Below are positions 1-64,000 of a DNA stretch of 64,000 nucleotides, one piece after another. Made by a program: the position numbers and the translations under genes. Position 1 is the first letter of the stretch. The number at the start of each line of letters is the position of its first letter. The DNA comes from Escherichia coli. GTDB lineage: Bacteria > Pseudomonadota > Gammaproteobacteria > Enterobacterales > Enterobacteriaceae. The stretch lies in the NCBI RefSeq assembly GCF_041248615.1, contig NZ_CP158426.1. One strand, 5' to 3'. Below the pieces are notes generated by a model, which saw nothing but the letters and a program-made list of their open reading frames with translations, was not told where the DNA came from and ran no database searches.

Positions 1-534
1 TTCCAGCGTATCAAGGCGTTCCTGATAAGTACGTGTGGTGATGATATTGCCGTAAAACTCCGGCGAGGTGTCGAGGTTGTGGTTGTAGTAATCCAGCCCG
101 GCGTTCGCAAGGCGCTGCGCCTGAGATTCACTCAACGTACCCAGCGTCATACACGCCTCCAGGCCCATCGCTTTTACTCCCTGCACCATTTGTTCCAGGT
201 AGGGCATATCGCGTTCGTGGGGATTCTTCCACGCCGCGCCCATGCAGAAGCGCGTCGATCCTGCCGCTTTCGCTTTGCGCGCCGACTCCAGCACCTGTTC
301 AACTTCCATCAACCGCTCGGCTTCCAGCCCGGTTTTGTAGCGCGAGCTTTGCGGGCAGTATTTGCAATCTTCCGGACAAGCTCCGGTCTTAATTGACAGC
401 AAAGTGCTGACCTGCACCTGACGTGGATCGAAATGCTGACGATGCACCTGCTGCGCTTCAAACAGCAGATCCAGCAACGGTTTTTCAAATAATTCTGTGA
501 CTTGCGACAATGTCCAGCGTGGGCGGTGAGCCAT
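1..534 (-). CDS. bioB: biotin synthase, N-terminal part (gene runs off the window start)
   Basis: Reverse translation from ATG at 534 reads [20 protein letters not shown]... with a radical-SAM CxxxCxxC motif; divergent from bioA across a palindromic operator. Confidence 0.9.
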
Positions 535-578
535 GGGGCTTCTCCAAAACGTGTTTTTTGTTGTTAATTCGGTGTAGA

Positions 579-614
579 CTCGTAAACCTAAATCTTTTCA
601 ATTTGGTTTACAAG
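579..614. promoter_or_regulatory. bio operator (BirA binding palindrome) in the bioB-bioA divergent promoter region
   Basis: Inverted repeat CTCGTAAACC...GGTTTACAAG between the divergent bioB and bioA starts. Confidence 0.6.
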
Positions 615-620
615 TCGATT

Positions 621-1910
621 ATGACAACGGACGATCTTGCCTTTGACCAACGCCATATCTGGCACCCATACACATCCATGACCTCCCCGCTACCGGTTTA
701 TCCGGTGGCGAGCGCCGAAGGTTGCGAGCTAATTTTGTCTGACGGCAGACGCCTGGTTGACGGTATGTCGTCCTGGTGGGCGGCGATCCACGGTTACAAT
801 CACCCGCAGCTTAATGCGGCTATGAAGTCGCAAATTGATGCCATGTCGCATGTGATGTTTGGCGGTATCACTCATGCGCCAGCCATTGAGCTGTGCCGCA
901 AACTGGTGGCGATGACGCCGCAACCGCTGGAATGCGTTTTTCTCGCGGACTCCGGTTCCGTAGCGGTGGAAGTGGCGATGAAAATGGCGTTGCAGTACTG
1001 GCAAGCCAAAGGCGAAGCGCGCCAGCGTTTTCTGACCTTCCGCAATGGTTATCATGGCGATACCTTTGGCGCGATGTCGGTGTGCGATCCGGATAACTCA
1101 ATGCACAGTCTGTGGAAAGGCTATCTGCCAGAAAACTTGTTTGCTCCCGCCCCGCAAAGCCGCATGGATGGTGAATGGGATGAACGCGATATGGTGGGCT
1201 TTGCCCGCCTGATGGCGGCGCATCGTCATGAAATCGCCGCAGTGATCATTGAACCGATTGTCCAGGGCGCAGGTGGGATGCGCATTTACCATCCGGAATG
1301 GTTAAAACGAATCCGCAAAATGTGCGATCGTGAAGGTATCTTGCTGATTGCCGACGAGATCGCCACCGGATTTGGTCGTACCGGTAAACTGTTTGCCTGT
1401 GAACATGCAGAAATCGCGCCGGACATTTTGTGCCTCGGTAAAGCCTTAACTGGCGGCACGATGACCCTTTCCGCCACGCTCACCACGCGCGAGGTTGCGG
1501 AAACCATCAGTAACGGCGAAGCCGGCTGCTTTATGCATGGGCCAACTTTTATGGGCAATCCGCTGGCCTGCGCAGCAGCAAACGCCAGCCTGGCGATTCT
1601 TGAATCTGGCGACTGGCAGCAGCAGGTGGCGGCTATTGAAGCGCAGCTACGCGAGCAACTTGCCCCCGCCTGTGACGCCGAAATGGTTGCCGATGTGCGC
1701 GTACTGGGGGCAATCGGTGTGGTCGAAACCACTCGTCCGGTGAATATGGCAGCGCTGCAAAAATTCTTTGTCGAACAGGGTGTCTGGATCCGGCCTTTTG
1801 GCAAACTGATTTACCTGATGCCGCCCTATATTATTCTCCCGCAACAGTTGCAGCGTCTGACCGCAGCGGTTAATCGTGCGGTGCAGGATGAAACATTTTT
1901 TTGCCAATAA
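621..1910 (+). CDS. bioA: adenosylmethionine-8-amino-7-oxononanoate aminotransferase
   Basis: ATG at 621, protein [20 protein letters not shown]..., PLP aminotransferase class III; 429 aa. Confidence 0.95.
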
Positions 1911-1968
1911 CGGGAAGTCAGCGTGAGGGTTTCTGGCTACACTTTCTGCAAACTAGAAAGGAGGGTTC

Positions 1969-2445
1969 ATGAAACTCATCAGTAATGATCTGCGCGATGG
2001 CGATAAGTTGCCGCATCGTCATGTCTTTAACGGCATGGGTTACGATGGCGATAATATTTCACCGCATCTGGCGTGGGATGATGTTCCTGCGGGAACGAAA
2101 AGTTTTGTTGTCACCTGCTTTGACCCGGACGCGCCAACCGGCTCCGGCTGGTGGCACTGGGTCGTTGTTAACTTACCCGCTGATACCCGCGTATTACCGC
2201 AAGGGTTTGGCTCTGGTCTGGTAGCAATGCCTGACGGCGTTTTGCAGACGCGTACCGACTTTGGTAAAGCCGGATACGGTGGCGCAGCGCCGCCGAAAGG
2301 CGAAACCCATCGCTACATTTTTACCGTTCACGCGCTGGATGTAGAACGTATTGATGTCGATGAAGGTGCCAGCGGCGCGATGGTCGGGTTTAACGTCCAT
2401 TTCCACTCTCTGGCAAGCGCCTCGATTACTGCGATGTTTAGTTAA
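1969..2445 (+). CDS. ybhB: PEBP/YbhB-family protein
   Basis: 158-aa ORF with RBS AGGAGG upstream; last host gene before attR. Confidence 0.9.
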   Translation: MKLISNDLRDGDKLPHRHVFNGMGYDGDNISPHLAWDDVPAGTKSFVVTCFDPDAPTGSGWWHWVVVNLPADTRVLPQGFGSGLVAMPDGVLQTRTDFGKAGYGGAAPPKGETHRYIFTVHALDVERIDVDEGASGAMVGFNVHFHSLASASITAMFS

Positions 2446-2535
2446 TCACTCTGCCAGATGGCGCTATGCCATCTGGTATCACTTAAAGGTATTAAAAACA
2501 ACTTTTTGTCTTTTTACCTTCCCGTTTCGCTCAAG

Positions 2536-2550
2536 TTAGTATAAAAAAGC
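2536..2550. other. attR core (lambda 15-bp common core, reverse orientation)
   Basis: Exact match to reverse complement of GCTTTTTTATACTAA, flanked by host sequence on the ybhB side and lambda P-arm sequence inside. Confidence 0.88.
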
Positions 2551-2694
2551 TGAACGAGAAACGTAAATGATATAAATATCAATATATTAAATTAGATTTT
2601 GCATAAAAAACAGACTACAAAATACTGTAAAACACAACATATGCAGTCACTATGAATCAACTACTTAGATGATATTAGTGACCTGTAACAGAGC
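2551..2694. promoter_or_regulatory. attP P arm (Int arm-type, IHF, Xis/Fis binding region) retained at attR
   Basis: AT-rich sequence adjacent to the core that matches my recollection of the lambda P arm. Confidence 0.6.
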
Positions 2695-2695
2695 A

Positions 2696-2737
2696 TTAGC
2701 GCAAGGTGATTTTTTGTCCTCTTGCGCTAATTTTTTG
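2696..2737 (+). terminator. tI/sib-like rho-independent terminator in the P-arm region
   Basis: Perfect 10-bp stem TTAGCGCAAG/CTTGCGCTAA with 15-nt loop followed by TTTTTT. Confidence 0.55.
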
Positions 2738-3227
2738 TCAACTCACTGGGTTAGTTGAATTTACAACCATGCTCAGTATCTCGATAAGCGCAGGGAGATG
2801 ATGCAGTGGTGGGCGGACTGGCTTGATGAAAGTGTGCTGTAATCCTCATATCCAACCTAAGAGATATGCACAATTTTGTGAATAAGATATTGAGAATTAG
2901 CAAAAGTTTTATTTTGCGTATCATCAATTCAGAATACAAAGTCACATGCTAATGTTCTGCATTGGTATCTTTTGCTTATCCATGTCTACATTATCGCCAA
3001 AATAATAGGTTTTGCCTATCAATTATTTGAATTACTTCCATGAAATTATAACGCACTTGTAATTTTTGATTATTTTTACCTCTCAAGTGTTTTGTTTCTT
3101 CTATCTCTTTGTATTTTTAGCGAAAGTATGCCATATTGCATTCTAATATAACGTGGCGTTGTTTCTGTTTAATGATTTAAATAGTTCAACATAATATTTG
3201 CTAACAAATTATATCCAAGCAAATCAT

Positions 3228-4373
3228 ATGATATTATCATTACAATATATTAGAGGAATAGCATCATTACTTGTTGTTTTATTCCACTTCAGATTCTTGC
3301 TAAATGAGCACTACTCTCAGAAAGATTTGGGTGACCTATTATTTGGGAATGGGCTGTCTGGAGTTGATATATTCTTCATATTAAGTGGATTTATCATCGT
3401 ATACTCAACAAGAAAGAAGGAAGTTAATGATACTTTCTCATTCTCAATTAGAAGAATATTTAGAATATACCCATTACTAATCACATGCTGTTGCATGTAT
3501 TACATAATAAACACTCAATTTCTAACCTATGCTACAGTTGAAAACTTTAGAACCTTACTTATTTCCATCATTCCATTAAATATAAACTGGAATGAAGGCG
3601 CTCCATTCTTTGCCTATAATCTTTTGTACCCGGCCTGGACGATAACATATGAAATTGGTTTCTATGTTTTTTTCGGGGTATCAATGTCTATTTCGCATAA
3701 ATACAGAACAATTATCTGTTCTGTTTTTATAATCATGGTGGTCTCATTTACACAATACTATGTAAATGGAAATATATCATTTTCAGGTGATGTTAGTGCA
3801 GGGTTATTTACAGATAACTGGTTATTAGGATATACAAATGTTATTACATCTCCAATGATGTATGAATTCGTTATTGGGATGTTTCTTTCTGAAATATTTA
3901 CAAACATCAACGAAAGCAAAAGTATTAAAAGGATACTTTCAAAGTATTCGCTTCAAATACTATGGATTTCATGTGGTATATCCATAATATTATTCATTAT
4001 CCAGCGACCTTATGGGCATGGATTGAATGGATTTGGGACTATGGCGATGATACTTATTGCATCATCATTAGTATATGAATACTGCAATATAACACCCAAA
4101 ATAAAAATATTTAATTTCCTTGGTGAAATATCATATTCTTTATATCTAATTCACGCCGTGATACTTGCTTTGTTCTTCTATTATAAGGCAGACCTTGCTG
4201 AAATTGGCATAACTGGTGGATTTTCTGTGTTTTTTTCCTTGGTTATTATCTCAATAACTGCATCATATCCAATATATATTCTCATTGAAAAGCCAATGAT
4301 AAATATAGGTAAACGTTTAATTGACAAGAGAAATAAGAGCATTAACAAAAAAGAAACCGAAATAACAGCGTGA
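3228..4373 (+). CDS. integral membrane acyltransferase, family 3 (putative O-antigen/polysaccharide O-acetyltransferase)
   Basis: Very hydrophobic multi-TM protein; N-terminal R/H motif YIRGIASLLVVLFH typical of acyltransferase family 3; ATG at 3228 chosen over the track's TTG at 3198; AT-rich codon usage. Confidence 0.7.
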   Translation: MILSLQYIRGIASLLVVLFHFRFLLNEHYSQKDLGDLLFGNGLSGVDIFFILSGFIIVYSTRKKEVNDTFSFSIRRIFRIYPLLITCCCMYYIINTQFLTYATVENFRTLLISIIPLNINWNEGAPFFAYNLLYPAWTITYEIGFYVFFGVSMSISHKYRTIICSVFIIMVVSFTQYYVNGNISFSGDVSAGLFTDNWLLGYTNVITSPMMYEFVIGMFLSEIFTNINESKSIKRILSKYSLQILWISCGISIILFIIQRPYGHGLNGFGTMAMILIASSLVYEYCNITPKIKIFNFLGEISYSLYLIHAVILALFFYYKADLAEIGITGGFSVFFSLVIISITASYPIYILIEKPMINIGKRLIDKRNKSINKKETEITA

Positions 4374-4410
4374 TAATGACAAAGTTAGTGCCGGGATACC
4401 CCGGCACTAT

Positions 4411-5748
4411 TTAATCTATTTCGTAAGTGACAGTGATTATCACTTCTGCATTATTACCCAAAACATTTTGATATATATTCATATTACCTGATAATGTAGT
4501 TGCTCCAGTAAGAGTTATATAACTACTATTTGCATCAACCCTTGGAAGTAAAGCGGTAACTGCTGTTGTTAAATTATTATAGTAGCCTGTACTTCCAACA
4601 TATGCAGCTTTATTGCTTGATACATATGGTAACCCTCCAATTCTGAAACCATCTCCTGACCCAATTAAAGTTATACCAAGGTGACATGTTGCCGTTATGA
4701 TATTGCCACTCCTGACATAATTTCCTTTCTGCTGATAATATGTGGCATTACCACCTACAGTCGGAATCCAAACTCCAGTTTCTATATCACCACATGACCA
4801 GTCTTCTGCTGTTGTTAGTTTTCCAGTAACAATAAATTTACTTCCACCACCAGAATTATAAGGAACAAAAATTGGATTTATTCTTGCATAAGTGTTACCG
4901 GTCTGCTCATTAAGATCATTTCTATCAATAAGAACTTGACCATTTTCGAAGTTTGAAATCTGGCAGTCTGTTACACTCCAGTCTCTTAACTTCACATCAG
5001 CATCCATGACACCAATAAGCTTACCAGCATTACCAATTTTTTCTTTATGCATATTTACATACACATTTCTTACCGTAACAGACTGAGGGAACAGATAATT
5101 AGCAGGATTAGTTTTATCACTTAAAACAGATATTACCCAAGGTCTGTATTGAGTACTTACTTCACAATAAAATCCATCAATAAGCGTTCCAGATGCCGCT
5201 GGCCCAAGTAGTATTCCACCTGTAGAGTGATGCGCACTACCTCCAATTACTCTCCCCTTAACGCAGTTAATATAGGCAAAACATCCTAAATCTTGATTGT
5301 CATAGGCTGACATAGCACAGTCTCTAACTGTTACTCGAGAATTTCCTCCGTCATAAGCTGAGCCATCAGTTTTCTTACCAACTATTGATATAAAGTTACC
5401 AATAGCAACTCGACTATAAAAAGTTTTTTTATAACACCCCTCAATTAAAATATCCCAGTTTTCAAACTGAGCATATATATCATAAATGCTGGCATTCCCA
5501 TAATCTATGAAATCACAATATCTTATTTTCGGCGTATAAACGGCACTTTTTATCTTTATACCACCTAATGCTCTCTCCCCACCTGTGAATCTAATGCCAG
5601 TAACGGTGTAATCGCCTTGATAGAAATTATCTGCGGTAGGATTATTTTCGTCAGAATCATCACCCAATATAATAGCAAATTCACTCCCTGAATAATTAAT
5701 TGTCGCCCCCTTATTTGAATATATAGTTACAGGTCTTATAAACTCCAA
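4411..5748 (-). CDS. beta-helix-like protein of unknown function (possible tailspike/depolymerase-like domain); lacks an ATG start, possibly frameshifted or truncated
   Basis: 445-codon ORF whose first codon is TTG; Gly/Asn/Thr/Val-rich repetitive sequence; in-frame upstream TGA; upstream out-of-frame ATG (5831) separated by an A7/T7 tract. Confidence 0.45.
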   Translation of the reverse strand: MEFIRPVTIYSNKGATINYSGSEFAIILGDDSDENNPTADNFYQGDYTVTGIRFTGGERALGGIKIKSAVYTPKIRYCDFIDYGNASIYDIYAQFENWDILIEGCYKKTFYSRVAIGNFISIVGKKTDGSAYDGGNSRVTVRDCAMSAYDNQDLGCFAYINCVKGRVIGGSAHHSTGGILLGPAASGTLIDGFYCEVSTQYRPWVISVLSDKTNPANYLFPQSVTVRNVYVNMHKEKIGNAGKLIGVMDADVKLRDWSVTDCQISNFENGQVLIDRNDLNEQTGNTYARINPIFVPYNSGGGSKFIVTGKLTTAEDWSCGDIETGVWIPTVGGNATYYQQKGNYVRSGNIITATCHLGITLIGSGDGFRIGGLPYVSSNKAAYVGSTGYYNNLTTAVTALLPRVDANSSYITLTGATTLSGNMNIYQNVLGNNAEVIITVTYEID

Positions 5749-6140
5749 AGAATTACTTATCAGATACTCTCCATAAGGAAAAAAATCTCAACTGGTGGTG
5801 AGTACTTTGGTCTGGAGTTTACGTAATTCATAATATTGATTACACCAACATCATAGATAATCGCCACCTTCTGGCGAGGAGCTCCTGATGCAATTAATCG
5901 CCAGGCCTACGCCCATTATTCATGGGTAAATTTTGGACGGAGCCCCCAATTCCATCCTCAATTCTCCCTCGCACTGAGGAGTAGTAAGTGCAATTATTTA
6001 AAAAATCGCAAACAGAATATTATCATTTATTCTTGCATTCTGTTAATTAAAACCACACATAAAAACGTTGATACTTGATAAGTAAGTAGAGTATTATTAA
6101 TGGTTTTAATAACGAACCTTTTAATCATGAGAAGCCTCAA

Positions 6141-7166
6141 ATGACTAGTACCAATAACATAACAAGAAAAAAAATGGATGGAGTAACAATCTTAAGATTT
6201 ATAGCTGCTTTTTATGTGTTTATTTTTCACATTAACATGAGAGTCCCCGTTAATTTTGGAGAGCTTATTAATAAAACCATTAGCAATGGCGTCATTGGCA
6301 TGAGTATTTTCTTCATGCTTTCTGGTTTTGTTTTGACTTATAATTACTATGGTTCCTTGTCAAACAATTACTTCAGGAAGCGAATAGCAAGAATATTTCC
6401 AGCCTATTTATTTTGTGGGCTTTTAACCCTCCCATTTTTGTTATCCAGCGATGCAAGCTTTTTAAAAATGATTGCAAGCATATTCTTGTTTGTTACTGGA
6501 ATGCAATCATGGATTTATCAGACCTTCGATTTTTGGAATTTTAGCGGTACCTGGTCAATATCAGTGGAATTGTTTTTTTATGCCCTGTTTCCATTTTTGA
6601 TAAAAAACATCAACAAAAACAATGTAATTTATGTTTTACTTTTTTCATATTTATCTTCAGCATTATTAATCCCATTATCTGATATAATTCAGGGACCTGT
6701 AGTTTGGTCCGTATATTACGCAACTCCAATATACAGGTTACCAGAATTTGTGGTGGGCGTCTGTATCGCAATACTTTTTTTAAATGGCTATCGTGTTAAC
6801 CATTATACATGGCTATTAAGCATTTTATTATTTCTGTATGCTACCACCCAGCAAAACAATAACTCCATGGGGGTGAACTATCTCACAATTCCTGCGATAT
6901 CAATTATGTTATTGCACCTGGCAAAAATCAACATCAAAAACAACATTGCAAACAGAGCGATCATTTACTTTGGAGATATAAGTTATTCGTTTTATTTGAT
7001 GCAATTACCTATATTATATTACCTGGATCATAATAAAAACTCATTTATTCTTAACTATGGTCTTTTTAGCTGGCTTGTACTTTTTGTTATTAATACTGCA
7101 ATGGCATCATTATCTTATCACTTTCTGGAGAAGAACGATAAAATCAGAAAAATAATTACATCCTGA
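6141..7166 (+). CDS. integral membrane acyltransferase, family 3 (second copy, divergent sequence)
   Basis: 341-aa hydrophobic protein with motif ILRFIAAFYVFIFH; AT-rich. Confidence 0.7.
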   Translation: MTSTNNITRKKMDGVTILRFIAAFYVFIFHINMRVPVNFGELINKTISNGVIGMSIFFMLSGFVLTYNYYGSLSNNYFRKRIARIFPAYLFCGLLTLPFLLSSDASFLKMIASIFLFVTGMQSWIYQTFDFWNFSGTWSISVELFFYALFPFLIKNINKNNVIYVLLFSYLSSALLIPLSDIIQGPVVWSVYYATPIYRLPEFVVGVCIAILFLNGYRVNHYTWLLSILLFLYATTQQNNNSMGVNYLTIPAISIMLLHLAKINIKNNIANRAIIYFGDISYSFYLMQLPILYYLDHNKNSFILNYGLFSWLVLFVINTAMASLSYHFLEKNDKIRKIITS

Positions 7167-7167
7167 T

Positions 7168-7193
7168 TTATTAGGGGGGTACCCCCCTAATAA
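7168..7193. terminator. 26-bp perfect palindrome, candidate bidirectional terminator between convergent genes
   Basis: TTATTAGGGGGGTACCCCCCTAATAA lies between the stop of the + strand acyltransferase (7166) and the stop of the - strand tail fiber assembly gene (7208). Confidence 0.5.
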
Positions 7194-7207
7194 TACACCA
7201 CATAATT

Positions 7208-7603
7208 TCAACGTATTATCTCTGGCCTTTCTGGCCAGGTTATTTCTGGAATTAAGGACAAATCCACTGACATTAAATTATTAACATATTCCTTCCATAA
7301 CAAAAGATTGTTCTTGTTATTTTCACTTATAATACCGAGTAACAAATCTGACTGCCAGTTCATAATTAAACCATTAGCACTATCCAGCAGACACTGTCTT
7401 TCATTCTCTGCCTCACGAAGTAATTCATCATGTGTTTTTGGCGGCTGCGTAGGTGACGAAAGCTTTCCCTTATCATAGAACCAACCAATTCTTACATTAT
7501 CGGATACAGGTATAACTAACGCATTAGTTGGTTGCCAGGCACTCTCACCATCCCATACCGCAATATTGGTAACAACACCATTTTCTATAACGGCATAGTT
7601 CAT
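7208..7603 (-). CDS. tail fiber assembly protein (Tfa-like chaperone)
   Basis: Protein MNYAVIENGVVTNIAVWDGE... resembles the Tfa family N-terminus; immediately downstream of the tail fiber gene with TGATG overlap. Confidence 0.7.
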   Translation of the reverse strand: MNYAVIENGVVTNIAVWDGESAWQPTNALVIPVSDNVRIGWFYDKGKLSSPTQPPKTHDELLREAENERQCLLDSANGLIMNWQSDLLLGIISENNKNNLLLWKEYVNNLMSVDLSLIPEITWPERPEIIR

Positions 7604-8712
7604 CACGCATACTCCCAAATGATTGCAATACCAGCCATTCCGCTACCTCCGGCACGCTGCTGCGTCGCTCCACCGTAGACACAGGCACCACCGCCTCCAC
7701 CACCATGGCCATTAGCATTAATACCTTCGCCTACAATGGCTTGTGACCCAGCCCCCGCACCAAGGATTGAATCGCCGCCAGGCCCCCCCATCGCCAGACT
7801 GCCGGAATACCGAACGCCTGGTGAGCTATAACCGCTTCCAGACCCGATAATATTTGCACCTGTAAATCCCGGCTCAGTATATGCTCCATACGGACCAACA
7901 ACCCCTGGAGCAGTTCCTTCAGCAAGAACATCCCCACCAAGGCCACCTTTGGCAATTATGGTATTGCCGAAAGAGGTTGTTCCCCCGGGAGCACCAACCG
8001 ACGCACTTGCACCAGTGCCACCATATCCGATTGTCACAGTAGTTACGGTTGGATTATCCACGCGAGCTTTAACATACTCCCCGGACATCCCCCCGCCACC
8101 ACAAGCAGCATTATTGGGATAACCGACCTGACAACCACCACCGGCCCCACCACCACCAACAATTTCAACAATAATAAATTTTGTGCCTTTTGTCGGAGTG
8201 TATGTACCTGAGCTTTTAAACACCTGACACTGTATAAGCCTCCCGGAGCCATCTCCCAAACCAAGGTATGCGAGAATGTCATCAATAGTATTTTTGCCGA
8301 TAATATCACGGCCTACCTTAGTGAGGTCGGTCTGCGCAGCCTTATCTGTGCCAGTGAAATACGGTAGCTTATTTGCACCTGTCGCCAGTCCGGCCAGAGC
8401 CGTCAACGTGGCATCAAGCGCCTGATAATCCTTACCGAATGCAGAAGACATTTTGGTAATGAATCCATTCAGGTCGCCATCATCCAATACATCCAGTCCG
8501 CTTTTGTTTGCTGTGTACTGTGCAAGTGCTGCAGCAATAAAGCTGGCCTGCCGAATAACCTTATTGACTTGCGCACTGGAGGCTTTCCCTGCTGTAAATC
8601 CGGATAAAAGCGCGGGCAACGCTTCCCATTCCTCCTGCGATATAACATTGGCATTTCGATCCGTTGCAAACGCTTTAAAGTCATTTTTCGCCATCAGAGT
8701 AATACTCCCCAT
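7603..8712 (-). CDS. tail fiber protein with glycine-rich C-terminal domain
   Basis: 369 aa; conserved fiber N-terminal region then GGxGG-rich repeats; follows baseplate genes. Confidence 0.7.
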   Translation of the reverse strand: MGSITLMAKNDFKAFATDRNANVISQEEWEALPALLSGFTAGKASSAQVNKVIRQASFIAAALAQYTANKSGLDVLDDGDLNGFITKMSSAFGKDYQALDATLTALAGLATGANKLPYFTGTDKAAQTDLTKVGRDIIGKNTIDDILAYLGLGDGSGRLIQCQVFKSSGTYTPTKGTKFIIVEIVGGGGAGGGCQVGYPNNAACGGGGMSGEYVKARVDNPTVTTVTIGYGGTGASASVGAPGGTTSFGNTIIAKGGLGGDVLAEGTAPGVVGPYGAYTEPGFTGANIIGSGSGYSSPGVRYSGSLAMGGPGGDSILGAGAGSQAIVGEGINANGHGGGGGGACVYGGATQQRAGGSGMAGIAIIWEYA

Positions 8713-9374
8713 GCTCCTACATCAAAACCACTGATGAATTCGTTATCCATATCAAAACCAAAAAATTTTGAGCCTTCCGATGGGGTTTCCACCGAAGGTG
8801 TTTCAATGCCACCCGCCCATACCCCGGCAGCTTTTACTGTGAGATACCCCTGTTTAATTGCCGCAATTAACTCACGCGATACATCTGAAATATCAGTATC
8901 AGGAAAGACCCAGACCGATATCGTCATGTCCTGGTTATCGACTATCTGCATTCGCAGTCCGGATCCTACTGTCGCCGCGTCAAGAATTGCTGGAAGCGAA
9001 TCATTCCGTCCGTCCCAGTTATTAATCGCAATCTTCGCTTTAAGGATGACACGATAAGTTTCATCGCTGAGGTACATGTATCCGGAATCAGGATCGTATG
9101 GCCCCTGCCATACACCCTGATCATATCCAAGCCCGTCGGTATCCCAGCTGAAATAGACACCTGAGATAGGCTGGCTGACAACACGGCTACGTCCGATCCA
9201 CAATCCAAGAATGTCAAGTTGCACACCAACCGCAGAGTCAATATCAAATGCAGTAATCAGCCCTCTGGTGGCAGCCGCAACATCAATAAGCGGCCGGGTC
9301 ATCAGATCAACATGTGCAAGAAATTTAGGTTTGGTGGCGTGGTAGTTCGTGATCAGTTCGGTGTATTTGCTCAT
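8694..9374 (-). CDS. baseplate/tail protein (gpI or Mu gp48-like)
   Basis: 226-aa ORF between the baseplate J-like gene and the tail fiber gene; position-based. Confidence 0.55.
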   Translation of the reverse strand: MSKYTELITNYHATKPKFLAHVDLMTRPLIDVAAATRGLITAFDIDSAVGVQLDILGLWIGRSRVVSQPISGVYFSWDTDGLGYDQGVWQGPYDPDSGYMYLSDETYRVILKAKIAINNWDGRNDSLPAILDAATVGSGLRMQIVDNQDMTISVWVFPDTDISDVSRELIAAIKQGYLTVKAAGVWAGGIETPSVETPSEGSKFFGFDMDNEFISGFDVGAWGVLL

Positions 9375-10570
9375 GACTCCACCGTTATAACGATATTTTC
9401 CGGTGTACAGGACGCAGATTCGTTGTATCTGATATCAATGTTTGATGACGACAAAGCCCCCGGGGATTTCCCAATCGTCAGTTCCTGAATATCGTAATAG
9501 CGTGCATTCCCGCCACTCACCACGCCAAGATTCGCCGGTGAGTAAATGCGACTTAAAAGGACCGAATCACCAATCATCAGACTATTGATATAGTCGGAAA
9601 TAGCCTGCTGGATCTGCTGCCCTATCTGTGAGGTATAACCCGTAAAAACTTTTAATTTAATCCGGGCATAAACAGGTACATCACTGGAACGCGAGAATTT
9701 GATTACATGGGGATTGCCGTATTTATCCGGAACCGTAACGGATGTTGTACCGTGAGTGGCTGTCCCCTGGCCTTTATTCCCTCTAATAGCCTGAGCAATA
9801 TCCGTCACATCACCGCCATCCACAATTACAGCAACAGAGTGTGGCGGTAACCCGTTACCGTCCTCCGAACCAGTATCGTTTTCATAGAGTTTGTGGCGGG
9901 TTACACCGGTAACATTAGAAACAGCACCATCCAGTGCTTCAAATGGGGTTATTGATGGCAACGCAACACTTTGCGACTGGCGGATACGTAACTCCGCATC
10001 AGTTTCTGCTGGAGTGCCTACAGTAGCTGCAGCAGGATTGGTTACCGAAACCCAGCCACGGGTTGGCGTATTAATTTCAGTGATAGTTCCAGCCAGCGCC
10101 GCCACTGCACCACTGACGGAACATTTTGCGGTCACCATCACTGTACCATCCACGCCGACCACCACTGAAGCAGGCAAACGCCATATCACATTATTACCAT
10201 CTTTCACGCTGCCATTAATGATGGTTGTTCCGGCAGTTCCTGTAAGAAGCAAATCAACCGTAGAATTCGTCGCGCCTTTACGTGAAATACCATTTATTTT
10301 CACGTTACTGGTCAGCGCAGCCCCATAGCCGGTTGCCGGTGAAAAACAGTTGTAGACAGTTATCGCCATATTATTGGCATCATGAATCGCCAGCGCCATC
10401 AGAGCCACCATCTGGCCGTCTTTGCTGTCCGGTTCGAGGTAGGCATCACTGCCATAAATCTGCTGAAAATAGCTAATCAGGGTGCTGAGTATCGTCTGAT
10501 AATCAGGCGCACTGATCCCCTCCGCGGTTACCTTTGCAGATAAACCGAGAGAATCAAGGTTCAGAGCCAT
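9371..10570 (-). CDS. baseplate J-like protein
   Basis: 399-aa ORF in conserved W-J-I order of contractile-tail baseplate clusters. Confidence 0.7.
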   Translation of the reverse strand: MALNLDSLGLSAKVTAEGISAPDYQTILSTLISYFQQIYGSDAYLEPDSKDGQMVALMALAIHDANNMAITVYNCFSPATGYGAALTSNVKINGISRKGATNSTVDLLLTGTAGTTIINGSVKDGNNVIWRLPASVVVGVDGTVMVTAKCSVSGAVAALAGTITEINTPTRGWVSVTNPAAATVGTPAETDAELRIRQSQSVALPSITPFEALDGAVSNVTGVTRHKLYENDTGSEDGNGLPPHSVAVIVDGGDVTDIAQAIRGNKGQGTATHGTTSVTVPDKYGNPHVIKFSRSSDVPVYARIKLKVFTGYTSQIGQQIQQAISDYINSLMIGDSVLLSRIYSPANLGVVSGGNARYYDIQELTIGKSPGALSSSNIDIRYNESASCTPENIVITVES

Positions 10571-10923
10571 TACGCCTCCGATGTAACAGTCGTTATTCCA
10601 TAAAGAGTGTCGATTTCAGCGGAAAACATGACACGTCGGGTCGTGGTATCCACCGTCGTATTGAAAGAGAGGATTGATTTAACGCCCTGCGTTTCGAGGA
10701 TGCGTTTTCTGATCGCCAGGTTGTAAGTTTCCGGTTTTTGCCTGCCCAGCACGGACTGGATCCACGGAGTCCCCTCGGTGGTGTCGAGAAACCATTGCCC
10801 ATACCACAATTCGAATCGCGTTTTTACCGCCTGCGCCACGGCCTCCGGTGAGTTAATCAGCCAGGTGTCATCACCGCTGCCAAAGGTGTAATCGCCATCG
10901 GCGTCTTCACGTCTGTATCGCAT
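10570..10923 (-). CDS. baseplate wedge protein (GPW/gp25-like)
   Basis: 117 aa, tightly coupled between spike and J-like genes. Confidence 0.6.
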   Translation of the reverse strand: MRYRREDADGDYTFGSGDDTWLINSPEAVAQAVKTRFELWYGQWFLDTTEGTPWIQSVLGRQKPETYNLAIRKRILETQGVKSILSFNTTVDTTTRRVMFSAEIDTLYGITTVTSEA

Positions 10924-11675
10924 CAGTTTACTCCGTCGGTATTGCTTCCACCGCGCTGAACACCACCATGAGTGTGCGTATCATCGATTGGCTTGCCGTT
11001 AGCCTTCACGCTACCCAAAAACTCAACAGCACCAGTGATTTTTGAAGCCACACCAGAAACAACAGACCCCACCATGCCACCCATCCAGGTTAACAGGCCA
11101 TGAATGGTTACTTTCTCAGAAAAATCAGCCAGAGGAGCAACCACATCAAGACCACCCGGAGCGACAATTTTAATTTTCCTGGTGTCAGGATTAAGCTCAA
11201 AATAGGTGCTGCCGTCGTCACTACGCAACTGTGTGGCACTGGTATTAATACCGCTAATCTTCCTCGCCTGCGACTGGGGACCGACAATACAAAACGCATC
11301 CGATAAATCATGCATTCTGTCATCGACCGGCTCCTGTATCCCGCCACTCTGCCACCAGAAATCAATACAACGATCGGCAAAAACGACAAGACACTCATCC
11401 CCGGCTTTTACCGGAAAAGTCAACGTACAGCCTCCGCCGCGCGGGAATACCACTGGTACATCCACCAGCAATGGGTAATTTTGGGTAATGCGGTTGCCGT
11501 CATTATCCTTTTCAACCGAACGGATAGCAGGCTGCACAACTGCCGTCACCGCATCAGGATCGAATGACTGAATAATGCCAGGCAAGGCGACACGGATCTG
11601 GTTCTTTGTTGTTTCCCGTTCAGATTTGAATGTTTCGGCAAGGTCGCCGCTGCGGGTCTGGTCAGATACTGCCAT
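10923..11675 (-). CDS. baseplate spike/assembly protein V-like
   Basis: 250 aa, Gly-rich C-terminus, precedes the W-like gene. Confidence 0.6.
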   Translation of the reverse strand: MAVSDQTRSGDLAETFKSERETTKNQIRVALPGIIQSFDPDAVTAVVQPAIRSVEKDNDGNRITQNYPLLVDVPVVFPRGGGCTLTFPVKAGDECLVVFADRCIDFWWQSGGIQEPVDDRMHDLSDAFCIVGPQSQARKISGINTSATQLRSDDGSTYFELNPDTRKIKIVAPGGLDVVAPLADFSEKVTIHGLLTWMGGMVGSVVSGVASKITGAVEFLGSVKANGKPIDDTHTHGGVQRGGSNTDGVN

Positions 11676-11694
11676 TTAGTAGGCTCCAGAAAGC

Positions 11695-11720
11695 AAAAAA
11701 CCCGCCATCCGGCGGGTTTT
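11695..11720 (-). terminator. rho-independent terminator downstream of the lipoprotein gene
   Basis: Stem CCCGCC/GGCGGG with loop ATCC, flanked by A6 on one side and T4 on the other (T6 on the reverse strand). Confidence 0.6.
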
Positions 11721-11740
11721 ATGTGACTAATTTGATCTTT

Positions 11741-12466
11741 TCAGTTTATAAGCCCCATCTTACCGGCGCTTCGATAGTTAATTACATCGCCTGAAGAGCC
11801 GCAAGGCACAGCTACAGTCGACATTTTGACAAATCCTTTACCGCCCTGCTTTTGGCATAAAGTGGCATGCATTTTTGCTAAACGCGCAGCATGACCAAAA
11901 TCAATTTTGGTTCCGTAAGTTGAATCTCGTAGAGCTGCTTTTTTTGCAATTCCAGTAATATTTTTGTCTTTAATTACAGATGCAAACAAACTCAAATCAT
12001 TTCCAATTTGATTGAAGCAAGTACGATTAATATCAACATCGGCATACGCTGAAATGCGTTTGCAATCTGAGATCTGAGAAAGCACAGATGTGTTAACCAG
12101 TTGCAAATTTAATTTGTAGTCACCGACATAGGTATAAACTTTGTTAGGGTCCGTGGTTCCCGGATAACGAGTTACGAATGGAATGCTGTTGTACGCATCT
12201 CGCAAAGATTCTGCACCCTTACTTTTAAGCTCGTTCCCAACACCAGCAACGATAACCTCTGGATGTGAAACTTCAAATTGAGACTTTTCTTCGCGCTGTA
12301 TTTGAAGCCTGCTTTTCTGGCTCTCCTCAACTTGCTTATCGTACGCTTGTTTTTCTTCATTTTTTTGGGATAGCCATTTTTCCTGCGCTTTAGCACCATT
12401 AGGATCCCAACTACATGAAGTTAAAAAAAGAGAAAATACGATTGTGGTTATCGCAAGCCTGCTCAC
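11741..12466 (-). CDS. predicted lipoprotein of unknown function, inserted within the baseplate gene cluster
   Basis: Signal peptide with lipobox MSRLAITTIVFSLFLTSC; E/K/Q-rich coiled-coil-like segment then Cys-containing C-terminal domain; AT-rich relative to neighbours; own terminator. Confidence 0.6.
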   Translation of the reverse strand: MSRLAITTIVFSLFLTSCSWDPNGAKAQEKWLSQKNEEKQAYDKQVEESQKSRLQIQREEKSQFEVSHPEVIVAGVGNELKSKGAESLRDAYNSIPFVTRYPGTTDPNKVYTYVGDYKLNLQLVNTSVLSQISDCKRISAYADVDINRTCFNQIGNDLSLFASVIKDKNITGIAKKAALRDSTYGTKIDFGHAARLAKMHATLCQKQGGKGFVKMSTVAVPCGSSGDVINYRSAGKMGLIN

Positions 12467-12468
12467 TA

Positions 12469-13533
12469 TTATGCACCTCGATTCATCGCTGACTGGCTAG
12501 GAATATCACTAGCACCTCGAGCAAAGCACATCATATCCATGTACCACGCCTGGCCCCTTGTGTCGCCAGTGTACATAATCCCGCGCACAATATAAACGCC
12601 ATCCGTTGCGATGCTGGCAGGTTGTGCTGTGGTGCCGCTGAGTGTGATATTTCCGTCCGTGTTCTGGTCGGTGATCTGCCCACCAGCCATCGCAATATCA
12701 TTGTTCGACAGCGCGGTGCGGTACACGGAAGCCTGATCCAGCTGAATAAGCCCGTTAACCCGGATGTTCGGATTAATAAGCGCGCGGACGTTTACGCCGT
12801 TACCGATAGTCTGCTGCGGCATGCCAATAAGCCCGGTAGCGCTGTTGAGCACAATCGCTTCATGAACATATTCGTTATTCGCCACCATCTGGCGCTGACC
12901 GTCCACGAATTGCCATGTTGCGCCACATTGCCCGGCTACGTTATCCATTAGATGCCGCGTCATGCCAAAGAGCACCCGCCCCCGGGGGAATACAGTAGCA
13001 GGCATTTCAGGCGTCAGGCCTTCGGTCGCACCTTTGGCTTCGAAGTCTTTCATCAGCGCACGGTTCACATCAGCGACCGTGTAACCGGCAGCCAGCGTCT
13101 GTGAGGTTATACTGGTGGCAAAAGCCAGATCAGTATCTGCTGCCTGAATCAGGACGTAGGAATCAACCGGACTGTCTTTTCCTGTGACCGAGTAGCGAAT
13201 TTCACCGCTGAAAATCAGTCCGTAGTTGCGGCCATCTCTCTGGCCCACGTCCGCCGCGTCAACTTCCCGCACGGTCCCTACGTCGCTTGCTGACACCTCC
13301 GGCGCGATACCGTCGTAACCGGCAATCAGACGCACTTTCGAAAATTCCTGCCCGGTGATTCGGTTCACAGTATCTGCCGAGAGGTTATAAATTTTGATAG
13401 TCCCTACCCGGGACGCGCTGCTGATGTTGAACCAGTCGATCGTAAAGGTGACTTTGAAATCACTTAGCTCAATTCCCTGACCGTTCCCGTCCACAAGCTG
13501 CAGCTCGAAATGTCTCATCCAGTTCTGTGACAT
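12469..13533 (-). CDS. tail/baseplate structural protein (hub-like by position)
   Basis: 354-aa ORF between tape-measure-proximal genes and the spike gene. Confidence 0.45.
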   Translation of the reverse strand: MSQNWMRHFELQLVDGNGQGIELSDFKVTFTIDWFNISSASRVGTIKIYNLSADTVNRITGQEFSKVRLIAGYDGIAPEVSASDVGTVREVDAADVGQRDGRNYGLIFSGEIRYSVTGKDSPVDSYVLIQAADTDLAFATSITSQTLAAGYTVADVNRALMKDFEAKGATEGLTPEMPATVFPRGRVLFGMTRHLMDNVAGQCGATWQFVDGQRQMVANNEYVHEAIVLNSATGLIGMPQQTIGNGVNVRALINPNIRVNGLIQLDQASVYRTALSNNDIAMAGGQITDQNTDGNITLSGTTAQPASIATDGVYIVRGIMYTGDTRGQAWYMDMMCFARGASDIPSQSAMNRGA

Positions 13534-13535
13534 GC

Positions 13536-13838
13536 TTACTCCGTTGATACCAGTAAATGACTGAGGCCGCCCAGATCAGTTTTCGTGGGATAATCCTGTG
13601 TGTTGTCATCGCAGACCACCACCAGCTTAAAACCAAGTCCCATACAGGCGTACTGCGCCAGCAGGTCAGCACCAGTGACGAGAGGAATACCGGAGATTAC
13701 CGGCTCCCCTCTGTCGTTCTGCAGGTCCATAATCCAGTACAGATCGCGCCATATGATGCTAATCCGCCAGGTAACACCACCCAGGACGATGCTGAACTGC
13801 TGGTTGTCCGCTGTCAGCGGAATTTCCTGAATTGTCAT
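13536..13838 (-). CDS. tail protein, small
   Basis: 100-aa ORF translationally coupled to neighbours in the tail cluster. Confidence 0.4.
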   Translation of the reverse strand: MTIQEIPLTADNQQFSIVLGGVTWRISIIWRDLYWIMDLQNDRGEPVISGIPLVTGADLLAQYACMGLGFKLVVVCDDNTQDYPTKTDLGGLSHLLVSTE

Positions 13839-14425
13839 TAGCCGCCCCCCAGTAATGACGCCACGTTACCCGTGATGCTTTTCAGCAGTGAAGTATCTGG
13901 AGGCTTTGTGGTTTTGTTGCCGCTATTCTGTACCGCCGACGTGCTGGCCCCTTCCTTCATGTTGGTTTTATCCGCGACGGTAATCTGCTGTGTCCGGGAG
14001 ATAAGGACCTCCCTCAGGGTGAGGACGGCGGACAGGACGTTTTCGGTTGTCTTGTCCGTCGTCACTTCCAGCGCCCGGATCAACATGTTGCTGTACAGTC
14101 GTTTACCGGTTACCACATCGAAGGGGATACGGCTTTCCTGCAGATCCAGTAGCTCCTGATACGTCTGCTGAGGACTCAGGCCGAGCAGGCTGGTAGCCGT
14201 CAGATTACTGGCAAAATCCAGCAATGCGCCGCCACCGGCGAAACCAACCTCCATCACCACTTCTGACGGTTTTTTATAGGCATGATCAGCGACAGCGGCC
14301 CCAACCTCTACCGGATGCTCTGTTATTTCAAGCATATCTGTATGCTTCTCTGAAATAACAACACTGGGAACAATCATTCCTATTTTTCTGCTCTGCTGAT
14401 GAAAAAGTGTAGAGAGAATATCCAC
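13838..14425 (-). CDS. tail protein of unknown function
   Basis: 195-aa ORF immediately after the tape measure gene, coupled stop/start. Confidence 0.4.
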   Translation of the reverse strand: MDILSTLFHQQSRKIGMIVPSVVISEKHTDMLEITEHPVEVGAAVADHAYKKPSEVVMEVGFAGGGALLDFASNLTATSLLGLSPQQTYQELLDLQESRIPFDVVTGKRLYSNMLIRALEVTTDKTTENVLSAVLTLREVLISRTQQITVADKTNMKEGASTSAVQNSGNKTTKPPDTSLLKSITGNVASLLGGG

Positions 14426-16413
14426 TAACCCACCCTCACCTGATTACTTCGCATGACCTGAGCATTTGCAGACTGTTGCCGACGTGCAACCTCATTACCG
14501 ACAGCGTGCGGATCTCCGCCACCGTAAATGTGGTAGGTATTTTGCTGGTTAACCTCTGTCACTTTGCCACTAATTCCCGCCACGGCAGCCTTATTAATCA
14601 GCTCTCGAGAATAGATATTTCTTCCATTCTCATGCTGGATAATGCTGCTCATCAATGCTGACATGGTTTGCGGATCGCTCATATTCAGGGCAGCCCGGGG
14701 ATCCACTCCCAGTCGTTGCGATACAGCCCTGATATACGCAGTTGTGTTGTTATTATCAGACGCAGGTGCCCAGGTAGAGATAATTTTCTCCACACTGTTT
14801 ATTCCCCGTCCGGCGTACAGCATTAACTGACGAGCAAGAGCCCGTAATCCATCAAAGGCAGTTTCAAATCTGGCAAATCGCCCGCCCGGGCGTTCAAGAG
14901 AAGCCCCTGCCTGACCAGCAAAATTAAGGTTTCCCGGATTGTTATTCCGTTCTCCTCGTTTCGTAGCCTGTGCATGTTGTTCCGGCTCATCATCACCAAA
15001 CCAGCCGCGTACCGTCCGGCCCACACTGCGGGGATCAAATCCCCAGTGCTCTTTAATCCAGTCGGCAGTACTGTTAGCGCTGTCTGTAACCATCGGCATC
15101 GCTGACGGATTTTCGCTGCCCTGATTAAGTATCTGTTTGCCGATGCTGACGGCATCAGCCCAGCGGCCATCTTTGATAGCGTTGAGCAGGTCGGCGATCA
15201 TGTTCAGCATTTTGCTGAATTCGCCCATCTGGTCGATGAAGTTGCTGAAATCCCACTTCAGGGACCATGATTTGGGGTCAATATTGAGCAGTTTCGCCAG
15301 CGCTTTCACCAGGTCGTTAACGGTCGTTTTAAGGTCACGAACCATCTTCAGCGCGGCATCAACCTCCGGTTTCCACTTGCCCCAGTCAATCAGGCTGTCG
15401 CCGCCTTCCTTCCAGGTCTGATAGTCCTCCCACAGGAGGGCAATCCCCGCCGCCAGCGCGGTAATGAGGCCAATCGGCGACATCCAGAACGTACTGTTCA
15501 GAATGCGCAGCGCAATCGTCAGTGCGCCAAACAGCGAGATCAACTCCCGCGTTTGCTTATCCAGCGATTGCCACCAGGTGATGAGGCCTGATGTCCCCTC
15601 AATCAGTCTGAAGAACAGCCGCCCGATAATATCCCCGAGCGCCAGAATGCCTTTTATGGCTTTCGTCAGGGTCTGCTCGATACGCGGGAAGTTGTCCAGG
15701 ATATGGCGGCGCAGTGTGTCCAGCGAACCCGCAAGCCCACCCGCAAGATTAGAGCCGATTTTGTCACGGGCCATGCCTGCCATCGCGCCAAACTCACGCA
15801 GGGAGGTCATAAATTTGTTGGAGCTTCTGGCCGCCTCGTCAGCATTGAAGCCGATAGCTTTCGCCATTGCGCTGTACTGCCCGGAGAAGCCACCCACACC
15901 GCGACGCATAGCCAACAGGGTATTTTCGTCAATGCCCAGCATCTGCGCATACTGGTTAGCACGGTAATACGGCATGTCGCTGAGCTTCTGGCCTACCCCT
16001 GTAAAAATAGCGGCCATGTCACGCATGTTACCGCTGGCATCCCGTGTCTGTACCCCCAGACGATTCAGAAATCCCTCCGCCCCGGGATTATTACGAATAA
16101 ACCGGGAGAGGTTTTCCAGAGAAGATCGCGCAGCGTCCACGCTGCCGCCAACCTGCGAAACCGCATAGCCAATAGACTGAATTCCCTGGACTGTCGCGCC
16201 GGTGCGCTGTGACGCCCAGTAAAGATTATCCAGGCCGGAGGCGATCTTAGCCGTGAAGGCCACCACGGACAGCGCCGCTCCTTCGACGGCCAGCCCCATT
16301 TTGATGACATTTGCAGTTGTACCGGCGAGGACAGAACCGAATTTTTTCGCTCCTGCATCATCCACACTGAAGCCAAGCGAGACAAGGAAATCTTTAATAG
16401 TCTCGGCGTTCAT
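14425..16413 (-). CDS. tail tape measure protein
   Basis: Long Ala/Gly/Leu-rich protein following the chaperone gene; start MNAETIKDF with RBS GGAGAGAGG. Confidence 0.7.
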   Translation of the reverse strand: MNAETIKDFLVSLGFSVDDAGAKKFGSVLAGTTANVIKMGLAVEGAALSVVAFTAKIASGLDNLYWASQRTGATVQGIQSIGYAVSQVGGSVDAARSSLENLSRFIRNNPGAEGFLNRLGVQTRDASGNMRDMAAIFTGVGQKLSDMPYYRANQYAQMLGIDENTLLAMRRGVGGFSGQYSAMAKAIGFNADEAARSSNKFMTSLREFGAMAGMARDKIGSNLAGGLAGSLDTLRRHILDNFPRIEQTLTKAIKGILALGDIIGRLFFRLIEGTSGLITWWQSLDKQTRELISLFGALTIALRILNSTFWMSPIGLITALAAGIALLWEDYQTWKEGGDSLIDWGKWKPEVDAALKMVRDLKTTVNDLVKALAKLLNIDPKSWSLKWDFSNFIDQMGEFSKMLNMIADLLNAIKDGRWADAVSIGKQILNQGSENPSAMPMVTDSANSTADWIKEHWGFDPRSVGRTVRGWFGDDEPEQHAQATKRGERNNNPGNLNFAGQAGASLERPGGRFARFETAFDGLRALARQLMLYAGRGINSVEKIISTWAPASDNNNTTAYIRAVSQRLGVDPRAALNMSDPQTMSALMSSIIQHENGRNIYSRELINKAAVAGISGKVTEVNQQNTYHIYGGGDPHAVGNEVARRQQSANAQVMRSNQVRVG

Positions 16414-17043
16414 TATCCTCTCTCCATTTCTCAATGCGCCGCTGGTTATCCGCTTTTACCGCCAGATGGTCATTCAAGAGAGCAATGTCGTACAAATCGA
16501 CAGAGCCATCTTTAAGTGCTGTATAAGGAATTAACCCGGCGTCAACCGGATTGAGAAGGTAGGACAGCCCGTCCGGCAGGCTGTTAAACGTCAGCCCTGT
16601 TGCAGGCTCTGCGTCGTGCTGGTAAGGGGTGTAGGCAAAAAATTTCCCAGCGAATCGGCGACCACCCGCGCCACCAGCTGCAGCATGACCAGCAGGTCAA
16701 TATCATCAAACATCAGTTCGCCCTGGGTAAATACCGGCACCCATCCGTCCATATGACGCCGCGATACCACCGCAAGACAGGGATGAATAATCGCATCGGT
16801 GTCATCTTCGGTCAGGGAAGACAGTTCCTCAGCGATACGCGGGAGCATGGTTTCAAACACCGGTTTTAACTGCTCGAATTTCACGGTGTCGATTTTGCCG
16901 TCAGCAGGCAAACGGGAGCGAATGCTCCCGAAATCTGACATCATTCCCGCCAGTACCGGCAGAAGTTTGCGGGTCACTTTCAGCTGGTCAAAAACGCTGA
17001 GTTTTGCCACGCGATATTTCACGCCTTTGATTTCGAATTCCAT
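16394..17043 (-). CDS. tail assembly chaperone, predicted -1 frameshift fusion product (long form)
   Basis: From the slippery site (about 16639..16645) the -1 frame stays open for ~80 codons to a TAA at 16394..16396 overlapping the tape measure start. Confidence 0.5.
16591..17043 (-). CDS. tail assembly chaperone (short form)
   Basis: 150 aa, between tube and tape measure genes; contains slippery heptamer A_AAT_TTT near its 3' end. Confidence 0.55.
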   Translation of the reverse strand: MEFEIKGVKYRVAKLSVFDQLKVTRKLLPVLAGMMSDFGSIRSRLPADGKIDTVKFEQLKPVFETMLPRIAEELSSLTEDDTDAIIHPCLAVVSRRHMDGWVPVFTQGELMFDDIDLLVMLQLVARVVADSLGNFLPTPLTSTTQSLQQG

Positions 17044-17046
17044 GTA

Positions 17047-17487
17047 TTAAAACTCCCCGAGAACCTGGTCAATCTTGCCGCAGTCAAACACCCACGGCAT
17101 CGTATTACCGGTTTTAGCGTTGGCATTATCCGGTTGTTTCTGGAACGCAACACTGCGTGCCGTGATGATGTCGCCGCTGACCTTGTTGCGGATCACGATA
17201 ACGTTATTCCCCCATGTGGCAGAAGACTGGCTCTGTGCGTTATACGCCAGCGACAATTTTTTATTTGTCGGTGATGTCTTCAGAAGGTTAACGGTAATCG
17301 TCCCGCTTTTATCTGCATGGAGGCTGTGCATCACTTCACCATCAGCACCGATGGTCATGGTGTTTTTAGGACCGCCCATCGCAACCACAATCCCCTCTTC
17401 AGAACTTGCAGAACCGTACCCGAGGTCAATCGAACCGGTCGGGCCGGTCAGCGTCGCAGTGACATCCATAAAAGAATAGGTAGACAT
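17047..17487 (-). CDS. tail tube protein
   Basis: 146 aa directly downstream of the sheath gene. Confidence 0.6.
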   Translation of the reverse strand: MSTYSFMDVTATLTGPTGSIDLGYGSASSEEGIVVAMGGPKNTMTIGADGEVMHSLHADKSGTITVNLLKTSPTNKKLSLAYNAQSQSSATWGNNVIVIRNKVSGDIITARSVAFQKQPDNANAKTGNTMPWVFDCGKIDQVLGEF

Positions 17488-17497
17488 TCACTTCCCC

Positions 17498-18643
17498 TTA
17501 GCGAACAACGTTAATCTGTACGTCAGCGTAATGAACCGCGCCTGCAAGTTTTATTGCAGCCTGAATCACCGGAGCCTTACGGGCTTCACGTTCTGATTGT
17601 GCCTGTTCATCCAGCGGCTGGGCGTATACGTAATAACCTTTGGGCAGTGTGTCACCTGATGACAACTGACCAAGGTCGCCCCCGTTCCATACGCCCGGAG
17701 CAATCAGTCCATTCTGAACGGCCTGATCCAGTGATTTTTCAACATTTGATAACAGTCGGGTAATACCAGCTTCAGTCTGGGGAACTTTCGTGGTGCTGGT
17801 ATAAAGCAGGTTATAGAGGTTGGTCTGCACATAATTCTGTAACCAGTCCAGGCCGTGGCGTTCATCAAAGAAATCGCCGTTAGCCATCACTCCCTGCTGG
17901 AGGATAGCCGTATCATTCTGGTAGTACACGAATACATTGCAGTTTTTTGCATCAAGTGCCGATGCCTGGCTGACTGTCAGTGTTTCATACCCGACACCCG
18001 GCTCCTGCTTAAACTTGAGCGTAATCGCGGTATTACTGCCATTGAAATTAACCGTGAATACCCGGCCAAATGCAGATAACGCAGCGTATTTATTACCCGA
18101 TGAATACTGAATAAAACTGCGTGAATATCCGGCGGTTTTCAGTTTTGATGCCAAATCATCGCTGGATGCAGTCTGCAGGCATTTATCATCGCTTGTCGTA
18201 ATCGCCAGAATACGGCTTACAGAAGAGGATTCGATCGCCGCAGCCACTTTCAGCCAGTCTGCATCCGGAATATCTTCATCGTCTGCAATCCCCAGCCCAT
18301 ACCATGAAGTATAATCGAGCATGGCATTCACAGCCTGCTCCAGCGTCTCAGGCGTGGCCTGTTCGCTGTCACCCTTCGTTTTCACCCAACGACCAACAAA
18401 AACCTCCTGAGGTTTCGGTGATTGTGAGAAAAACACCTGCGCAGCCTTATATTCTGGTGATTCCACGCCAAAATCTTTTCCAATATCTTCCGCGGCAGAA
18501 TAACGGCGAATGCGCTCACTTACCGGAATGATTGTGGACGGGCCGAGAATGAGTAATGCACCAAAATTTCGCCCTGATGCTGCACGCGGCGACATGATCA
18601 CATCAACATTAACAACGTTTGATACAGGCAAGCCCTGTGCCAT
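17498..18643 (-). CDS. contractile tail sheath protein
   Basis: 381 aa, position and size typical of short sheath proteins; precedes the tube gene. Confidence 0.65.
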
Positions 18644-18646
18644 AGC

Positions 18647-19210
18647 TTAATCTCCGAAAAAGATGACTGGTGCTTCCACCAGCGATTTAATACCGTACTC
18701 GCGCACAACCTTCCGGCGCAGGCGCACCGTCATATCGTAGCGGCGGACCCATTGCTGATTAATAAGTTCAGGGAAGGGGGTCAGACCTGTGTAATCGCCA
18801 AGAGACAGCCCCAGCGCATTCAGTGCTGCATTGTTCTGCGGTACAGATATACCGTCACGAAACCGGGACGCATACACCATCCCCGCCGGACCATAAAACG
18901 AAGCCATACACTCAATCGTTTCATGCCGCCAGAGCTTAGAGCCATCATCGGTCTGTCTGGTGAATGCCGGACTGTCATCACCTGACCATCCGATAACCCC
19001 AAGCGCACACCAGTTCGTTTCAGCCGGTAGCAGTGGCGGCTGCTCTTTCTGCCAGCGCGGGCGAACCATCCCGGCAGACAGACCGGAAACGTTACGCATC
19101 CACTGGCTTAACAGCCTGTCGAGCGCTTCGTCATAATCCGGATCGCCACTGGTTGGTATCAGCCATCCGCGCTCTGTACTGGTGTTATTGCTCAACCGGA
19201 ATTCCCCCAT
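18647..19210 (-). CDS. tail/neck protein of unknown function
   Basis: ORF between head-completion genes and sheath; start re-assigned to internal ATG (MGEFRL...). Confidence 0.4.
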   Translation of the reverse strand: MGEFRLSNNTSTERGWLIPTSGDPDYDEALDRLLSQWMRNVSGLSAGMVRPRWQKEQPPLLPAETNWCALGVIGWSGDDSPAFTRQTDDGSKLWRHETIECMASFYGPAGMVYASRFRDGISVPQNNAALNALGLSLGDYTGLTPFPELINQQWVRRYDMTVRLRRKVVREYGIKSLVEAPVIFFGD

Positions 19211-19574
19211 CAAACGGCAGCAACTCACAATGCGCCTGAACGAATCCGGCACCATAAGCTGTATACGGGTCGACGAAGGTCACACGATAATCACGGCCCT
19301 GATACGTCACGATATCGGCATCACGGCCAGTCTGTCCCTGCGTCAGTCGCTCAGTCGTCACAATCAGAATTGCACCGCTGATTACCTGCCCTGCCTGCAT
19401 ACGGCGGTTTTCCAGAGAGCGATCAACAGTTACGACTCCGGCAAACTGCTTTTTAACTTCGCTGTCGCTGCCGATCCCGTCCTCATCCACCGTTTGCACT
19501 CGGCGTGTTACCCACAAATTGAAGTCGCAAAAATCGGGGTCAAAAAGCACATCTGTTACATCAAGAGTCGGCAT
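19185..19574 (-). CDS. head-tail joining protein (hypothetical)
   Basis: 129-aa ORF in the head-to-tail cluster. Confidence 0.4.
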   Translation of the reverse strand: MPTLDVTDVLFDPDFCDFNLWVTRRVQTVDEDGIGSDSEVKKQFAGVVTVDRSLENRRMQAGQVISGAILIVTTERLTQGQTGRDADIVTYQGRDYRVTFVDPYTAYGAGFVQAHCELLPFDGGIPVEQ

Positions 19575-20115
19575 CTTTATCCCTCACTACATGGGTAATA
19601 GCTCTGCGATATTGCCCGGTGTCAATTAATGGTTTCGCCAGATCGGTTCCGGGAGATTCGCCAGCAGCACGCCGGGCAAGTTCCAGTGTTGCCCCCTTGC
19701 GCCCCCGACGAGCCCGGGCTTCAACAGTACTGTCAGCAAGCGGCGTAAAGCCGGTAATGGTCATGTAACGCCTGACACCATTAACGGCCAGCGTTCCGGC
19801 ACGGTTGAGTGCGCCTTCTGCTCCCGCAGCATTACCATCCAGTGCAGCCTGCGCCGCGGCTTTGAGCTGCGGCACCGTCTGCTCTTCTGCCGATTTAACG
19901 CCGGGGGCCAGGTGAGGTCGTGGCGGGATGTTCTGCTCTGGTGAGCCGTATTCGTTGAGGTAACCGATGCCCGCATTACCAAACGGAACATCATCCCGCT
20001 CGCTGTCTTCCGAAGGGATGCCGACCAGCACATCTTTTTTGGTTAACGACCTGAGCGCATCCAGAATGGCCTTAGCGTTATCCACCCTCGTTGTTACACC
20101 GCTTTTGAAACTCAT
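19561..20115 (-). CDS. head-tail joining protein (hypothetical)
   Basis: 184-aa ORF overlapping neighbours by a few codons. Confidence 0.4.
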
Positions 20116-20519
20116 AGCTGGCGACCGCCTGCACCGAACATCGTGATCAACTGATAAAATTCAGCGCCATATCGGGTGTTATTCCAGAAACCTGCATCAG
20201 GATTCAGCGTCGCGCTGGTGTCATAACTGACGCTTACCTTATCCACGGACTTTGAGGACTGAACACCATTGGTTGAACCGCCCGAACCACCAGCCAGCAT
20301 CGCCCGGCTGTCTGCCGCCCAGAGCGTCATGTAGTGCGCAACGAACAACCCGGCAAAGTGAGGAAACAACTTTTTGCCGGTGACGTTTTCGCTCAGCAGT
20401 TCATCGGCCAGATTCAGACGAAACTGGATTTGCGCTTCGGGATATTTGGCAGGGTCAGCAAACTGCGGGAAGTCGCGGCGAAAATCACTTACCGCTGGCA
20501 GACTTTGATTCTTTGGCAT
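20112..20519 (-). CDS. head-tail connector/adaptor (hypothetical)
   Basis: 135-aa ORF downstream of the major capsid gene. Confidence 0.4.
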
Positions 20520-20706
20520 TTTTTACCTCGTTACGCGCGTCTGTGGCTTTGCCAACGGATACTTCCGCGTGCGCACGAGTGAACCAGTGCGTGGCAACGT
20601 CTTCCTCCACAGCATGACGGCCTTTAACAAACTCGCGCCGTGAACCGTCGGGAAGCGTGAGCACAAACGGGGTATGTACGTGTATTACTGCATTATTTTT
20701 TGCCAT
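20485..20706 (-). CDS. small hypothetical protein
   Basis: 73-aa ORF between capsid and connector genes; start uncertain. Confidence 0.3.
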
Positions 20707-20747
20707 CGGGTCATCCTTAATGGCCCCGCCAGGGGGCCATGTGGCTG

Positions 20748-21689
20748 TTAAATGCCATCAACGTACGAAATGGTTTCTTTGTACACTGGCTCGACTGCAC
20801 CCAGCTTGCCGTAGTAAGTGACGATCTGATACAGACCGCGATACTGCACCGGCACGCTCTGAAGCGGAACCAGCGGGTAGCGGACGTATTTTTTATCGTT
20901 GGTGTACGCAACCATGCGATCCTTATTCCCCACACCACGGCCTTTCAGCCATTTAACCGCGCGGATATTCAGCGGAATACCGTTCTGGTGATAGCTGATG
21001 GTGTTGGTCTGAAGGTACGTCAACAGGGACTGGTTACCCGCAGATGAAACGATGATGCTGGACAACAGAGCAAACTGCTCAGGCGGGATCAGCAAATCAC
21101 GCGGAACCACAGAGTAACCGGAAGCGGCCCACGCATCAGACAGCACCTGGTTAATGCTTGCGCGGATTTCGTCCGGTGTTGAGGTTGCCCACGTTTTGGC
21201 AGCGTTGTTGACAGGCACACCGTCCAGGGTAACAAGACCTTTCAGGTTTAATGCGGAATCGCCAACATACACCTGTTCATCGTTATCCATCTGCCATTTC
21301 AGTTGCATCCCGTCATACTTCTGCGTATCGATCGGGCGTCCGACCTGCTGAGCAGCCTGCAATTCTATGACCGTCCAGCCAAGTTCCATCCCCCACAGGT
21401 TCAGCGGGTTACCGGATTTGCCGATATCCACGTTTACGCCAGCAATAGCGGTTGAGTCTTTGCCTACCCAGTTTTTGCCATTCGGATTTGCACCAGTACC
21501 CGCAGCGGCGAAGCTGGTATTCGTCCAGCTGGAAATGTCATCTGCGATGGAGACATCTTCACGCAGTTGGATATCGCGGGTCCAGGTGTACCCCACCAGT
21601 GGCAGGTTCAGCGTCTGGTCGAGTCGCTCCAGCTCCCCGATGAGAAAGGCACCAGAGCTGTCAACGGTTGCCTGATCAAAAGTAATCAT
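20748..21689 (-). CDS. major capsid protein
   Basis: 313 aa, follows scaffold-like and small head protein genes. Confidence 0.6.
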   Translation of the reverse strand: MITFDQATVDSSGAFLIGELERLDQTLNLPLVGYTWTRDIQLREDVSIADDISSWTNTSFAAAGTGANPNGKNWVGKDSTAIAGVNVDIGKSGNPLNLWGMELGWTVIELQAAQQVGRPIDTQKYDGMQLKWQMDNDEQVYVGDSALNLKGLVTLDGVPVNNAAKTWATSTPDEIRASINQVLSDAWAASGYSVVPRDLLIPPEQFALLSSIIVSSAGNQSLLTYLQTNTISYHQNGIPLNIRAVKWLKGRGVGNKDRMVAYTNDKKYVRYPLVPLQSVPVQYRGLYQIVTYYGKLGAVEPVYKETISYVDGI

Positions 21690-21700
21690 TCGTCTGTTCC

Positions 21701-22207
21701 TTAAATCTTCCAGGAAATTTCTGCATTGCCGTCAGCATCACCGGCACCTGTGAATTCAGCGTTGGTCAGCACCACGTTTTTGCCACTGACTGACGTGGCC
21801 ATGAATCCACCCAGCGGCACTTTGATGGATTCATCAGTGGAGACGACAACGTATACCGGGTCGCCTTTTTTGATGGTGCTGGCATCAAAATCAGAACCGA
21901 GATTAACGGTCACGTAGCCACGCTTCATTGCGTCGCCCGGGAAGTTCTTGCCACTCCCCACCTGGCGAACCATGTCCGGCTGCGAAGTGGTCGGATAAGG
22001 GCGCACATAGATCCCCTTCACCTTGTCTGCGGTATCACCATCTGCCAGCGGCACGAAAAAACCGTCATCATCGTATTTACCAGCCAGCCCATAGGCAGCA
22101 AAGGCGTTATCGGATTTAAGGACCACCGGTTCGACGGTTAAGTCCTGCGGGCGAGAGACAGCCCCGGCAATGCCAACAGGCATCCGGTACAGAAATACAT
22201 TATTCAT
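21701..22207 (-). CDS. head structural/decoration protein (hypothetical)
   Basis: 168-aa ORF immediately upstream of the major capsid gene. Confidence 0.45.
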   Translation of the reverse strand: MNNVFLYRMPVGIAGAVSRPQDLTVEPVVLKSDNAFAAYGLAGKYDDDGFFVPLADGDTADKVKGIYVRPYPTTSQPDMVRQVGSGKNFPGDAMKRGYVTVNLGSDFDASTIKKGDPVYVVVSTDESIKVPLGGFMATSVSGKNVVLTNAEFTGAGDADGNAEISWKI

Positions 22208-22210
22208 TTT

Positions 22211-23431
22211 TTACCCTTTACGGTTTGCCCAGAATTCAGCGTTTTGTTTGTTCAGGGAAGCGATACTGGTCATGCCCATATTTGGGCGCTGTGCATCGCC
22301 GGTGGTGGCGCGGGTGTTTCGCCCTTTGGCAATCTCAGACACGGCATTAAACGCCATGTCGACTGATTGTTTCGGCAATTTGCGGATATCCGCATCACCG
22401 ACTATCTGGCGAACCAGCGTTTTGTCAGCAGAAGCCAGAACCTCGCGTTTGAACGCGGTCGGTTTCATCTTACGGCTCAGATCGATACCCGGAACGATAA
22501 CTTCGGCACGCCAGGCTGAGTCACCAGTAATCGTGGTTTCCTCTTCATCGTCCTCGCCGTCACCGGTCGGATTATCGTCAGGCTTATTATCGTTATCGCC
22601 CGTGGCATTTCCTTCCAGCTTAGCCAGCAGGGCTTTCAGTAATGTTTTGAGGTCATCATCACTGTCGCCGGTTGGACCTCCACCCATCTCTGGTGCTTTG
22701 TCCGGTAGTGGTTGCTGCGGGGACAGGTTGATATTGAGATTAACGCCCTGCGGCAAATCCCCCTCATCTCCTGTAACCGATGCGGGAGCCGACTCCACCA
22801 GTTCGTTCATGGTGTCGGCATCTCCTGTCTTGATGGCCGCACGCATGCGGTTCCACCAGTTTTTCTTTTGATTTGCCATTGTGTCTCTGTCTCCAATTGC
22901 ACAACGATTTCCGGCTCTGCCTTTAGGGACAAGAGCCACATGGTTTCCGGTAATATCGACCTGCTCAGCTTTACCTGGCTCGGTCTGCTCGTACTCCGCG
23001 TCATAGCCGCACGACACTTCGCGCAGGCCATCTTCGATAAGCTGAATGGCGTTTTCGTCTTTGACGATAAGGTCAGCCAGCATCAAATCAGACTGCTCAC
23101 CCGTCCCGCGCCGGACATTCTGGAGGTGCCCGACAGCAAGCTCTTTCCAGTTCTCGGGATTTACCAGCCGCACATTCCCGTTTTCATCTTCAGGATGCAG
23201 AATCGTGATGCTCATCCCTTCGAATGAGGCAAGCGTGGCCGGATGGAATACCTGCTCAGGAGAACGCGTGACGACTATTTCACCGAACTTATCGGGTTTC
23301 AGTTTTGGCAGGTCATCAGCACCATAGAGCTGCTTACCTGTTCGTCCTATCGGCACGTCTCTGCACAGCAACGAGCCGTCAGCCAGCTGATAGCGGGTTT
23401 CCCCCAGCCGGGTATTGAAAAAATATTTCAT
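22211..23431 (-). CDS. head scaffolding or maturation protease-like protein
   Basis: 406 aa with acidic Gly/Asp-rich C-terminal region, between the head morphogenesis and capsid genes. Confidence 0.5.
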   Translation of the reverse strand: MKYFFNTRLGETRYQLADGSLLCRDVPIGRTGKQLYGADDLPKLKPDKFGEIVVTRSPEQVFHPATLASFEGMSITILHPEDENGNVRLVNPENWKELAVGHLQNVRRGTGEQSDLMLADLIVKDENAIQLIEDGLREVSCGYDAEYEQTEPGKAEQVDITGNHVALVPKGRAGNRCAIGDRDTMANQKKNWWNRMRAAIKTGDADTMNELVESAPASVTGDEGDLPQGVNLNINLSPQQPLPDKAPEMGGGPTGDSDDDLKTLLKALLAKLEGNATGDNDNKPDDNPTGDGEDDEEETTITGDSAWRAEVIVPGIDLSRKMKPTAFKREVLASADKTLVRQIVGDADIRKLPKQSVDMAFNAVSEIAKGRNTRATTGDAQRPNMGMTSIASLNKQNAEFWANRKG

Positions 23432-23445
23432 GTGTTACCTGCGAT

Positions 23446-24180
23446 TCAGGCGGGATAAGATTGGGAGGTGGGAAAAACGATTTCTTTATAACAACGACAA
23501 TTCGGGAGCTCGCCAGCGTGACCGGTCATGCCGTCAAGCGTTGGAGGTTTGCCCCATTCGACAAATTTACCTTCCATTTCCCGATGAGAATGCCTGACGT
23601 CACCATCTTCGGCTGTACGCCAAATATAACCATTCGAACCAATTGACAGCGCACGCGCCTGATCCAGCGCGCCGGTTGCACGTCCAAGTTCAGTACGGGC
23701 AATCAGGTCAGCTCTGGACTTTGCTATATCACCCGATGCGGCTATTTCTTTAGCAAAATGTTCTGCTCTCCCACCGGTCACAACAGCTTCTATCGCCCGA
23801 TTCTGGATGTCGTACACCCTGTCAGCCGCCTCGAGGGGGAGCGATTTGATGTACTTGACCTGTTCGGCGATGATGGATTGCATCACCTGGCCCACAGGAG
23901 CGCTTTCCACAAGATTGCGGAGCTCGCGACTGATGTTCTTGCTGTGTTGCCGCCAAACTTTCTCGTTCTGCCGGGTTAGGTCCGCAGTAAAGTTTTCCGC
24001 GACCTTTGTCGCCCAGGGGGTGATGATTTCACTGTAGCGTTCCAGCGCCTCAATAATTTCCGTGATACTGTCATTTGAACCATCGTAGCGACCATTTACG
24101 ATGTCTCCGACCGCCCGCGCTATCCTGCGTAGGCTGGTTCGATAGCGGATTTCCGCCTGACGGTTCCTGCGGTTCGTCAT
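23446..24180 (-). CDS. minor head/head morphogenesis protein (Mu F / SPP1 gp7-like)
   Basis: C-terminal motif ...DGDVRHSHREMEGKFVEWGKPP...NCRCY; start uncertain, ORF overlaps the portal 3' end. Confidence 0.6.
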   Translation of the reverse strand: MTNRRNRQAEIRYRTSLRRIARAVGDIVNGRYDGSNDSITEIIEALERYSEIITPWATKVAENFTADLTRQNEKVWRQHSKNISRELRNLVESAPVGQVMQSIIAEQVKYIKSLPLEAADRVYDIQNRAIEAVVTGGRAEHFAKEIAASGDIAKSRADLIARTELGRATGALDQARALSIGSNGYIWRTAEDGDVRHSHREMEGKFVEWGKPPTLDGMTGHAGELPNCRCYKEIVFPTSQSYPA

Positions 24181-25537
24181 CAGGTTCGCCGATGCCGGGC
24201 GGCGCTTCATCTTCGGCATTCTCGATGTCCTCGTCGGTAATGGATGCCCCGATGCCGGTTACGTCAGAATTTTCGCGCAAATCAGTCATAGCGGCTTTCA
24301 GTGTCATCAGACCATCACCCAGCGCTGTACTGATTGCGTTGGTGGTATTTAACGCCACCGTTGAACGATCGACATCAGACATTTGCCAGAGCGGGTTAAA
24401 CTCAAACGTGAAATCATCCGGGAGCGGCTTGCCAAGTTCCGAACGATGCATGATGTCCAGTATCCGCCGCACCGGAAGACGTAAACGTCTCTCCTGCAAC
24501 GAACTGATGCGGTCGTAATAGTTGGCAAGGTCTGCATCACCGGTAGAAAATCCTTTCGGGGACTGTCCAAACAGCCGCACCAGTGGGATACCAACAGCGC
24601 CACTAATCTGTTCTGCAAACTGTGAAAGGATGTCATCCAGACCACTGAAGCTGTACTGATGAGTTTCAAACTTATCCCGCGAGTCCATGAGCGTCATGCC
24701 TTCATTGCTCTGGAACTGTCGAATCAGGTCTATATTCTTCAGCAACGCTTCATACGCAGGACCACCAAGTGCGATAAGCTCGCGTAGCTTCTCCACGCTG
24801 TAGGTACGCAAATGCGCTTTGTAGACCAGCTGCGCCGCGCCGACAGTAGCGCTGTCGAACGCGGTAAGACGATCCCAGATACGCTCTACAACCGACATTC
24901 CCCATTCGTTCTCGGTCATCTTCTGCTGAAATGGCAGCGTGACGCCATCAAAGCGAATCAGTCGACTGTGATGAATGCGCCAGGCAGGAATTCCCGTTGC
25001 TGTGGTCACCACATCGTAAAACTCAGGTTTACCCAGGTCCGGCCCCATATCTTTAATGCGGCGGGTCAGTACCGGGTCAATCATCCAGCGGTCGAGCGGG
25101 AGAATCCCCTTAAACTTGCCCTTACCGATGGTTTCGGGTCGCAGCGGGGTCATTGGTGCCTGCCCCTCAATCATGATGAAACCCACCGCGCCGCCGTAGA
25201 GGCGCGACCATTTCAGCACGTCATTCAGCGCATCCCAGATTTGCAACTCATCCAGTTGTGATTCGAGAATGCCACGATCTTTTGCATCAATTTCCGAAGT
25301 GATGCGAATGCCTTTGCGGGTCATATCATCTGGGATAGCATCGACCGCTTCGCCGATGATCCAGGACGAACGATAGGACCATTCCACCAGCATGCGGTTA
25401 CGACTGGTGAAATTAGCCCGGTAGGTGGATGCTGAGTGCTGGTTAGGTGTCTGCATCCCTACGCGGGCAATAAAATTCTCATAACCATCAGCTGTGGCCT
25501 GCGCAGTTCGCCGCAGGGCTTGTTTGTTTCGTGCCAT
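24071..25537 (-). CDS. portal protein
   Basis: 488 aa immediately downstream of the terminase large subunit with ATGA-type coupling. Confidence 0.7.
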   Translation of the reverse strand: MARNKQALRRTAQATADGYENFIARVGMQTPNQHSASTYRANFTSRNRMLVEWSYRSSWIIGEAVDAIPDDMTRKGIRITSEIDAKDRGILESQLDELQIWDALNDVLKWSRLYGGAVGFIMIEGQAPMTPLRPETIGKGKFKGILPLDRWMIDPVLTRRIKDMGPDLGKPEFYDVVTTATGIPAWRIHHSRLIRFDGVTLPFQQKMTENEWGMSVVERIWDRLTAFDSATVGAAQLVYKAHLRTYSVEKLRELIALGGPAYEALLKNIDLIRQFQSNEGMTLMDSRDKFETHQYSFSGLDDILSQFAEQISGAVGIPLVRLFGQSPKGFSTGDADLANYYDRISSLQERRLRLPVRRILDIMHRSELGKPLPDDFTFEFNPLWQMSDVDRSTVALNTTNAISTALGDGLMTLKAAMTDLRENSDVTGIGASITDEDIENAEDEAPPGIGEPDDEPQEPSGGNPLSNQPTQDSAGGRRHRKWSLRWFK

Positions 25538-27159
25538 CAGGCCTGTCTCCCTAGCAGCTCCCAGATGTTCAGGGCTGAATTCATTGGGGCATAGTTGATC
25601 ATCACCGAGTCGGCAAGGTTTGGCGATCGGGTTCCATCAGGCTGTTTATCAATAACGATTTTTCCCACACCATTAATGGAATAGGTCGGCTGCGAAAGCT
25701 CGATGATGAGTTTATCTTTGAGTGCCATGCTACTGCTGATTGAGATGATTTCGTCCGGGTTGTAAGCCATACCTTCAACCACGGCGCGCCAGGTATTCTG
25801 AAAAAGTTTACGTAACCGCCACCAGCTCTGGGCTTTGGCGTTAGCGAAGAAGTCCTTGTTCAGACGTGCGGCTTGCCCGTTGTCCCCGCGAACAGCTTCA
25901 TCATCTGGATCAAATACCGCGCCACTACCTCGAAACGGTGTGGCGAGTATTGACGGTCGACGCGCAACGTTACGCAGTTCGTTGATAGCGCGTGCATCGC
26001 CGCGAACGCCAGCGCCCAGCCCGTCCTCGTCAAAGCGAAACTCTTCGAGGTTGTCCTGTTCGCAAAAACCGAAAACCTTCTCGACGGACTGATAAATGTC
26101 ACTGCCCACACCGGACCATTCCCGCACATTTTCCAGGAGGAAGCCATGACGGGTGGAAAATGCATTTTTGTCCCTGCCTTCGTCGGCGACATCCATCGCG
26201 CCAAGTCGTTTGCCTGTTGGCTGGATACCCAGTTTGATATGTGCATCAACGGCAGCCTGTACCCATTCGGATGGAATCAGGACGCCTTCCGCTGATGCGC
26301 TGTAGTTCAGATCAAGTTCCTGTGCCACCACCACCGGATTATCGATTTTCTCGCATTCCCTGCGATACCACTCTTCATCCTTGCGAGGATCATCCCGCCA
26401 GTGGAATGTGAATACCGGTATCTTCCCGCCATGACGCTTCTGAGCGAACGGGTTCGCCATGCCGTTAACTGAACTCAGGTCAATACGGCAACGCGTCGTT
26501 TGTGACAACGCCGCATCAATCAGCAGAGGACGCTGAAGGAATGCAGCCTCATCAACCAGATAAAGCGTGGTACGGTCACCACGACCAATATTATCGCCAG
26601 CCTCGCCTTTGATAACGGCACCAGTTTCAGGAAACTCAACACGCATATATGGCGCGTGCTTCTTCTCGCTCCACGAACCGCGAAACTCTACAGGTAGTGT
26701 TTCCACGAACTTGCGCGCCTTCCAGAACAATGCTTTCGGGTCACCGGTGCTGTCGACGTATTCCTCTTTACGGGAGCCGAAACCGATAACCATTTCTTTG
26801 TTGAAGAGACAAAGCGAGCAGGCCAGTCCGATCGCGGTCCAACTGAGCCCCATTTCACGGGATTTTTCGGTAATACCATTCTCCCTATTGCCCCAGCGTT
26901 CCATAATCCAGTGGATCCACTCCTCCTGCTTAGGGAAGAGTAAAAACGGAATGGTCACCGGCAGGCCATAATCAATATTACGCGGGTCCGTTGTCATGCC
27001 CCAGTCGATGATGAACTGAGCCGGGTTGGTTCGGTAAAACTGTTTTAGTGCTGGCAATATTTCAGGGTTCTGGCGAATGCGCTGTAAGCGTTCCATCCGC
27101 CATTCAAAAACCATCTGGTAATCAGGATTTTTAAAATCGAAGGGGAATGGTAACGGCAT
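25537..27159 (-). CDS. terminase large subunit
   Basis: 540 aa with ATPase and nuclease-type regions; follows the small subunit. Confidence 0.8.
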
Positions 27160-27161
27160 AC

Positions 27162-27713
27162 TTAGCCCATCATTTTTCTATACGCCTCTGCAGCCTGCTC
27201 CGGCGTTAAGTTGGTAATTTCTGTTCTGACTGGTCCTCCATCAGCGCCAGTCACTTCATTTTTGACGTTGTCTTTAAACGCCTGAACAGAAACATGACGC
27301 CCAAGCAACTCAAGGTTTTTAACCTTATCAGGCCATTTGATTTTCTTCAGAAGTGCGGCGCTATCTGCGGATACCATCTCCATGACATCCATTCCTGATA
27401 GCGTTGTGCGCCATACCTTAGGCCAGTCTTTAATGGGTTTTAGATCACCGTTTTGCAGGAGAATGTCGAGCACATCCATCTGGTCGATTTCAATAAGGCG
27501 ATTAAGTACATATTCTGCATTAATACCAACAAGATCATTGCGTTGCGCTTTCAGTTCAGCGATTCTGAATTGTATGTCAGGTTTTGACAGGTTTTCGGAT
27601 GCGGTACGGTTAGCTGTCTTTGCGCTGTACCCCGCCCGAATAGCCGCTTGCGTGGCGTTTAAATCGATGAGGTACTCGCGACAGAACATTTCTTGCTTGT
27701 CGGTGAGTGCCAT
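27162..27713 (-). CDS. terminase small subunit
   Basis: Start [15 protein letters not shown]..., typical small terminase N-terminus; ATG at 27713. Confidence 0.75.
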
Positions 27714-27782
27714 TACTTTTCCTAACACTGAGGTAATTTATTCTTGGACAGTTACTACATAACTATCAATGCAATACAAATC

Positions 27783-27932
27783 ATGCTTGCGAAGAGCAAT
27801 GGTTTTTACTTGATCGCCTGGTCTAATCAAAACCGCACAGCAAGCTCGAAAGAAGAGCTTGCTCGTATTTTGGCGTCAGAATTTAGTATCACTAATCTCG
27901 AAGCTACCAACTACGTTGCCGATCTGAACTAA
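27783..27932 (+). CDS. small hypothetical ORF antisense to the late operon
   Basis: 49 codons from ATG at 27783; no recognisable motif. Confidence 0.2.
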   Translation: MLAKSNGFYLIAWSNQNRTASSKEELARILASEFSITNLEATNYVADLN

Positions 27933-28114
27933 CTTTTTTGCGGCCATCAAATCGGAACTGCTGTAGTTGATGGCCAATCATTCCTGCTAGCTAATTCGTT
28001 ACTCTGTTGTTTATTCTGCAGGTTTTTCTGTCTACTCTGCAGGTATCTTCAACGACTCATTCCAAATGGTCAGGTGGTTATTGTGCGCTGAGATGCGCGT
28101 TGAAATTCAGATGT

Positions 28115-28140
28115 GAAAAGGCCCCGCTAAAAGCGAGGCC
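28115..28140 (-). terminator. rho-independent terminator after the unknown gene downstream of Rz
   Basis: Reverse-strand hairpin GGCCTCGC-TTTTA-GCGGGGCC followed by UUUU. Confidence 0.5.
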
Positions 28141-28157
28141 ATAAATCACTTGATATC

Positions 28158-28532
28158 TTACTGAGAACGCTGGAGTAATCCGCGCTGAGCGAGAACTAGA
28201 ACAATGTCATAAGACCCTTGCCTGTCTTTATAGCAAGTTTTATCAACTAACTCAGCTTTGCTAATTCCGGGTAAATCAAGAATCAGATTCGCAACTTCAA
28301 TTGCCCTTTGGTACAACTTACCGATCTTTTTCTCCCCATGATGTGGTTTTACATTCTTCAGATAACCGCTATCCGCCAGAGCGAGAAACGTTGCCCTTGG
28401 GCATCCCTTCTTTCTTGCCGATTCGCTTTCTGTAACCTCAGCGACAGCAGCATCCCATGCATCACGCGGGGATATTGAATTATCAGCAACCAAATAATAA
28501 GCAATTAAAGCGGCGCGCGCGTATTGAGACAT
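28158..28532 (-). CDS. hypothetical protein between the lysis cassette and terminase genes
   Basis: 124 codons from ATG at 28532 (MSQYARAALIAYYLV...); lower G+C by eye; own terminator. Confidence 0.5.
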   Translation of the reverse strand: MSQYARAALIAYYLVADNSISPRDAWDAAVAEVTESESARKKGCPRATFLALADSGYLKNVKPHHGEKKIGKLYQRAIEVANLILDLPGISKAELVDKTCYKDRQGSYDIVLVLAQRGLLQRSQ

Positions 28533-28570
28533 AATGCATCCATATACAAAAATCTTATGATAAGACTTTT

Positions 28571-29014
28571 CTAATATGAACACTGTGATCTCACATACTC
28601 TTGCAGGCCATTCAATTGGTTAGTTATGGTTTCGATGCGCTCTCTGAGAACGAAATAATCCCGTTGAGCGGTGTCAGTAAGTCTGGGGCTGGCGCCATCA
28701 TCCACGCCGGAGGCGGCGGTGGTTTTATGCATGTCCGGACAGACTGCTTTGACGCGCAGCCACTTACGACCAGCAGAAACATCAGCACGAATACTTTCGA
28801 TAGTCGCGTTAGCATCAGCAAGCTCCTTTGTGTATCTGGCGTCGAGTTCTGCTACATCACGTTGACGCTTCTGCATGTCAGCGATGATGTACGTGGCTTT
28901 ATCGCGCTGTTCTTTATAGGTAATGGCGTTATCACGGTAATGATTAACAGCCCATGACAGACAGACGATGATGCAGATAACCAGAGCGGAGATAATCGCG
29001 GTTAACCTGCTCAT
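28571..29014 (-). CDS. Rz: i-spanin Rz
   Basis: N-terminal TM segment then coiled-coil periplasmic domain; overlaps endolysin stop. Confidence 0.75.
28624..28821 (-). CDS. Rz1: o-spanin Rz1 lipoprotein, nested in the +1 frame of Rz
   Basis: Lipobox LLVVSGC and proline-rich mature region [11 protein letters not shown]. Confidence 0.7.
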
Positions 29015-29508
29015 TGCTGCCCCCACAAACAGACTTCACGCTCAATCTCACGGCGAGTCATCAGCCCTTTCCATTGCTTACCGCCAGCGTATGTCCAGCG
29101 ACGTAGCTGGTCACATGCGCCTTTGATATCGCCCTGGTTTATTTTGCGAAGAAGCGTCGATGTTCTGAAATTGCCAGCACCCACGTTGTAGACGAACGAG
29201 TAAAGAGCGCCGCGCGTTGTTTCCGGTATATCGACTTTGATGTACGGGTTAATTTGTCTGGCGACCGTGGCAAGGTCTTTATTCAGGAGGGCTTTGCATT
29301 CTGCTTCGGTATACGTTTTACCGGGAATGATGTCTTTTCCTGTATGCCCGTGACATACAGTCCATACGCCAACGATATCTTTGTATGGTATGTAGCTGAC
29401 ACCTTCCAGACCATCGTTACCACCTGGACCAGTGATTAACACTGATGCTATAGCAATAGCCCCGCCACCAATAGCAGCTGCAACAGCTTTTCGTAATGAT
29501 GGAGGCAT
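29011..29508 (-). CDS. R: SAR endolysin (lysozyme), phage 21 R-like
   Basis: 165 aa; N-terminal Gly/Ala-rich signal-anchor-release segment [20 protein letters not shown] then lysozyme domain. Confidence 0.85.
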
Positions 29509-29723
29509 TATTCACCTCTCGCAGCCTTTCTTCTGTCTTCTCTGATTTTGAAGTACAGATTTGTCAGATAAGTCAAAAAGCCCAGAACTAGACTTCCCAG
29601 CACACCAATTGCAGCCCACTGTGACGGACTGACCTGATCCAACCACTGTAAAAACCAGTATCCCGCACTACCAGCGGATGTTCCGTAGGCAATGCCAGTA
29701 GAGATTTTGTCCATTGATTTCAT
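29508..29723 (-). CDS. S: pinholin/antiholin S with dual start, phage 21 S-like
   Basis: 71 aa [29 protein letters not shown]... with two TM segments and Met1/Met4 dual-start motif. Confidence 0.85.
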
Positions 29724-29841
29724 AGCAACGCCTCCGCAAGTAACGGATTGCGTAGTTCTTATATTGGGAAGGGGAAAAAAGAAGGCCGCGGCATAACTAT
29801 CACTGATGAGTTCAGGATAGCCAGTGGCTACGGCTCAGTTA

Positions 29842-29917
29842 TGGTGCTGGTTAACGGACTTGAACCGCTACCCATTCGCTTACAAGGCGACTGCTCTACC
29901 ATTGGAGCTAAACCAGC
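29842..29917 (-). tRNA. tRNA-like gene, anticodon UGU (Thr) by manual folding
   Basis: 76-nt cloverleaf: acceptor GCTGGTT/AACCAGC, D arm GCTC-CAATGGTA-GAGC, anticodon loop CTTGTAA (U33, A37), T arm AGCGG-TTCAAGT-CCGTT, 3' ACCA; one anticodon-stem mismatch. Confidence 0.55.
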
Positions 29918-29922
29918 ATGTT

Positions 29923-29997
29923 TGGCGGGACAGCGTGGACTCGAACCACGATAAGAAGGTTAACAGCCTTCCGTAATGACCTTTATACGACTGACCC
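29923..29997 (-). tRNA. tRNA-like gene, anticodon GUU (Asn), possibly degenerate
   Basis: Anticodon arm GAAGG-CTGTTAA-CCTTC and T arm CGTGG-TTCGAGT-CCACG are perfect; acceptor stem has one mismatch and the D stem is short. Confidence 0.45.
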
Positions 29998-30001
29998 AAA
30001 T

Positions 30002-30043
30002 AAAAAAAGCCACCGTTGCAACTTAAGAGTCACTAACGGCAGC
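30002..30043 (-). terminator. tR'-like terminator downstream of Q
   Basis: Reverse-strand hairpin followed by U7 just upstream of the tRNA genes. Confidence 0.45.
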
Positions 30044-30088
30044 TTATGCCAATAGTGTTGCTCATTTGCTCAATGATGTCAACACGTT

Positions 30089-30577
30089 CTATGCTACATG
30101 TTTAATTTTCTCTACACGTTTCCGATTTTTAAACGCACTATCCAGAACCGGGTAAATCATAAACAACGAGGCATTAAGGATTTCGTCAACTTCCCGTCGA
30201 CAGGTTGCGAGCGATGGTTTTTGAATGCGCCCGCCGCCACGGCATAACATCTTGCGAGGTCTTGCGACGCGATGATAGTAAGATGCAATGGCGTGCTTGG
30301 AAGAGCCATGAGCGTAGTAGCTGAGGAGGATTCCAAAGGCTTTCTTGTCAATGTACATGACGGAATCGACGACCTGAGAAATCAACATTCCATCATCATC
30401 ATTACACATTGGCCTTGTCATAACTCTTCCCGGCTCTACGCTCTCCATGAACTTCGCTATTACGCTGCTCATGCGCTTTTCCAGACGACCTGAATAAACC
30501 CATGCGCCCCACAGTTCAAGCCAGCCATTCAGCCACTCATGCTGTTCTTTGGTGAGGTTTAGTTCTCTTATGCCCAC
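30089..30577 (-). CDS. Q: late gene antiterminator Q (non-lambda type)
   Basis: 162 aa, GTG start at 30577; Cys-containing C-terminal region; occupies the Q position between nin genes and the lysis cassette. Confidence 0.65.
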
Positions 30578-31124
30578 GCGCCTTCTCCCTGTACCTGAAT
30601 CAATGTGAGATTTCCGCAGAACACTGCCCCAGTATCGATATACATCTGGTTGGCAAATTTGAGTGGTTTCACTGCTGGCGTATGACCAAAGATAAACGTG
30701 TCCGCGCCTTTAATTTCTTTAACGATCCCGTCTTGTGAGTTGCTGATTCGTTCGCGGTTCCAGATTACCTGCTGATGATCAACTGGCTTTCCAAATTCGT
30801 ATTCGTCACAAGGATAATCGGCGTGGCAGATGACATATTTTTTACCTTTGCTCACCAGTTCGATGATTAACGGAAGTTCTTCTGCTTTATGGGCAAGAGC
30901 TTTAGCCAGAATTTCTTTGTCGTAATCGAGATTAAAGAACCAGCCACCGCCATTAAGCAGCCAGTGATTAACGTTTCCACGCTCTGATAAGCCATCAATC
31001 ATCATTTGTTGTCGAATCCAATCGTATCCAGTTTGTTCATAAGGTTCGTGTAGCATCCGTGCAGATCGCCAACCACCCAAATATTTCGGTATTTGCTGCC
31101 ATCAATTCTTTCGTAGATATTCAT
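30568..31124 (-). pseudogene. ninI: ninI (lambda Ser/Thr phosphatase) disrupted by an internal deletion and frameshift
   Basis: N-terminal 40 codons ([40 protein letters not shown]) end at TGA 31002..31004; the C-terminal 160 aa ([15 protein letters not shown]...) lie in another frame; the GDxVDRG and GNHE motif region is absent. Confidence 0.6.
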
Positions 31125-31732
31125 GCAGCCTCACTTCTGCTGTTTCGCAGTTTTTTAAGTTTCTGTTGATACTCCGCCTTGATGGCCCTGCACTCTTCGA
31201 CAGTCCAGCGATGGCGGTTATGGTTTGATTCGATTTCGTCTACTGCTTCCTGCCCGATGCGGTTAATCAGTTCGACGCGATACGGAACGAGATTTCCGCT
31301 TTTGTGCTGGTTGCACACCACGCATTGCTTGTGAATATTGCGTTCATCAAATCGGAGTTGAGGCGCCGCAGCAGTTGTCCGGTAATGCCCGGCATCCCAC
31401 TGAGCAGACGTGAGCGTTCCGCACGAGATACATGGTAAGTCGCGGTCTCTTTCTCTGATGAAGGCGTTTACGGCTTGTTGGGCTTGTTTAATCCAGTAAC
31501 TGCGGGGCTTTAAGGCGAGTTTTCGAATCTTAAGTTTATCTTTCTGTTTCTGCTCCTCTCGTCGTCGTTTCTTCTCTGCTGCCTTTTCCGCTTTTTCGCG
31601 TTCTTTGCTTCGTCGTTCGAGTGCTATCTTGGTTCCACACTCTGGAGAGCACCACCACTGATTGGCGAATGCAGGGTGAAACCATTCCCGACATTCATCG
31701 TTTTTACATCGTCTTCGCGCTGGTTTAGCCAT
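31121..31732 (-). CDS. ninG: NinG (Rap) recombination-promoting nuclease
   Basis: 203 aa [33 protein letters not shown]..., matches my recollection of lambda NinG. Confidence 0.85.
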
Positions 31733-31755
31733 CGTCTTCTTCCTCGTACATCGAG

Positions 31756-31896
31756 CTATTCGGATCGCTCATCAGTTCTGCGCAGCAATGCGCAGCACAC
31801 GTGAACTTCAAGCACATGCAGCTTCTGACCGCAGTTAGCGCACGTTAAAGCTCGCTCGACGCTTCCTTGTTCGTAACTTCGATTTGGGTCAATCAC
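31756..31896 (-). CDS. ninF: NinF-like small Cys-rich protein with altered C-terminus (apparent frameshift relative to lambda NinF)
   Basis: GTG start overlapping ninE stop; encodes ...[23 protein letters not shown] then diverges; the lambda-like C-terminus [20 protein letters not shown] is in another frame. Confidence 0.45.
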
Positions 31897-32075
31897 CTTG
31901 TATTCCTCGCACGTTCTCTAAGCCACCGGATATCCCACAGGTGAGCCGTGTAGTTGAAGGTTTTTACGTCAGATTCTTTCGGGATTGGCTTGCGTTTATT
32001 TCTGGAGCGTTTCGTTGGAAGGTATTTGCAGTTTTCGCAGATGATGTCGGTGAAACTTCGTCGCTGTCGCCTCAT
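31893..32075 (-). CDS. ninE: NinE
   Basis: 60 aa [60 protein letters not shown]. Confidence 0.75.
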
Positions 32076-32599
32076 GCCGCCCTCCTGACGCCCTGCCCGA
32101 TCGCCATCAATGCCGCTTTGGATACGGTAGTAAACATCCGTCGAGGACTGATGAACGGTCGCCAAATCAGCAGCATGGAGCCTTTGCTGTTTCCCTTCTT
32201 CTCCAGCCCTGTCGATGGTTCGATAAAATTAATCCGTCCATCAGTGATAATGCGAACTTCGTCGACACTCTCCAGAGCCTTGCTGAACCATCCGACTGAC
32301 ATATCCTCTGGCACAAGCATAACTACCGTCTGTCGCTGTTGTATGCACTGCTCAGCGGCTTTTTCCACCCACGGCCTGATATTGCTGTACGGCGGGTTAT
32401 TCCAGATTGCACCGTGGCTTACCCACTCAGAATTTAGCGCGTCGTCAGCCTCAGTTAGCCAGTGAGCGCACAGAGCATTTTTGTCGCTCGCTGCCGAATC
32501 CAGCCAGAATCCAAACTCAATATCCAGTGCATCAAAAAGCCAAAGCGGCGTTTGCCAGCAGTCCTTGTCGTGTGCTGGCGTATTTGATTTGATAGTCAT
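32072..32599 (-). CDS. phage DNA N6-adenine methyltransferase (Dam-like), in the position of lambda ninC/ninD
   Basis: 175 aa from ATG at 32599; catalytic motif NPPY ([11 protein letters not shown]). Confidence 0.75.
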
Positions 32600-33036
32600 G
32601 CAGCCCGATCTCCCCATCGCGCTTTCCATTCGAGAGCTAGTCGCGCTTCGTCTGACCACTTAACGCCACGCTCTGTACCGAATGCCTGTATAAGCTCTAA
32701 TAGCTCCGCAAATTCGCTTACACGCATCCTGCTGGTTGACTGGCCTATTACCACAAAGCCATTCCCGGCAAGGTTAGGAACAACGTCCTGCTGCTTTAAT
32801 GCTGCTGTAAAAACGCACTTCCAGCTTTCTGCATCCAGCCAGCGACCATGCCATTCAACCTGACGAGAGACGTCACCAAGGCAAGCCCAAAGCTTTCGAT
32901 TCTGGTCTAAGCTGCGGTTGCGTTCCTGAATAGTTACTACGATTGGTTTGGTTGGGTCTGGAAGGATTTGCTGTACTGCGTGAATAGCGTTCTGCTGATG
33001 TGCTGGAGATCGAATTTCAAAGGTTAGTTTTTTCAT
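32596..33036 (-). CDS. ninB: NinB (Orf) recombination mediator
   Basis: 146 aa MKKLTFEIRSPAHQQNAIHAVQQILPDPTKPIVVTIQERNRSLDQNRKLWA... Confidence 0.85.
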   Translation of the reverse strand: MKKLTFEIRSPAHQQNAIHAVQQILPDPTKPIVVTIQERNRSLDQNRKLWACLGDVSRQVEWHGRWLDAESWKCVFTAALKQQDVVPNLAGNGFVVIGQSTSRMRVSEFAELLELIQAFGTERGVKWSDEARLALEWKARWGDRAA

Positions 33037-33116
33037 GACTTCCCTCTCCCCCAAATAAAAAGGCCTGCGATTACCAGCAGGCCTGTTATTAGCTCAGTGA
33101 TGTAGATGGTCATCTT

Positions 33117-33389
33117 TTAACTCCATATACCGCCAATACCCGTTTCATCGCGGCACTCCTTAAAAATTAGGTTCGTGCTCATCTTTCCTTCCCGTTCTTC
33201 CTTGGTAGCAAACCGGTAATACACCGTTCGCCAGACCTTACCTTCGATAACCAGAAGACCTGCCCGTGCCATTTTAGCCGCGGCCTGATTTATGCTGGTT
33301 ACTGTTGCGCCTGTTAGCGCGGCAACGTCCGGCGCACAGAAGCTATTATGCGTCCCCAGGTAATGAATAATTGCCTCTTTGCCCGTCAT
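33117..33389 (-). CDS. ren: Ren exclusion-protection protein
   Basis: 90-aa ORF immediately downstream of P; sequence recalled as lambda Ren-like; true start may be slightly upstream. Confidence 0.75.
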   Translation of the reverse strand: MTGKEAIIHYLGTHNSFCAPDVAALTGATVTSINQAAAKMARAGLLVIEGKVWRTVYYRFATKEEREGKMSTNLIFKECRDETGIGGIWS

Positions 33390-34087
33390 ACACTTGCTCC
33401 TTTCAGTCCGAACTTAGCTTTGAGTTCTGCGATCTTCGCCAGAGCCTGTGCACGATTTAGAGGTCTACCGCCCATAACAGGAAGTTGTTTTACTGGTTCA
33501 GGTATCGTCTCACCACGGTTAATTCGCGCTGTCATACAGGTCAGTTCATCGGCAGCCTTGCGCCGTAATTCCGCGTCAGTCAGCGCATTGGCCCGCATGT
33601 TCTGGTACAAGTTGGTAACCAACCAGTAATGCGCGTTCGATTTCCACGGATAAGACTCTGCATCCGGATACAGGCCACGCTTCCGGCAATACTCGTAAAC
33701 CATATCAACCAGCTCGCTGACGTTTGGCAGCCCGGCGTTAACGGATGCTTCTTCCCGGCACCAGGCGACAAACTGCCCGGGTGATGGCAGGAATGGTCGA
33801 TTCTGCCGACGGGCTACGCGCATTCCTGCGTTAACCTGTTCCATTGTGGTGATCCCGTTTTCCCGGAAAGCCAGAACCCACTGGCGGCGGATTTCGTTCA
33901 GTTCATTCTGGTCACGGTTAGCCAGGCTCGCCGGGAAAGTTGCCAGTAACTGGCTGAACACACCGTTGATGATCTGCGCTACCTGCTGTACCTGCGGCTT
34001 TTCGTCGTACTGTTCCGGCATGTTGTTGGCGATCCGACGCATCTGCTCACGGTCAAAGTTAACCATCTGTGCGGCGATGTTTTTCAT
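33386..34087 (-). CDS. P: replication protein P (DnaB helicase loader)
   Basis: 233 aa MKNIAAQMVNFDREQMRRIANNMPEQYDEKPQVQQ..., lambda P-like. Confidence 0.9.
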   Translation of the reverse strand: MKNIAAQMVNFDREQMRRIANNMPEQYDEKPQVQQVAQIINGVFSQLLATFPASLANRDQNELNEIRRQWVLAFRENGITTMEQVNAGMRVARRQNRPFLPSPGQFVAWCREEASVNAGLPNVSELVDMVYEYCRKRGLYPDAESYPWKSNAHYWLVTNLYQNMRANALTDAELRRKAADELTCMTARINRGETIPEPVKQLPVMGGRPLNRAQALAKIAELKAKFGLKGASV

Positions 34088-34983
34088 AAATCCACCCCGT
34101 AAATCCAGTCAGTGTTTGTCAGGTCGAGTTTTGGTTTGCTGGCTATCATGCCTGCCTGTTGCTTGTTACGGTTGATTTCGAGCTGGGTCCACTTGTCGCG
34201 GAGTTTGGCCGGACTCAGCACGTTACCGGACCAGAAGTTGTCCTGGCATGCCCAGCGGAACAGTACACACATATCGCGGTGGTTACGTCCGTCACGTTCA
34301 CGCATCAGGCGGATATCGTTAGCCCACCCTGCAAAATTCGGTTTTCTGGCTGATGGCGCGATGGTCTTCACCATGTCAAACATCCACTCTGCGGCGGTCA
34401 GGTCTTCTGCTGTCCCCCACTTGCTGCCGCTCTGAATTGCAGCATCCGGTTTCACCACAGGAAGATCGTTTTCTGGCTGGTCAGAGGATTCGCCAGAATT
34501 CTCGGACGAATAATCTTTTCTTTTTTCTTTTGTAATAGTGTCTTTTGTGTCCCTCTGTTTTGAGGGATAGCAATCCCCCAATTTGAGGGATGTTTTATCC
34601 CTCGTTTTAGGGGATTTTCCCTCGTTTTGAGGGATACACCATTCTGAGATGTTTTTATTTGGTCCAAACATGCCGCCTTGCTGCTTGATAATATTCATTC
34701 TGACGAGTTCTAACTTGGCTTCATTGCACCGTTTGACAGGTAACTTTGTAATCTCGCTAAGTTGAGAATCGGTGATTCTGTCCATTGGTTTATTCCACCC
34801 ATAGGTTTTACGCAGAATGGCAAGCAGCACTTTAAACTGTCGCTTGGTCAGATCTGCGCCTGAATAAGCCTCAAGCAGCATATTTGATAGTCTGGCGTAA
34901 CCATCATCGAGATCTGCCACATTACGCTCCTGTCCGGCAAAGTTACCTCTGCCGAAGTTGAGTATTTTTGCTGTATTTGTCAT
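34084..34983 (-). CDS. O: replication initiator O
   Basis: 299 aa from ATG at 34983, MTNTAKILNFGRGNFAGQERNVADLDDGYARLS...; contains the iteron array. Confidence 0.9.
   Translation of the reverse strand: MTNTAKILNFGRGNFAGQERNVADLDDGYARLSNMLLEAYSGADLTKRQFKVLLAILRKTYGWNKPMDRITDSQLSEITKLPVKRCNEAKLELVRMNIIKQQGGMFGPNKNISEWCIPQNEGKSPKTRDKTSLKLGDCYPSKQRDTKDTITKEKRKDYSSENSGESSDQPENDLPVVKPDAAIQSGSKWGTAEDLTAAEWMFDMVKTIAPSARKPNFAGWANDIRLMRERDGRNHRDMCVLFRWACQDNFWSGNVLSPAKLRDKWTQLEINRNKQQAGMIASKPKLDLTNTDWIYGVDL
34550..34635. repeat. ori-lambda iterons (four ~19-bp direct repeats) inside O, next to an AT-rich tract
   Basis: Four repeats of the form TCCCTC-N-GAGGGAT; adjacent AT-rich tract 34500..34549. 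Confidence 0.75.
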
Positions 34984-35017
34984 AATGACTCCTGTGGATT
35001 GATCCAGTCTTTCTACA

Positions 35018-35296
35018 TCAGGCCTCAAAACTGTTGCAGCAGTCTTGAGGCTTTTCTTTTGTCAGCACCATGGCTACTTTCTTTGCTAGCTTTGCTAATT
35101 CCTCGTCTTCAACACCCCACTCCAGCACAGCCAGAAGCATGGCCATCTTTGGGATAAAGCTGTCTTTCCATCGCGAAATTTGCGATTCATTAATCCCTAA
35201 TGCATCAGCAACCTTTCGCTGACCACGTACAGCAATTCGATTCAGGATGTTGCTTGTGATTGCATTCGCTTTCTTGCGAGTACTTGTAAGTTGCAT
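35018..35296 (-). CDS. cII: CII transcriptional activator
   Basis: 92 aa from ATG at 35296 with RBS AAGGAAA; HTH ...ALGINESQISRWKDSFIPKMAMLLAVLEWGV resembles lambda CII. Confidence 0.75.
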   Translation of the reverse strand: MQLTSTRKKANAITSNILNRIAVRGQRKVADALGINESQISRWKDSFIPKMAMLLAVLEWGVEDEELAKLAKKVAMVLTKEKPQDCCNSFEA

Positions 35297-35352
35297 ATGT
35301 AAGTATTTCCTTAACAAATAAGAAGTTATACGCACCAACTGATGCGCGTTGT

Positions 35353-35398
35353 ATTCCCGCATTTCGGCGGGAATAAGGACCATGACTGTTAAAGAGCA
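35353..35398 (-). promoter_or_regulatory. nutR (boxA plus boxB hairpin)
   Basis: Reverse strand TGCTCTTTAACA (boxA-like) then hairpin TTCCCGCCGAAATGCGGGAA; same boxB sequence as nutL. Confidence 0.6.
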
Positions 35399-35404
35399 AT
35401 TTGC

Positions 35405-35590
35405 TTATGCCGCTTTGCGATAAGCACTTTCTTGATACTTCAGGGCGCCAGCTGTAACGACTTCCAGTCGATAGGCGTCTTTCTCTGGGATGACTTCCTT
35501 CCACTGAGAAACTGCTGCATCGCTAATGCCTAACGCTTTAGCTACCGCACGCTGGGTTCCGAAGTGGTCGATAACATCTTTCTTGTACAT
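35405..35590 (-). CDS. cro: Cro repressor
   Basis: 61 aa with HTH ...QRAVAKALGISDAAVSQW...; divergent from cI across the operator region. Confidence 0.7.
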   Translation of the reverse strand: MYKKDVIDHFGTQRAVAKALGISDAAVSQWKEVIPEKDAYRLEVVTAGALKYQESAYRKAA

Positions 35591-35670
35591 AGACTCGCTC
35601 CGAAATTAAAGAACACTTAAATTATCTATCAAAGGAATCTTAAGTCAAGTTTATTTAAGATGTCTTAACT
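35591..35670. promoter_or_regulatory. OR operator region with pR and pRM
   Basis: TTAA-centred inverted repeats (ATCTTAAGT...ATTTAAGAT); reverse-strand -35 TTGACT (35643..35648) and -10 ATAATT (35620..35625) with 17-bp spacing, upstream of cro. Confidence 0.6.
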
Positions 35671-36321
35671 ATGAATACACAACTGATGGGTGAGCGTATT
35701 CGCGCTCGCAGAAAAGAACTTAAGATTAGGCAGGCTGCCCTTGGCAAGATGGTTGGCGTGTCTAATGTTGCTATTTCCCAATGGGAGCGTTCTGAAACTG
35801 AGCCCAATGGCGAAAACCTATTGGCTTTAGCCAAGGCTTTACAGTGCTCCCCTGATTACTTGTTGAAAGGAGAAGATAGTCTTTCAAACATTGCCTATCA
35901 CAGCAGGCATGATCCAAGAGGTTCGTATCCTCTAATTAGTTGGGTAAGCGCAGGATGTTGGATGGAAGCTGTAGAGCCATATCATAAGCGTGCAATAGAT
36001 AACTGGTACGATACAACCGTAGATTGTTCAGAAGATTCGTTTTGGCTGGACGTAAAGGGTGATTCGATGACGGCTCCAGCCGGTCTTAGCATCCCGGAAG
36101 GGATGATAATACTAGTCGATCCTGAAGTAGAACCTCGTAATGGGAAGCTGGTAGTGGCAAAGCTCGAAGGAGAAAACGAGGCAACTTTCAAGAAGTTAGT
36201 TATTGATGCTGGCAGAAGGTTTCTAAAACCACTTAACCCACAATATCCGATGATTGAGATCAACGGGAACTGCAAAATCATCGGTGTAGTTGTCGATGCA
36301 AAAATAGCAAACCTTCCATAA
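35671..36321 (+). CDS. cI: CI repressor (HTH plus S24 LexA-like autopeptidase domain)
   Basis: 216 aa; N-terminal HTH ...QAALGKMVGVSNVAISQWER...; C-terminal domain ...GDSMTAPAGLSIPEGMIILVD...KIIGVVV resembles the 434/21-type repressor. Confidence 0.85.
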   Translation: MNTQLMGERIRARRKELKIRQAALGKMVGVSNVAISQWERSETEPNGENLLALAKALQCSPDYLLKGEDSLSNIAYHSRHDPRGSYPLISWVSAGCWMEAVEPYHKRAIDNWYDTTVDCSEDSFWLDVKGDSMTAPAGLSIPEGMIILVDPEVEPRNGKLVVAKLEGENEATFKKLVIDAGRRFLKPLNPQYPMIEINGNCKIIGVVVDAKIANLP

Positions 36322-36345
36322 GGGGCATTCGCCCCTTTTTTTCTT
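36321..36345 (+). terminator. rho-independent terminator after cI
   Basis: Hairpin AGGGGCATTCGCCCCT followed by TTTTTTT, overlapping the cI stop. Confidence 0.55.
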
Positions 36346-36365
36346 TCCTTTAAAAATCAAAGCAA

Positions 36366-36447
36366 AACTTAAACTTCGCAATAAAATTTAAGTTTTCTTC
36401 AAAAACACTCTTGACCAATAATTAAAGAAATCTTAAATTTAAGTCAT
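36366..36447. promoter_or_regulatory. OL operator region with pL
   Basis: Inverted repeats AAACTTAAA...TTTAAGTTT and perfect palindrome CTTAAATTTAAG; -35 TTGACC (36411..36416) and -10 TAAATT (36434..36439), 17-bp spacing, directed toward N. Confidence 0.55.
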
Positions 36448-36484
36448 CAGCAGGACGCTGGTAGCCAAACGGAACAGATTGGCA

Positions 36485-36527
36485 GGCTCTTTAACATTGA
36501 TGGGATTGTCCCGCCGAAATGCGGGAA
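36485..36527 (+). promoter_or_regulatory. nutL (boxA plus boxB hairpin)
   Basis: GCTCTTTAACA then hairpin TCCCGCCGAAATGCGGGA, upstream of N. Confidence 0.6.
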
Positions 36528-36633
36528 CCAAAGAGTAGTTGGCTTTGGGGTGACGTGAAGTGCAGCTGCACGACGGCAACCGGAAGATAAGCACCCGGCG
36601 CGTCACCGCCAAAGTCAATCATCGGAGGTCAAC

Positions 36634-36933
36634 ATGGCAGTAGTCATTACATATCTGGCTGACGATAACGCCAGAAATCGCCGCAGAGCACGCAGACAGG
36701 CTCAACGTGAACAGGCAATGCAAGAACAGCGACTGGCGCGAAAGATTGCGCTAAAGCTCTCTGGTTGCGTCAGAGCAGATAAAGCAGCATCACTCGGAAG
36801 CCTTCGCTGCAAGAAGGCAGAAGAGGTCGAGAGTAAACGGAATCGTATTTACTACCGCAAGCCACGCAGTGAAATGGGTGTGACTTGTGTTGGTCGCCAG
36901 AAAATGAAATTAGGCAGTAAGCCACTTATTTGA
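36634..36933 (+). CDS. N: antiterminator N (phage 21-like)
   Basis: 99 aa with N-terminal arginine-rich motif NARNRRRARRQAQRE and C-terminus ...YYRKPRSEMGVTCVGRQKMKLGSKPLI resembling N proteins. Confidence 0.75.
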   Translation: MAVVITYLADDNARNRRRARRQAQREQAMQEQRLARKIALKLSGCVRADKAASLGSLRCKKAEEVESKRNRIYYRKPRSEMGVTCVGRQKMKLGSKPLI

Positions 36934-36944
36934 GAGGAATTAAT

Positions 36945-37568
36945 ATGTCATCAATCCGCTTAACTACGAGAATGAAAGAGGAAATCGCTCGTAACGCTTT
37001 AATTAAGTCTGGGGTTTTCACTGAACTTGAAGAAGTAACAAAGTTAAAGAACCAGCTTGCACTTGACGCCAGAGTTATTGCGTTTGGCGGTAAAAAGAAA
37101 ACTGAGGAAGTGGATCAGTTATCATCCAAGTTGGTAGCTATAAGTGAAGAACTTGAAAAGATGGGATGTTCATTTTACTCATACGATGTTCGTTCTACTT
37201 CAATTTATCTGACTGTATCTGGCAGAAGGGTTGGATGGCTTTCATATGGGAAAGACGGCAACGGCGAAGATATATTGCTCCCTGCTCCGAACAAAGATAA
37301 ATGCATGTTTAGCGCAGAACACGAAATAACAAAAAGGTTTGATGAAATCTGCGCATTGCAACAAAAACTTGAAGCCAAGAAAAAGGATATCGAATCAAAT
37401 GTATGGGCTGCTTTGAACTCAGTCACAACAGTTAAGCGACTTATTGAAGTTTGGCCTGAAAGCAAAGAGTTGCTACCAAAAGAAGCAGATAAAGCAAGTA
37501 CAGCACTTCCTGCTTTACGGGTAGAAGATTTGAATAAGATGATTGGACTTCCTTCCGAGGCCGCATAG
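36945..37568 (+). CDS. hypothetical protein (207 aa) immediately downstream of N
   Basis: ATG at 36945 with RBS GAGAGGA; no motif I can assign; followed by a terminator. Confidence 0.5.
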   Translation: MSSIRLTTRMKEEIARNALIKSGVFTELEEVTKLKNQLALDARVIAFGGKKKTEEVDQLSSKLVAISEELEKMGCSFYSYDVRSTSIYLTVSGRRVGWLSYGKDGNGEDILLPAPNKDKCMFSAEHEITKRFDEICALQQKLEAKKKDIESNVWAALNSVTTVKRLIEVWPESKELLPKEADKASTALPALRVEDLNKMIGLPSEAA

Positions 37569-37584
37569 TCGGCCTTTATTTTTG
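37558..37584 (+). terminator. rho-independent terminator after the post-N gene
   Basis: Stem AGGCCG/CGGCCT with loop CATAGT followed by TTTATTTTT. Confidence 0.5.
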
Positions 37585-37605
37585 GCATAAACAACAGAGG
37601 TGAAT

Positions 37606-37740
37606 ATGAACGCAGTTGAATTTGCAAAATGGATGGCAGAGCAAGATATCACAGGAGCCGACGAAAAGGCTGTGTACTACATGGCTCTGCTATGGATTCA
37701 CAAAGCAAAAGAGGCTGCAAATGCTCTTGGAGGTGAGTGA
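37606..37740 (+). CDS. small hypothetical protein (44 aa)
   Basis: ATG at 37606 with RBS AGAGGTGA; stop overlaps the next ORF start. Confidence 0.35.
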   Translation: MNAVEFAKWMAEQDITGADEKAVYYMALLWIHKAKEAANALGGE

Positions 37741-37925
37741 TGTGCGAGTTTTATGAAGCAGATATCAAACGCCCAGAAATGGCAAGTGATGCGACATTAC
37801 GTGATTACTTCGCAGCAAAGTTCATGCAGGGAGTTTGTGCAAATCCAGACAGGCTTTATGACAACGAACCACTTGCTAAAGAAGCTTATGCGATGGCAGA
37901 CGCAATGCTCAAAGCTCGCGAATAA
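37740..37925 (+). CDS. small hypothetical protein (61 aa)
   Basis: ATG at 37740 overlapping the previous stop (ATGA-type coupling). Confidence 0.4.
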   Translation: MCEFYEADIKRPEMASDATLRDYFAAKFMQGVCANPDRLYDNEPLAKEAYAMADAMLKARE

Positions 37926-38059
37926 GCACTGTGTATTCATTCCAACGAGTGAATACACGGAGCAATGTCGCTCGTAACTAAACAGGAGCCGACTTGTTCT
38001 GATTATTTGAAATCTTCTTTGCCCTCCGATGTGAGGGCAATTTTTTTGATGGAGGATAT

Positions 38060-39025
38060 ATGAGTGAAGTAACAGATTTAGTTGTTATTGAAAAAGCAAA
38101 TGCAATGACTGTATTTCAGTCTGCCGACCAGATTGAAGAAATCCTTCAAAAGGTTGAACGTGAAGTTATGTCCTTTGTGCCTGATATCACAACGGCAAAG
38201 GGCAGAAAGGAGATCGCTTCTCTGGCGTATAAAGTTGCGCAGACGAAAACATATCTCGATGGTCTTGGCAAAGACCTTGTTGCTGAACTGAAGGAAATTC
38301 CAAAGCTAATTGATGCCAACCGCAAGACAGTGCGTGATCGCCTTGATGAGCTGAAAGCCAAGGCACGCCAGCCTCTTACTGATTATGAGGAAGAACAGGC
38401 GCGGATTAAAGCCGAAGAGGAAGCTAAGGCAGCAGCTGAAGCCCTCGCAAAGCAAATTGAGTCTGACCATGAAATAGCGATTTTGATGGATCGCGAATTT
38501 GACCGCAAAAGAGAAGAGGCAAGACTCAAAGTGGAGCAGGAAAAGCGAGAGCATGAAGAACTCTTAAAAAGAGAAGCTGAAGAGAAAGCCAGAGCAGAAG
38601 CCGAAGCAAAGGCAAAAGCCGAAATTGAAGCAGCAGCAAGGCGAGAAGCAGAAGCTAAGGCAGCAGCGGAACGTGCAGAGCGTGAACGCATTGAAGCCGA
38701 GCAACGAGCACAGCGCGAAGCAAAAGAGGCAGCAGAACGAGCTGAAAGAGAAAAGCAGGCAGCAATTGAAGCAGAACGCCGAAAAGCACAGGAGGAGGCT
38801 GAACGAATCCGTCGCGATGCTGAAGCAAAAGAGCAAGCCAGAATAGCAGAAGAAAAAAGAATCAAGGAAGAAGAGCGTAGAGCAAAGGATAAAGCTCACC
38901 GGAAAGAAGTAAATAACAAAATACTTGCTGACCTTATCAAGGTTGGCGCATCAGAAGATGTTGCTAAAAATATCATAACAGCCATCGTAAAAGGCGAAGT
39001 ATTCGCAACAAAAATAACCTACTAA
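38060..39025 (+). CDS. coiled-coil protein with E/K/A/R-rich low-complexity core, probable recombination-module component
   Basis: 321 aa; central ~150 aa of AEAKAKAEIEAAARREAEAKAAAERAER-type repeats; upstream of the Sak4-like ATPase. Confidence 0.5.
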   Translation: MSEVTDLVVIEKANAMTVFQSADQIEEILQKVEREVMSFVPDITTAKGRKEIASLAYKVAQTKTYLDGLGKDLVAELKEIPKLIDANRKTVRDRLDELKAKARQPLTDYEEEQARIKAEEEAKAAAEALAKQIESDHEIAILMDREFDRKREEARLKVEQEKREHEELLKREAEEKARAEAEAKAKAEIEAAARREAEAKAAAERAERERIEAEQRAQREAKEAAERAEREKQAAIEAERRKAQEEAERIRRDAEAKEQARIAEEKRIKEEERRAKDKAHRKEVNNKILADLIKVGASEDVAKNIITAIVKGEVFATKITY

Positions 39026-39049
39026 TAAAACCAACATAAGGAACCACCC

Positions 39050-39196
39050 ATGATTTACGCAATCGCGGGAGGCGCTCGCATGGGTGCCTTCCAACTAAAT
39101 GAATCTTTACTTGAACGAATCACCCGTAAATTACGTGACGGATGGAAACGCCTTATCGACATACTTAATCAGCCAGGAGTCCCCAAAAATGGATAA
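39050..39196 (+). CDS. small hypothetical protein (48 aa)
   Basis: ATG at 39050 with RBS AAGGAACC; below the ORF-track length cutoff. Confidence 0.3.
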   Translation: MIYAIAGGARMGAFQLNESLLERITRKLRDGWKRLIDILNQPGVPKNG

Positions 39197-39302
39197 AACA
39201 CTTATGGCTATCCAGACTAAATTCACTATCGCCGCTTTTATTGGCGATGAAAAGATGTTTCGTGAGGCCGTCGAAGCCTACAGAAAATGGAGGTCAAAAT
39301 GA
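39189..39302 (+). CDS. small hypothetical protein (37 aa)
   Basis: ATG at 39189, in frame with track ORF 39099..39302. Confidence 0.25.
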   Translation: MDKTLMAIQTKFTIAAFIGDEKMFREAVEAYRKWRSK

Positions 39303-39487
39303 TTCCGGTAGAACTGGCGAAAACTCCAGAGTTAAGTCGATTAAAAAGAGAATATCACATTGCTGAGGCTCGTTACTGGCGTAAAGCGGGAGATAAATCA
39401 AAGAAACAACTTTGCTTATGGCAGGCACAAAGAGAGCGCATGAATGAGCGTGAGTTTCTTTCCTCCCCATCCGAATTACCATTCTGA
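39299..39487 (+). CDS. small hypothetical protein (62 aa)
   Basis: ATG at 39299 (MIPVELAKTPELSRLKREYH...), overlaps previous stop. Confidence 0.35.
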   Translation: MIPVELAKTPELSRLKREYHIAEARYWRKAGDKSKKQLCLWQAQRERMNEREFLSSPSELPF

Positions 39488-39495
39488 GGCAAATT

Positions 39496-40176
39496 ATGGG
39501 AACTGCGACATTAATACTCGGTGAATCTGGCACCGGAAAATCAACCAGCATGAGAAATATCAATCCAGAGGAAGCAATACTTATAAAACCAATAGGCAAG
39601 CCGCTTCCATTTAAATCAAAAGACTGGCTGGCATGGGATGCCAGAGCAAAAAAAGGAACCGTAGTTACCACTGACAAATGGGACGTAATAGTTGCCGTAA
39701 TTAAGCGTGCTCACGAATACGGGAAAAGAATCGTTATTGTTGATGACTTCCAGTATGTGATGAGCAATGAGTTTATGCGCCGCTCAGAAGAAAAATCGTT
39801 TGATAAATTCACTGAGATAGGCCGCCACGCATGGGAGGTGATTAAGGCTGCACAGGATGCACCTGATGACCTGAGAGTCTATTTTCTTGCGCACACCGAA
39901 GAAACCCCTATGGGGCGTGTGAAAATGAAGACTATCGGCAAAATGCTGGACGAGAAAATCACTGTCGAAGGCATGTTTACTATAGTTCTTCGCACCCTTA
40001 CCCGCGATGACCAGTTCTTTTTCACCACGAAAAACAACGGTGCAGACACTGTTAAATCCCCAATGGGAATGTTTGATTCTAATGAGATTGATAACGATCT
40101 CTCTTTCGTCGATGCCACTGTTTGTGATTACTACGGCATCAATAATGTTCATCAAATTAAGGAAAACGCCGCATGA
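39496..40176 (+). CDS. Sak4-like RecA-fold ATPase (phage single-strand annealing/recombination protein)
   Basis: 226 aa; Walker A LILGESGTGKST near the N-terminus and Walker B-like IVIVDD; size and position match Sak4-type recombinases. Confidence 0.65.
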   Translation: MGTATLILGESGTGKSTSMRNINPEEAILIKPIGKPLPFKSKDWLAWDARAKKGTVVTTDKWDVIVAVIKRAHEYGKRIVIVDDFQYVMSNEFMRRSEEKSFDKFTEIGRHAWEVIKAAQDAPDDLRVYFLAHTEETPMGRVKMKTIGKMLDEKITVEGMFTIVLRTLTRDDQFFFTTKNNGADTVKSPMGMFDSNEIDNDLSFVDATVCDYYGINNVHQIKENAA

Positions 40177-40760
40177 GCAACGTGATTTTTACTTATAACG
40201 AAGAAGCAGCACTGACCGCAGGGCAAGGTGGTTTTATTAACGAAACTGGTGCTCATATCATTACCATTACTGAAGCAGAACTAAAGCAATCAGAAAAAGG
40301 AGCCAAATTTATTGAGTTTTCTGGCGAATCTGACGACGGACGTAAAATCCAATATCTTAGCGTCTGTGTTCAGAAAAATGACGGAACGGAAAACAAATTT
40401 GGCGCAAATGTCGTTCACGCCATGATGGGGTGTGCCGGGATTGGACAATTAACGCAACATATGGTTTCCGCCAGTAAATTTGTTGCTCCTGAGTTTCATG
40501 GAAAGAAAATCGGGTTAGTGCTCCAGAAAGTATTAACCACAAACAAAAAGACTGGCGCAGACAGCTACCAGATGGAAATACGCATCCCGTTTATTGCACA
40601 AACAGGTCAAACCCTTAAAGAAAAGGCGGAAGGCAAGCAACCAGAAACTATCGCCAACATGGTTGCCAGCCTCAAAGATAAAGACAATCGCTCTAAAAAC
40701 GTAAGCCAGAATCATGCAGATGATTATGGTTACAGCCAGAACGATTACCCTCCATTCTAG
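40173..40760 (+). CDS. putative single-stranded DNA-binding partner protein with SSB-like acidic C-terminal tail
   Basis: 195 aa ending ...HADDYGYSQNDYPPF, resembling the SSB C-terminal tip (DDDIPF); coupled to the Sak4-like gene. Confidence 0.5.
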   Translation: MSNVIFTYNEEAALTAGQGGFINETGAHIITITEAELKQSEKGAKFIEFSGESDDGRKIQYLSVCVQKNDGTENKFGANVVHAMMGCAGIGQLTQHMVSASKFVAPEFHGKKIGLVLQKVLTTNKKTGADSYQMEIRIPFIAQTGQTLKEKAEGKQPETIANMVASLKDKDNRSKNVSQNHADDYGYSQNDYPPF

Positions 40761-40785
40761 ATTATTGCAAAATAAGGATTCCATT

Positions 40786-41082
40786 ATGCCAGCGCCTCTG
40801 TATGGTGCGGATGACCCGCGCAATTGCTCCGGTAGCTCCAAGGCGGAGGTGCTGGAAAATATCAAAAACAATTTCGACGCGTTTCTTGCTCTGACACCAG
40901 AAACAAAAGCAGAACGGATGTACCGACGCGATATACAACTCGCGCTAAAACAGGAGAAGGACCGAACAAACGAAACAGCAATGAGACCGTTGCGAAAAGC
41001 GACAATAGACAAATTCCCTGAATATATCGACCCGCGCCTGCGTAATTACCGCTCACGCTATGGCGCTATCAGTAATGACTGA
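40786..41082 (+). CDS. hypothetical protein (98 aa)
   Basis: ATG at 40786 with RBS AAGGA; track ORF starts earlier at a non-ATG codon. Confidence 0.4.
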
Positions 41083-41092
41083 GGAATTTACA

Positions 41093-41260
41093 ATGAGAGG
41101 ACTTGCATACAATCCCGGCATTCTTCCGGCAGAAATGATTATTCGCCAACGCGTAAAGCCAATGCCATCGAGAGAGGAATTGCTTAAGAGAAATTCTTTT
41201 CCGTCAGTAAATCAAAACAAATATCTGAATGCGATGTGGCGCAAAGGAGGCAAGCAGTGA
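41093..41260 (+). CDS. small hypothetical protein (55 aa)
   Basis: ATG at 41093 ([19 protein letters not shown]...). Confidence 0.3.
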
Positions 41261-41556
41261 GTGTATATCTTATTGATAAACGTCGACGTGGGCAACAAAT
41301 ACCACCTGTAGGAATTCCGAATCACACATGGTTTTGCGTACTTGATATCGATGGTATGGATGCGTTGGTTGACACTCGTCATTACTGCGATACCGCAACA
41401 GCTACTCCGGCGAAAGCAAAGAAAATGGCTGCTCTGATAGAAAACTGGACTCCACCTGATGGTTGGTGCAATGGGAATGATCGAGATTGGCATGAAAAAA
41501 TGAAGGGCTATATCTGCGATTTCTTACGTAAATGCAACGGCTTCAGGGTGATGTGA
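41257..41556 (+). CDS. hypothetical protein (99 aa), GTG start
   Basis: GTG at 41257 preceded by strong RBS AAAGGAGG. Confidence 0.35.
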
Positions 41557-41557
41557 C

Positions 41558-42175
41558 ATGAACAAGATTGACTATCAGGCACTGCGTGAAGCGGCAGAGC
41601 AGGCAATGCATGACGACTGGGGATTTGACGCAGACCTTTTCCATGAATTGGTAACACCATCGATTGTGCTGGAACTGCTGGATGAACGGGAAAGAAACCA
41701 GCAATACATCAAACGCCGCGACCAGGAGAACGAGGATATTGCGCTAACGGTAGGGAGGCTTCGCGTTGAGCTGGAAGGCAAAGACAGCAAAATAGCCAAT
41801 CTTACCGCCGAACGCGATGCTCTTCGTGAAGGTGAGATGGGCGACGCTAGGCATAGCAACACACGGGCCGCAGCTGATATCTACTTCCAACTGGTCGAGG
41901 AGTGCGAAATTCCTGCTGGCGGATCTCTGGTCGAGTACGTTGACGATATGCGCGAGAAGCTGGAAGCTGCAGAGAAGCGCATTGCAGAGTTAGAAAGTGG
42001 TTCTCAGGCACAAAAGTTAGTTGAAGCAATCATTGTTGCGATAGAAAACGAACAGGAAAGGCTTTTTGATGAAGATTACCTAATGGATTCGAAAGAATGC
42101 ATTGACGTAATTCGTGAAGAAGTAAAGCGATGGAATGATTCCCGTGCCGCTGGCATTCGCATCAAAGGAGAGTGA
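41558..42175 (+). CDS. Ea22-like early protein
   Basis: N-terminus MNKIDYQALREAAEQA... and coiled-coil core typical of lambdoid Ead/Ea22 family proteins. Confidence 0.55.
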   Translation: MNKIDYQALREAAEQAMHDDWGFDADLFHELVTPSIVLELLDERERNQQYIKRRDQENEDIALTVGRLRVELEGKDSKIANLTAERDALREGEMGDARHSNTRAAADIYFQLVEECEIPAGGSLVEYVDDMREKLEAAEKRIAELESGSQAQKLVEAIIVAIENEQERLFDEDYLMDSKECIDVIREEVKRWNDSRAAGIRIKGE

Positions 42176-42176
42176 T

Positions 42177-42719
42177 ATGACCACTATAACCGATAAGAAA
42201 CAGTATCCCAGCGAGCAATATCTTAATGAGCTGATCACCAACATAGAGTTTGCTGCAAGGGCACCAGTTGAAGTCGTGAGAGCGATGGCAGCAGAGCTAC
42301 AGAAGCGGCGCGAAGCTGATAGTGCAGAACCTGCAAGTAATCATGAAGAGTTGCCGCTTGATTATCTCCAAGGTCAAAAAGATGGTCTTGAATGGGCTGC
42401 GCAGCTTGCAGAAGCAAATCACCCACAAACTGGCGACTGGCTTTACGATGACCCGCTGGAGCTGGCTAAAGCTATCAGAAAAGGTCCTGACATGCCCGAA
42501 TTCGATGGACCAACTCCGGTAACTCCGGATGGTTGGATAAGCTGTAGTGAGCGAATGCCCGCTCAAGATGATTGGATTTTAATTTATTCAAAGCACGGCG
42601 AGTATATGGCAGGACAGGTACAAGGGGAATACGTGGAGTTGAGCGACGGCACTTTATCGTGGTTAGGGAACGCCTTGTACTGGATGCCTCTACCGGAACC
42701 GCCGCAGGAGGTGAAGTGA
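42177..42719 (+). CDS. hypothetical early protein with DUF551-like C-terminal domain
   Basis: ATG at 42177; C-terminus ...DGWISCSERMPAQDDWILIYSKHGEY...WMPLPEPP. Confidence 0.45.
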   Translation: MTTITDKKQYPSEQYLNELITNIEFAARAPVEVVRAMAAELQKRREADSAEPASNHEELPLDYLQGQKDGLEWAAQLAEANHPQTGDWLYDDPLELAKAIRKGPDMPEFDGPTPVTPDGWISCSERMPAQDDWILIYSKHGEYMAGQVQGEYVELSDGTLSWLGNALYWMPLPEPPQEVK

Positions 42720-42997
42720 TGGACTCCTTCGCGAAATATACGATTATTGACTGGATAGCCTTCCTTCAGGTTTTACTCATCTGGTTTTATATGGCTTACA
42801 GGAGTGGACAGTGGATTGTCAGTATAGCCTGTAGCAAGGGATGGCGTTGGTGGAACCGAAAGAATAAAAAAGCACTGGCATTGGATTCGTTTTACGAAGC
42901 ATTCAATCTTAACAGCCTTCAGCCTGGTTCTGTCGTTGTAGTCACCACTCAAAGCGGCATGACGATACAAATTCACAAGCCAAAGGATGAAAAATGA
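42719..42997 (+). CDS. small membrane protein
   Basis: 92 aa with one hydrophobic helix (IIDWIAFLQVLLIWFYMAY) then basic segment. Confidence 0.4.
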   Translation: MDSFAKYTIIDWIAFLQVLLIWFYMAYRSGQWIVSIACSKGWRWWNRKNKKALALDSFYEAFNLNSLQPGSVVVVTTQSGMTIQIHKPKDEK

Positions 42998-43083
42998 TGT
43001 GGCCTATATGCGTTAATTGCGGACGGATGTGCCTATCTGGATGGTGCCGAAAGTGCGACAAATGCACGAAGAAAAGACAATAA
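42997..43083 (+). CDS. tiny Cys-rich zinc-ribbon-like peptide (28 aa)
   Basis: MWPICVNCGRMCLSGWCRKCDKCTKKRQ with four CxxC-type pairs; below the ORF-track cutoff. Confidence 0.3.
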   Translation: MWPICVNCGRMCLSGWCRKCDKCTKKRQ

Positions 43084-43142
43084 CAATCCTCGCACTCGCG
43101 GGGATTTCTTTTATCTGAACTCGCTACGGCGGGTTTTGTTTT

Positions 43143-43454
43143 ATGGAGATGATTATGGCCTGTTCAACATTCACCACTTTAACGTTACAGAAATACCAGC
43201 CAGACCCTGAAGATTTATACTCACTGTGTGGCGGAAATCATGGTAAAGCCGCCATGATCGAATGTAAGGACAAAATCCACATATGCCTTAATTGCGTTGA
43301 TGTCCTCGTTGATATCAAAAATGAAAGAGAAGATAAAAAGCGTAGCGAGGCTATTCGCGCCTTAGATTCATGGATGCGAGATGGGTATAGTGCTGCGCAA
43401 ATTTATGACTTAGCCATTTCAAAAGGCGAAATACCAGGAGTGCGCATCGAATAA
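43143..43454 (+). CDS. hypothetical protein with Cys cluster (103 aa)
   Basis: Contains C...C...CLNC; last early-left ORF before xis. Confidence 0.4.
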   Translation: MEMIMACSTFTTLTLQKYQPDPEDLYSLCGGNHGKAAMIECKDKIHICLNCVDVLVDIKNEREDKKRSEAIRALDSWMRDGYSAAQIYDLAISKGEIPGVRIE

Positions 43455-43494
43455 GACGTAACCAATATTCGAATTGAAGAACTGAAAGAACACC

Positions 43495-43518
43495 AAGCCG
43501 CCTGATGGCGGTTTTTTC
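43495..43518 (+). terminator. rho-independent terminator upstream of xis
   Basis: Hairpin GCCGCC-TGAT-GGCGGT followed by TTTTTT. Confidence 0.5.
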
Positions 43519-43544
43519 TTGCGTGTAATTGCGGAGACTTTGCG

Positions 43545-43763
43545 ATGTACTTGACACTTCAGGAGTGGAATGCACGCCAGCGACGCCCAAGAAGCCTTGA
43601 AACAGTTCGTCGATGGGTGCGCGAATGCAGGATATTCCCTCCTCCGGTTAAGGATGGAAGAGAATATCTGTTCCACGAATCAGCGGTAAAGGTTGACTTA
43701 AATCGACCAGTAACAGGTAGCCTTTTGAAGAGGATCAGAAATGGGAAGAAGGCGAAGTCATGA
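43545..43763 (+). CDS. xis: excisionase
   Basis: 72 aa MYLTLQEWNARQRRPRSLETVRRWVRECRIFPPPVKDGREYLFHESAVKVDLNRPVTGSLLKRIRNGKKAKS, lambda Xis; overlaps int start. Confidence 0.92.
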   Translation: MYLTLQEWNARQRRPRSLETVRRWVRECRIFPPPVKDGREYLFHESAVKVDLNRPVTGSLLKRIRNGKKAKS

Positions 43764-44811
43764 GCGCCGGGATTTACCCCCTAACCTTTATATAAGAAAC
43801 AATGGATATTACTGCTACAGGGACCCAAGGACGGGTAAAGAGTTTGGATTAGGCAGAGACAGGCGAATCGCAATCACTGAAGCCATACAGGCCAACATTG
43901 AGTTATTTTCAGGACACAAACACAAGCCTCTGACAGCGAGAATCAACAGTGATAATTCCGTTACGCTACATTCATGGCTTGATCGCTACGAAAAAATCCT
44001 GGCCAGCAGAGGAATCAAGCAGAAGACACTCATAAATTACATGAGCAAAATTAAAGCAATAAGGAGGGGGCTGCCTGATGCTCCACTTGAAGACATCACC
44101 ACAAAAGAAATTGCGGCAATGCTCAATGGATACATAGACGAGGGCAAGGCGGCGTCAGCCAAGTTAATCAGATCAACACTGAGCGATGCATTCCGAGAGG
44201 CAATAGCTGAAGGCCATATAACAACAAACCCTGTCGCTGCCACTCGCGCAGCAAAATCAGAGGTAAGGAGATCAAGACTTACGGCTGACGAATACCTGAA
44301 AATTTATCAAGCAGCAGAATCATCACCATGTTGGCTCAGACTTGCAATGGAACTGGCTGTTGTTACCGGGCAACGAGTTGGTGATTTATGCGAAATGAAG
44401 TGGTCTGATATCGTAGATGGATATCTTTATGTCGAGCAAAGCAAAACAGGCGTAAAAATTGCCATCCCAACAACATTGCATGTTGATGCTCTCGGGATAT
44501 CAATGAAGGAAACACTTGATAAATGCAAAGAGATTCTTGGCGGAGAAACCATAATTGCATCTACTCGTCGTGAACCGCTTTCATCCGGCACAGTATCAAG
44601 GTATTTTATGCGCGCACGAAAAGCATCAGGTCTTTCCTTCGAAGGGGATCCGCCTACCTTTCACGAGTTGCGCAGTTTGTCTGCAAGACTCTATGAGAAG
44701 CAGATAAGCGATAAGTTTGCTCAACATCTTCTCGGGCATAAGTCGGACACCATGGCATCACAGTATCGTGATGACAGAGGCAGGGAGTGGGACAAAATTG
44801 AAATCAAATAA
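43741..44811 (+). CDS. int: tyrosine integrase (lambda Int)
   Basis: 356 aa MGRRRSHERRDLPPNLYIRNNGYYCYRDPRTGKEFGLGRDRRIAITEA... with catalytic R...HxxR...Y region; adjacent to attL. Confidence 0.95.
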   Translation: MGRRRSHERRDLPPNLYIRNNGYYCYRDPRTGKEFGLGRDRRIAITEAIQANIELFSGHKHKPLTARINSDNSVTLHSWLDRYEKILASRGIKQKTLINYMSKIKAIRRGLPDAPLEDITTKEIAAMLNGYIDEGKAASAKLIRSTLSDAFREAIAEGHITTNPVAATRAAKSEVRRSRLTADEYLKIYQAAESSPCWLRLAMELAVVTGQRVGDLCEMKWSDIVDGYLYVEQSKTGVKIAIPTTLHVDALGISMKETLDKCKEILGGETIIASTRREPLSSGTVSRYFMRARKASGLSFEGDPPTFHELRSLSARLYEKQISDKFAQHLLGHKSDTMASQYRDDRGREWDKIEIK

Positions 44812-44884
44812 TGATTTTATTTTGACTGATAGTGACCTGTTCGTTGCAACAAATTGATAAGCAATGCTTTTTTATAATGCCAAC
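44812..44884. promoter_or_regulatory. attP P' arm (Int arm-type and IHF H' sites) retained at attL
   Basis: Sequence between int stop and core that matches my recollection of the lambda P' arm. Confidence 0.6.
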
Positions 44885-44899
44885 TTAGTATAAAAAAGC
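44885..44899. other. attL core (lambda 15-bp common core, reverse orientation)
   Basis: Second exact copy of TTAGTATAAAAAAGC followed by host ybhC-proximal sequence. Confidence 0.88.
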
Positions 44900-44945
44900 A
44901 GGCTTCAACGGATTCATTTTTCTATTTCATAGCCCGGAGCAACCT

Positions 44946-46229
44946 GTGAACACATTTTCAGTTTCCCGTCTGGCGCTGGCATTGGCTTTTGGCGTGACGC
45001 TGACCGCCTGTAGCTCAACACCGCCCGATCAACGTCCTTCTGATCAAACCGCGCCTGGTACCTCTTCTCGCCCGATTCTGTCGGCAAAAGAAGCGCAGAA
45101 TTTCGATGCTCAACACTATTTTGCATCCCTGACACCAGGTGCGGCAGCGTGGAATCCTTCCCCGATTACCCTGCCTGCACAACCTGACTTTGTTGTCGGC
45201 CCGGCGGGTACTCAAGGTGTAACGCATACCACGATTCAGGCGGCGGTAGATGCGGCAATTATCAAGCGTACCAACAAGCGCCAGTATATTGCCGTGATGC
45301 CTGGTGAGTATCAGGGAACGGTGTATGTCCCTGCCGCTCCGGGTGGAATTACTCTGTACGGTACAGGTGAAAAACCGATTGATGTGAAGATTGGGCTTTC
45401 CCTTGATGGGGGCATGAGCCCCGCCGACTGGCGTCACGACGTCAACCCGCGCGGCAAATATATGCCAGGTAAACCAGCGTGGTATATGTACGATAGCTGC
45501 CAGAGCAAACGCAGCGACAGTATCGGCGTTCTCTGCTCTGCGGTCTTCTGGTCACAAAACAATGGCCTGCAACTGCAAAACCTGACCATCGAAAACACGC
45601 TGGGCGATAGCGTAGATGCGGGTAACCATCCGGCGGTGGCACTGCGTACTGATGGCGACAAAGTGCAGATCAATAACGTCAACATTCTCGGTCGTCAGAA
45701 TACCTTCTTTGTCACCAACAGTGGTGTGCAAAACCGTCTGGAAACCAACCGTCAGCCGCGTACTCTGGTGACCAACAGTTACATTGAAGGGGATGTGGAT
45801 ATCGTTTCTGGTCGCGGCGCAGTGGTGTTCGATAACACCGAATTCCGCGTGGTGAACTCCCGTACCCAGCAAGAAGCGTATGTGTTTGCACCGGCTACGC
45901 TGTCCAACATTTACTACGGTTTCCTCGCCGTAAACAGCCGTTTCAATGCTTCCGGTGATGGCGTGGCGCAACTGGGCCGCTCGCTGGATGTTGATGCCAA
46001 TACCAACGGTCAGGTGGTGATCCGTGATAGTGCCATCAACGAAGGTTTTAACACAGCCAAACCGTGGGCTGATGCGGTGATCTCTAATCGTCCGTTTGCG
46101 GGTAACACCGGCAGCGTTGATGATAACGACGAAGTACAGCGCAATCTGAATGACACTAACTACAACCGCATGTGGGAATACAATAACCGCGGCGTGGGTA
46201 GCAAAGTGGTTGCAGAGGCGAAGAAGTAA
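44946..46229 (+). CDS. ybhC: outer membrane lipoprotein YbhC (pectinesterase-like fold)
   Basis: GTG start; signal peptide with lipobox LTACS; 427 aa. Confidence 0.9.
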   Translation: MNTFSVSRLALALAFGVTLTACSSTPPDQRPSDQTAPGTSSRPILSAKEAQNFDAQHYFASLTPGAAAWNPSPITLPAQPDFVVGPAGTQGVTHTTIQAAVDAAIIKRTNKRQYIAVMPGEYQGTVYVPAAPGGITLYGTGEKPIDVKIGLSLDGGMSPADWRHDVNPRGKYMPGKPAWYMYDSCQSKRSDSIGVLCSAVFWSQNNGLQLQNLTIENTLGDSVDAGNHPAVALRTDGDKVQINNVNILGRQNTFFVTNSGVQNRLETNRQPRTLVTNSYIEGDVDIVSGRGAVVFDNTEFRVVNSRTQQEAYVFAPATLSNIYYGFLAVNSRFNASGDGVAQLGRSLDVDANTNGQVVIRDSAINEGFNTAKPWADAVISNRPFAGNTGSVDDNDEVQRNLNDTNYNRMWEYNNRGVGSKVVAEAKK

Positions 46230-46271
46230 AAAAGAAAACCCGATAGTCTGAACCATCGGGTTAATGAAACT

Positions 46272-46298
46272 GGGCGCTATATTTCATAGCGCCTTTTT
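46272..46298. terminator. hairpin plus T-run terminator between convergent ybhC and ybhJ
   Basis: GGCGCTATATTTCATAGCGCC followed by TTTTTTT; a second hairpin (46237..46262) faces the other way. Confidence 0.5.
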
Positions 46299-48560
46299 TT
46301 ACATCTGACGGTTTTTATTGAAGTTAATCAAACTACCCGCCTTGATAATCTCGCGCTCTTCGGCCGTCAGGCTTTCCATGTAAAGCGTAATTTCCGTTAC
46401 CGGCGCATCTTCATGGATCACATAACCTTTAAACGTCGTACCCGGATTATCCAGCGCTGCTTTAATGCCAGGGATGTAAATGTAATCACCTACGTCAAAG
46501 TTCGGTGCTTCCGCCATTTGCAGCGGTAACATCCCCCAGTTGATGACGTTAGAACGGTAGCGTTTAGTCGCGTACTCCTCGGCAATATTCGCCAGACCGC
46601 CAATCACACGCTGGCAGCTCGCCGCCTGCTCACGCGCAGAACCATCGCCTGGTTTCACCGCATAGACCATGCTGCCAATTTCAGTTTGCAGCGGATCAAT
46701 ATGCTCCTGACCAGCAATCTGCTTAATGCGCGCAAACACCTCTGTCAGCTCGCTGACATTCCCCGCCAGACGCTGATTTTCCAGTTCAGCAGTCGCTTTA
46801 CTTCTGCCAACATAACCTGGATCGCGACGTGACAGGGTAAACTCCGCCAGACCAATCGGATTTGAACGATAAGAAGAGGTTTCACCGGAAGGAATCAATT
46901 CGTCGGTGGTGGTCACTTCGTCGAGGATCTTCGAGCACACTTTGAGGACGATATTGTCAGTCAGCGCACCCAATTCCGGCCAGTCTTTAATGTTCGGTCC
47001 GTAAATCAGCGGTTGCTGAGTTGCCCCTTTCACAAAGCCCTGATAAACACGGTTTTTATACGGCGTTACATCGAAGGCGTACTCCGGCACGTTGTCCCAG
47101 CAATCAAGTTCGCTGGCAGAGGTTAAATAGCCACCGTTTGCCGCAGTCGCAGCGATAGAACGAGCGTCCATCAACGCCACCGCTGACATCTGCCCATTAG
47201 CTGGCTTAGAGCCTTCGCGGTTCGGGAAGTTACGTGTGGTGTGGCGAATACTCAAACCGTTGTTGATTGGCGTATCGCCCGCGCCAAAGCATGGGCCGCA
47301 GAACGCGGTTCTGATGATTGCGCCTGCGCCAATCAAATCTGCTACCACACCTTTTTTGGCGAGATCCATAAACACCGGCTGTGATGACGGGTAAACCGCT
47401 AACGAGAAGGTGTCATTGCCACAGGATTGACCGCGCAGTGCATTCGCCGCCGCGATGACGTTTTCGTAGTTACCGCCAGAACAGCCCGCGATAATCCCCT
47501 GCTGCACTTTCAGGCGACCGTTTTCGACTTTATCCAGCAGCGAGAGTTTGGCTTTACCGTGCGCCACGCGCTCGGACTCAATTTCAATCTCACGCAGAAT
47601 ATCGGTCAGGTTCTGGTTCAGCGTGTCGATTTCATACACGTTGCTCGGGTGAAACGGCAGCGCAATCATTGGTTTGATGGCGCTTAAATCAACGCTGATG
47701 CAGCCATCGTAGTACGCCATCGGTTGAGGGTTAAGCTGGCAGTAATCCTGGCCGCGACCGTGCAGCGCCAGCCAGTTATGGACTTCTTCATCGGTTTGCC
47801 AGACAGAACTTAAACAGGTCGTTTCCGTGGTCATAACGTCAACGCTGTTACGGAAATCGGTAGAGAGCGCAGCAACACCGGGACCTACGAATTCCATCAC
47901 TTTGTTTTTGACGTAGCCGTTTTTGAACACGGCACCGATGATAGCCAGCGCCACATCCTGTGGCCCCACATACGGCGCTGGTTTTCCGGTCAGATGCACC
48001 GCAACAACTCCCGGATAGTCGATATCCCAGGTGTCATTAAGCAATTGTTTTACCAACTCGCCGCCGCCCTCACCGACTGCCATTGTCCCTAATGCACCGT
48101 AACGGGTGTGGCTGTCTGACCCGAGGATCATTTTGCCGCCGCCTGCCATCATCTCACGCATATATTGATGGATGACCGCAATATGCGGAGGCACAAAAAT
48201 ACCGCCATAACGCTGAGCCGCCGATAAACCAAAAACATGGTCATCACCGTTAATGGTGCCACCGACGGCGCAAAGTGAGTTATGGCAGTTGGTCAGCACA
48301 TACGGCAGCGGGAAACGTTCCATACCGGACGCTTTAGCGGTCTGTACAATACCAACAAAGGTAATATCGTGAGAGGCTAATGAATCAAACTTAATTTTAA
48401 GTTTATCCATATTTCCGGACGTATTATGAGAAGAGAGAATAGACCAGGAAATAGTGCCTTTTTTTGCTTCTTCTTTTTTAATTTCGCCGGTGAAATGTTC
48501 TTCGGCAATTATTTCGTTATTACTGGCGAGAAACACGCCTTTTTCAGATAACTTGATCAT
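46299..48560 (-). CDS. ybhJ: aconitase-family protein YbhJ
   Basis: 753 aa from ATG at 48560 ([12 protein letters not shown]...). Confidence 0.9.
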
Positions 48561-48742
48561 CAAATGCTCCAGATATCTGCGCACCGAGAAGTGCGCAGAA
48601 AGATAATAAATGGATATACTCTAAATAATTCGAGTTGCAGGAAGGCGACAAGCGAGTGAATCCCCAGGAGCTTACATAAGTAAGTGACTGAGGTGAGCGA
48701 ACGCAGACGCAGCACATGCAACTTGAAGTATGACGAGTATAT

Positions 48743-50176
48743 TTACAGCATGTTCCAGCCGATCAGCATATTCCACCACCACACGCCGAGGGTGATATGC
48801 ACCAGGAAGGTTAATATCGTCAGTACCGCACCGACCAACCACCAGGATTTAATATCGTTATAACCCACGCCAAAGATGACCGGACCTGCCGCGCCGCCAT
48901 AGTGAGTAACCATGCCGCCATAGGAGTTGGAGAACAACAGTGCCAGCGCGGTTAACATTAACGGTGCGCCGGAGACGTTCGCCAGCATGGCAAATACCGG
49001 TAACATAGCAACGATATAGGCACTACCGGAAGCGAAGAAATAACGAACGATGATGCTGAGGAAAATAATAACGAAGAAAGCAACGTTACCGTGACCATCA
49101 AATGCCAGGTTATTTTTAAAGACTTCAGCTAACCATTCGAAGAATTTAACTTTCGATAATAAGGAGCTTAAGCCGATAATACCGCCGTACCAGATTAAGG
49201 TATTCCAGCCGCCTTTATTTTTAACCACGTCTTCCCAGGTAACGATACCCAGCAGCAGCATGGTCGCCATAACAACGATTGCCACGGTGGATTCATCAAC
49301 CCCCAGGGACTTACTGAAAATCCAGCCCAGCAGCGCCAGCACAAAGACACCGAGCAGCATTTTTTCGCGGATTTTCATCGGTCCCAGTTCGGCAAGGCCC
49401 GCTTTGGCGATGGTTTTATTATCCACCTTCTTAATTTCTGGCGGATACATGGTGTAAATCACCAGCGGGGTGACCAGCAGCATAATGATGCCCGGCAATC
49501 CGGCGGCCAGCGCCCATCCACCCCAGCTAATTTGCAGGTGCAGAATGTCGTTGATCATTTTCAGCGCCAGAATGTTCCCCGCCATTGCGGTAAAGAACAT
49601 ATAGCTGGTGGTTTTGGTGACCATGTAAATGGACATCATCAGGTAATGTCCAACACGACGCGGACTTTTTTCCGGTTCTGACCCCAAAGCCACCGCCACG
49701 CTGTTGATGATCGGTAACACAATGCCGCCCGCACGCGCGGTGTTAGACGGTGTTGCCGGAGCCAGTACCAGATCGAGGAATACCGTAACGTAACCCAGAC
49801 CCAGCGTGGTGTTACCGATTTTACCAATCAGCAGATAGGCAATACGTTTACCTAAGCCGGTGGTCACAAATGCGGCGCTTAAGGTAAACGCCGAGAACAC
49901 CAGCCAGGTGGTACCTGAAGAGTAACCGCTTAATACGGCGGTGGTTTTAAACGCACCGTCGGATAAGTTACCGACCACCACCATGGAGGCAGCAACGGCA
50001 ATTAACAGTACGACAGGTTCCGGGAAAGGCTTGATAACCAGCCCCACAATGGCCGCCAGGTAAATACCAAAAAGCACCCACGCCAGTTCGCTTAATCCTG
50101 CCGGAGCTGGCATAAAGCCAATAATACATGGGATCGCTAATATCAGAATTAGCTTCCATAACGATTTTTTATTCAT
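48743..50176 (-). CDS. ybhI: inner membrane transporter YbhI (anion/Na+ symporter-like)
   Basis: 477-aa polytopic membrane protein. Confidence 0.9.
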   Translation of the reverse strand: MNKKSLWKLILILAIPCIIGFMPAPAGLSELAWVLFGIYLAAIVGLVIKPFPEPVVLLIAVAASMVVVGNLSDGAFKTTAVLSGYSSGTTWLVFSAFTLSAAFVTTGLGKRIAYLLIGKIGNTTLGLGYVTVFLDLVLAPATPSNTARAGGIVLPIINSVAVALGSEPEKSPRRVGHYLMMSIYMVTKTTSYMFFTAMAGNILALKMINDILHLQISWGGWALAAGLPGIIMLLVTPLVIYTMYPPEIKKVDNKTIAKAGLAELGPMKIREKMLLGVFVLALLGWIFSKSLGVDESTVAIVVMATMLLLGIVTWEDVVKNKGGWNTLIWYGGIIGLSSLLSKVKFFEWLAEVFKNNLAFDGHGNVAFFVIIFLSIIVRYFFASGSAYIVAMLPVFAMLANVSGAPLMLTALALLFSNSYGGMVTHYGGAAGPVIFGVGYNDIKSWWLVGAVLTILTFLVHITLGVWWWNMLIGWNML

Positions 50177-50251
50177 TTAAAATCCTGTTCTTTCTGTATG
50201 ACTCATACAGAAGTCCTTTATTGATTGTCCTTATCCTGACAACGAATTTTT

Positions 50252-51304
50252 TCAGGGAAGAAAAACTTCACCGGAAAATATTTTTCTGGTTGTCCGAATA
50301 ACAGATGCGCGTAACGTCGTGGCATCCTGACCTTCATTACTTAAATGAACGTCGAGCGCACCACTGGGGTGTTCAATATTGATATTGCCGTATCCTACAG
50401 AAGGGACGATTTGTCGGGTGACGGTGCCTTCCAATGCACAACTACTGGAAATGGCAATAGCACCGGTTATCGCCAGCGCGCGATGGCAAGAATGCGGCAT
50501 AAAATAACGCACATTAATTGCTCCGCCTTTCTGCGCTGGAGAAATAAGCACAGGTTTAGGGATAACCATATTACTGACATCGCCTAATCCCATTGCTTTA
50601 CCCGCTTGTAGACGGATAGATTCAATGCGGGCTAATAATGCTTTGTCGGCATCCAGCTCCGCCGGTAATTCATAGCCTGTTTTTCCCAGATATTCAGCAG
50701 GAATAATGACAACTGGCATCGCCATATCGATACAGGTCACCGGGACATCGTCAAAATAATCAATCTGATTATCAGTCGGGAAGATTTTTCCGGTTTTGGT
50801 TCCGGCGGCATTCAGGAAAGTGAGCGCAACCGGTGCGGCAGTACCCGGTACGCCGTCAATTCTGGCGCTACCCTCGTACTCGACAACACCATTTAGCGTT
50901 TGCACATCAGCTTCGATGAACGTACCCGTATTGACGTTGCGGATACGTACGCGGGTAACTGGCGAAGTCGCTGCAATCAAACCATTTTCAATGGCGAATG
51001 CCCCAACCCCAGACAACATATTGCCGCAGTTTGGTGTTGTATCGACACGCTGCTCATGGACAATAACCTGAGCAAACAGATAATCGACATCTGCACGCGG
51101 ATCGCTGGAGCGGCTAATAATGGCGACTTTACTGGTCAGCGGATTACCGCCGCCAATACCGTCAATTTCCAGATCGTTACCGGAACCCATAATTGCCATC
51201 AATATTTTATCGCGCTGCGTTTGATCTTCGGGTAAATGTTCCGCTAACAGGAACGCGCCCCTCGAGGTTCCACCTCGCATCATCACGCAGGGTATTTTTT
51301 TCAT
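50252..51304 (-). CDS. ybhH: PrpF-family isomerase YbhH
   Basis: 350 aa MKKIPCVMMRGGTSRGAFLL... Confidence 0.9.
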   Translation of the reverse strand: MKKIPCVMMRGGTSRGAFLLAEHLPEDQTQRDKILMAIMGSGNDLEIDGIGGGNPLTSKVAIISRSSDPRADVDYLFAQVIVHEQRVDTTPNCGNMLSGVGAFAIENGLIAATSPVTRVRIRNVNTGTFIEADVQTLNGVVEYEGSARIDGVPGTAAPVALTFLNAAGTKTGKIFPTDNQIDYFDDVPVTCIDMAMPVVIIPAEYLGKTGYELPAELDADKALLARIESIRLQAGKAMGLGDVSNMVIPKPVLISPAQKGGAINVRYFMPHSCHRALAITGAIAISSSCALEGTVTRQIVPSVGYGNINIEHPSGALDVHLSNEGQDATTLRASVIRTTRKIFSGEVFLP

Positions 51305-51487
51305 AATAATGCCCTCAATTTAAAAACATAACTTATTGCGATATGGTTACATTAAGGGCAAAACATCTCTAATGACTTTAGCTCAACGATTAATAACATT
51401 TTTTCATTAATTTAAGTTGGCTAAATGCAGTTAAAATTTTTAACGGCCAGCCACCCAAAATCGACGCTTCCATTTTCCGGAGTAATA

Positions 51488-52441
51488 ATGAAGCATGAAT
51501 TATCAAGTATGAAGGCATTTGTCATACTGGCAGAGTCCAGTTCATTTAACAATGCTGCTAAATTACTCAATATTACGCAACCTGCATTAACGCGAAGAAT
51601 AAAAAAGATGGAGGAAGATTTACACATTCAACTATTTGAGCGTACAACTCGCAAGGTTACGTTAACAAAAGCAGGAAAAAGGTTGCTCCCGGAGGCGCGG
51701 GAATTAATAAAAAAATTCGATGAAACGCTTTTTAATATTCGTGATATGAATGCTTATCATCGTGGTATGGTGACGTTAGCGTGTATTCCGACCGCAGTAT
51801 TTTATTTTTTACCGCTGGCAATCGGTAAATTTAATGAGCTGTATCCCAATATTAAAGTGCGGATTCTGGAACAAGGCACGAATAATTGCATGGAATCGGT
51901 GCTGTGTAACGAATCAGACTTTGGCATAAACATGAACAACGTCACAAATTCATCCATTGATTTTACCCCACTGGTCAACGAGCCGTTCGTGCTGGCCTGT
52001 CGGCGTGACCATCCATTGGCCAAAAAGCAGCTTGTAGAATGGCAGGAGTTAGTGGGTTACAAAATGATTGGCGTACGCTCCTCCAGCGGCAACCGACTGT
52101 TGATAGAACAACAGCTGGCCGACAAGCCCTGGAAGCTGGACTGGTTTTACGAAGTGCGTCATCTTTCGACGTCATTAGGACTGGTGGAGGCGGGACTGGG
52201 GATTTCGGCGCTTCCTGGTCTGGCAATGCCCCATGCACCCTATTCTTCGATTATTGGTATCCCGCTGGTGGAACCGGTTATACGTCGGACATTGGGGATT
52301 ATTCGCCGCAAAGATGCCGTGCTTTCTCCGGCAGCTGAACGCTTTTTTGCCTTGCTGATTAATTTGTGGACTGACGATAAAGACAATTTGTGGACCAATA
52401 TCGTCGAACGCCAGAGACATGCGTTACAGGAGATAGGTTAA
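51488..52441 (+). CDS. ybhD: LysR-family transcriptional regulator YbhD
   Basis: ATG at 51488 (MKHELSSMKAFVILAESSSFNNAAKLLNITQPALTRRIKKMEEDL); HTH then substrate-binding domain. Confidence 0.9.
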   Translation: MKHELSSMKAFVILAESSSFNNAAKLLNITQPALTRRIKKMEEDLHIQLFERTTRKVTLTKAGKRLLPEARELIKKFDETLFNIRDMNAYHRGMVTLACIPTAVFYFLPLAIGKFNELYPNIKVRILEQGTNNCMESVLCNESDFGINMNNVTNSSIDFTPLVNEPFVLACRRDHPLAKKQLVEWQELVGYKMIGVRSSSGNRLLIEQQLADKPWKLDWFYEVRHLSTSLGLVEAGLGISALPGLAMPHAPYSSIIGIPLVEPVIRRTLGIIRRKDAVLSPAAERFFALLINLWTDDKDNLWTNIVERQRHALQEIG

Positions 52442-52481
52442 TACACCGGCGCAGGAGAGACTGCGCCGGGTAAATCAGCGG

Positions 52482-53513
<1,032 letters not shown>

Positions 53514-53631
53514 CTAAAATTAGTCGCTTTTGGCGGTGAATGCTGAATTAAAACGCAGAATTTTGTCCGATAGTGGTATCGGTGTACCATTCGCGCAGAC
53601 GAAAATTCTTAACCTTAATCTGGAATACGCC

Positions 53632-54450
53632 ATGACCACACGCGTGATTGCTCTCGACTTAGACGGCACCTTATTGACCCCGAAAAAGACCCTGCTTCCT
53701 TCATCGATAGAAGCCCTGGCCCGCGCTCGCGAAGCAGGCTATCAATTAATCATCGTCACAGGTCGCCATCACGTCGCTATTCATCCTTTTTATCAGGCGC
53801 TGGCGCTGGATACACCTGCTATTTGCTGTAATGGCACCTATTTGTATGATTATCATGCAAAAACAGTGCTGGAAGCGGACCCAATGCCCGTTAATAAAGC
53901 CCTGCAACTCATTGAGATGCTGAATGAACACCACATTCACGGTCTGATGTATGTCGATGATGCAATGGTCTATGAGCACCCGACCGGGCATGTCATTCGC
54001 ACGTCTAACTGGGCGCAAACCCTGCCGCCGGAACAGCGTCCGACTTTCACACAAGTCGCTTCTCTGGCTGAAACGGCGCAACAAGTTAACGCCGTATGGA
54101 AGTTCGCCCTGACGCACGATGACCTGCCGCAATTGCAGCATTTTGGTAAGCATGTCGAACATGAACTGGGACTTGAGTGTGAATGGTCCTGGCACGATCA
54201 GGTTGATATTGCACGCGGCGGCAACAGCAAAGGTAAACGTTTGACGAAATGGGTTGAGGCACAAGGTTGGTCGATGGAAAACGTCGTGGCATTCGGCGAT
54301 AACTTTAATGATATCAGTATGCTGGAAGCCGCTGGTACAGGCGTGGCGATGGGCAACGCCGATGACGCGGTAAAAGCGCGCGCCAACATTGTGATTGGTG
54401 ATAACACCACCGACAGCATTGCCCAGTTCATTTATAGCCACCTGATTTAA
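53632..54450 (+). CDS. ybhA: HAD-family phosphatase YbhA (pyridoxal phosphate phosphatase)
   Basis: ATG at 53632; HAD motif I VIALDLDGTLL. Confidence 0.9.
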   Translation: MTTRVIALDLDGTLLTPKKTLLPSSIEALARAREAGYQLIIVTGRHHVAIHPFYQALALDTPAICCNGTYLYDYHAKTVLEADPMPVNKALQLIEMLNEHHIHGLMYVDDAMVYEHPTGHVIRTSNWAQTLPPEQRPTFTQVASLAETAQQVNAVWKFALTHDDLPQLQHFGKHVEHELGLECEWSWHDQVDIARGGNSKGKRLTKWVEAQGWSMENVVAFGDNFNDISMLEAAGTGVAMGNADDAVKARANIVIGDNTTDSIAQFIYSHLI

Positions 54451-55509
54451 TCAGGCGGTTATCGACACACTTTTAATTTGCGCGTACAGCCACAGGCCTG
54501 GTTTGATCGCCAGTTCATCCCTGGCCCACGGGCTGATACGCGCCCACAGCGTTTTACCGCCGACTTCCAGCTCCACTTCCACCTGGCCGTTGTCGTCATA
54601 ACTATTAACAACTTTTGCCCGCAATACGTTACGAATGCTGGTTTGCTGCGGCGGTTGTAAAACCAGAGAAACATCTGAAGCCTGAATGCGGATGCGTAGC
54701 GCAGCTTGCAGCGGTTCGTCCAGCTTATTGACCCACAAATGCTGATCGCCCAGCGCCAGCGCGGTCATCGCGTAATGCGGATGATGCTCAAGCACCGTCA
54801 CTTTCAGAATGCTACTTTGTTGCTCTTTCGGCAGCCACGGATTCATCACGCTACTGCCCCACACTTCCTCCAGCACGCCAAAGGCTTTCACCTGACCGTT
54901 TTCCAGTACCATCACTCTGTCTGCCAGATGGAGGATCTCATCCAGCGAATGGCTGACATACAACATCGGAATGTTGATTTCCCGTGTCAGCCGTTGCAGA
55001 TAAGGCAACAGTTCGCGTTTACGCGGAATATCCAGTGACGCCAGCGGTTCATCCAGCAACAGCAATTCCGGTGCTGTCAGCAAAGCCCGACCAATCGCCA
55101 CGCGCTGTTTTTCGCCTCCGGACAGGCTGCCTGGTAAACGGTCAAGCAACGGTTCAATGCCTAAAAGCGCCACCAGCTTATCGAACTGATCGACCATACT
55201 TTTCGACATGCCGTAGCGCAGATTGCCACGCACTTTGTAATGCGGGAACAGCCGCGCATCCTGAAAAACATAGCCAACGCGACGCTTTTCCGGCGTCAGG
55301 CAGATACCTTTTTCGGCATCATTTAGTACCCGCCCATTGAGGACAATCCGCCCTTTTTGCGGGCGCGTCAGTCCACTGATGGCGTTAATCAGCGAAGTTT
55401 TTCCGGCACCGGAGACGCCAAAGATAGCAGTGATACCATTGGCGGGCAGCGTTTCATTAATGGTCAGGCAATGGTTGCCCAACGTCTGGGAAAAATTCAG
55501 TTCCAGCAT
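54451..55509 (-). CDS. modC: molybdate ABC transporter ATP-binding protein
   Basis: Walker [13 protein letters not shown] signature LSGGEKQR, C-terminal molybdate-binding domain. Confidence 0.95.
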
Positions 55510-55511
55510 GA

Positions 55512-56201
55512 TTAGCGCCCCGCCCGTTCACGGCTGATTCTGGCCAGCCATTCTGAAATCAACAGGGAGATCATCGCCAGTGCAATAGAAATAATGCACA
55601 GTCTCGCCGCGCCACTTTCCCCGCCGGGGGTCTGGATCAGGGTATACATGGCAGAAGGAATGGTTCGCGTTTCACCAGGAATGTTCGACACAAAGGTGAT
55701 GGTTGCACCAAACTCACCGAGAGAACGAGCAAAAGCCAGTACCGTACCAACAATAATGCCCGGTAAGGTCAGCGGTAACGTGATAGTAAAGAAAACGCGC
55801 CAGCGCCCGGCACCCAGTGTTCTTGCGGCCTGTTCCAGTTTGACATCAACCCCTTCCAGCGCCAGACGAATTGCCCGCACCATCAGCGGAAACGACATGA
55901 CGGCGGCAGCGAGAACCGCGCCGCGCCAGCTAAAGGCGAAGGTAATGCCAAACCAGTCATACAGACGTTCACCGATAAATCCGCGCCGTCCCATCGAAAC
56001 TAATAATAAGTAACCGACGACCACGGGCGGTAACACCAGCGGTAGATGCAGTACGCTATCGAGCAGAGCTTTGCCCGGAAACGTGCAACGCACCAGTAAC
56101 CAGGCAAAAAAGATCCCAAACGGCAGGCTAAACAGCACAGCCAGGGAAGAAACTTTCAGGCTTAGTAAAACCGCCTGCCATTCTGGATCGGTCAGTATCA
56201 T
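55512..56201 (-). CDS. modB: molybdate ABC transporter permease
   Basis: 229-aa membrane protein, coupled to modA and modC. Confidence 0.95.
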
Positions 56202-56974
56202 TACTTGGTTGTAAATCCGTAACGTTTAAAGATTTCCGCAGCCTGCGGCCCCTTCAGATAATCATAAAATGCTTTCACTGTCGCATTGTTATGCCCTTCC
56301 ACAACAGCAACCGGGTATTCCACTTTTTTATGTGAATCTTCCGGGAAGGTGGCAACCACTTTTACCCCTTTGCTGGCAACTGCGTCAGAACCGTAAACAA
56401 TACCCAGCGGCGCTTCATTGCGTTCGACCAACGCCAGCGCGCCACGAACATCTTCCGCCGGAGCCAGTTTCGGGGAGAGCGTATCCCATGCGCCCAGTTT
56501 TTGCAGTGCTTCTTTTGCATAAATGCCAGCGGGAACATGTTCCGGATCGCCAACCGCCAGGCGACCGCCATTCAGCAGTGAAGTCCAGTTGGTTTTGCTG
56601 TCGATGGTGAAATCTTTCTGCTCACTGGCTTTCGGTGCTACAACGACCAGGCTATTGCCGAGCAGTGTCTGACGCGTAGCTGTATCGATCGCTTTTTTAT
56701 CAACCGCATAATCCATCCATTTCTGATCGGCAGAAATAAACAGATCCGCAGGGGCTCCCGCTTCAATCTGACGGGCGAGAGTAGATGACGAAGCGAAAGA
56801 AGAAACCACATCCACGCCTTTCTCTTTTTTATACTGCGTAGCAATGTCCTGCATTGCGTTAGTCAGTGATGCGGCGGCGAACACCGTGATTTTCCCTTCA
56901 TCTGCCAGTGCATTGCCAGCAACAGCGAAAGAGAGTGCCGCCCCGGCAAACAAGTTCAACCATTTACGAGCCAT
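56201..56974 (-). CDS. modA: molybdate-binding periplasmic protein
   Basis: 257 aa with signal peptide MARKWLNLFAGAALSFAVAGNALA. Confidence 0.95.
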   Translation of the reverse strand: MARKWLNLFAGAALSFAVAGNALADEGKITVFAAASLTNAMQDIATQYKKEKGVDVVSSFASSSTLARQIEAGAPADLFISADQKWMDYAVDKKAIDTATRQTLLGNSLVVVAPKASEQKDFTIDSKTNWTSLLNGGRLAVGDPEHVPAGIYAKEALQKLGAWDTLSPKLAPAEDVRGALALVERNEAPLGIVYGSDAVASKGVKVVATFPEDSHKKVEYPVAVVEGHNNATVKAFYDYLKGPQAAEIFKRYGFTTK

Positions 56975-56982
56975 TGGTAACC

Positions 56983-57017
56983 CCTTAATGTAACGTTATG
57001 TAGGCGTCAATATAACG
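56983..57017. promoter_or_regulatory. ModE operator in the modABC promoter
   Basis: Reverse-strand sequence CGTTATATTGACGCCTACATAACGTTACATTAAGG just upstream of modA. Confidence 0.6.
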
Positions 57018-57140
57018 GCAAGTTCGGAATTTTCCCAGCAGTTATTGCTAACCTTTGTGAGGTAGATGAGAAAAAATATCGGCAGGAAAAGCAGGAAGTT
57101 GAGAAAAAGAAAATGCCCGACTAAGCGGGCATTCAGGGAA

Positions 57141-57308
<168 letters not shown>

Positions 57309-57418
57309 TCATGAGACTATTCTAACCGCTAAGCACAGAAAAGCACTCCCCTTTTGTGCGGTCAGCTTTGCGTGGCGTTCGTTTTCCGTCACAATAAGAC
57401 TTTTGCCAGGACATTGTT

Positions 57419-58207
57419 ATGCAGGCCGAAATCCTTCTCACCCTTAAGCTCCAACAAAAATTATTCGCCGACCCGCGCCGCATTTCGCTACTAAAACACA
57501 TTGCGCTTTCCGGTTCCATTAGCCAGGGAGCGAAAGATGCCGGTATCAGCTATAAAAGCGCCTGGGATGCCATTAACGAGATGAATCAGTTAAGTGAGCA
57601 TATTCTGGTTGAGCGCGCAACAGGCGGTAAAGGTGGAGGCGGCGCAGTACTGACCCGCTATGGTCAGCGACTGATTCAGCTCTATGACTTACTGGCGCAA
57701 ATCCAGCAAAAAGCCTTTGATGTGTTAAGTGACGATGACGCCCTGCCGCTGAACAGCCTGCTGGCCGCGATCTCACGTTTTTCACTGCAAACCAGCGCCC
57801 GTAACCAGTGGTTCGGTACCATCACCGCCCGCGATCATGATGACGTTCAACAGCATGTTGATGTCTTACTGGCTGATGGAAAAACACGCCTGAAAGTCGC
57901 AATTACCGCACAAAGCGGCGCACGTCTGGGGCTGGATGAAGGCAAAGAAGTGTTGATATTGCTAAAAGCGCCGTGGGTAGGCATTACTCAGGACGAAGCG
58001 GTCGCACAAAACGCCGACAACCAATTACCGGGTATTATTAGTCATATTGAGCGCGGCGCAGAGCAGTGCGAAGTATTAATGGCGCTACCCGACGGGCAAA
58101 CACTGTGCGCCACAGTGCCGGTAAATGAAGCGACTTCTCTTCAGCAAGGACAGAATGTCACGGCCTACTTTAATGCCGACAGCGTGATTATCGCCACGCT
58201 ATGCTAA
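57419..58207 (+). CDS. modE: molybdate-responsive transcriptional regulator
   Basis: 262 aa; N-terminal HTH then tandem Mop domains. Confidence 0.95.
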   Translation: MQAEILLTLKLQQKLFADPRRISLLKHIALSGSISQGAKDAGISYKSAWDAINEMNQLSEHILVERATGGKGGGGAVLTRYGQRLIQLYDLLAQIQQKAFDVLSDDDALPLNSLLAAISRFSLQTSARNQWFGTITARDHDDVQQHVDVLLADGKTRLKVAITAQSGARLGLDEGKEVLILLKAPWVGITQDEAVAQNADNQLPGIISHIERGAEQCEVLMALPDGQTLCATVPVNEATSLQQGQNVTAYFNADSVIIATLC

Positions 58208-58274
58208 GCGTGTTGACAATTTGTTATGAAACACGTATCCCTGTCAGTAATCGCTGCACAAAATGAGATATAAA

Positions 58275-59747
58275 ATGTCATCGTTGCAAATTTTGCAAGG
58301 CACGTTTCGTCTTAGCGACACAAAAACGCTGCAATTGCCTCAGCTAACGTTAAACGCGGGTGATAGTTGGGCGTTTGTCGGTTCGAATGGAAGCGGGAAA
58401 TCGGCCCTGGCCCGCGCGCTGGCGGGGGAACTTCCGCTTTTGAAAGGTGAACGGCAAAGCCAGTTTTCCCACATCACTCGTCTCTCCTTCGAGCAATTGC
58501 AAAAGCTCGTCAGCGACGAATGGCAGCGGAATAACACCGATATGCTTAGTCCTGGCGAAGATGACACCGGGCGTACCACGGCTGAGATCATTCAGGATGA
58601 AGTAAAGGATACTCCGCGTTGCATGCAACTGGCGCAGCAGTTCGGTATTACCGCCCTCCTCGACCGACGCTTTAAATACCTTTCCACTGGCGAGACACGA
58701 AAAACCCTGCTGTGTCAGGCGCTGATGTCGGAGCCTGACTTGTTGATTCTTGATGAGCCGTTCGATGGCCTGGATGTTGCCTCACGTCAGCAGCTGGCTG
58801 AGCGACTCGCCTCGTTACATCAGTCCGGTATTACTCTGGTACTGGTGCTCAATCGCTTCGATGAGATCCCGGAGTTTGTCCAGTTTGCTGGCGTGCTGGC
58901 GGATTGCACGTTAGCGGAAACTAGCGCTAAAGAGGAACTGCTCCAACAAGCACTCGTCGCGCAACTGGCGCATAGTGAACAGCTTGAAGGTGTACAACTG
59001 CCGGAGCCGGATGAACCTTCAGCACGTCACGCCTTACCCGCCAACGAACCGCGCATTGTGCTGAACAACGGCGTGGTTTCTTATAACGATCGCCCCATTC
59101 TTAATAACCTTAGCTGGCAGGTGAATCCAGGCGAGCACTGGCAAATTGTCGGGCCAAATGGCGCGGGAAAATCGACGTTATTAAGCCTGATTACTGGCGA
59201 TCATCCGCAAGGTTACAGCAACGATTTGACGCTTTTCGGACGACGTCGCGGCAGCGGCGAAACCATCTGGGATATCAAAAAGCATATCGGTTACGTCAGC
59301 AGTAGTTTGCATCTGGATTACCGGGTCAGCACTACCGTGCGTAATGTGATCCTTTCTGGCTATTTTGATTCGATTGGCATTTATCAGGCCGTTTCGGATC
59401 GCCAGCAAAAACTGGTGCAGCAGTGGCTGGATATTCTCGGCATTGATAAACGCACGGCTGACGCTCCGTTCCATAGTCTTTCCTGGGGGCAACAACGCCT
59501 GGCGCTGATCGTCCGTGCACTGGTGAAACATCCGACGTTGCTTATTCTCGATGAACCACTACAGGGGCTTGATCCGCTCAATCGCCAGCTTATCCGCCGT
59601 TTTGTTGATGTGCTGATTAGCGAAGGTGAAACGCAATTGTTGTTTGTTTCGCACCACGCTGAAGATGCGCCTGCCTGTATTACCCATCGTCTTGAGTTCG
59701 TGCCAGACGGCGGACTCTATCGCTATGTGCTGACAAAAATAAATTGA
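58275..59747 (+). CDS. modF: ABC-type ATPase ModF (two ATP-binding domains)
   Basis: ATG at 58275 (MSSLQILQGTF...); Walker A GSNGSGKS and GPNGAGKST. Confidence 0.92.
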   Translation: MSSLQILQGTFRLSDTKTLQLPQLTLNAGDSWAFVGSNGSGKSALARALAGELPLLKGERQSQFSHITRLSFEQLQKLVSDEWQRNNTDMLSPGEDDTGRTTAEIIQDEVKDTPRCMQLAQQFGITALLDRRFKYLSTGETRKTLLCQALMSEPDLLILDEPFDGLDVASRQQLAERLASLHQSGITLVLVLNRFDEIPEFVQFAGVLADCTLAETSAKEELLQQALVAQLAHSEQLEGVQLPEPDEPSARHALPANEPRIVLNNGVVSYNDRPILNNLSWQVNPGEHWQIVGPNGAGKSTLLSLITGDHPQGYSNDLTLFGRRRGSGETIWDIKKHIGYVSSSLHLDYRVSTTVRNVILSGYFDSIGIYQAVSDRQQKLVQQWLDILGIDKRTADAPFHSLSWGQQRLALIVRALVKHPTLLILDEPLQGLDPLNRQLIRRFVDVLISEGETQLLFVSHHAEDAPACITHRLEFVPDGGLYRYVLTKIN

Positions 59748-59765
59748 GTCGGTAGTGCTGACCGT

Positions 59766-59796
59766 GCCGGAGGCGGCCTAAGCGCCCTCTCCGGCC
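59766..59796. repeat. REP-like GC-rich palindromic element followed by a T-run in the modF-galE intergenic region
   Basis: GCCGGAGGCGGCCTAAGCGCCCTCTCCGGC; T8 at 59832..59839. Confidence 0.4.
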
Positions 59797-59915
59797 AACG
59801 GTTCGACGCATCCAGGCATGAAACCGCGTCTTTTTTTTCAGATAAAAAGCGCAATCATTCATAAACCCTCTGTTTTATAATCACTTAATCGCGCATAAAA
59901 AACGGCTAAATTCTT

Positions 59916-59931
59916 GTGTAAACGATTCCAC
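59916..59931. promoter_or_regulatory. gal external operator OE (GalR/GalS site)
   Basis: GTGTAAACGATTCCAC upstream of galE. Confidence 0.7.
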
Positions 59932-60009
59932 TAATTTATTCCATGTCACACTTTTCGCATCTTTGTTATGCTATGGTTATTTCATACCATAAGCCTAATG
60001 GAGCGAATT

Positions 60010-61026
60010 ATGAGAGTTCTGGTTACCGGTGGTAGCGGTTACATTGGAAGTCATACCTGTGTGCAATTACTGCAAAACGGTCATGATGTCATCATTCTTG
60101 ATAACCTCTGTAACAGTAAGCGCAGCGTACTGCCCGTTATCGAGCGTTTAGGCGGCAAACATCCAACGTTTGTTGAAGGCGATATTCGTAACGAAGCGTT
60201 GATGACCGAGATCCTGCACGATCACGCTATCGACACCGTGATCCACTTCGCCGGGCTGAAAGCCGTTGGCGAATCGGTACAAAAACCGCTGGAATATTAC
60301 GACAACAATGTCAACGGCACCCTGCGCCTGATTAGCGCCATGCGCGCCGCGAACGTCAAAAACTTTATTTTTAGCTCCTCCGCCACCGTCTATGGCGATC
60401 AGCCCAAAATTCCATACGTTGAAAGCTTCCCGACCGGCACACCGCAAAGCCCTTACGGCAAAAGCAAGCTAATGGTGGAACAGATCCTCACCGATCTGCA
60501 AAAAGCCCAGCCGGACTGGAGCATTGCCCTGCTGCGCTACTTCAACCCGGTTGGCGCGCATCCGTCGGGCGATATGGGCGAAGATCCGCAAGGCATTCCG
60601 AATAATCTGATGCCATACATCGCCCAGGTTGCTGTAGGCCGTCGCGACTCGCTGGCGATTTTTGGTAACGATTATCCGACCGAAGACGGTACTGGCGTGC
60701 GCGATTACATCCACGTAATGGATCTGGCGGACGGTCACGTCGTGGCGATGGAAAAACTGGCGAACAAGCCAGGCGTACACATCTACAACCTCGGCGCTGG
60801 CGTAGGCAGCAGCGTGCTGGACGTGGTTAATGCCTTCAGCAAAGCCTGCGGCAAACCGGTTAACTATCATTTTGCACCGCGTCGCGAGGGCGACCTTCCG
60901 GCCTACTGGGCGGACGCCAGCAAAGCCGACCGTGAACTGAACTGGCGCGTGACGCGCACACTCGATGAAATGGCGCAGGACACCTGGCACTGGCAGTCAC
61001 GCCATCCACAGGGATATCCCGATTAA
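60010..61026 (+). CDS. galE: UDP-glucose 4-epimerase
   Basis: ATG at 60010; MRVLVTGGSGYIGSHT Rossmann motif. Confidence 0.95.
   Translation: MRVLVTGGSGYIGSHTCVQLLQNGHDVIILDNLCNSKRSVLPVIERLGGKHPTFVEGDIRNEALMTEILHDHAIDTVIHFAGLKAVGESVQKPLEYYDNNVNGTLRLISAMRAANVKNFIFSSSATVYGDQPKIPYVESFPTGTPQSPYGKSKLMVEQILTDLQKAQPDWSIALLRYFNPVGAHPSGDMGEDPQGIPNNLMPYIAQVAVGRRDSLAIFGNDYPTEDGTGVRDYIHVMDLADGHVVAMEKLANKPGVHIYNLGAGVGSSVLDVVNAFSKACGKPVNYHFAPRREGDLPAYWADASKADRELNWRVTRTLDEMAQDTWHWQSRHPQGYPD
60029..60044. promoter_or_regulatory. gal internal operator OI
   Basis: GTGGTAGCGGTTACAT within the 5' end of galE. Confidence 0.7.
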
Positions 61027-61035
61027 GGAACGACC

Positions 61036-62082
61036 ATGACGCAATTTAATCCCGTTGATCATCCACATCGCCGCTACAACCCGCTCACCGGGCAATGGAT
61101 TCTGGTTTCACCGCACCGCGCTAAGCGCCCCTGGCAGGGGGCGCAGGAAACGCCAGCCAAACAGGTGTTACCTGCGCACGATCCAGATTGCTTCCTCTGC
61201 GCAGGTAATGTGCGGGTGACAGGCGATAAAAACCCCGATTACACCGGGACTTACGTTTTCACTAATGACTTTGCGGCCTTGATGTCTGACACGCCAGATG
61301 CGCCAGAAAGCAACGATCCGCTGATGCGTTGCCAGAGCGCGCGCGGTACCAGCCGGGTGATCTGCTTTTCACCGGATCACAGTAAAACGTTGCCAGAACT
61401 GAGCGTTGCGGCATTGACGGAAATCGTCAAAACCTGGCAGGAGCAAACCGCAGAACTGGGGAAAACATACCCATGGGTGCAGGTCTTTGAAAACAAAGGT
61501 GCGGCGATGGGCTGCTCTAACCCGCATCCGCACGGACAGATTTGGGCAAATAGCTTCCTGCCTAACGAAGCTGAGCGTGAAGACCGCCTGCAAAAAGAAT
61601 ATTTTGCCGAACAGAAATCACCAATGCTGGTGGATTATGTTCAGCGCGAGCTGGCAGACGGTAGCCGTACCGTTGTCGAAACCGAACACTGGTTAGCCGT
61701 TGTGCCTTACTGGGCTGCCTGGCCGTTCGAAACGCTACTGCTGCCCAAAGCCCACGTTTTGCGGATCACCGATTTGACCGACGCCCAGCGCAGCGATTTG
61801 GCGCTGGCGTTGAAAAAGCTGACCAGTCGTTATGACAACCTCTTCCAGTGCTCCTTCCCCTACTCTATGGGCTGGCACGGCGCGCCATTTAATGGCGAAG
61901 AGAATCAACACTGGCAGCTGCACGCGCACTTTTATCCGCCTCTGTTGCGCTCCGCCACCGTACGTAAATTTATGGTTGGTTATGAAATGCTGGCAGAGAC
62001 CCAGCGAGACCTGACCGCAGAACAGGCAGCAGAGCGTTTGCGCGCAGTCAGCGATATCCATTTTCGCGAATCCGGAGTGTAA
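61036..62082 (+). CDS. galT: galactose-1-phosphate uridylyltransferase
   Basis: 348 aa; HPH active-site motif (NPHPHGQ). Confidence 0.95.
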
Positions 62083-62085
62083 GAA

Positions 62086-63234
62086 ATGAGTCTGAAAGAA
62101 AAAACACAATCTCTGTTTGCCAACGCATTTGGCTACCCTGCCACTCACACCATTCAGGCGCCTGGCCGCGTGAATTTGATTGGTGAACACACCGACTACA
62201 ACGACGGTTTCGTTCTGCCCTGCGCGATTGATTATCAAACCGTGATCAGTTGTGCACCACGCGATGACCGTAAAGTTCGCGTGATGGCAGCCGATTATGA
62301 AAATCAGCTCGACGAGTTTTCCCTCGATGCGCCCATTGTCGCGCATGAAAGCTATCAATGGGCTAACTACGTTCGTGGCGTGGTGAAACATCTGCAACTG
62401 CGTAACAACAGCTTCGGCGGCGTGGACATGGTGATCAGCGGCAATGTGCCGCAGGGTGCCGGGTTAAGTTCTTCCGCTTCACTGGAAGTCGCGGTCGGAA
62501 CCGTATTGCAGCAGCTTTATCATTTGCCGCTGGACGGCGCACAAATCGCGCTTAACGGTCAGGAAGCAGAAAACCAGTTTGTTGGCTGTAACTGCGGGAT
62601 CATGGATCAGCTAATTTCCGCACTCGGCAAGAAAGATCATGCCTTGCTGATTGACTGCCGCTCACTGGGGACTAAAGCAGTTTCCATGCCGAAAGGTGTG
62701 GCTGTCGTCATCATTAACAGTAACTTCAAACGTACCCTGGTTGGCAGCGAATACAACACCCGTCGTGAACAGTGCGAAACTGGTGCGCGTTTCTTCCAGC
62801 AGCCAGCGCTGCGCGATGTCACCATTGAAGAGTTCAACGCTGTTGCGCATGAACTGGACCCAATCGTGGCGAAACGCGTGCGTCATATCCTGACTGAAAA
62901 CGCCCGCACCGTTGAAGCTGCCAGCGCGCTGGAGCAAGGCGACCTGAAACGTATGGGCGAGTTGATGGCGGAGTCTCATGCCTCTATGCGCGATGATTTC
63001 GAAATCACCGTGCCGCAAATTGACACTCTGGTAGAAATCGTCAAAGCTGTGATTGGTGACAAAGGTGGCGTACGCATGACCGGCGGCGGATTTGGCGGCT
63101 GTATCGTCGCGCTGATCCCGGAAGAGCTGGTGCCTGCCGTACAGCAAGCTGTCGCTGAACAATATGAAGCAAAAACAGGTATTAAAGAGACTTTTTACGT
63201 TTGTAAACCATCACAAGGAGCAGGACAGTGCTGA
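62086..63234 (+). CDS. galK: galactokinase
   Basis: 382 aa; GHMP kinase motifs (PxGxGLSSSA). Confidence 0.95.
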
Positions 63235-64000
63235 ACGAAACTCCCGCACTGGCACCCGATGGTCAGCCGTACCGACTGTTAACTTTGCGTAACAACGCAG
63301 GGATGGTAGTCACGCTGATGGACTGGGGTGCGACTTTACTTTCAGCCCGTATTCCGCTTTCCGATGGCAGCGTCCGCGAGGCGCTGCTCGGCTGTGCCAG
63401 CCCGGAATGCTATCAGGATCAGGCCGCGTTTCTGGGGGCCTCTATTGGTCGTTATGCCAACCGTATCGCCAATAGCCGTTATACCTTTGACGGTGAAACC
63501 GTGACGCTTTCGCCAAGTCAGGGCGTTAACCAGCTGCACGGCGGCCCGGAAGGGTTCGACAAACGTCGCTGGCAGATTGTGAACCAGAACGATCGTCAGG
63601 TACTGTTTGCCCTGAGTTCAGATGATGGCGATCAGGGCTTCCCGGGTAATCTCGGTGCGACGGTGCAATATCGTCTGACCGACGATAACCGTATCTCCAT
63701 TACTTATCGCGCCACAGTTGATAAACCTTGCCCGGTGAATATGACTAATCACGTCTATTTCAATCTTGACGGCGAGCAGTCTGACGTGCGCAATCACAAG
63801 TTGCAGATTCTGGCGGACGAATATCTGCCGGTTGATGAAGGCGGCATTCCGCTCGACGGCCTGAAATCTGTCGCCGGAACGTCTTTTGATTTCCGCAGCG
63901 CCAAAATCATCGCCAGTGAGTTTCTTGCCGACGACGATCAGCGCAAAGTGAAAGGTTACGATCACGCATTCTTGTTACAGGCCAAAGGCGATGGCAAGAA
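63228..64000 (+). CDS. galM: aldose 1-epimerase (mutarotase), N-terminal part; continues beyond window end
   Basis: Starts at 63228 overlapping the galK stop; [38 protein letters not shown]... Confidence 0.9.

Follow-up and report, generated by a model that had tools for sequence, protein, structure and literature searches.

An Nmad5-family gene directly behind N in a lambdoid prophage of Escherichia coli: setting, predicted fold and candidate roles

What is encoded by the gene that directly follows the antitermination gene N in a lambdoid prophage of Escherichia coli, and what may its product do for the phage? The window, i.e., the whole 64-kb stretch of DNA that was analysed, contains a lambdoid prophage inserted at the attLambda locus, between bioA/ybhB and ybhC; the original prediction had singled out in it a soluble 207-aa protein of no recognisable motif as a candidate for an exclusion or host-modulation function. 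The gene is a member of a named family, Nmad5. The reading preferred here, at a probability of about 0.45, sees in its product a dispensable protein made immediate-early that binds partners without acting as an enzyme and that serves DNA metabolism and/or acts in host takeover or immune sensing; that it should be a base-modification enzyme or an exclusion protein expressed in the lysogen is improbable. From the evidence given below we infer its immediate-early expression, its non-enzymatic mode of binding and its target process.

The gene, its family and its predicted fold

An intact ORF was found right after N, as had been predicted (features of the locus are collected in Table 1). The proteins of its homologues begin with the equivalent Met (MSSIRLT / MTSIRLT / MTVRLT), and a 212-aa version starting from TTG, proposed by the ORF tool, was therefore rejected. 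In close relatives from related viral contigs the ORF is intact in 78 of 80, the median pairwise dN/dS of the gene is 0.31, and variable sites are distributed over codon positions 1/2/3 of the Nmad5 frame as 44/33/76; the ORF is thus a functional gene under purifying selection. A 140-aa ORF on the opposite strand (37205–37627) was dismissed, since the codon-position pattern, the dN/dS and the intactness favour the Nmad5 frame. The GC content is 0.404 (Nmad5 gene), 0.497 (N) and 0.476 (prophage), which bears out the claim that the gene is AT-richer than N. The product has a predicted pI of 6.65, a mass of 23.1 kDa, a GRAVY of −0.33 and a neutral charge (32 D + E, 32 K + R); the maximum 19-residue Kyte–Doolittle hydropathy is 0.61 and the hydropathy scan gave no membrane segment, so that the protein is predicted to be soluble, again in line with the earlier claim.

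The absence of a recognisable motif, as noted in the original prediction, did not survive the family searches. Pfam Nmad5 (PF18757, "nucleotide modification associated domain 5") was matched full-length (E = 1.7e-71, score 241; residues 4–203 vs positions 1–206 of the 206 of the model), PHROG 1965 (phrog_1965, a family of unknown function) was matched with E = 4e-83, and the RefSeq entry of 100% identity, WP_192459754, bears the name "Nmad5 family putative nucleotide modification protein"; precomputed PF18757 matches are present on 71/71 close homologues. The gene belongs to the Nmad5 family and is already known and annotated in RefSeq under that name; its novelty had been overstated. In an exhaustive HMMER search (E ≤ 1e-3) about 880 clusters at 50% identity matched the protein, nearly all of them single-domain and about 200 aa long. 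NCBIfam gave no match, and 0 defence families of PADLOC-DB were obtained at E ≤ 0.1; the "NMAD" domain that DefensePredictor places in a validated defence system is Nmad2, not Nmad5, and was discarded as a lead. Literature searches with PF18757, phrog_1965, the RefSeq accession, mEp235/HK542/HK244 and anti-defence functions of pL operons returned nothing about the Nmad5 gene.

The family name reportedly originates with Iyer et al. 2013 and is said to rest on neighbouring nucleotide- or base-modifying enzymes. Together with the RefSeq name it is an argument for regarding the protein as an accessory of base modification, which would recruit or regulate modifying enzymes on newly replicated DNA, perhaps the Dam-like methyltransferase of the phage or enzymes of the host; in the searchable literature no experimental assignment of a DNA- or nucleotide-modification role to Nmad5 was found.

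The predicted structure makes catalysis less likely. An AlphaFold2 model (pLDDT 90.7, pTM 0.82), built with an alignment of 119 diverse members, consists of three N-terminal helices (8–72), a small beta-sheet (86–120), a long helix (127–158), two short helices (163–176) and a low-confidence tail, the overall shape being that of a long helical bundle or coiled coil with a small beta-sheet. Conservation lies in the C-terminal part: the stretch TTVK(K/R)LLEVWPExxELLP is followed by a flexible tail, LPAxxxxDLNxxIGLP. Nearly invariant in the 119 members are T162, L166, W170, P171, E172, L176, P178, P189, L196, N197 and G201, of which N197 is invariant; by type they are chiefly G, P, W, L, T and N, E occurring once, and no conserved Asp/Glu/His/Cys constellation of catalytic type was seen among the 119. 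Members of the family in AFDB50 superpose on the model with TM 0.8–0.95; all significant AFDB50 matches were named as Nmad5 family, with no informative fusions. PDB chains, searched by sequence with the protein as well as the 119-sequence profile, yielded coiled-coil noise only, and for the model no solved structural relative and no enzyme-like fold were found. From these results, which as negative evidence are no proof, it is concluded that the fold is specific to the Nmad5 family and that binding to partners is a more likely activity of the protein than catalysis; the lack of an enzyme-like fold and of a catalytic-type residue cluster counts against the base-modification accessory as well. 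In the preferred reading, the conserved C-terminal surface would contact other proteins and would perform no catalysis.

Early leftward operon and right-hand junction

The local gene order is cro and cII (−), a LexA/cI-type repressor gene (+) with its terminator, a pL-like promoter, N, the Nmad5 gene and a terminator-like site, after which come two small ORFs, a 321-aa coiled-coil protein, cIII, kil and a Sak4-like ATPase; further on there are an SSB-like protein, an anti-RecBCD protein, and then xis and int. The putative promoter, lying between the repressor gene and N, matches lambda pL in location. Exact boxA, GCTCTTTAACA, occurs in only two copies within the 64-kb window; the second one (35387–35397, −) lies between cro and cII, and by analogy the two copies would take the nutL and nutR positions of lambda. 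Rfam gave no RNA family in 35000–39500.

Table 1: Features of the prophage locus around the Nmad5-family gene (positions in the window)
Feature	Position	Strand	Remarks
cI-like repressor gene	35671–36321	+	
pL-like sigma-70 promoter (putative)	36411–36439	+	TTGACC, 17 nt spacer, TAAATT; consensus scan; downstream of the repressor gene and its terminator
nutL-like site	36486–36526	+	boxA GCTCTTTAACA (36486–36496), then 6-bp boxB-like hairpin (36509–36526)
N antiterminator gene	36634–36933	+	99 aa; phrog_271 "anti-termination protein N-like", E = 8e-36; TGA at 36931–36933
Shine–Dalgarno GAGG	36934–36937	+	7 nt before the Nmad5 ATG, right behind the N stop codon; read from the sequence
Nmad5-family gene	36945 (ATG)–37568 (TAG, 37566–37568)	+	207 aa, 624 nt, intact
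Intrinsic-terminator-like hairpin and T-run	37557–37585	+	GAGGCCG-CATAGT-CGGCCTT (37557–37576), then TATTTTTGG; consensus scan
41-nt junction element	37558–37598	+	AGGCCGCATAGTCGGCCTTTATTTTTGGCATAAACAACAGA; right-hand mosaic boundary of the cassette; one copy in the window

The gap between N and the Nmad5 gene is 11 nt, and the consensus scan gave no promoter-like and no plus-strand terminator-like site from pL to 37557; the promoter search was a scan for the sigma-70 consensus only, which weak promoters could escape. With so short a gap and no intervening site, the Nmad5 gene would be the second cistron of the immediate-early pL transcript (pL-nutL-N), and its expression from the repressed prophage appears unlikely. 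According to the mechanism proposed, the immediate-early leftward transcript would run in the order pL, nutL, N, Nmad5, first terminator; the Nmad5 protein would be made alongside N only minutes after infection or induction, when antitermination has yet to give access to the remainder of the operon, and its gene would be silent in the repressed lysogen.

This position weighs against one of the alternatives, namely that the gene encodes a superinfection-exclusion or abortive-infection protein made by the prophage. The surroundings of the lambdoid immunity genes are known for exclusion genes, e.g., rexAB and sieB, and the Nmad5 gene is AT-richer than its neighbours and horizontally mobile. It lies, however, inside the repressed pL operon with no promoter-like site between pL and its ATG; its product has no membrane segment and no PADLOC match; and the family is common in strictly virulent phages, where exclusion based on a lysogen would be senseless. 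The alternative is accordingly regarded as very improbable, and the exclusion half of the original suggestion, if taken as expression from the lysogen, is unlikely on the same grounds (operon under repressor control, no promoter of its own, no membrane segment), while a role in host modulation or counter-defence during lytic growth would be plausible.

The hairpin behind the gene has a 7-bp stem with 5 G–C pairs, a 6-nt loop that contains the Nmad5 stop codon, and the tail TTTATTTTT; a G+C-rich hairpin thus stands directly before a U-run. The hairpin and T-run of the original prediction are therefore present, while the word "strong" was somewhat generous: the folding energy is −11.0 kcal/mol (−11.8 for the hairpin after cI, −13.0 for that at 38019), and the z-score of the fold in its context is only −1.0. 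A hairpin overlapping the stop codon is kept in homologues of about 57% protein identity, one pair varying as C–G, U·G and U–A; since the 5' arm is coding, this variation is taken as moderate evidence that the structure is under constraint. Behind the gene in loci of more distant homologues a terminator was detectable in 11 of 44, vs 9% of control windows; it was not detected after the Nmad5 gene in homologues of ≤ 53% identity, nor in the Klebsiella loci at 58%. By analogy with lambda the hairpin is probably the first terminator of the pL operon, i.e., a counterpart of tL1, rather than, as had been supposed, a private terminator of the Nmad5 gene.

In some close relatives the stem of this putative terminator, on which the immediate-early expression of Nmad5 depends, contains mismatches.

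The terminator-like site overlaps a 41-nt element that is identical in the window, E. coli IHE3034, EPEC E2348/69 and the Stx1 phage SH2026Stx1, with different flanking genes on both sides; in that comparison it is preceded by three different cargoes, and it occurs without an Nmad5 gene in about 263 complete E. coli genomes. When the window was compared with 80 related viral contigs, the homology stopped at 37598 in 68/80, i.e., 30 nt past the Nmad5 stop codon and just ahead of the next gene; the left limit of homology varied within the last ~90 nt of N. The gene with its terminator behaves as a mosaic cassette. The "discrete unit" of the original prediction is hence upheld as a mosaic module that includes a terminator and not as a separate transcription unit. 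The slot after N was also rightly called a hotspot: between N and the same 41-nt element other E. coli prophages hold at least five other cargoes, viz. ral together with a 140-aa gene, or a single gene of 156, 60, 107 or 285 aa, the last of these with a partial match to PHROG 424 ("PAPS reductase") and none to Pfam; ral stands directly ahead of the Nmad5 gene in 8/80 related loci and in place of it in IHE3034.

A complete Nmad5 gene is present in 208/5426 complete E. coli genomes. Nucleotide matches of at least 90% identity to the region were obtained in 255 phage records, including Stx1a- and Stx2a-converting phages, mEp235, HK542, HK244 and Kapi1. In the Stx2a phage Stx2_716 an IS3-family element splits the gene after codon ~37; 48 records of Stx2a-converting phages match in total, and the same split is seen in all of those among the matches listed, from which it follows that the gene is dispensable in nature.

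These data bear on the main rival of the preferred reading, with which it overlaps: that Nmad5 is a dedicated counter-defence protein, an immediate-early inhibitor or decoy of restriction, of Tmn-like sensors or of other immunity, to be likened to T7 Ocr in timing and to lambda Ral in genomic position. It occupies the N-proximal cargo slot that elsewhere holds ral, it is dispensable, and it moves as a cassette. The empty PADLOC search does not fit such a role, and the neutral charge argues against a DNA mimic of the Ocr type.

Gene neighbourhoods and escape from Tmn

The surroundings of the gene in other phages were examined for a hint at its process. Of 39 viral contigs whose Nmad5 is 27–58% identical, 32 have an S24-type repressor gene upstream in the same orientation, and in nine an N-like gene is the direct upstream neighbour. 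The recombination modules downstream vary: RecT/YqaJ-type exonuclease, Erf, Sak4 with SSB, DnaQ-like exonuclease, or DUF2800 with an ssDNA-binding protein and PolA; the Stx1 phage has a Red module downstream of Nmad5, and Klebsiella and Providencia prophages fit the same pattern. Nmad5 thus goes with the beginning of the early leftward operon and with no particular recombinase.

Outside the lambdoid phages, the N4-like phages FSL SP-076 and KpCHEMY26 have the order PolA, thymidylate synthase, Nmad5, PD-(D/E)XK exonuclease, primase and P-loop/Sak4-like ATPase; in SP-076 this ATPase gene is followed by an annotated SSB. Within the thymidine-hypermodification cluster of Yuavirus LKO4 and cyanophage Pam3, Nmad5 is flanked by aGPT-Pplase1 and a TS-like hydroxymethylase (PMC9476957). 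Other members adjoin primase/helicase genes or replication protein O, or sit among small early genes; metagenome contigs of distant members were mostly too short for context. The common thread of these contexts is DNA replication, recombination and nucleotide metabolism, with base modification as one special case. In the preferred reading the target would accordingly lie in DNA metabolism, i.e., in replication, recombination or the supply of nucleotides, and/or in the takeover of the host or its immune sensing; the process is guessed from gene neighbourhoods, which differ between phage groups. The tight embedding of the gene in replication and nucleotide-metabolism modules of virulent phages would be unusual for a pure anti-defence gene and so weighs against the counter-defence rival.

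The same neighbourhoods bear on the base-modification accessory. Some members are tied to thymidine-hypermodification clusters by the name of the family and by their surroundings in Yuavirus and Pam3, which leaves a modification-linked role some probability, and Nmad5 is listed in an M6-like cassette (PMC9476957). In the annotation of the prophage, no TS-like hydroxymethylase, 5-hmdU DNA kinase or aGPT-Pplase was found, so that the modification-enzyme neighbourhood present in Yuavirus and Pam3 is missing here. Most members in the phage collection belong to lambdoid, Dhillonvirus, Vibrio and N4-like phages and have no annotated thymidine-hypermodification gene nearby. In the reconstitution of M6/ViI thymidine hypermodification the steps described were assigned to a kinase and an aGPT-Pplase, to which a PLP enzyme and a radical-SAM enzyme are added as predictions (PMC8989533); Nmad5 is not mentioned in that paper, which a text search for Nmad5 did not return either. 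The prophage does encode a Dam-like N6-adenine methyltransferase in its nin region, ~4.3 kb from Nmad5, which would be a possible partner; a Dam-like gene was, however, found within the fetched flank in only 18/50 close and 12/31 divergent loci, and with the two genes together in ~36–39% of loci an obligatory pairing was rejected. For the gene in the window, the role of a base-modification accessory is considered quite unlikely.

Functional data were found for Dhillonvirus alone in the literature searched. There, escape from the Tmn defence was mapped to the substitutions K216E (SM_A8) or K296E (SMS22) in "nmad5" (Yamashita et al. 2025, PMC11846954). Reversion of the mutation restored sensitivity to Tmn, the gene could be deleted with no change in Tmn sensitivity, and the wild-type gene could not be cloned, apparently owing to toxicity (PMC11846954). 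The SM_A8 protein (254 aa) is homologous to Nmad5 over the full length and contains an insertion (hhalign probability 98.8%); its K216 corresponds in the alignment to R165 of the window protein, a residue of the signature TTVK(K/R)LLxxWPE. Escape from Tmn through a single substitution in the signature motif of this homologue speaks for the counter-defence rival, as does the moron-like placement of the Dhillonvirus gene in opposite orientation to the flanking structural genes. Against it, Dhillonvirus from which its separate anti-Tmn gene had been removed is sensitive to Tmn despite a wild-type nmad5 (PMC11846954), and since the deletion of nmad5 is without effect on that sensitivity, the wild-type Dhillonvirus protein is not simply a trigger of Tmn or an anti-Tmn factor. 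On balance the dedicated counter-defence protein is held to be unlikely, though it leads the rivals.

The Tmn trigger itself provides a further comparison: RIIB of phage T2 is a direct trigger of Tmn and is described as a replisome-anchoring early protein (2026 preprint, PMC13001434). A relationship of Nmad5 to T4 RIIB was rejected (hhalign probability 0.3%). A bolder and somewhat doubtful reading holds that Nmad5 is possibly misnamed: phages of many kinds would use it as an adaptor that has its own fold and no enzymatic activity, that is immediate-early in this lambdoid clade, and that docks onto the replication/recombination machinery or onto host immune sensors via TTVK(K/R)LLxxWPE, the basic residue at 165 being the contact read by Tmn-type defences.

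Significance and comparison with known systems

The Nmad5 family is large (~880 clusters) and without a solved structural relative, and it is carried by Shiga-toxin, HK and mEp lambdoid, N4-like, Dhillonvirus, Vibrio and thymidine-hypermodifying phages. The locus in the window offers a tractable setting, the gene being the putative second cistron of a lambda-like immediate-early pL transcript, and near-identical copies (97–98% identity) in mEp235 and HK542, which plate on K-12, make a clean genetic test easy. Should Nmad5 prove to be an adaptor directed at the replisome or at immunity, the annotation of the family would be corrected, the Tmn-escape mutation of Dhillonvirus would be explained, and a new member would be added to the small set of lambdoid immediate-early functions; should the phenotype be subtle only, Nmad5 would be one more dispensable moron. 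The gene is a reasonable, not an exceptional, target for experiment, and its sequence as such will not surprise a specialist.

With the Nmad5 family at large the window protein shares the length of about 200 aa, the predicted fold and the C-terminal signature motif. The family name implies nucleotide-modifying neighbours; in the window the gene instead follows N in a lambdoid early operon.

The Dhillonvirus "nmad5" resembles it in whole-length homology, in being a dispensable accessory gene and in the shared signature motif. It differs in the size of the protein (at least 254 aa), in an insertion of ~50 residues in the beta region and in an identity of ~24–33%, and its gene belongs to a virulent siphovirus, where its orientation is contrary to that of the structural genes around it.

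RIIB of T4/T2 is, like Nmad5, an early phage protein genetically linked to Tmn; it is described as associated with the replisome, and Nmad5 genes often lie in replication modules. Unlike Nmad5, for which solubility is predicted, RIIB is associated with the membrane.

Of the exclusion proteins, SieB and RexB are membrane proteins. Genes of the rexAB/sieB type are transcribed in the repressed prophage from their own or the maintenance promoter; for Nmad5 the consensus scan gave no such promoter, and the hydropathy gave no sign of membrane association.

Lambda tL1 directly follows N. The putative terminator of the window is like it a G+C-rich hairpin with a T-run and the first terminator-like site downstream of pL-nutL-N; it differs in that a 624-nt cargo gene separates it from N and in that the stop codon of this gene lies in its loop.

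Closest in position is lambda Ral, which modulates type I restriction-modification. Ral is a separate ORF of 66 aa that has no sequence relationship to Nmad5; the two nonetheless share the slot between N and the first leftward terminator, with the same 41-nt element downstream, and they are alike in being early, non-essential and horizontally exchanged.

The 3' end of the Nmad5 gene

The terminator hairpin, its T-run and 13 further nucleotides make up a 41-nt element, and an identical copy lies behind each of at least six different post-N cargo genes in E. coli prophages. The element is a sharp mosaic boundary; in the EPEC strain E2348/69, an unrelated 156-aa gene ends within it, the element's first two bases supplying the rest of that gene's stop codon. 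A hairpin overlapping the stop codon and followed by a T-run is retained in Nmad5 homologues of about 57% protein identity (loci L111, L113, L115, L121, L148 and others), in the stretch from about 11 nt 5' to 30 nt 3' of the stop codon; one of its pairs varies as C-G, U.G or U-A. Hairpin and T-run were not detected in homologues of at most 53% identity and in the Klebsiella loci L002-L005.

Interruption and replacement of Nmad5

Stx2a phage Stx2_716 (L174): At 1049-3025 of this locus the Nmad5 gene is split, after about codon 37, by an IS3-family element whose transposase ORFs of 108 aa and 296 aa lie on the strand opposite to Nmad5. The same pattern was found in all Stx2a-converting phage records among the tblastn matches listed (48 such records matched Nmad5 in total).

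E. coli JNE082640 (L178): The slot holds, in place of Nmad5, a 285-aa protein (1006-1863 of this locus). It matched only part of the PHROG 424 profile (positions 152-411; 'phosphoadenosine phosphosulfate reductase') and nothing in Pfam.

The early-left operon around Nmad5

Exact boxA copies in the window number only two, one each at the nutL and nutR positions; the left one is followed by a boxB-like hairpin (see table).

Features of the window
Feature	Position	Strand	Remarks
Two acyltransferase-family genes	~3229-7167		prophage end, beside tail-fibre genes; RefSeq annotation, identical genome
tRNA-Thr(TGT) and tRNA-Asn(GTT) genes	29842-29997	-	downstream of Q antiterminator gene
boxA GCTCTTTAACA	35387-35397	-	nutR position
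boxA GCTCTTTAACA	36486-36496	+	nutL position
boxB-like hairpin, 6 bp	36509-36526		3' of left boxA
41-nt element	37558-37598		terminator hairpin, T-run, 13 further nt
62-aa ORF	37737-37925		3' of terminator
321-aa protein gene	38060-39025		phrog_1376; RefSeq name 'TolA'
Recombination module	39496-40760		Sak4-like P-loop ATPase (phrog_2872), SSB-like partner (phrog_743)

The 62-aa ORF shares homology with the C-terminal portion of phrog_2201-type proteins (76-169 aa), which come after Nmad5 in 9 of the 39 divergent prophages, and its type is a recurrent neighbour of Nmad5. The 321-aa protein, of extreme Ala, Glu, Lys and Arg content, is a predicted coiled coil, and the AT skew over its gene reaches 0.75; homologues are present in many early-left operons and follow Nmad5 in 8/39 divergent loci. 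In the N4-like phage SP-076, too, Nmad5 is followed after a few genes by a Sak4-like ATPase/SSB pair.

Other accessory genes of the prophage

The two acyltransferase-family genes may be surface-polysaccharide-modifying morons. Since phage tRNA-Thr(UGU) genes are described as countering the P2 OLD tRNase (2026 preprint, 10.64898/2026.07.10.737580), the tRNA-Thr(TGT) gene of the window might be a counter-defence element.

What the first reader, a model, noticed from the sequence alone, without database searches (positions are those of the whole stretch)
38060..40760. Non-Red recombination module: coiled-coil protein, Sak4-like ATPase and an SSB-tail protein
In place of exo/bet/gam there is a 321-aa protein with an extended E/K/A/R-rich coiled-coil core, a 226-aa P-loop ATPase (LILGESGTGKST) of the Sak4 type, and a translationally coupled 195-aa protein ending in ...NDYPPF, which mimics the acidic C-terminal tip of SSB proteins. 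The SSB-like tail suggests the third protein recruits host factors or acts as the cognate single-strand binding partner.
Basis: partly seen in the sequence, partly recalled or inferred. Interest (0 to 1): 0.5.

Follow-up and report, generated by a model that had tools for sequence, protein, structure and literature searches.

The report
HK620-type Sak4–SSB phage recombination module
This stretch of an E. coli lambdoid prophage carries the Sak4 recombinase and its partner SSB, which were characterised experimentally in phage HK620, so that part is ordinary; the coiled-coil gene upstream is a separate, poorly understood gene that sits beside phage recombination genes of every type.

Summary
The three ORFs are real and lie at the stated coordinates. 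The 226-aa ATPase is 225/226 identical to HK620 HkaL (Sak4). The 195-aa protein is 194/195 identical to HK620 HkaK (SSB-HK620) and has the same NDYPPF tail. Hutinet et al. 2018 showed that this pair performs ATP-dependent single-strand annealing, that the SSB stimulates it, and that the last six residues are needed for Sak4 to load on SSB-coated ssDNA. That part is already known.

The published module is hkaM-sak4-ssb-abc2.

The 321-aa coiled-coil protein is not a Sak4-specific partner. HK620 lacks it. In 80 E. coli viral contigs with a 98-99% identical N-terminal 150 aa, the recombinase downstream is Rad52-type (31), Erf (31), Sak4 (8) or RecT (6). In Pseudomonas, Klebsiella, Serratia, Shewanella, Alcaligenes and Vibrio phages, homologues abut Erf, Bet, full Red, or Sak4 modules.

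It belongs to a large family with no Pfam model (phrog_1376) that includes phage D3 orf53. A 2025 preprint reports that orf53 independently sensitises DNA to the Gabija defence, as Exo-Erf and Mu Gam do.

I infer a role at DNA ends or against RecBCD that does not depend on recombinase type. This is unproven.

The parts
38019..38040 (+). Terminator-like G+C-rich hairpin followed by a T-run, 20 bp upstream of the coiled-coil gene. It is probably a tL-type terminator that is read through under N antitermination.
   Evidence: 8-pair stem, 5 G-C pairs, then TTTTTTT. HK620 annotates tL2-type terminators at the equivalent place upstream of cIII. Function is inferred.
38060..39025 (+). 321-aa coiled-coil protein of the phage D3 orf53 / phrog_1376 family, labelled 'TolA' in databases. 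It has a conserved helical N-domain (about 1-112), an E/K/A/R-rich coiled coil of variable length, and a conserved basic C-domain (about 274-321). It is not part of the published Sak4 module.
   Evidence: phrog_1376 E=6.5e-108 over the full length. No Pfam family. 52% identity over 119 aa to D3 orf53, E=1e-37. AF2 model with mean pLDDT 84.7. Family alignment A1 has invariant R49, K63, G70, R88 and E110.
39050..39196 (+). cIII (FtsH-inhibitory lysogeny factor), 48 aa.
   Evidence: 37 identical residues in a global alignment of this 48-aa protein with the 46-aa HK620 cIII. RefSeq label.
39099..39302 (+). kil (septation inhibitor). The HK620-style start is at 39189 (37 aa). A longer 67-aa ORF starts at 39099.
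   Evidence: Pfam Lambda_Kil E=2.6e-20 and phrog_2461 E=5.8e-41. 35/37 identical to HK620 Kil.
39299..39487 (+). hkaM, 62 aa, function unknown. It is the first gene of the published HK620 recombination module.
   Evidence: 61/62 identical to HK620 HkaM. phrog_1723 E=2e-33. PMC5928155 calls it an orphan of unknown function.
39496..40176 (+). sak4 (hkaL): a core-only RecA-like, ATP-dependent single-strand annealing protein, 226 aa.
   Evidence: 225/226 identical to HK620 HkaL; the only difference is D43E. phrog_2872 E=3.9e-108. Pfam AAA_24 above the gathering score. Biochemistry in PMC5928155.
40173..40760 (+). ssb (hkaK): phage SSB-HK620, 195 aa, with the C-terminal NDYPPF tail. It is translationally coupled to sak4 by an ATGA overlap.
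   Evidence: 194/195 identical to HK620 HkaK; the only difference is E153V and the tail is identical. phrog_743 E=1.8e-66. Function of the tail in PMC5928155.
40786..41082 (+). abc2: a P22-type anti-RecBCD protein (RecBCD modifier), 98 aa. It is the last gene of the module.
   Evidence: Pfam Anti-RecBCD_p2 E=3.1e-35 and phrog_656 E=1.1e-44. Only 60/98 identical to HK620 HkaJ, so a mosaic junction lies just after ssb.

Best explanation
The interval holds two separable things inside the N-antiterminated early-left operon of a lambdoid E. coli prophage.

**1. The HK620-type recombination module hkaM-sak4-ssb-abc2.**
- SSB-HK620 coats single-stranded DNA. Once bound, it exposes its C-terminal NDYPPF tail.
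- The Sak4 monomer is a RecA-core ATPase. With ATP it is recruited through that tail onto SSB-coated ssDNA and anneals complementary strands.
- It does not perform strand exchange.
- Abc2 modifies host RecBCD.
- These steps were shown experimentally for proteins that differ from the ones here by one residue each.

**2. An upstream gene for a D3 gp53-family coiled-coil protein.**
- This is a near-constant neighbour of phage recombination modules of every annealase type. It is not a Sak4-specific partner.
- Its mechanism is inferred. The N- and C-terminal conserved parts probably form a helical head at the base of a long coiled coil.
- I think it most likely acts on linear phage DNA ends or on RecBCD access to them, whichever annealase is present.
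For: **Module identity**
- Sak4 is 225/226 identical, SSB 194/195 and HkaM 61/62 to the HK620 proteins.
- DNA identity to HK620 is 97.8% across cIII-abc2.
- Profile matches: phrog_2872 at 3.9e-108, phrog_743 at 1.8e-66, and AAA_24 above its cutoff.
- Published function is in PMC5928155. [quoted passage not shown] Recombineering rose 15-fold with sak4 alone and 210-fold with the whole module, an effect fully restored by sak4+ssb. Deleting the six tail residues reduced it 10-fold. The Sak4-SSB-ssDNA ternary complex needs both ATP and the tail.

**The coiled-coil gene is separate**
- HK620 lacks it.
- Of 306 phage records that match the region, only one covers at least 80% of it.
- Only 15 of 5426 complete E. 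coli genomes carry the whole arrangement, while 2161 carry parts of it.
- In 80 E. coli viral contigs whose N-terminal 150 aa are 98-99% identical, the gene is followed by Rad52+SSB (31), Erf+SSB (31), Sak4+SSB (8) or RecT+Gp157 (6).

**It is linked to recombination modules in general**
- All 80 Pseudomonas loci have Erf or Bet plus a YqaJ exonuclease next to it, and 72 of them lie within 100 bp.
- Klebsiella phage Mulock: coiled-coil gene, then Gam-Bet-Exo. Serratia phage Eta and Shewanella phage 1/41: coiled-coil gene, then DUF3799 nuclease and Bet. Alcaligenes phage Piluca: coiled-coil gene, then Bet-Exo.
- Vibrio phages have Sak4-SSB-CC, CC-Sak4-SSB, or Erf-YqaJ-CC, where CC is the coiled-coil gene.
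- Metagenome contigs show RecT-YqaJ-x-CC and YqaJ-CC-RNaseT.

**Phenotype of a homologue**
- D3 orf53 is this family.
- In PMC12407980, orf53 is by itself sufficient to license Gabija targeting of phage and transduced plasmid DNA. It is redundant with Exo-Erf and behaves like Mu Gam, and the authors interpret this licensing as exclusion of RecBCD from DNA ends.
Against: **For the module:** nothing substantive. Pfam's DUF669 model, which the 2018 paper cites for this SSB, did not hit in the current Pfam scan even at E<=10.

**For the proposed role of the coiled-coil protein:**
- No biochemistry exists.
- The preprint gives no mechanism for gp53 and counts only three of its six licensing factors as end-binding systems. 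gp53 is not among the ones it names.
- The protein is acidic overall (pI 5.6). Only the 48-residue C-domain is basic (pI 9.7).
- No DNA-binding fold or any specific fold match was found.
- The gene co-occurs with dedicated anti-RecBCD genes: abc2 here and gam in Mulock. It is therefore not a simple substitute for them.
- D3 tolerates its deletion.
- In E. coli phages, cIII and kil lie between it and the module, so part of the synteny could simply reflect conserved operon order.
- My locus sets are redundant. Each is drawn from close relatives, so the counts are not independent events.
Confidence: 0.85

Rival explanations
1. One reading: the coiled-coil protein, Sak4 and the SSB-tail protein form one co-functional three-protein recombination machine. 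The coiled-coil protein would act as a dedicated mediator or scaffold for Sak4.
For: The three genes lie in one operon on one strand. In Vibrio phage Seahorse and in contigs L172-L174, the coiled-coil gene directly abuts a Sak4-SSB pair.
Against: - HK620 and most Sak4-SSB phages lack the coiled-coil gene at this position.
- sak4+ssb alone gave the full recombineering effect of the module.
- The same coiled-coil gene (98-99% identical N-terminal 150 aa) precedes Rad52, Erf and RecT cassettes far more often than Sak4 (68 against 8 of 80).
- Three unrelated genes lie between it and sak4 here.
Confidence: 0.07
2. The coiled-coil protein has nothing to do with recombination or DNA ends. It would be an accessory early gene (for example host takeover, exclusion, or an envelope or 'TolA-like' function) that happens to sit at a conserved mosaic junction next to the recombination cassette.
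For: - Databases label it TolA or 'cell envelope biogenesis'.
- In E. coli phages, cIII and kil separate it from the module.
- D3 deletions that remove it are well tolerated.
- No nucleic-acid-binding fold was detected.
- The protein is acidic overall.
Against: - The TolA label rests on a low-complexity E/K/A-rich match. No TolA or other Pfam domain is present.
- Adjacency to annealase and exonuclease genes holds across at least seven host genera, with the gene either upstream or downstream of the pair and often within 100 bp.
- D3 orf53 alone gives the same Gabija-licensing phenotype as Exo-Erf and Mu Gam.
Confidence: 0.3
3. The coiled-coil protein is the Proteobacterial homologue of the Firmicutes DUF1351 or Sipho_Gp157 proteins. 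Those occupy the same position upstream of erf-ssb and sak4-ssb modules.
For: Position is analogous. PMC8093625 reports DUF1351, DUF2483, Mu Gam-like and Sipho_Gp157 genes immediately upstream of erf-ssb and sak4 modules in Firmicutes phages, and argues that they have analogous functions. The size is similar and the protein is helical and coiled-coil in character.
Against: - No Pfam hit to PF07083, PF05565 or Gam for the window protein, even at E<=10 on the N-domain.
- No such hit for any of 56 diverse family members.
- A real Sipho_Gp157 gene sits after RecT in the same E. coli contigs that already carry the coiled-coil gene (L009). The two are therefore distinct and can co-occur.
Confidence: 0.1

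Closest known systems
Phage HK620 recombination module hkaM-hkaL(sak4)-hkaK(ssb)-hkaJ(abc2) (Clark 2001; Lopes 2010; Hutinet 2018, PMC5928155)
   Same: Same gene order and spacing, and the same sak4/ssb ATGA overlap. Sak4 is 225/226 identical, SSB 194/195 with an identical NDYPPF tail, and HkaM 61/62. DNA is 97.8% identical over cIII-abc2.
   Different: Abc2 is a different allele (60/98). The cIII N-terminus differs. HK620 has hkaQ/hkaP and terminators upstream of cIII, where this prophage has the coiled-coil gene.
Escherichia phage APC_JM3.2 (MG197996) and 15 complete E. coli genomes, e.g. NZ_LT599825
   Same: The whole arrangement of coiled-coil gene, cIII, kil, hkaM, sak4, ssb and abc2 is present. 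Identity is 97.9% over 98% of the 38000-40800 query for APC_JM3.2, and 97.4-99.7% over 100% of the 38000-41100 query for the eight listed genomes.
   Different: None of substance. These are the same mosaic combination, annotated only as 'TolA / ATP-binding protein / DUF669'.
Pseudomonas phage D3 orf53 (gp53), a Gabija-licensing factor (Hong et al. 2025 preprint, PMC12407980)
   Same: Same protein family as the 321-aa protein: 52% identity over the N-domain with E=1e-37, the same three-part architecture, and both match phrog_1376. Both lie just upstream of the phage recombination genes.
   Different: D3 gp53 is 354 aa and has an extra segment after the N-domain (alignment A1). In D3 it directly abuts erf-exo rather than cIII-kil-hkaM-sak4. 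Its phenotype was measured in Pseudomonas, and nothing has been tested for the E. coli protein.
Lambda Red (gam-bet-exo) and P22 arf-erf-abc1-abc2 modules
   Same: Same position in the early-left operon between kil and the int-proximal genes, and the same overall task of single-strand annealing recombination plus handling of RecBCD. abc2 is homologous to P22 abc2.
   Different: The annealase is a RecA-core ATPase rather than a Rad52-fold or Redbeta protein. It needs ATP and its own SSB. The module encodes no exonuclease. No Bet, Exo or Gam homologue is present in the window.
Firmicutes DUF1351 / Sipho_Gp157 / Mu Gam-like genes upstream of erf-ssb and sak4-ssb (PMC8093625)
   Same: Analogous position relative to annealase-SSB pairs, whatever the annealase family.
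   Different: No detectable sequence relationship. A true Gp157 gene co-occurs with the coiled-coil gene in some E. coli contigs.

Membership tests
Sak4 (core-only RecA-like single-strand annealing proteins; Lopes 2010, PHROG 2872/124) | Profile match to the Sak4 family over the full length | tested here: met
   phrog_2872 E=3.9e-108, residues 1-220 against profile positions 1-218 of 219. Pfam AAA_24 at 30.2 bits against a cutoff of 27.
Sak4 (core-only RecA-like single-strand annealing proteins; Lopes 2010, PHROG 2872/124) | Small single-domain P-loop ATPase (about 200-250 aa) with Walker A and a Walker B-like acidic strand | tested here: met
   226 aa. GESGTGKS at residues 9-16 and IVIVDD at 79-84, read from the translation.
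Sak4 (core-only RecA-like single-strand annealing proteins; Lopes 2010, PHROG 2872/124) | Near identity to an experimentally characterised member | tested here: met
   225/226 identical to HK620 HkaL; the only difference is D43E.
Sak4 (core-only RecA-like single-strand annealing proteins; Lopes 2010, PHROG 2872/124) | ssb-type gene adjacent (about 80% of sak4 genes according to PMC5928155) | tested here: met
   The ssb gene overlaps the sak4 stop codon by 4 bp. Frequency statement.
Sak4 (core-only RecA-like single-strand annealing proteins; Lopes 2010, PHROG 2872/124) | ATP-dependent ssDNA binding and annealing; no strand exchange | not testable with these tools
   Shown for the HK620 protein in PMC5928155. 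Inferred here from 99.6% identity.
HK620-type phage SSB (phrog_743; 'DUF669'; 'SSB-2' in PMC12315714) | Profile match to the family | tested here: met
   phrog_743 E=1.8e-66. 194/195 identical to HkaK.
HK620-type phage SSB (phrog_743; 'DUF669'; 'SSB-2' in PMC12315714) | Match to the Pfam DUF669 model | tested here: not met
   No Pfam family at E<=10 in the copy searched. RefSeq and GenBank annotators nevertheless label near-identical proteins DUF669, and PMC5928155 equates the two.
HK620-type phage SSB (phrog_743; 'DUF669'; 'SSB-2' in PMC12315714) | C-terminal SSB-like tail NDYPPF that mediates Sak4 loading | tested here: met
   The tail sequence is identical. Its function was shown for HK620 and was not tested here.
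Classical bacterial SSB (Pfam PF00436) | Sequence match to the SSB OB-fold family | tested here: not met
   No PF00436 hit and no PDB sequence hit. A true PF00436 SSB from contig L008 scores E=1.1e-38 with the same tool.
Lambda Red (Gam/Bet/Exo) | Homologues of Bet, Exo or Gam present | tested here: not met
   tblastn of lambda Bet, Exo and Gam, and of other Bet/YqaJ seeds, against the whole window found no hit at E<=1e-3.
D3 gp53 / phrog_1376 coiled-coil family | Full-length profile match, with conserved N- and C-terminal domains flanking a variable coiled coil | tested here: met
   phrog_1376 E=6.5e-108, residues 1-321 against profile 1-362. Alignment A1 has invariant R49, K63, G70, R88 and E110, with H280 and the terminal Y nearly invariant. 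5049 representative clusters at E<=1e-3.
D3 gp53 / phrog_1376 coiled-coil family | Homology to D3 orf53 itself | tested here: met
   BLASTP gives 52% identity over 119 aa with E=1e-37. The D3 locus is annotated orf53.
D3 gp53 / phrog_1376 coiled-coil family | Licenses Gabija targeting when expressed | not testable with these tools
   Reported only for D3 orf53 in P. aeruginosa.
TolA (database label for the 321-aa protein) | TolA domains (membrane anchor, TolA C-terminal domain) | tested here: not met
   No Pfam or NCBIfam TolA match. The label evidently comes from the E/K/A-rich low-complexity core. A transmembrane segment was not formally tested, but the N-terminus MSEVTDLVVIEKANAM... is not hydrophobic.
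DUF1351 / Sipho_Gp157 / Mu Gam (positional analogues in Firmicutes phages) | Sequence match to PF07083, PF05565 or Gam profiles | tested here: not met
   No hit for the window protein or its N-domain at E<=10, nor for 56 family members at E<=0.01.

The most novel reading that the evidence does not exclude
The D3 gp53-type coiled-coil protein may be a widespread and so far unrecognised accessory component of phage recombination modules in Proteobacteria. The family has about 5000 clusters at 50% identity and no Pfam model. It would work whichever annealase is present (Sak4, Erf, Rad52, RecT or Bet), by acting on linear DNA ends or on RecBCD access to them. Its presence would then also predict sensitivity to Gabija-type defences in E. 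coli prophages.
Probability: 0.4. Interest if true: 0.55.

Novelty: already known. Interest (0 to 1): 0.2.

Why it matters
For the finding as posed, it matters little. The Sak4-SSB pair is a published, biochemically characterised system, and this prophage carries an almost identical copy.

The useful by-products are corrections and one lead:
- The functional module is hkaM-sak4-ssb-abc2, not the three ORFs listed.
- The 'TolA' label on the upstream gene is a low-complexity artefact.
- That gene belongs to a very large, unnamed family that travels with recombination modules of all annealase types. Its only studied member, D3 gp53, was recently linked genetically to Gabija sensitivity.

If the family proves to act at DNA ends or on RecBCD, it would add a missing component to models of phage recombination. 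It might also affect the efficiency of recombineering toolkits built from these modules.

Tried and rejected
- **DUF1351 lead.** From memory I suspected the coiled-coil protein was a DUF1351 homologue. Pfam scans of the protein, of its N- and C-terminal parts, and of 56 diverse family members gave no such hit. A profile search with the N-domain alignment brought back only family members with no Pfam annotation. The lead is kept only as a positional analogy.
- **Fold searches.**
  - The full-length AF2 model had no PDB match at E<=0.001.
  - In BFVD it matched only unnamed viral proteins with 24-100% sequence identity to the query, most likely family members.
  - The afdb50 library was unavailable.
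- **PDB sequence searches.** No usable hit for the N-domain profile, Sak4 or the SSB.
- **Related loci.** I used single-protein scans and sampled named phages instead, so my locus sets are redundant within each genus.
- **First classification pass.** The first HMM-based pass missed Rad52-type annealases. I fixed this after reading the ORFs and confirming them with Pfam.
- **PADLOC scan** of the coiled-coil protein and its neighbours found nothing relevant.
- **NCBIfam** found nothing meaningful.


Full report
**1. What is in the sequence**

The window is a lambdoid prophage that best matches E. coli chromosomes (99.7% to NZ_LT599825 over 38000-41100). On the + strand, the early-left operon reads as follows:
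- cI, 35671-36321
- an N-like antiterminator, 36634-36933
- an Nmad5-domain protein, 36930-37568
- small ORFs
- a terminator-like hairpin, 38019-38040
- the 321-aa coiled-coil protein, 38060-39025
- cIII, 39050-39196
- kil, 39189-39302
- hkaM, 39299-39487
- the 226-aa ATPase, 39496-40176
- the 195-aa protein, 40173-40760
- abc2, 40786-41082
- Ead/Ea22 and DUF551 proteins
- the integrase, 43741-44811

No Bet, Exo or Gam homologue exists in the window. The description leaves out the three genes in the 470-bp interval between the first and second ORF, and abc2 downstream.

**2. The ATPase and the tail protein are HK620 Sak4 and SSB-HK620**

- Megablast finds 97.8% DNA identity to phage HK620 from cIII to abc2.
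- At protein level the ATPase is 225/226 identical to HkaL (D43E). The tail protein is 194/195 identical to HkaK (E153V), with an identical C-terminus. HkaM is 61/62 identical.
- Profile searches agree: phrog_2872 'Sak4-like ssDNA annealing protein' at 3.9e-108, phrog_743 'single strand DNA binding protein' at 1.8e-66, and Pfam AAA_24 above its gathering score.

Hutinet et al. 2018 (PMC5928155) worked on exactly these proteins. They reported the following:
- Sak4 is a monomeric RecA-core protein that binds ssDNA and anneals complementary strands in an ATP-dependent way. It does not perform strand exchange.
- HkaK is a true, oligomeric SSB and a distant homologue of the N4, Lc-Nu and PhiAT3 SSBs.
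- sak4 alone raises oligonucleotide recombineering 15-fold. The whole module (hkaM, sak4, ssb, abc2) raises it 210-fold, and sak4+ssb restores that effect completely.
- Deleting the last six residues (NDYPPF) lowers recombineering 10-fold.
- The Sak4-SSB-ssDNA ternary complex forms only with ATP and only with the tail.

The reading 'cognate single-strand binding partner' is correct. 'Recruits host factors' is not what was shown for the tail.

**3. The coiled-coil protein is a different matter**

Sequence and structure:
- It matches phrog_1376 (function unknown) over its whole length.
- It matches nothing in Pfam, NCBIfam or PADLOC. The 'TolA' database label rests on its E/K/A/R-rich core.
- The family is very large: 5049 representative clusters at E<=1e-3 in the 50%-identity library.
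- An alignment of 56 diverse members (A1) shows three parts:
  - a conserved N-domain of about 112 residues, with invariant R49, K63, G70, R88 and E110;
  - a coiled coil that varies in length and sequence;
  - a conserved C-terminal domain of about 48 residues, with H280 and the terminal Y nearly invariant.
- AlphaFold2 on this alignment (mean pLDDT 84.7) gives two long helices, 46-187 and 199-294. I read these as an antiparallel hairpin that would bring the two conserved ends together.
- A spliced N+C 'head' construct folds confidently (pLDDT 90.6) into a helical bundle.
- Neither model has an informative structural relative, and no solved relative exists by sequence.
- A monomer prediction cannot tell a hairpin from a parallel dimer, so the hairpin is a model and not a result.

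**4. Genomic context separates it from Sak4 and ties it to recombination modules in general**

- HK620 itself lacks the gene.
- Of 306 phage records that match the region, only APC_JM3.2 has the full arrangement.
- Only 15 of 5426 complete E. coli genomes have the full arrangement, although 2161 carry parts of it.

| Locus set | What lies next to the coiled-coil gene |
|---|---|
| 80 E. coli viral contigs (N-terminal 150 aa 98-99% identical) | Downstream of the coiled-coil gene and cIII: Rad52-type + classical SSB (31), Erf + SSB (31), Sak4 + HK620-type SSB (8), RecT + Sipho_Gp157 (6). Four contigs end too early to tell. abc2 follows the Rad52, Erf and Sak4 cassettes. |
| 80 Pseudomonas contigs | Erf or Bet-like annealase plus a YqaJ exonuclease in all 80; within 100 bp in 72 |
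| Klebsiella phage Mulock | coiled-coil gene, then Gam-Bet-Exo |
| Serratia phage Eta | coiled-coil gene, a hypothetical gene, DUF3799 nuclease, a small gene, Bet |
| Shewanella phage 1/41 | coiled-coil gene, DUF3799 nuclease, Bet |
| Alcaligenes phage Piluca | coiled-coil gene, then Bet-Exo |
| Vibrio phage Seahorse and relatives | Sak4-SSB-CC, CC-Sak4-SSB or Erf-YqaJ-CC (CC = coiled-coil gene) |
| Metagenome contigs | RecT-YqaJ-x-CC and YqaJ-CC-RNaseT |

In E. coli the annealase cassette is exchanged between constant flanks, and the coiled-coil gene belongs to the upstream flank. Across genera it keeps company with whatever recombination module is present, sometimes upstream and sometimes downstream of it.

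These sets are redundant within each genus, so the counts illustrate the pattern and are not statistics.

**5. The one piece of functional evidence**

The Pseudomonas phage D3 homologue is annotated orf53 and shares 52% identity over the N-domain (E=1e-37). Hong et al. 2025 (bioRxiv, PMC12407980) report the following:
- D3 escapes the Gabija defence only by deleting a block that includes orf51-52 (exo-erf), orf53 and orf66.
- orf53 alone restores Gabija targeting in trans.
- orf53 also sensitises a transduced plasmid and cross-complements an unrelated phage's escape mutant.
- The escape mutants' resistance depends on host RecBCD.
- The authors' model is that licensing factors such as Exo-Erf and Mu Gam keep RecBCD off linear DNA ends.
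- They give no mechanism for gp53, and the deletions are well tolerated.

**6. Most likely mechanism, with what is shown and what is inferred**

- Shown, for near-identical proteins: SSB-HK620 coats ssDNA. Its NDYPPF tail then allows ATP-bound Sak4 to load and anneal complementary strands.
- Established for the homologous P22 protein: Abc2 modifies RecBCD.
- Inferred by me, at roughly 40%: the coiled-coil protein acts at linear DNA ends or on RecBCD access, whichever annealase is present.
  - The basis is its persistent adjacency to annealase and exonuclease genes of five families, and the D3 gp53 phenotype it shares with Exo-Erf and Gam.
  - Against this: the protein is acidic (pI 5.6) and only the C-domain is basic. 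No DNA-binding fold was found. It co-occurs with abc2 or gam rather than replacing them. It is dispensable in D3.
- Main rival, at roughly 30%: it is an unrelated accessory gene parked at a conserved mosaic junction.

**7. Comparison with known systems and verdict**

- The Sak4-SSB part is a member of the HK620 module in every testable respect.
- It differs from Red and P22 Erf modules in three ways. It uses a RecA-core ATPase, needs its own SSB, and encodes no exonuclease.
- The coiled-coil protein is a member of the D3 gp53 / phrog_1376 family. It is not TolA, and it is not detectably related to DUF1351, Gp157 or Gam, which occupy analogous positions in Firmicutes phages.
- As posed, the finding is already known and only partly correctly delimited. 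Interest is low.
- The residual lead is the unnamed coiled-coil family.

Noticed in passing
window 36930-37568 (+): A 212-aa protein directly after the N-like antiterminator matches Pfam Nmad5 ('nucleotide modification associated domain 5') at E=1.7e-71, and phrog_1965 (function unknown). It occurs in only some of the related E. coli contigs.
   Followed up: no
window 40760-41082, compared with HK620 (L001 5184-5480): There is a sharp mosaic junction just after ssb. Sak4 and SSB are about 99.5% identical to the HK620 proteins, but Abc2 is only 60/98 identical. The mechanical ORF call for abc2 (40714) overlaps the end of ssb. The homology-supported start is 40786.
   Followed up: partly
L009 7652-9020 (E. 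coli viral contig), also L025 and L028: Some E. coli prophages with the same coiled-coil gene carry RecT followed by a true Sipho_Gp157 protein (Pfam E=1.4e-38). That family is known mainly from Firmicutes phages, where it sits next to annealase genes.
   Followed up: partly
window 29842-29997 (-): A tRNA-Thr(TGT) and tRNA-Asn(GTT) pair lies inside the prophage, on the strand of the late genes.
   Followed up: no
window 2001-8000: A block of markedly low G+C (0.36-0.38, against about 0.5 elsewhere) lies at the far end of the prophage's late region. It may be a tail-fibre, host-range or cargo region.
   Followed up: no
window 38019-38040 (+): A strong terminator-like hairpin with a T7 run sits 20 bp before the coiled-coil gene's start, inside the N-dependent operon. 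This suggests that expression of the coiled-coil gene and everything downstream depends on antitermination.
   Followed up: no
L010, L056, L063, L065, L074, L084 (E. coli viral contigs): hkaM, the orphan first gene of the HK620 module, also occurs upstream of Rad52-type or Erf cassettes. Like the coiled-coil gene, it is therefore not Sak4-specific.
   Followed up: partly
window 40173-40760; Pfam: The literature and RefSeq call this SSB 'DUF669'. The Pfam copy searched here gave no hit at all, even at E<=10. The Vibrio phage Seahorse homologue also gave no hit at E<=0.1.
   Followed up: no

Follow-up and report, generated by a model that had tools for sequence, protein, structure and literature searches.

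Early-left accessory genes next to xis in a lambdoid prophage of Escherichia coli: an Abc2 homologue, a cysteine-rich 28-residue microprotein and a predicted ClpX-type zinc-binding-domain protein

Results

Gene content of the cluster

The window (the whole 64,000-nucleotide stretch of Escherichia coli DNA that was analysed) contained tightly packed ORFs on the + strand at 40786-43454, flanked by a recombination pair and by xis. The first-pass annotation had described seven packed ORFs; the tight packing was confirmed, and the count became eight co-directional genes with a 28-aa peptide included. The features were:

39496-40760: Sak4-like ATPase and SSB-like recombination pair (upstream context)
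40786..41082, + strand: abc2, P22-type anti-RecBCD protein 2 by homology, 98 aa (PF11043, phrog_656)
41093..41260, + strand: DUF2737 protein, 55 aa, P22 orf56 homologue (PF10930, 8.8e-32)
41257..41556, + strand: DUF7739 protein, 99 aa, GTG start (PF24881, 4.1e-19; phrog_1239, 2.6e-54)
41558..42175, + strand: Ead/Ea22-like coiled-coil protein, 205 aa (PF13935, 1.1e-20)
42177..42719, + strand: protein with a C-terminal DUF551 domain, 180 aa (PF04448, 4.6e-11)
42719..42997, + strand: DUF4752 protein, 92 aa, one N-terminal hydrophobic segment (PF15944, 4.2e-36)
42997..43083, + strand: predicted 28-aa Cys-rich microprotein, MWPICVNCGRMCLSGWCRKCDKCTKKRQ (29 aa if the start is the ATG at 42994)
43085..43136, + strand: pair of GC-rich hairpins in tandem with a U-tract after each (terminator-like), between the peptide gene and the last gene
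43155..43454, + strand: predicted 99-aa stand-alone ClpX-type zinc-binding-domain (ZBD) protein with a helical C-terminal 'IPGVRIE' tail, homologue of 933W L0063 and Sf6 gene 19 (gp19)
43495..43514, + strand: terminator-like hairpin and U-tract before xis (dG -14.6 kcal/mol, z -2.9)
43545-43763, + strand: xis, at the end of the operon (PGAP 'excisionase'; 99% DNA identity to phage 434 xis)
43741-44811, + strand: lambda-type int (context), with host ybhC next

The gene order was cI, cIII, kil, Sak4-like ATPase, SSB-like gene, accessory cluster, xis, int and ybhC. Six of the cluster ORFs had strong Pfam matches and a seventh had a strong PHROG match, which placed the cluster ORFs far above chance; NCBIfam had no match for any of ten proteins examined. 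Gene order and family matches bore out the earlier assignment to a lambdoid prophage and its early-left accessory genes. The prophage is mosaic and lies at attB-lambda, and the cluster very probably forms the distal accessory part ('ea'/exo-xis) of its leftward early operon.

Junctions within the cluster were overlaps of 1-4 nt or gaps of 1-10 nt (GTGA, TGAcATG, TGAtATG, TGATG, ATGATG). Overlaps and short gaps agreed with the earlier description of the ORFs as translationally coupled in the first seven genes, whose translation would be coupled via overlapping stops and starts, but not in the last gene, which was separated from the others because the hairpins at 43085-43136 intervene. Judged by the gene order and by what is known of lambda and P22, a repressor-controlled leftward promoter would give a single long transcript after infection or induction. 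Antitermination of the N type, assumed from lambda and P22, would carry this transcript past the three terminator-like hairpins to xis-int.

Hairpins and mosaic joints

The two hairpins at 43085-43136 had together a dG of -24.1 kcal/mol (z -5.95; 0 of 200 shuffles as stable), and singly z values of -5.4 (43085-43106) and -3.8 (43117-43136). The region of the third hairpin, which corresponds to the terminator noted earlier before xis, was common to phage 434; the record of that phage has a terminator annotated in the same neighbourhood. All three are terminator-like and are considered candidate intrinsic terminators. An Rfam search of 40000-45000 at E<=1 returned nothing, and the intergenic hairpins were thus not assigned to any structured RNA other than terminators.

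A mosaic joint with a 933W-type block was located at about 43079, and identity to 933W was 98.8% from just past the peptide stop. The last gene would have been acquired as a separate 933W-type block between hairpins. Terminator-like hairpins on both sides of a gene in a separate mosaic block are the typical layout of a moron, and the last gene or the whole block might on that account be a 'moron' for lysogenic conversion or superinfection exclusion that the prophage expresses while repressed, not an early lytic function. This is very unlikely, however, given that no sigma-70-like promoter was found in 40500-44000 (0 versus 4.8 +/- 2.2 expected), that no cluster protein matched PADLOC or the defence or toxin models, and that the early-left accessory genes in P22, 933W and Sf6 have the same orientation and position.

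Abc2 and genes of known phage families

The earlier statement that none of the ORFs could be assigned a function did not stand for the first ORF, nor for the last, which had a recognisable candidate ClpX-type zinc-binding domain. By homology, the first gene (40786) is a P22-type Abc2 and is functionally assignable: residues 1-98 aligned with positions 1-97 of the 97 of PF11043 (E 1.5e-35; 121.7 bits versus a cut-off of 25), phrog_656 matched at 5e-45, and identity to P22 Abc2 was 61% over the full length (98 residues). A homologue in a near-identical genome was labelled 'phage anti-RecBCD protein' by PGAP. The gene was placed directly after the Sak4-like and SSB-like genes. Most of the cluster lay after the recombination module, as had been described, but abc2 belongs to that module.

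P22 Abc2, characterised structurally and biochemically, is a RecBCD modulator that binds RecC/RecBCD and alters its activity (PMC9836394). Both in P22 and in the window abc2 lies beside phage recombinase genes, and the full-length Pfam match and the identity to the P22 protein complete the likeness. The window differed from P22 in having no Abc1 gene, and in the partner of Abc2, a Sak4-like ATPase and an SSB-like protein instead of Erf. The window Abc2 would bind RecBCD, redirecting it to the phage's own Sak4/SSB recombination module.

Genes 2 to 6 are assigned by their matches to known, uncharacterised phage families (DUF2737, DUF7739, EaD/Ea22, DUF551 and DUF4752). The DUF2737 protein was 77% identical to P22 orf56, which likewise comes after abc2 in P22. 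The GTG start of the DUF7739 gene overlapped the stop of the preceding gene (GTGA). In the Ea22-like protein, which was 41% identical to P22 EaD, residues 3-146 matched positions 2-139 of the 139 of PF13935 (75.1 bits versus a cut-off of 27), and because the match spans these residues the start at 41558 was preferred over PGAP's 41606. The C-terminal domain of lambda Ea22 has been solved by NMR, and the protein has pro-lysogenic activity. Between phages, the C-terminal domains of Ea22 vary (PMC10834534). The DUF551 domain comprised residues 119-177 (PF04448; 43.8 bits versus a cut-off of 22), and the C-terminus of this protein was similar to P22 EaA and 933W L0065. Both the Ea22-like and the DUF551-like calls of the first-pass annotation were thereby upheld.

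The sixth gene had also been anticipated as a 92-aa protein with one hydrophobic segment, and matched DUF4752 (123.3 bits versus a cut-off of 27); its start overlapped the DUF551 stop (TGATG). Hydropathy, as a Kyte-Doolittle 19-residue mean (a simple scale only), reached its maximum of 1.78 at residues 8-26, followed by the basic stretch RWWNRKNKK. The hydrophobic segment is probably a membrane anchor.

The 28-aa Cys-rich peptide

The start of the peptide gene overlapped the DUF4752 stop. The core of the peptide was MWPICxxCGRxCxxxWCxKCD, and a shorter, 24-mer version was MWPICKHCGRMCWSEWCIKCDKRG. A small Cys-rich peptide of 28 aa was present as called earlier; the four CxxC-type pairs ascribed to it were not, as the window peptide had six Cys in three CxxC spacings, and five of these Cys were conserved in relatives. 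The pairs C5xxC8 and C17xxC20 and the single C12 were invariant in seven tblastn copies, found with no imposed pattern, and in 19 IMG/VR variants, which were chosen with a pattern requiring the conserved Cys, so that part of their invariance was imposed. No family for the peptide was found in Pfam or PHROG, even at E<=1-10.

Copies 64-76% identical to the peptide were found by tblastn in Deseoctovirus C1, Skatevirus KFS-SE2, Swiduovirus CF-SP1 and Citrobacter phage Tr1. Homologues thus occurred in lambdoid prophages and, among isolated phages, in three lytic-type groups, whose examined loci had no integrase. Seventy-five IMG/VR loci carried the peptide, with varying upstream partners. About 3% of complete E. 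coli genomes (182 of 5426) carried the peptide, and in a scan of species-representative genomes its motif occurred in one species only, Kluyvera sichuanensis, which indicated that the peptide is rare and confined to enterobacterial prophages. It seems also to be dispensable, because copies had decayed in JEP4 (three Cys lost) and in Vi II-E1.

The 28-aa ORF is judged from its pattern of nucleotide change to be a genuine protein-coding gene. Between phage groups pN/pS was 0.14-0.3, with pS at 0.7-1.1 (saturated); variable columns were 7/22, 7/22 and 16/22 at codon positions 1, 2 and 3, respectively; TGC and TGT alternated at all five conserved Cys codons; and the Shine-Dalgarno sequence and the abutting stop and start were kept behind unrelated upstream genes. 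RefSeq left the peptide unannotated in all genome hits inspected, and the only deposited records were HK106_030 and a TPA entry. The 'DUF1244' label on the TPA entry was not reproduced by Pfam, and the 480-aa TolC-like representative of the exact-sequence cluster of the peptide was unrelated, a clustering artefact.

A chance ORF, or a non-coding feature such as a 3' trailer of the DUF4752 gene before the terminators, would fit the very short length of the ORF, the absence of a PGAP call, the use of other frames over the same DNA in the Dewey and mEp213 annotations, and the finding that frames +2 and -2 were likewise stop-free in the seven copies compared. It would also fit the outcome with the family profile of 25 positions, which had no match at E<=0.001 among 1.84 billion representative proteins; sensitivity is low with a profile so short, and zero matches are to be expected if gene callers pass over ORFs of fewer than 30 codons. 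By the same outcome, no larger protein was seen to contain the motif as a domain. Against this explanation, amino acids were kept across very different phage groups despite saturated synonymous sites, change was biased to third positions with switching between the two Cys codons, and the ribosome-binding context persisted in unrelated surroundings, which makes a chance or non-coding origin highly improbable.

Partners of the peptide gene and host killing

Immediately upstream of the peptide gene were DUF4752 in lambdoid copies, TraR/DksA-like zinc-finger proteins, or a protein of 180-270 aa in lytic-type phages. Obligatory linkage of the peptide to the protein with the 'IPGV' tail was rejected: the tail protein was upstream in C1 and downstream in L079 and in the window, and downstream neighbours also included lambda orf55-like, phrog_444-like and other genes.

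Early-left small membrane-anchored or zinc proteins of lambdoid phages include host-modulating factors, e.g. Kil. Such precedents, together with the membrane-anchor-like segment of DUF4752 and the strict coupling of the DUF4752 and Cys peptide genes in lambdoid copies, would be compatible with a role of these two, and maybe of other members, as host-killing or division-blocking toxins, along the lines of the host-killing role raised in the first-pass annotation. The prophage, however, has its own Kil and CIII upstream, the toxin and defence models were without a match, and the peptide paired just as well with soluble partners (the TraR/DksA-like and 180-270 aa proteins), and so was not specifically a partner of a membrane protein. 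Toxicity is on this balance quite unlikely. A genuine peptide gene would move as a small cassette, always translated via coupling to any upstream gene, and the peptide, as its Cys pattern suggests, would fold round a zinc ion into a minimal ribbon of two knuckles.

The predicted ClpX-type zinc-binding-domain protein

The last ORF, described earlier as a Cys-cluster protein, is predicted by similarity to be a stand-alone ClpX-type zinc-binding-domain protein, with a Tyr in the window in place of the first Cys ligand. The family consensus was CSLCG-x18-CLNC, with the first Cys in at least 90% of 79 members. In the window allele (YSLCG) Tyr22 replaced this Cys, which left three of the four canonical ligands and a departure from the CxxC-x18/19-CxxC pattern. 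This allele, short of one zinc ligand, may be weakened.

The spacing CxxCG-18-CxxC and the flanking 'ICxxCVDL' motif were shared with the ClpX ZBD. The window copy did not match PF06689 even at E<=10; the common allele matched at E 0.014 (15.7 bits versus a cut-off of 27), and 48 of the 79 relatives at E<=0.01 (best 2.8e-5). The family profile matched the PDB ClpX ZBD at E 0.004, and the top PDB sequence matches were ClpX only; Foldseek with the predicted model returned nothing significant against PDB. In UniProt the common alleles bear the name 'ClpX-type ZB domain-containing protein'. Homology to lambda Ea8.5, which occupies the same spot before xis, was considered and rejected, as ClpX and no Ea8.5-type PDB entry was matched.

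The N-domain of ClpX dimerises and binds adaptor tails or N-domain-dependent substrates (PMC5415555). The ZBD protein would act via protein-protein interaction through a dimerising zinc domain. It is proposed, tentatively and with some doubt, that it competes with or docks onto the partners of the ClpX N-domain (adaptors or N-domain-dependent substrates), altering ClpXP proteolysis in early infection. Action away from ClpX, with the zinc domain as a dimerisation scaffold and the tail binding another target (a sigma or transcription factor, as with CsfB/Gin) or DNA, would be in line with the anti-sigma factor CsfB/Gin of Bacillus subtilis (PDB 5N7Y), an architectural analogy only, from another organism and context and with no detectable sequence similarity. 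That action is less likely than not, as the similarity in spacing, in the 'ICxxCVDL' motif and in PDB matches is specifically to ClpX ZBDs.

Discussion

Taken as a whole, the locus adds one more rearranged example to an accessory region that is already well known, and as such changes little. Its position, orientation and tight packing are like those of the P22 'ea' region and the lambda exo-xis region, and its order parallels the P22 order erf-abc1-abc2-orf56-ea genes-xis-int. P22 and the window share abc2, orf56 (DUF2737), an EaD/Ea22-type protein and a DUF551-type C-terminal domain. The cluster lacks the conserved lambda/Stx block orf60a-orf63-orf61-orf73 and lambda ea8.5, and the recombination module is of the Sak4/SSB-like type, in contrast to Erf in P22 or Exo/Bet in lambda. 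Further points of difference are the presence of DUF7739 and DUF4752, of the micro-gene and of a gene of the 933W L0063 type, together with a lambda-type xis/int. The exo-xis/ea region is non-essential and influences the lysis-lysogeny decision and induction (PMC3824215, PMC10834534). For the cluster genes other than abc2, functions are inferred. Beyond an ordinary mosaic block, the cluster has two unusual parts: the 28-residue Cys-rich micro-gene and the small protein with a predicted ClpX-type ZBD.

With somewhat less than even confidence, the 'MWPIC' peptide (24-29 aa) may be regarded as an unrecognised mobile family of zinc-binding phage microproteins, obligatorily coupled to any early gene (DUF4752, TraR/DksA-like, IPGV-tail) and acting on a conserved enterobacterial host target; the same reservation applies to the separate proposal that the L0063-type protein is a decoy of the substrate- and adaptor-docking domain of ClpX.

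In comparison with the ClpX ZBD (PF06689; PDB 1OVX, 2DS5-2DS8), the window protein is free-standing at 99 aa, without an AAA+ module and with an extra IPGVRIE helical tail; all scores of the window copy were under the curated thresholds, and its first zinc ligand is Tyr. In 933W-type Shiga-toxin phages, in Sf6 and in this prophage, the gene beside xis is predicted to encode a free ClpX-type ZBD. Early in development, such phages might adjust proteolysis by ClpXP or use the domain as a scaffold for dimerisation, which bears on the biology of Stx prophage induction.

Evolutionary evidence supports a 28-codon ORF, missed or misframed by standard pipelines, as a conserved gene of temperate and lytic-type enterobacterial phages, and the peptide is a well-defined small protein to pursue by ribosome profiling, mass spectrometry and screens for interaction partners. 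HK106_030 of coliphage HK106 (YP_007151700.1, 29 aa) is an identical or near-identical peptide in the same place behind a DUF4752 gene, annotated as a hypothetical protein with no family, function or evidence attached. Lambda Orf73 and the TraR/DksA-type proteins are, like the peptide, small Cys4 proteins of the same region (PMC8614690). The peptide is one third the size, lacks a helical part and shows no sequence similarity to TraR. Many prophages carry the micro-gene directly after a TraR/DksA-like gene, to which it is translationally coupled, whereas in the window it follows DUF4752 in a cluster without a TraR-like gene. The gp05 protein of phi24B, of which PMC8614690 gives a model, is a different one.

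Setting and composition of the cluster

A lambdoid prophage occupies the lambda attachment site in the window. On an E. coli chromosome that is almost identical (NZ_LT599825; 99.2% over 40700-43560), PGAP annotates, on one strand and in this order, a cI-type repressor, several small genes, CIII, Kil, an ATP-binding protein, a hypothetical protein, a "phage anti-RecBCD protein", DUF2737, DUF7739, ead/Ea22-like, DUF551, DUF4752, a hypothetical protein, excisionase, integrase and ybhC. The two genes just before the cluster were identified by PHROGs as a Sak4-like annealing ATPase and an SSB-like protein; the cluster therefore sits in the leftward early operon, with the recombination module on one side and xis on the other, as the first-pass annotation had it. 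The plan is equivalent in P22 (erf-abc1-abc2-orf56-eaE...eaC-xis-int).

Features of the region (window coordinates)
39496-41082: recombination module, Sak4-like ATPase, SSB-like protein and Abc2
40786-43454, + strand: cluster of eight early-left accessory genes, abc2 to the last gene
42997-43083, + strand: 28-aa Cys-rich peptide, seventh gene of the cluster (29 aa if started at 42994)
43085-43136, + strand: two strong tandem hairpins with U-tracts between the peptide and the last gene (-24.1 kcal/mol, z -5.95)
43155-43454, + strand: last gene, 99 aa
43495-43514, + strand: hairpin ahead of xis (z -2.9)
43741-44811: lambda-type integrase, then host ybhC

All ORFs proposed earlier were present on the + strand and were not chance ORFs, six having Pfam matches and the last a PHROG match, so that described families covered seven of the eight cluster genes.

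Family matches of the cluster genes
Abc2: PF11043, Pfam E 1.5e-35
DUF2737 gene: Pfam E 8.8e-32
DUF7739 gene: Pfam E 4.1e-19
Ead_Ea22 gene: Pfam E 1.1e-20
DUF551 gene: Pfam E 4.6e-11
DUF4752 gene: Pfam E 4.2e-36
Last ORF: phrog_3680, E 1.4e-66

Homology shows both these family identities and that the peptide is coding.

Upstream of the recombination genes, the early-left operon contained an 'Nmad5 family putative nucleotide modification protein' gene (~36945-37568; transferred from a compared locus, L001 2246-2869). PGAP names the 321-aa protein at 38060-39025 'cell envelope biogenesis protein TolA'; it has an extended repeat region rich in Lys, Glu and Ala, and this low-complexity sequence has probably led to the wrong name for a phage early protein.

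Gene junctions, hairpins and transcription

The cluster junctions (GTGA, TGAcATG, TGAtATG, TGATG and ATGATG), each with a purine-rich stretch 5' of it, indicated tight packing and probable translational coupling of the first seven genes, which would set their stoichiometry. The cluster had been described as seven tightly packed, coupled ORFs; packing and probable coupling stood for the first seven, the count with the peptide became eight, and coupling did not extend through the last ORF, which the two tandem hairpins part from the peptide. Seven terminator-like matches were found in 40500-44000, of which three, on the + strand, were convincing; ahead of xis, where a terminator had been noted, lies the terminator-like hairpin at 43495-43514. 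Sigma-70-like promoters had no match in 40500-44000 on either strand, where shuffles gave 4.8 +/- 2.2, as would fit a long polycistronic stretch without promoters. The block would be transcribed early from a repressor-controlled leftward promoter, and N-type antitermination would carry transcription through the hairpins, by analogy with lambda and P22.

The 28-amino acid peptide

The peptide, described earlier as having four CxxC-type pairs, has six Cys. It was unannotated by PGAP in the near-identical chromosome, and of 5426 complete E. coli genomes, 182 had the same DNA; in the rows sampled from these, the only gene annotated under the match was DUF4752. Near-identical copies were found by tblastn in many lambdoid and P22-like phages, and copies of 64-76% identity in the unrelated isolated phages Deseoctovirus C1, Skatevirus KFS-SE2, Swiduovirus CF-SP1, ST1UNAM, ZCEC08 and Citrobacter phage Tr1 (154 kb), all six leaving it unannotated. 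In these six it started no more than a few bases from the stop codon of the upstream gene and was preceded by a GGAGG-like sequence. Only the HK106 GenBank record annotates the peptide (HK106_030; L088 1201-1290); the records of Dewey (L002 1524-1625) and mEp213 (L087 1217-1456) have other-frame ORFs across it, with the MWPIC frame unannotated.

Between phage groups, pS was 0.7-1.1 (saturated) and pN 0.15-0.25 (ratio 0.14-0.3), 7, 7 and 16 of 22 alignment columns varied at codon positions 1, 2 and 3, respectively, and all five conserved Cys switched between TGC and TGT. This substitution pattern is the signature of selection on the amino-acid sequence, and by its evolution the peptide is a real, mobile micro-gene. 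This evolutionary evidence, together with mobility across temperate and lytic-type phages, is the main originality of the analysis; it is unsurprising in kind and merits experiment.

No Pfam or PHROG family matched the peptide, and a search of 1.84 billion representative proteins with its family profile gave no hit. In a 90%-identity protein collection it was grouped (P0126-P0131) under an unrelated 480-aa TolC-like representative; this kinship was rejected as a clustering artefact of very short sequences. Decayed copies were seen in phage JEP4 (L011 1504-1575; three Cys replaced by R, R and F) and in Vi II-E1 (L009 1492-1581; C-terminal half only, …SWCKKCDKSPK, upstream early genes absent).

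A degenerate DNA pattern retrieved 75 IMG/VR loci with 19 peptide variants of 24-38 aa and the core MWPICxxCGRxCxxxWCxKCD(K/R), residues that the search pattern itself demanded. Going by the Cys pattern only, zinc would be bound by a two-knuckle ribbon (C5xxC8 ... C17xxC20, C12 spare), and the peptide would modulate some host or phage partner.

The upstream partner of the peptide was DUF4752 in lambdoid and P22-like phages, a DksA/TraR-like zinc-finger protein of ~72 aa (phrog_54) in other enterobacterial prophages, including Kluyvera, a 180-270 aa protein in isolated siphoviruses, and other proteins elsewhere; the downstream neighbour was variable too. At one compared locus (L071), the upstream protein differed from DUF4752 save in its last ~10 residues, which suggests that the peptide cassette brings its own initiation region. 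In the window, the DUF4752 gene ends in GAA AAA TGA (42989-42997), with an A5 run and the peptide in the -1 frame. Speculatively, a -1 slip on this run could in principle fuse the two products; other peptide contexts have no A5 run, so independent initiation would be the general rule.

Abc2 and the DUF genes

Abc2 matched PF11043 over its full length and above the curated threshold, had 61% identity with P22 Abc2, and adjoins phage recombinase genes as in P22. None of the proteins had been considered functionally assignable; this did not hold for Abc2, given its full-length match and recombinase neighbours, and it held for the DUF proteins of the cluster, to none of which a mechanism can be assigned. 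The module lacks Abc1 and combines Abc2 with the Sak4-like ATPase and the SSB-like protein (phrog_743; no Pfam match), whereas the P22 set is Erf/Abc1/Abc2. P22 Abc2 binds to RecBCD, which it modifies instead of merely blocking, and a cryo-EM structure has been solved (PMC9836394); the window Abc2 would retarget RecBCD for the Sak4/SSB recombination system.

By their matches, the Ea22-like, DUF551, DUF2737, DUF7739 and DUF4752 genes are members of known, uncharacterised families. Lambda Ea22 is tetrameric and pro-lysogenic with a variable C-terminal domain; DUF551, a portable domain, occurs in YfdS and in certain Ea22 variants of Stx phages (PMC10834534). Lysogenisation and induction change when the exo-xis region is overexpressed or deleted (PMC3824215). 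The longer ORF of the Ea22-like gene (205 aa) begins at 41558, and PGAP puts the start in the near-identical genome 16 codons downstream, at 41606. The longer ORF is aligned by Pfam Ead_Ea22 from its residue 3 on, and its ATG follows the preceding stop after one base; 41558 is thus the likely start, and the RefSeq start is probably too short. DUF4752 has a single hydrophobic stretch (residues 8-26; mean hydropathy 1.78) with a basic cluster behind it, an arrangement compatible with, not proof of, an N-terminal membrane anchor.

Mosaic structure

No phage record covered at least 80% of the region, matches being patchworks of 3-6 pieces at 88-97% identity, and only two E. coli records did so. 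Identities with P22 were 77% for the DUF2737 protein (orf56) and 41% for the Ea22-like protein (EaD); P22 EaA and 933W L0065 resembled the C-terminus of the DUF551 protein, and 933W L0063 had 96% identity with the last gene. A 933W-type block (98.8% identity) starts at ~43079, directly past the peptide stop codon, and contains the two hairpins. The locus is a fresh mosaic of a well-known region type.

The last gene

The 99-aa form was favoured by GGAG six bases 5' of ATG 43155, the PHROG alignment and PGAP. In single-sequence searches the zinc-binding domain (ZBD) of ClpX came up weakly and consistently (PDB E 0.05-0.6), and PF06689 matched the common allele, again weakly (E 0.014), and not the window allele. 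A profile search seeded via a divergent Providencia phage homologue found at least 291 relatives (Escherichia, Enterobacter, Klebsiella, Salmonella, Citrobacter, Yokenella, Proteus, Morganella and Providencia), some of which carry the name "ClpX C4-type zinc finger protein". PF06689 matched 48 of 79 aligned members at E<=0.01 (best 2.8e-5), and the top five PDB matches of the family profile were ClpX ZBD structures (best E 0.004). The family and E. coli ClpX have in common the spacing CxxCG-x18-CxxC and the motif ICxxCVDL. The ZBD assignment is not new: in UniProt, the alleles common in E. coli already bear the label "ClpX-type ZB domain-containing protein".

Codon 22 (43218-43220) is TAC (Tyr) in the window, where at least 90% of the family have Cys (TGC/TGT), the first zinc ligand. 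The Tyr allele, common to the window and NZ_LT599825, occurred in ~20 contigs, against more than 1000 per common Cys allele, and may be a weakened or altered-function variant.

The protein would work via protein-protein contacts. The ClpX N-domain self-dimerises and is a docking site for adaptors and for substrates, MuA and FtsZ among them (PMC5415555). A stand-alone ZBD could therefore pair with ClpX or compete for those partners. The zinc domain might alternatively be a mere dimerisation scaffold for the tail, by analogy with CsfB.

The C-terminal helices terminate in AISKGEIPGVRIE, a tail that recurs C-terminally on unrelated peptide-neighbour proteins in phage C1 and at a further compared locus (L079); it looks like a separately mobile module. 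Tail-module proteins adjoin the micro-gene often, not always. The module spans ~45 residues ending (A/S)xG(K/E)IPG(V/I)(K/R)(L/I)E in otherwise unrelated phage proteins (BLASTP E 4e-6).

Carriers of the tail module
L003 921-1499: phage C1 ORF50
L079 13079-13666: protein at the further compared locus
Window 43332-43451, + strand: last gene of the cluster
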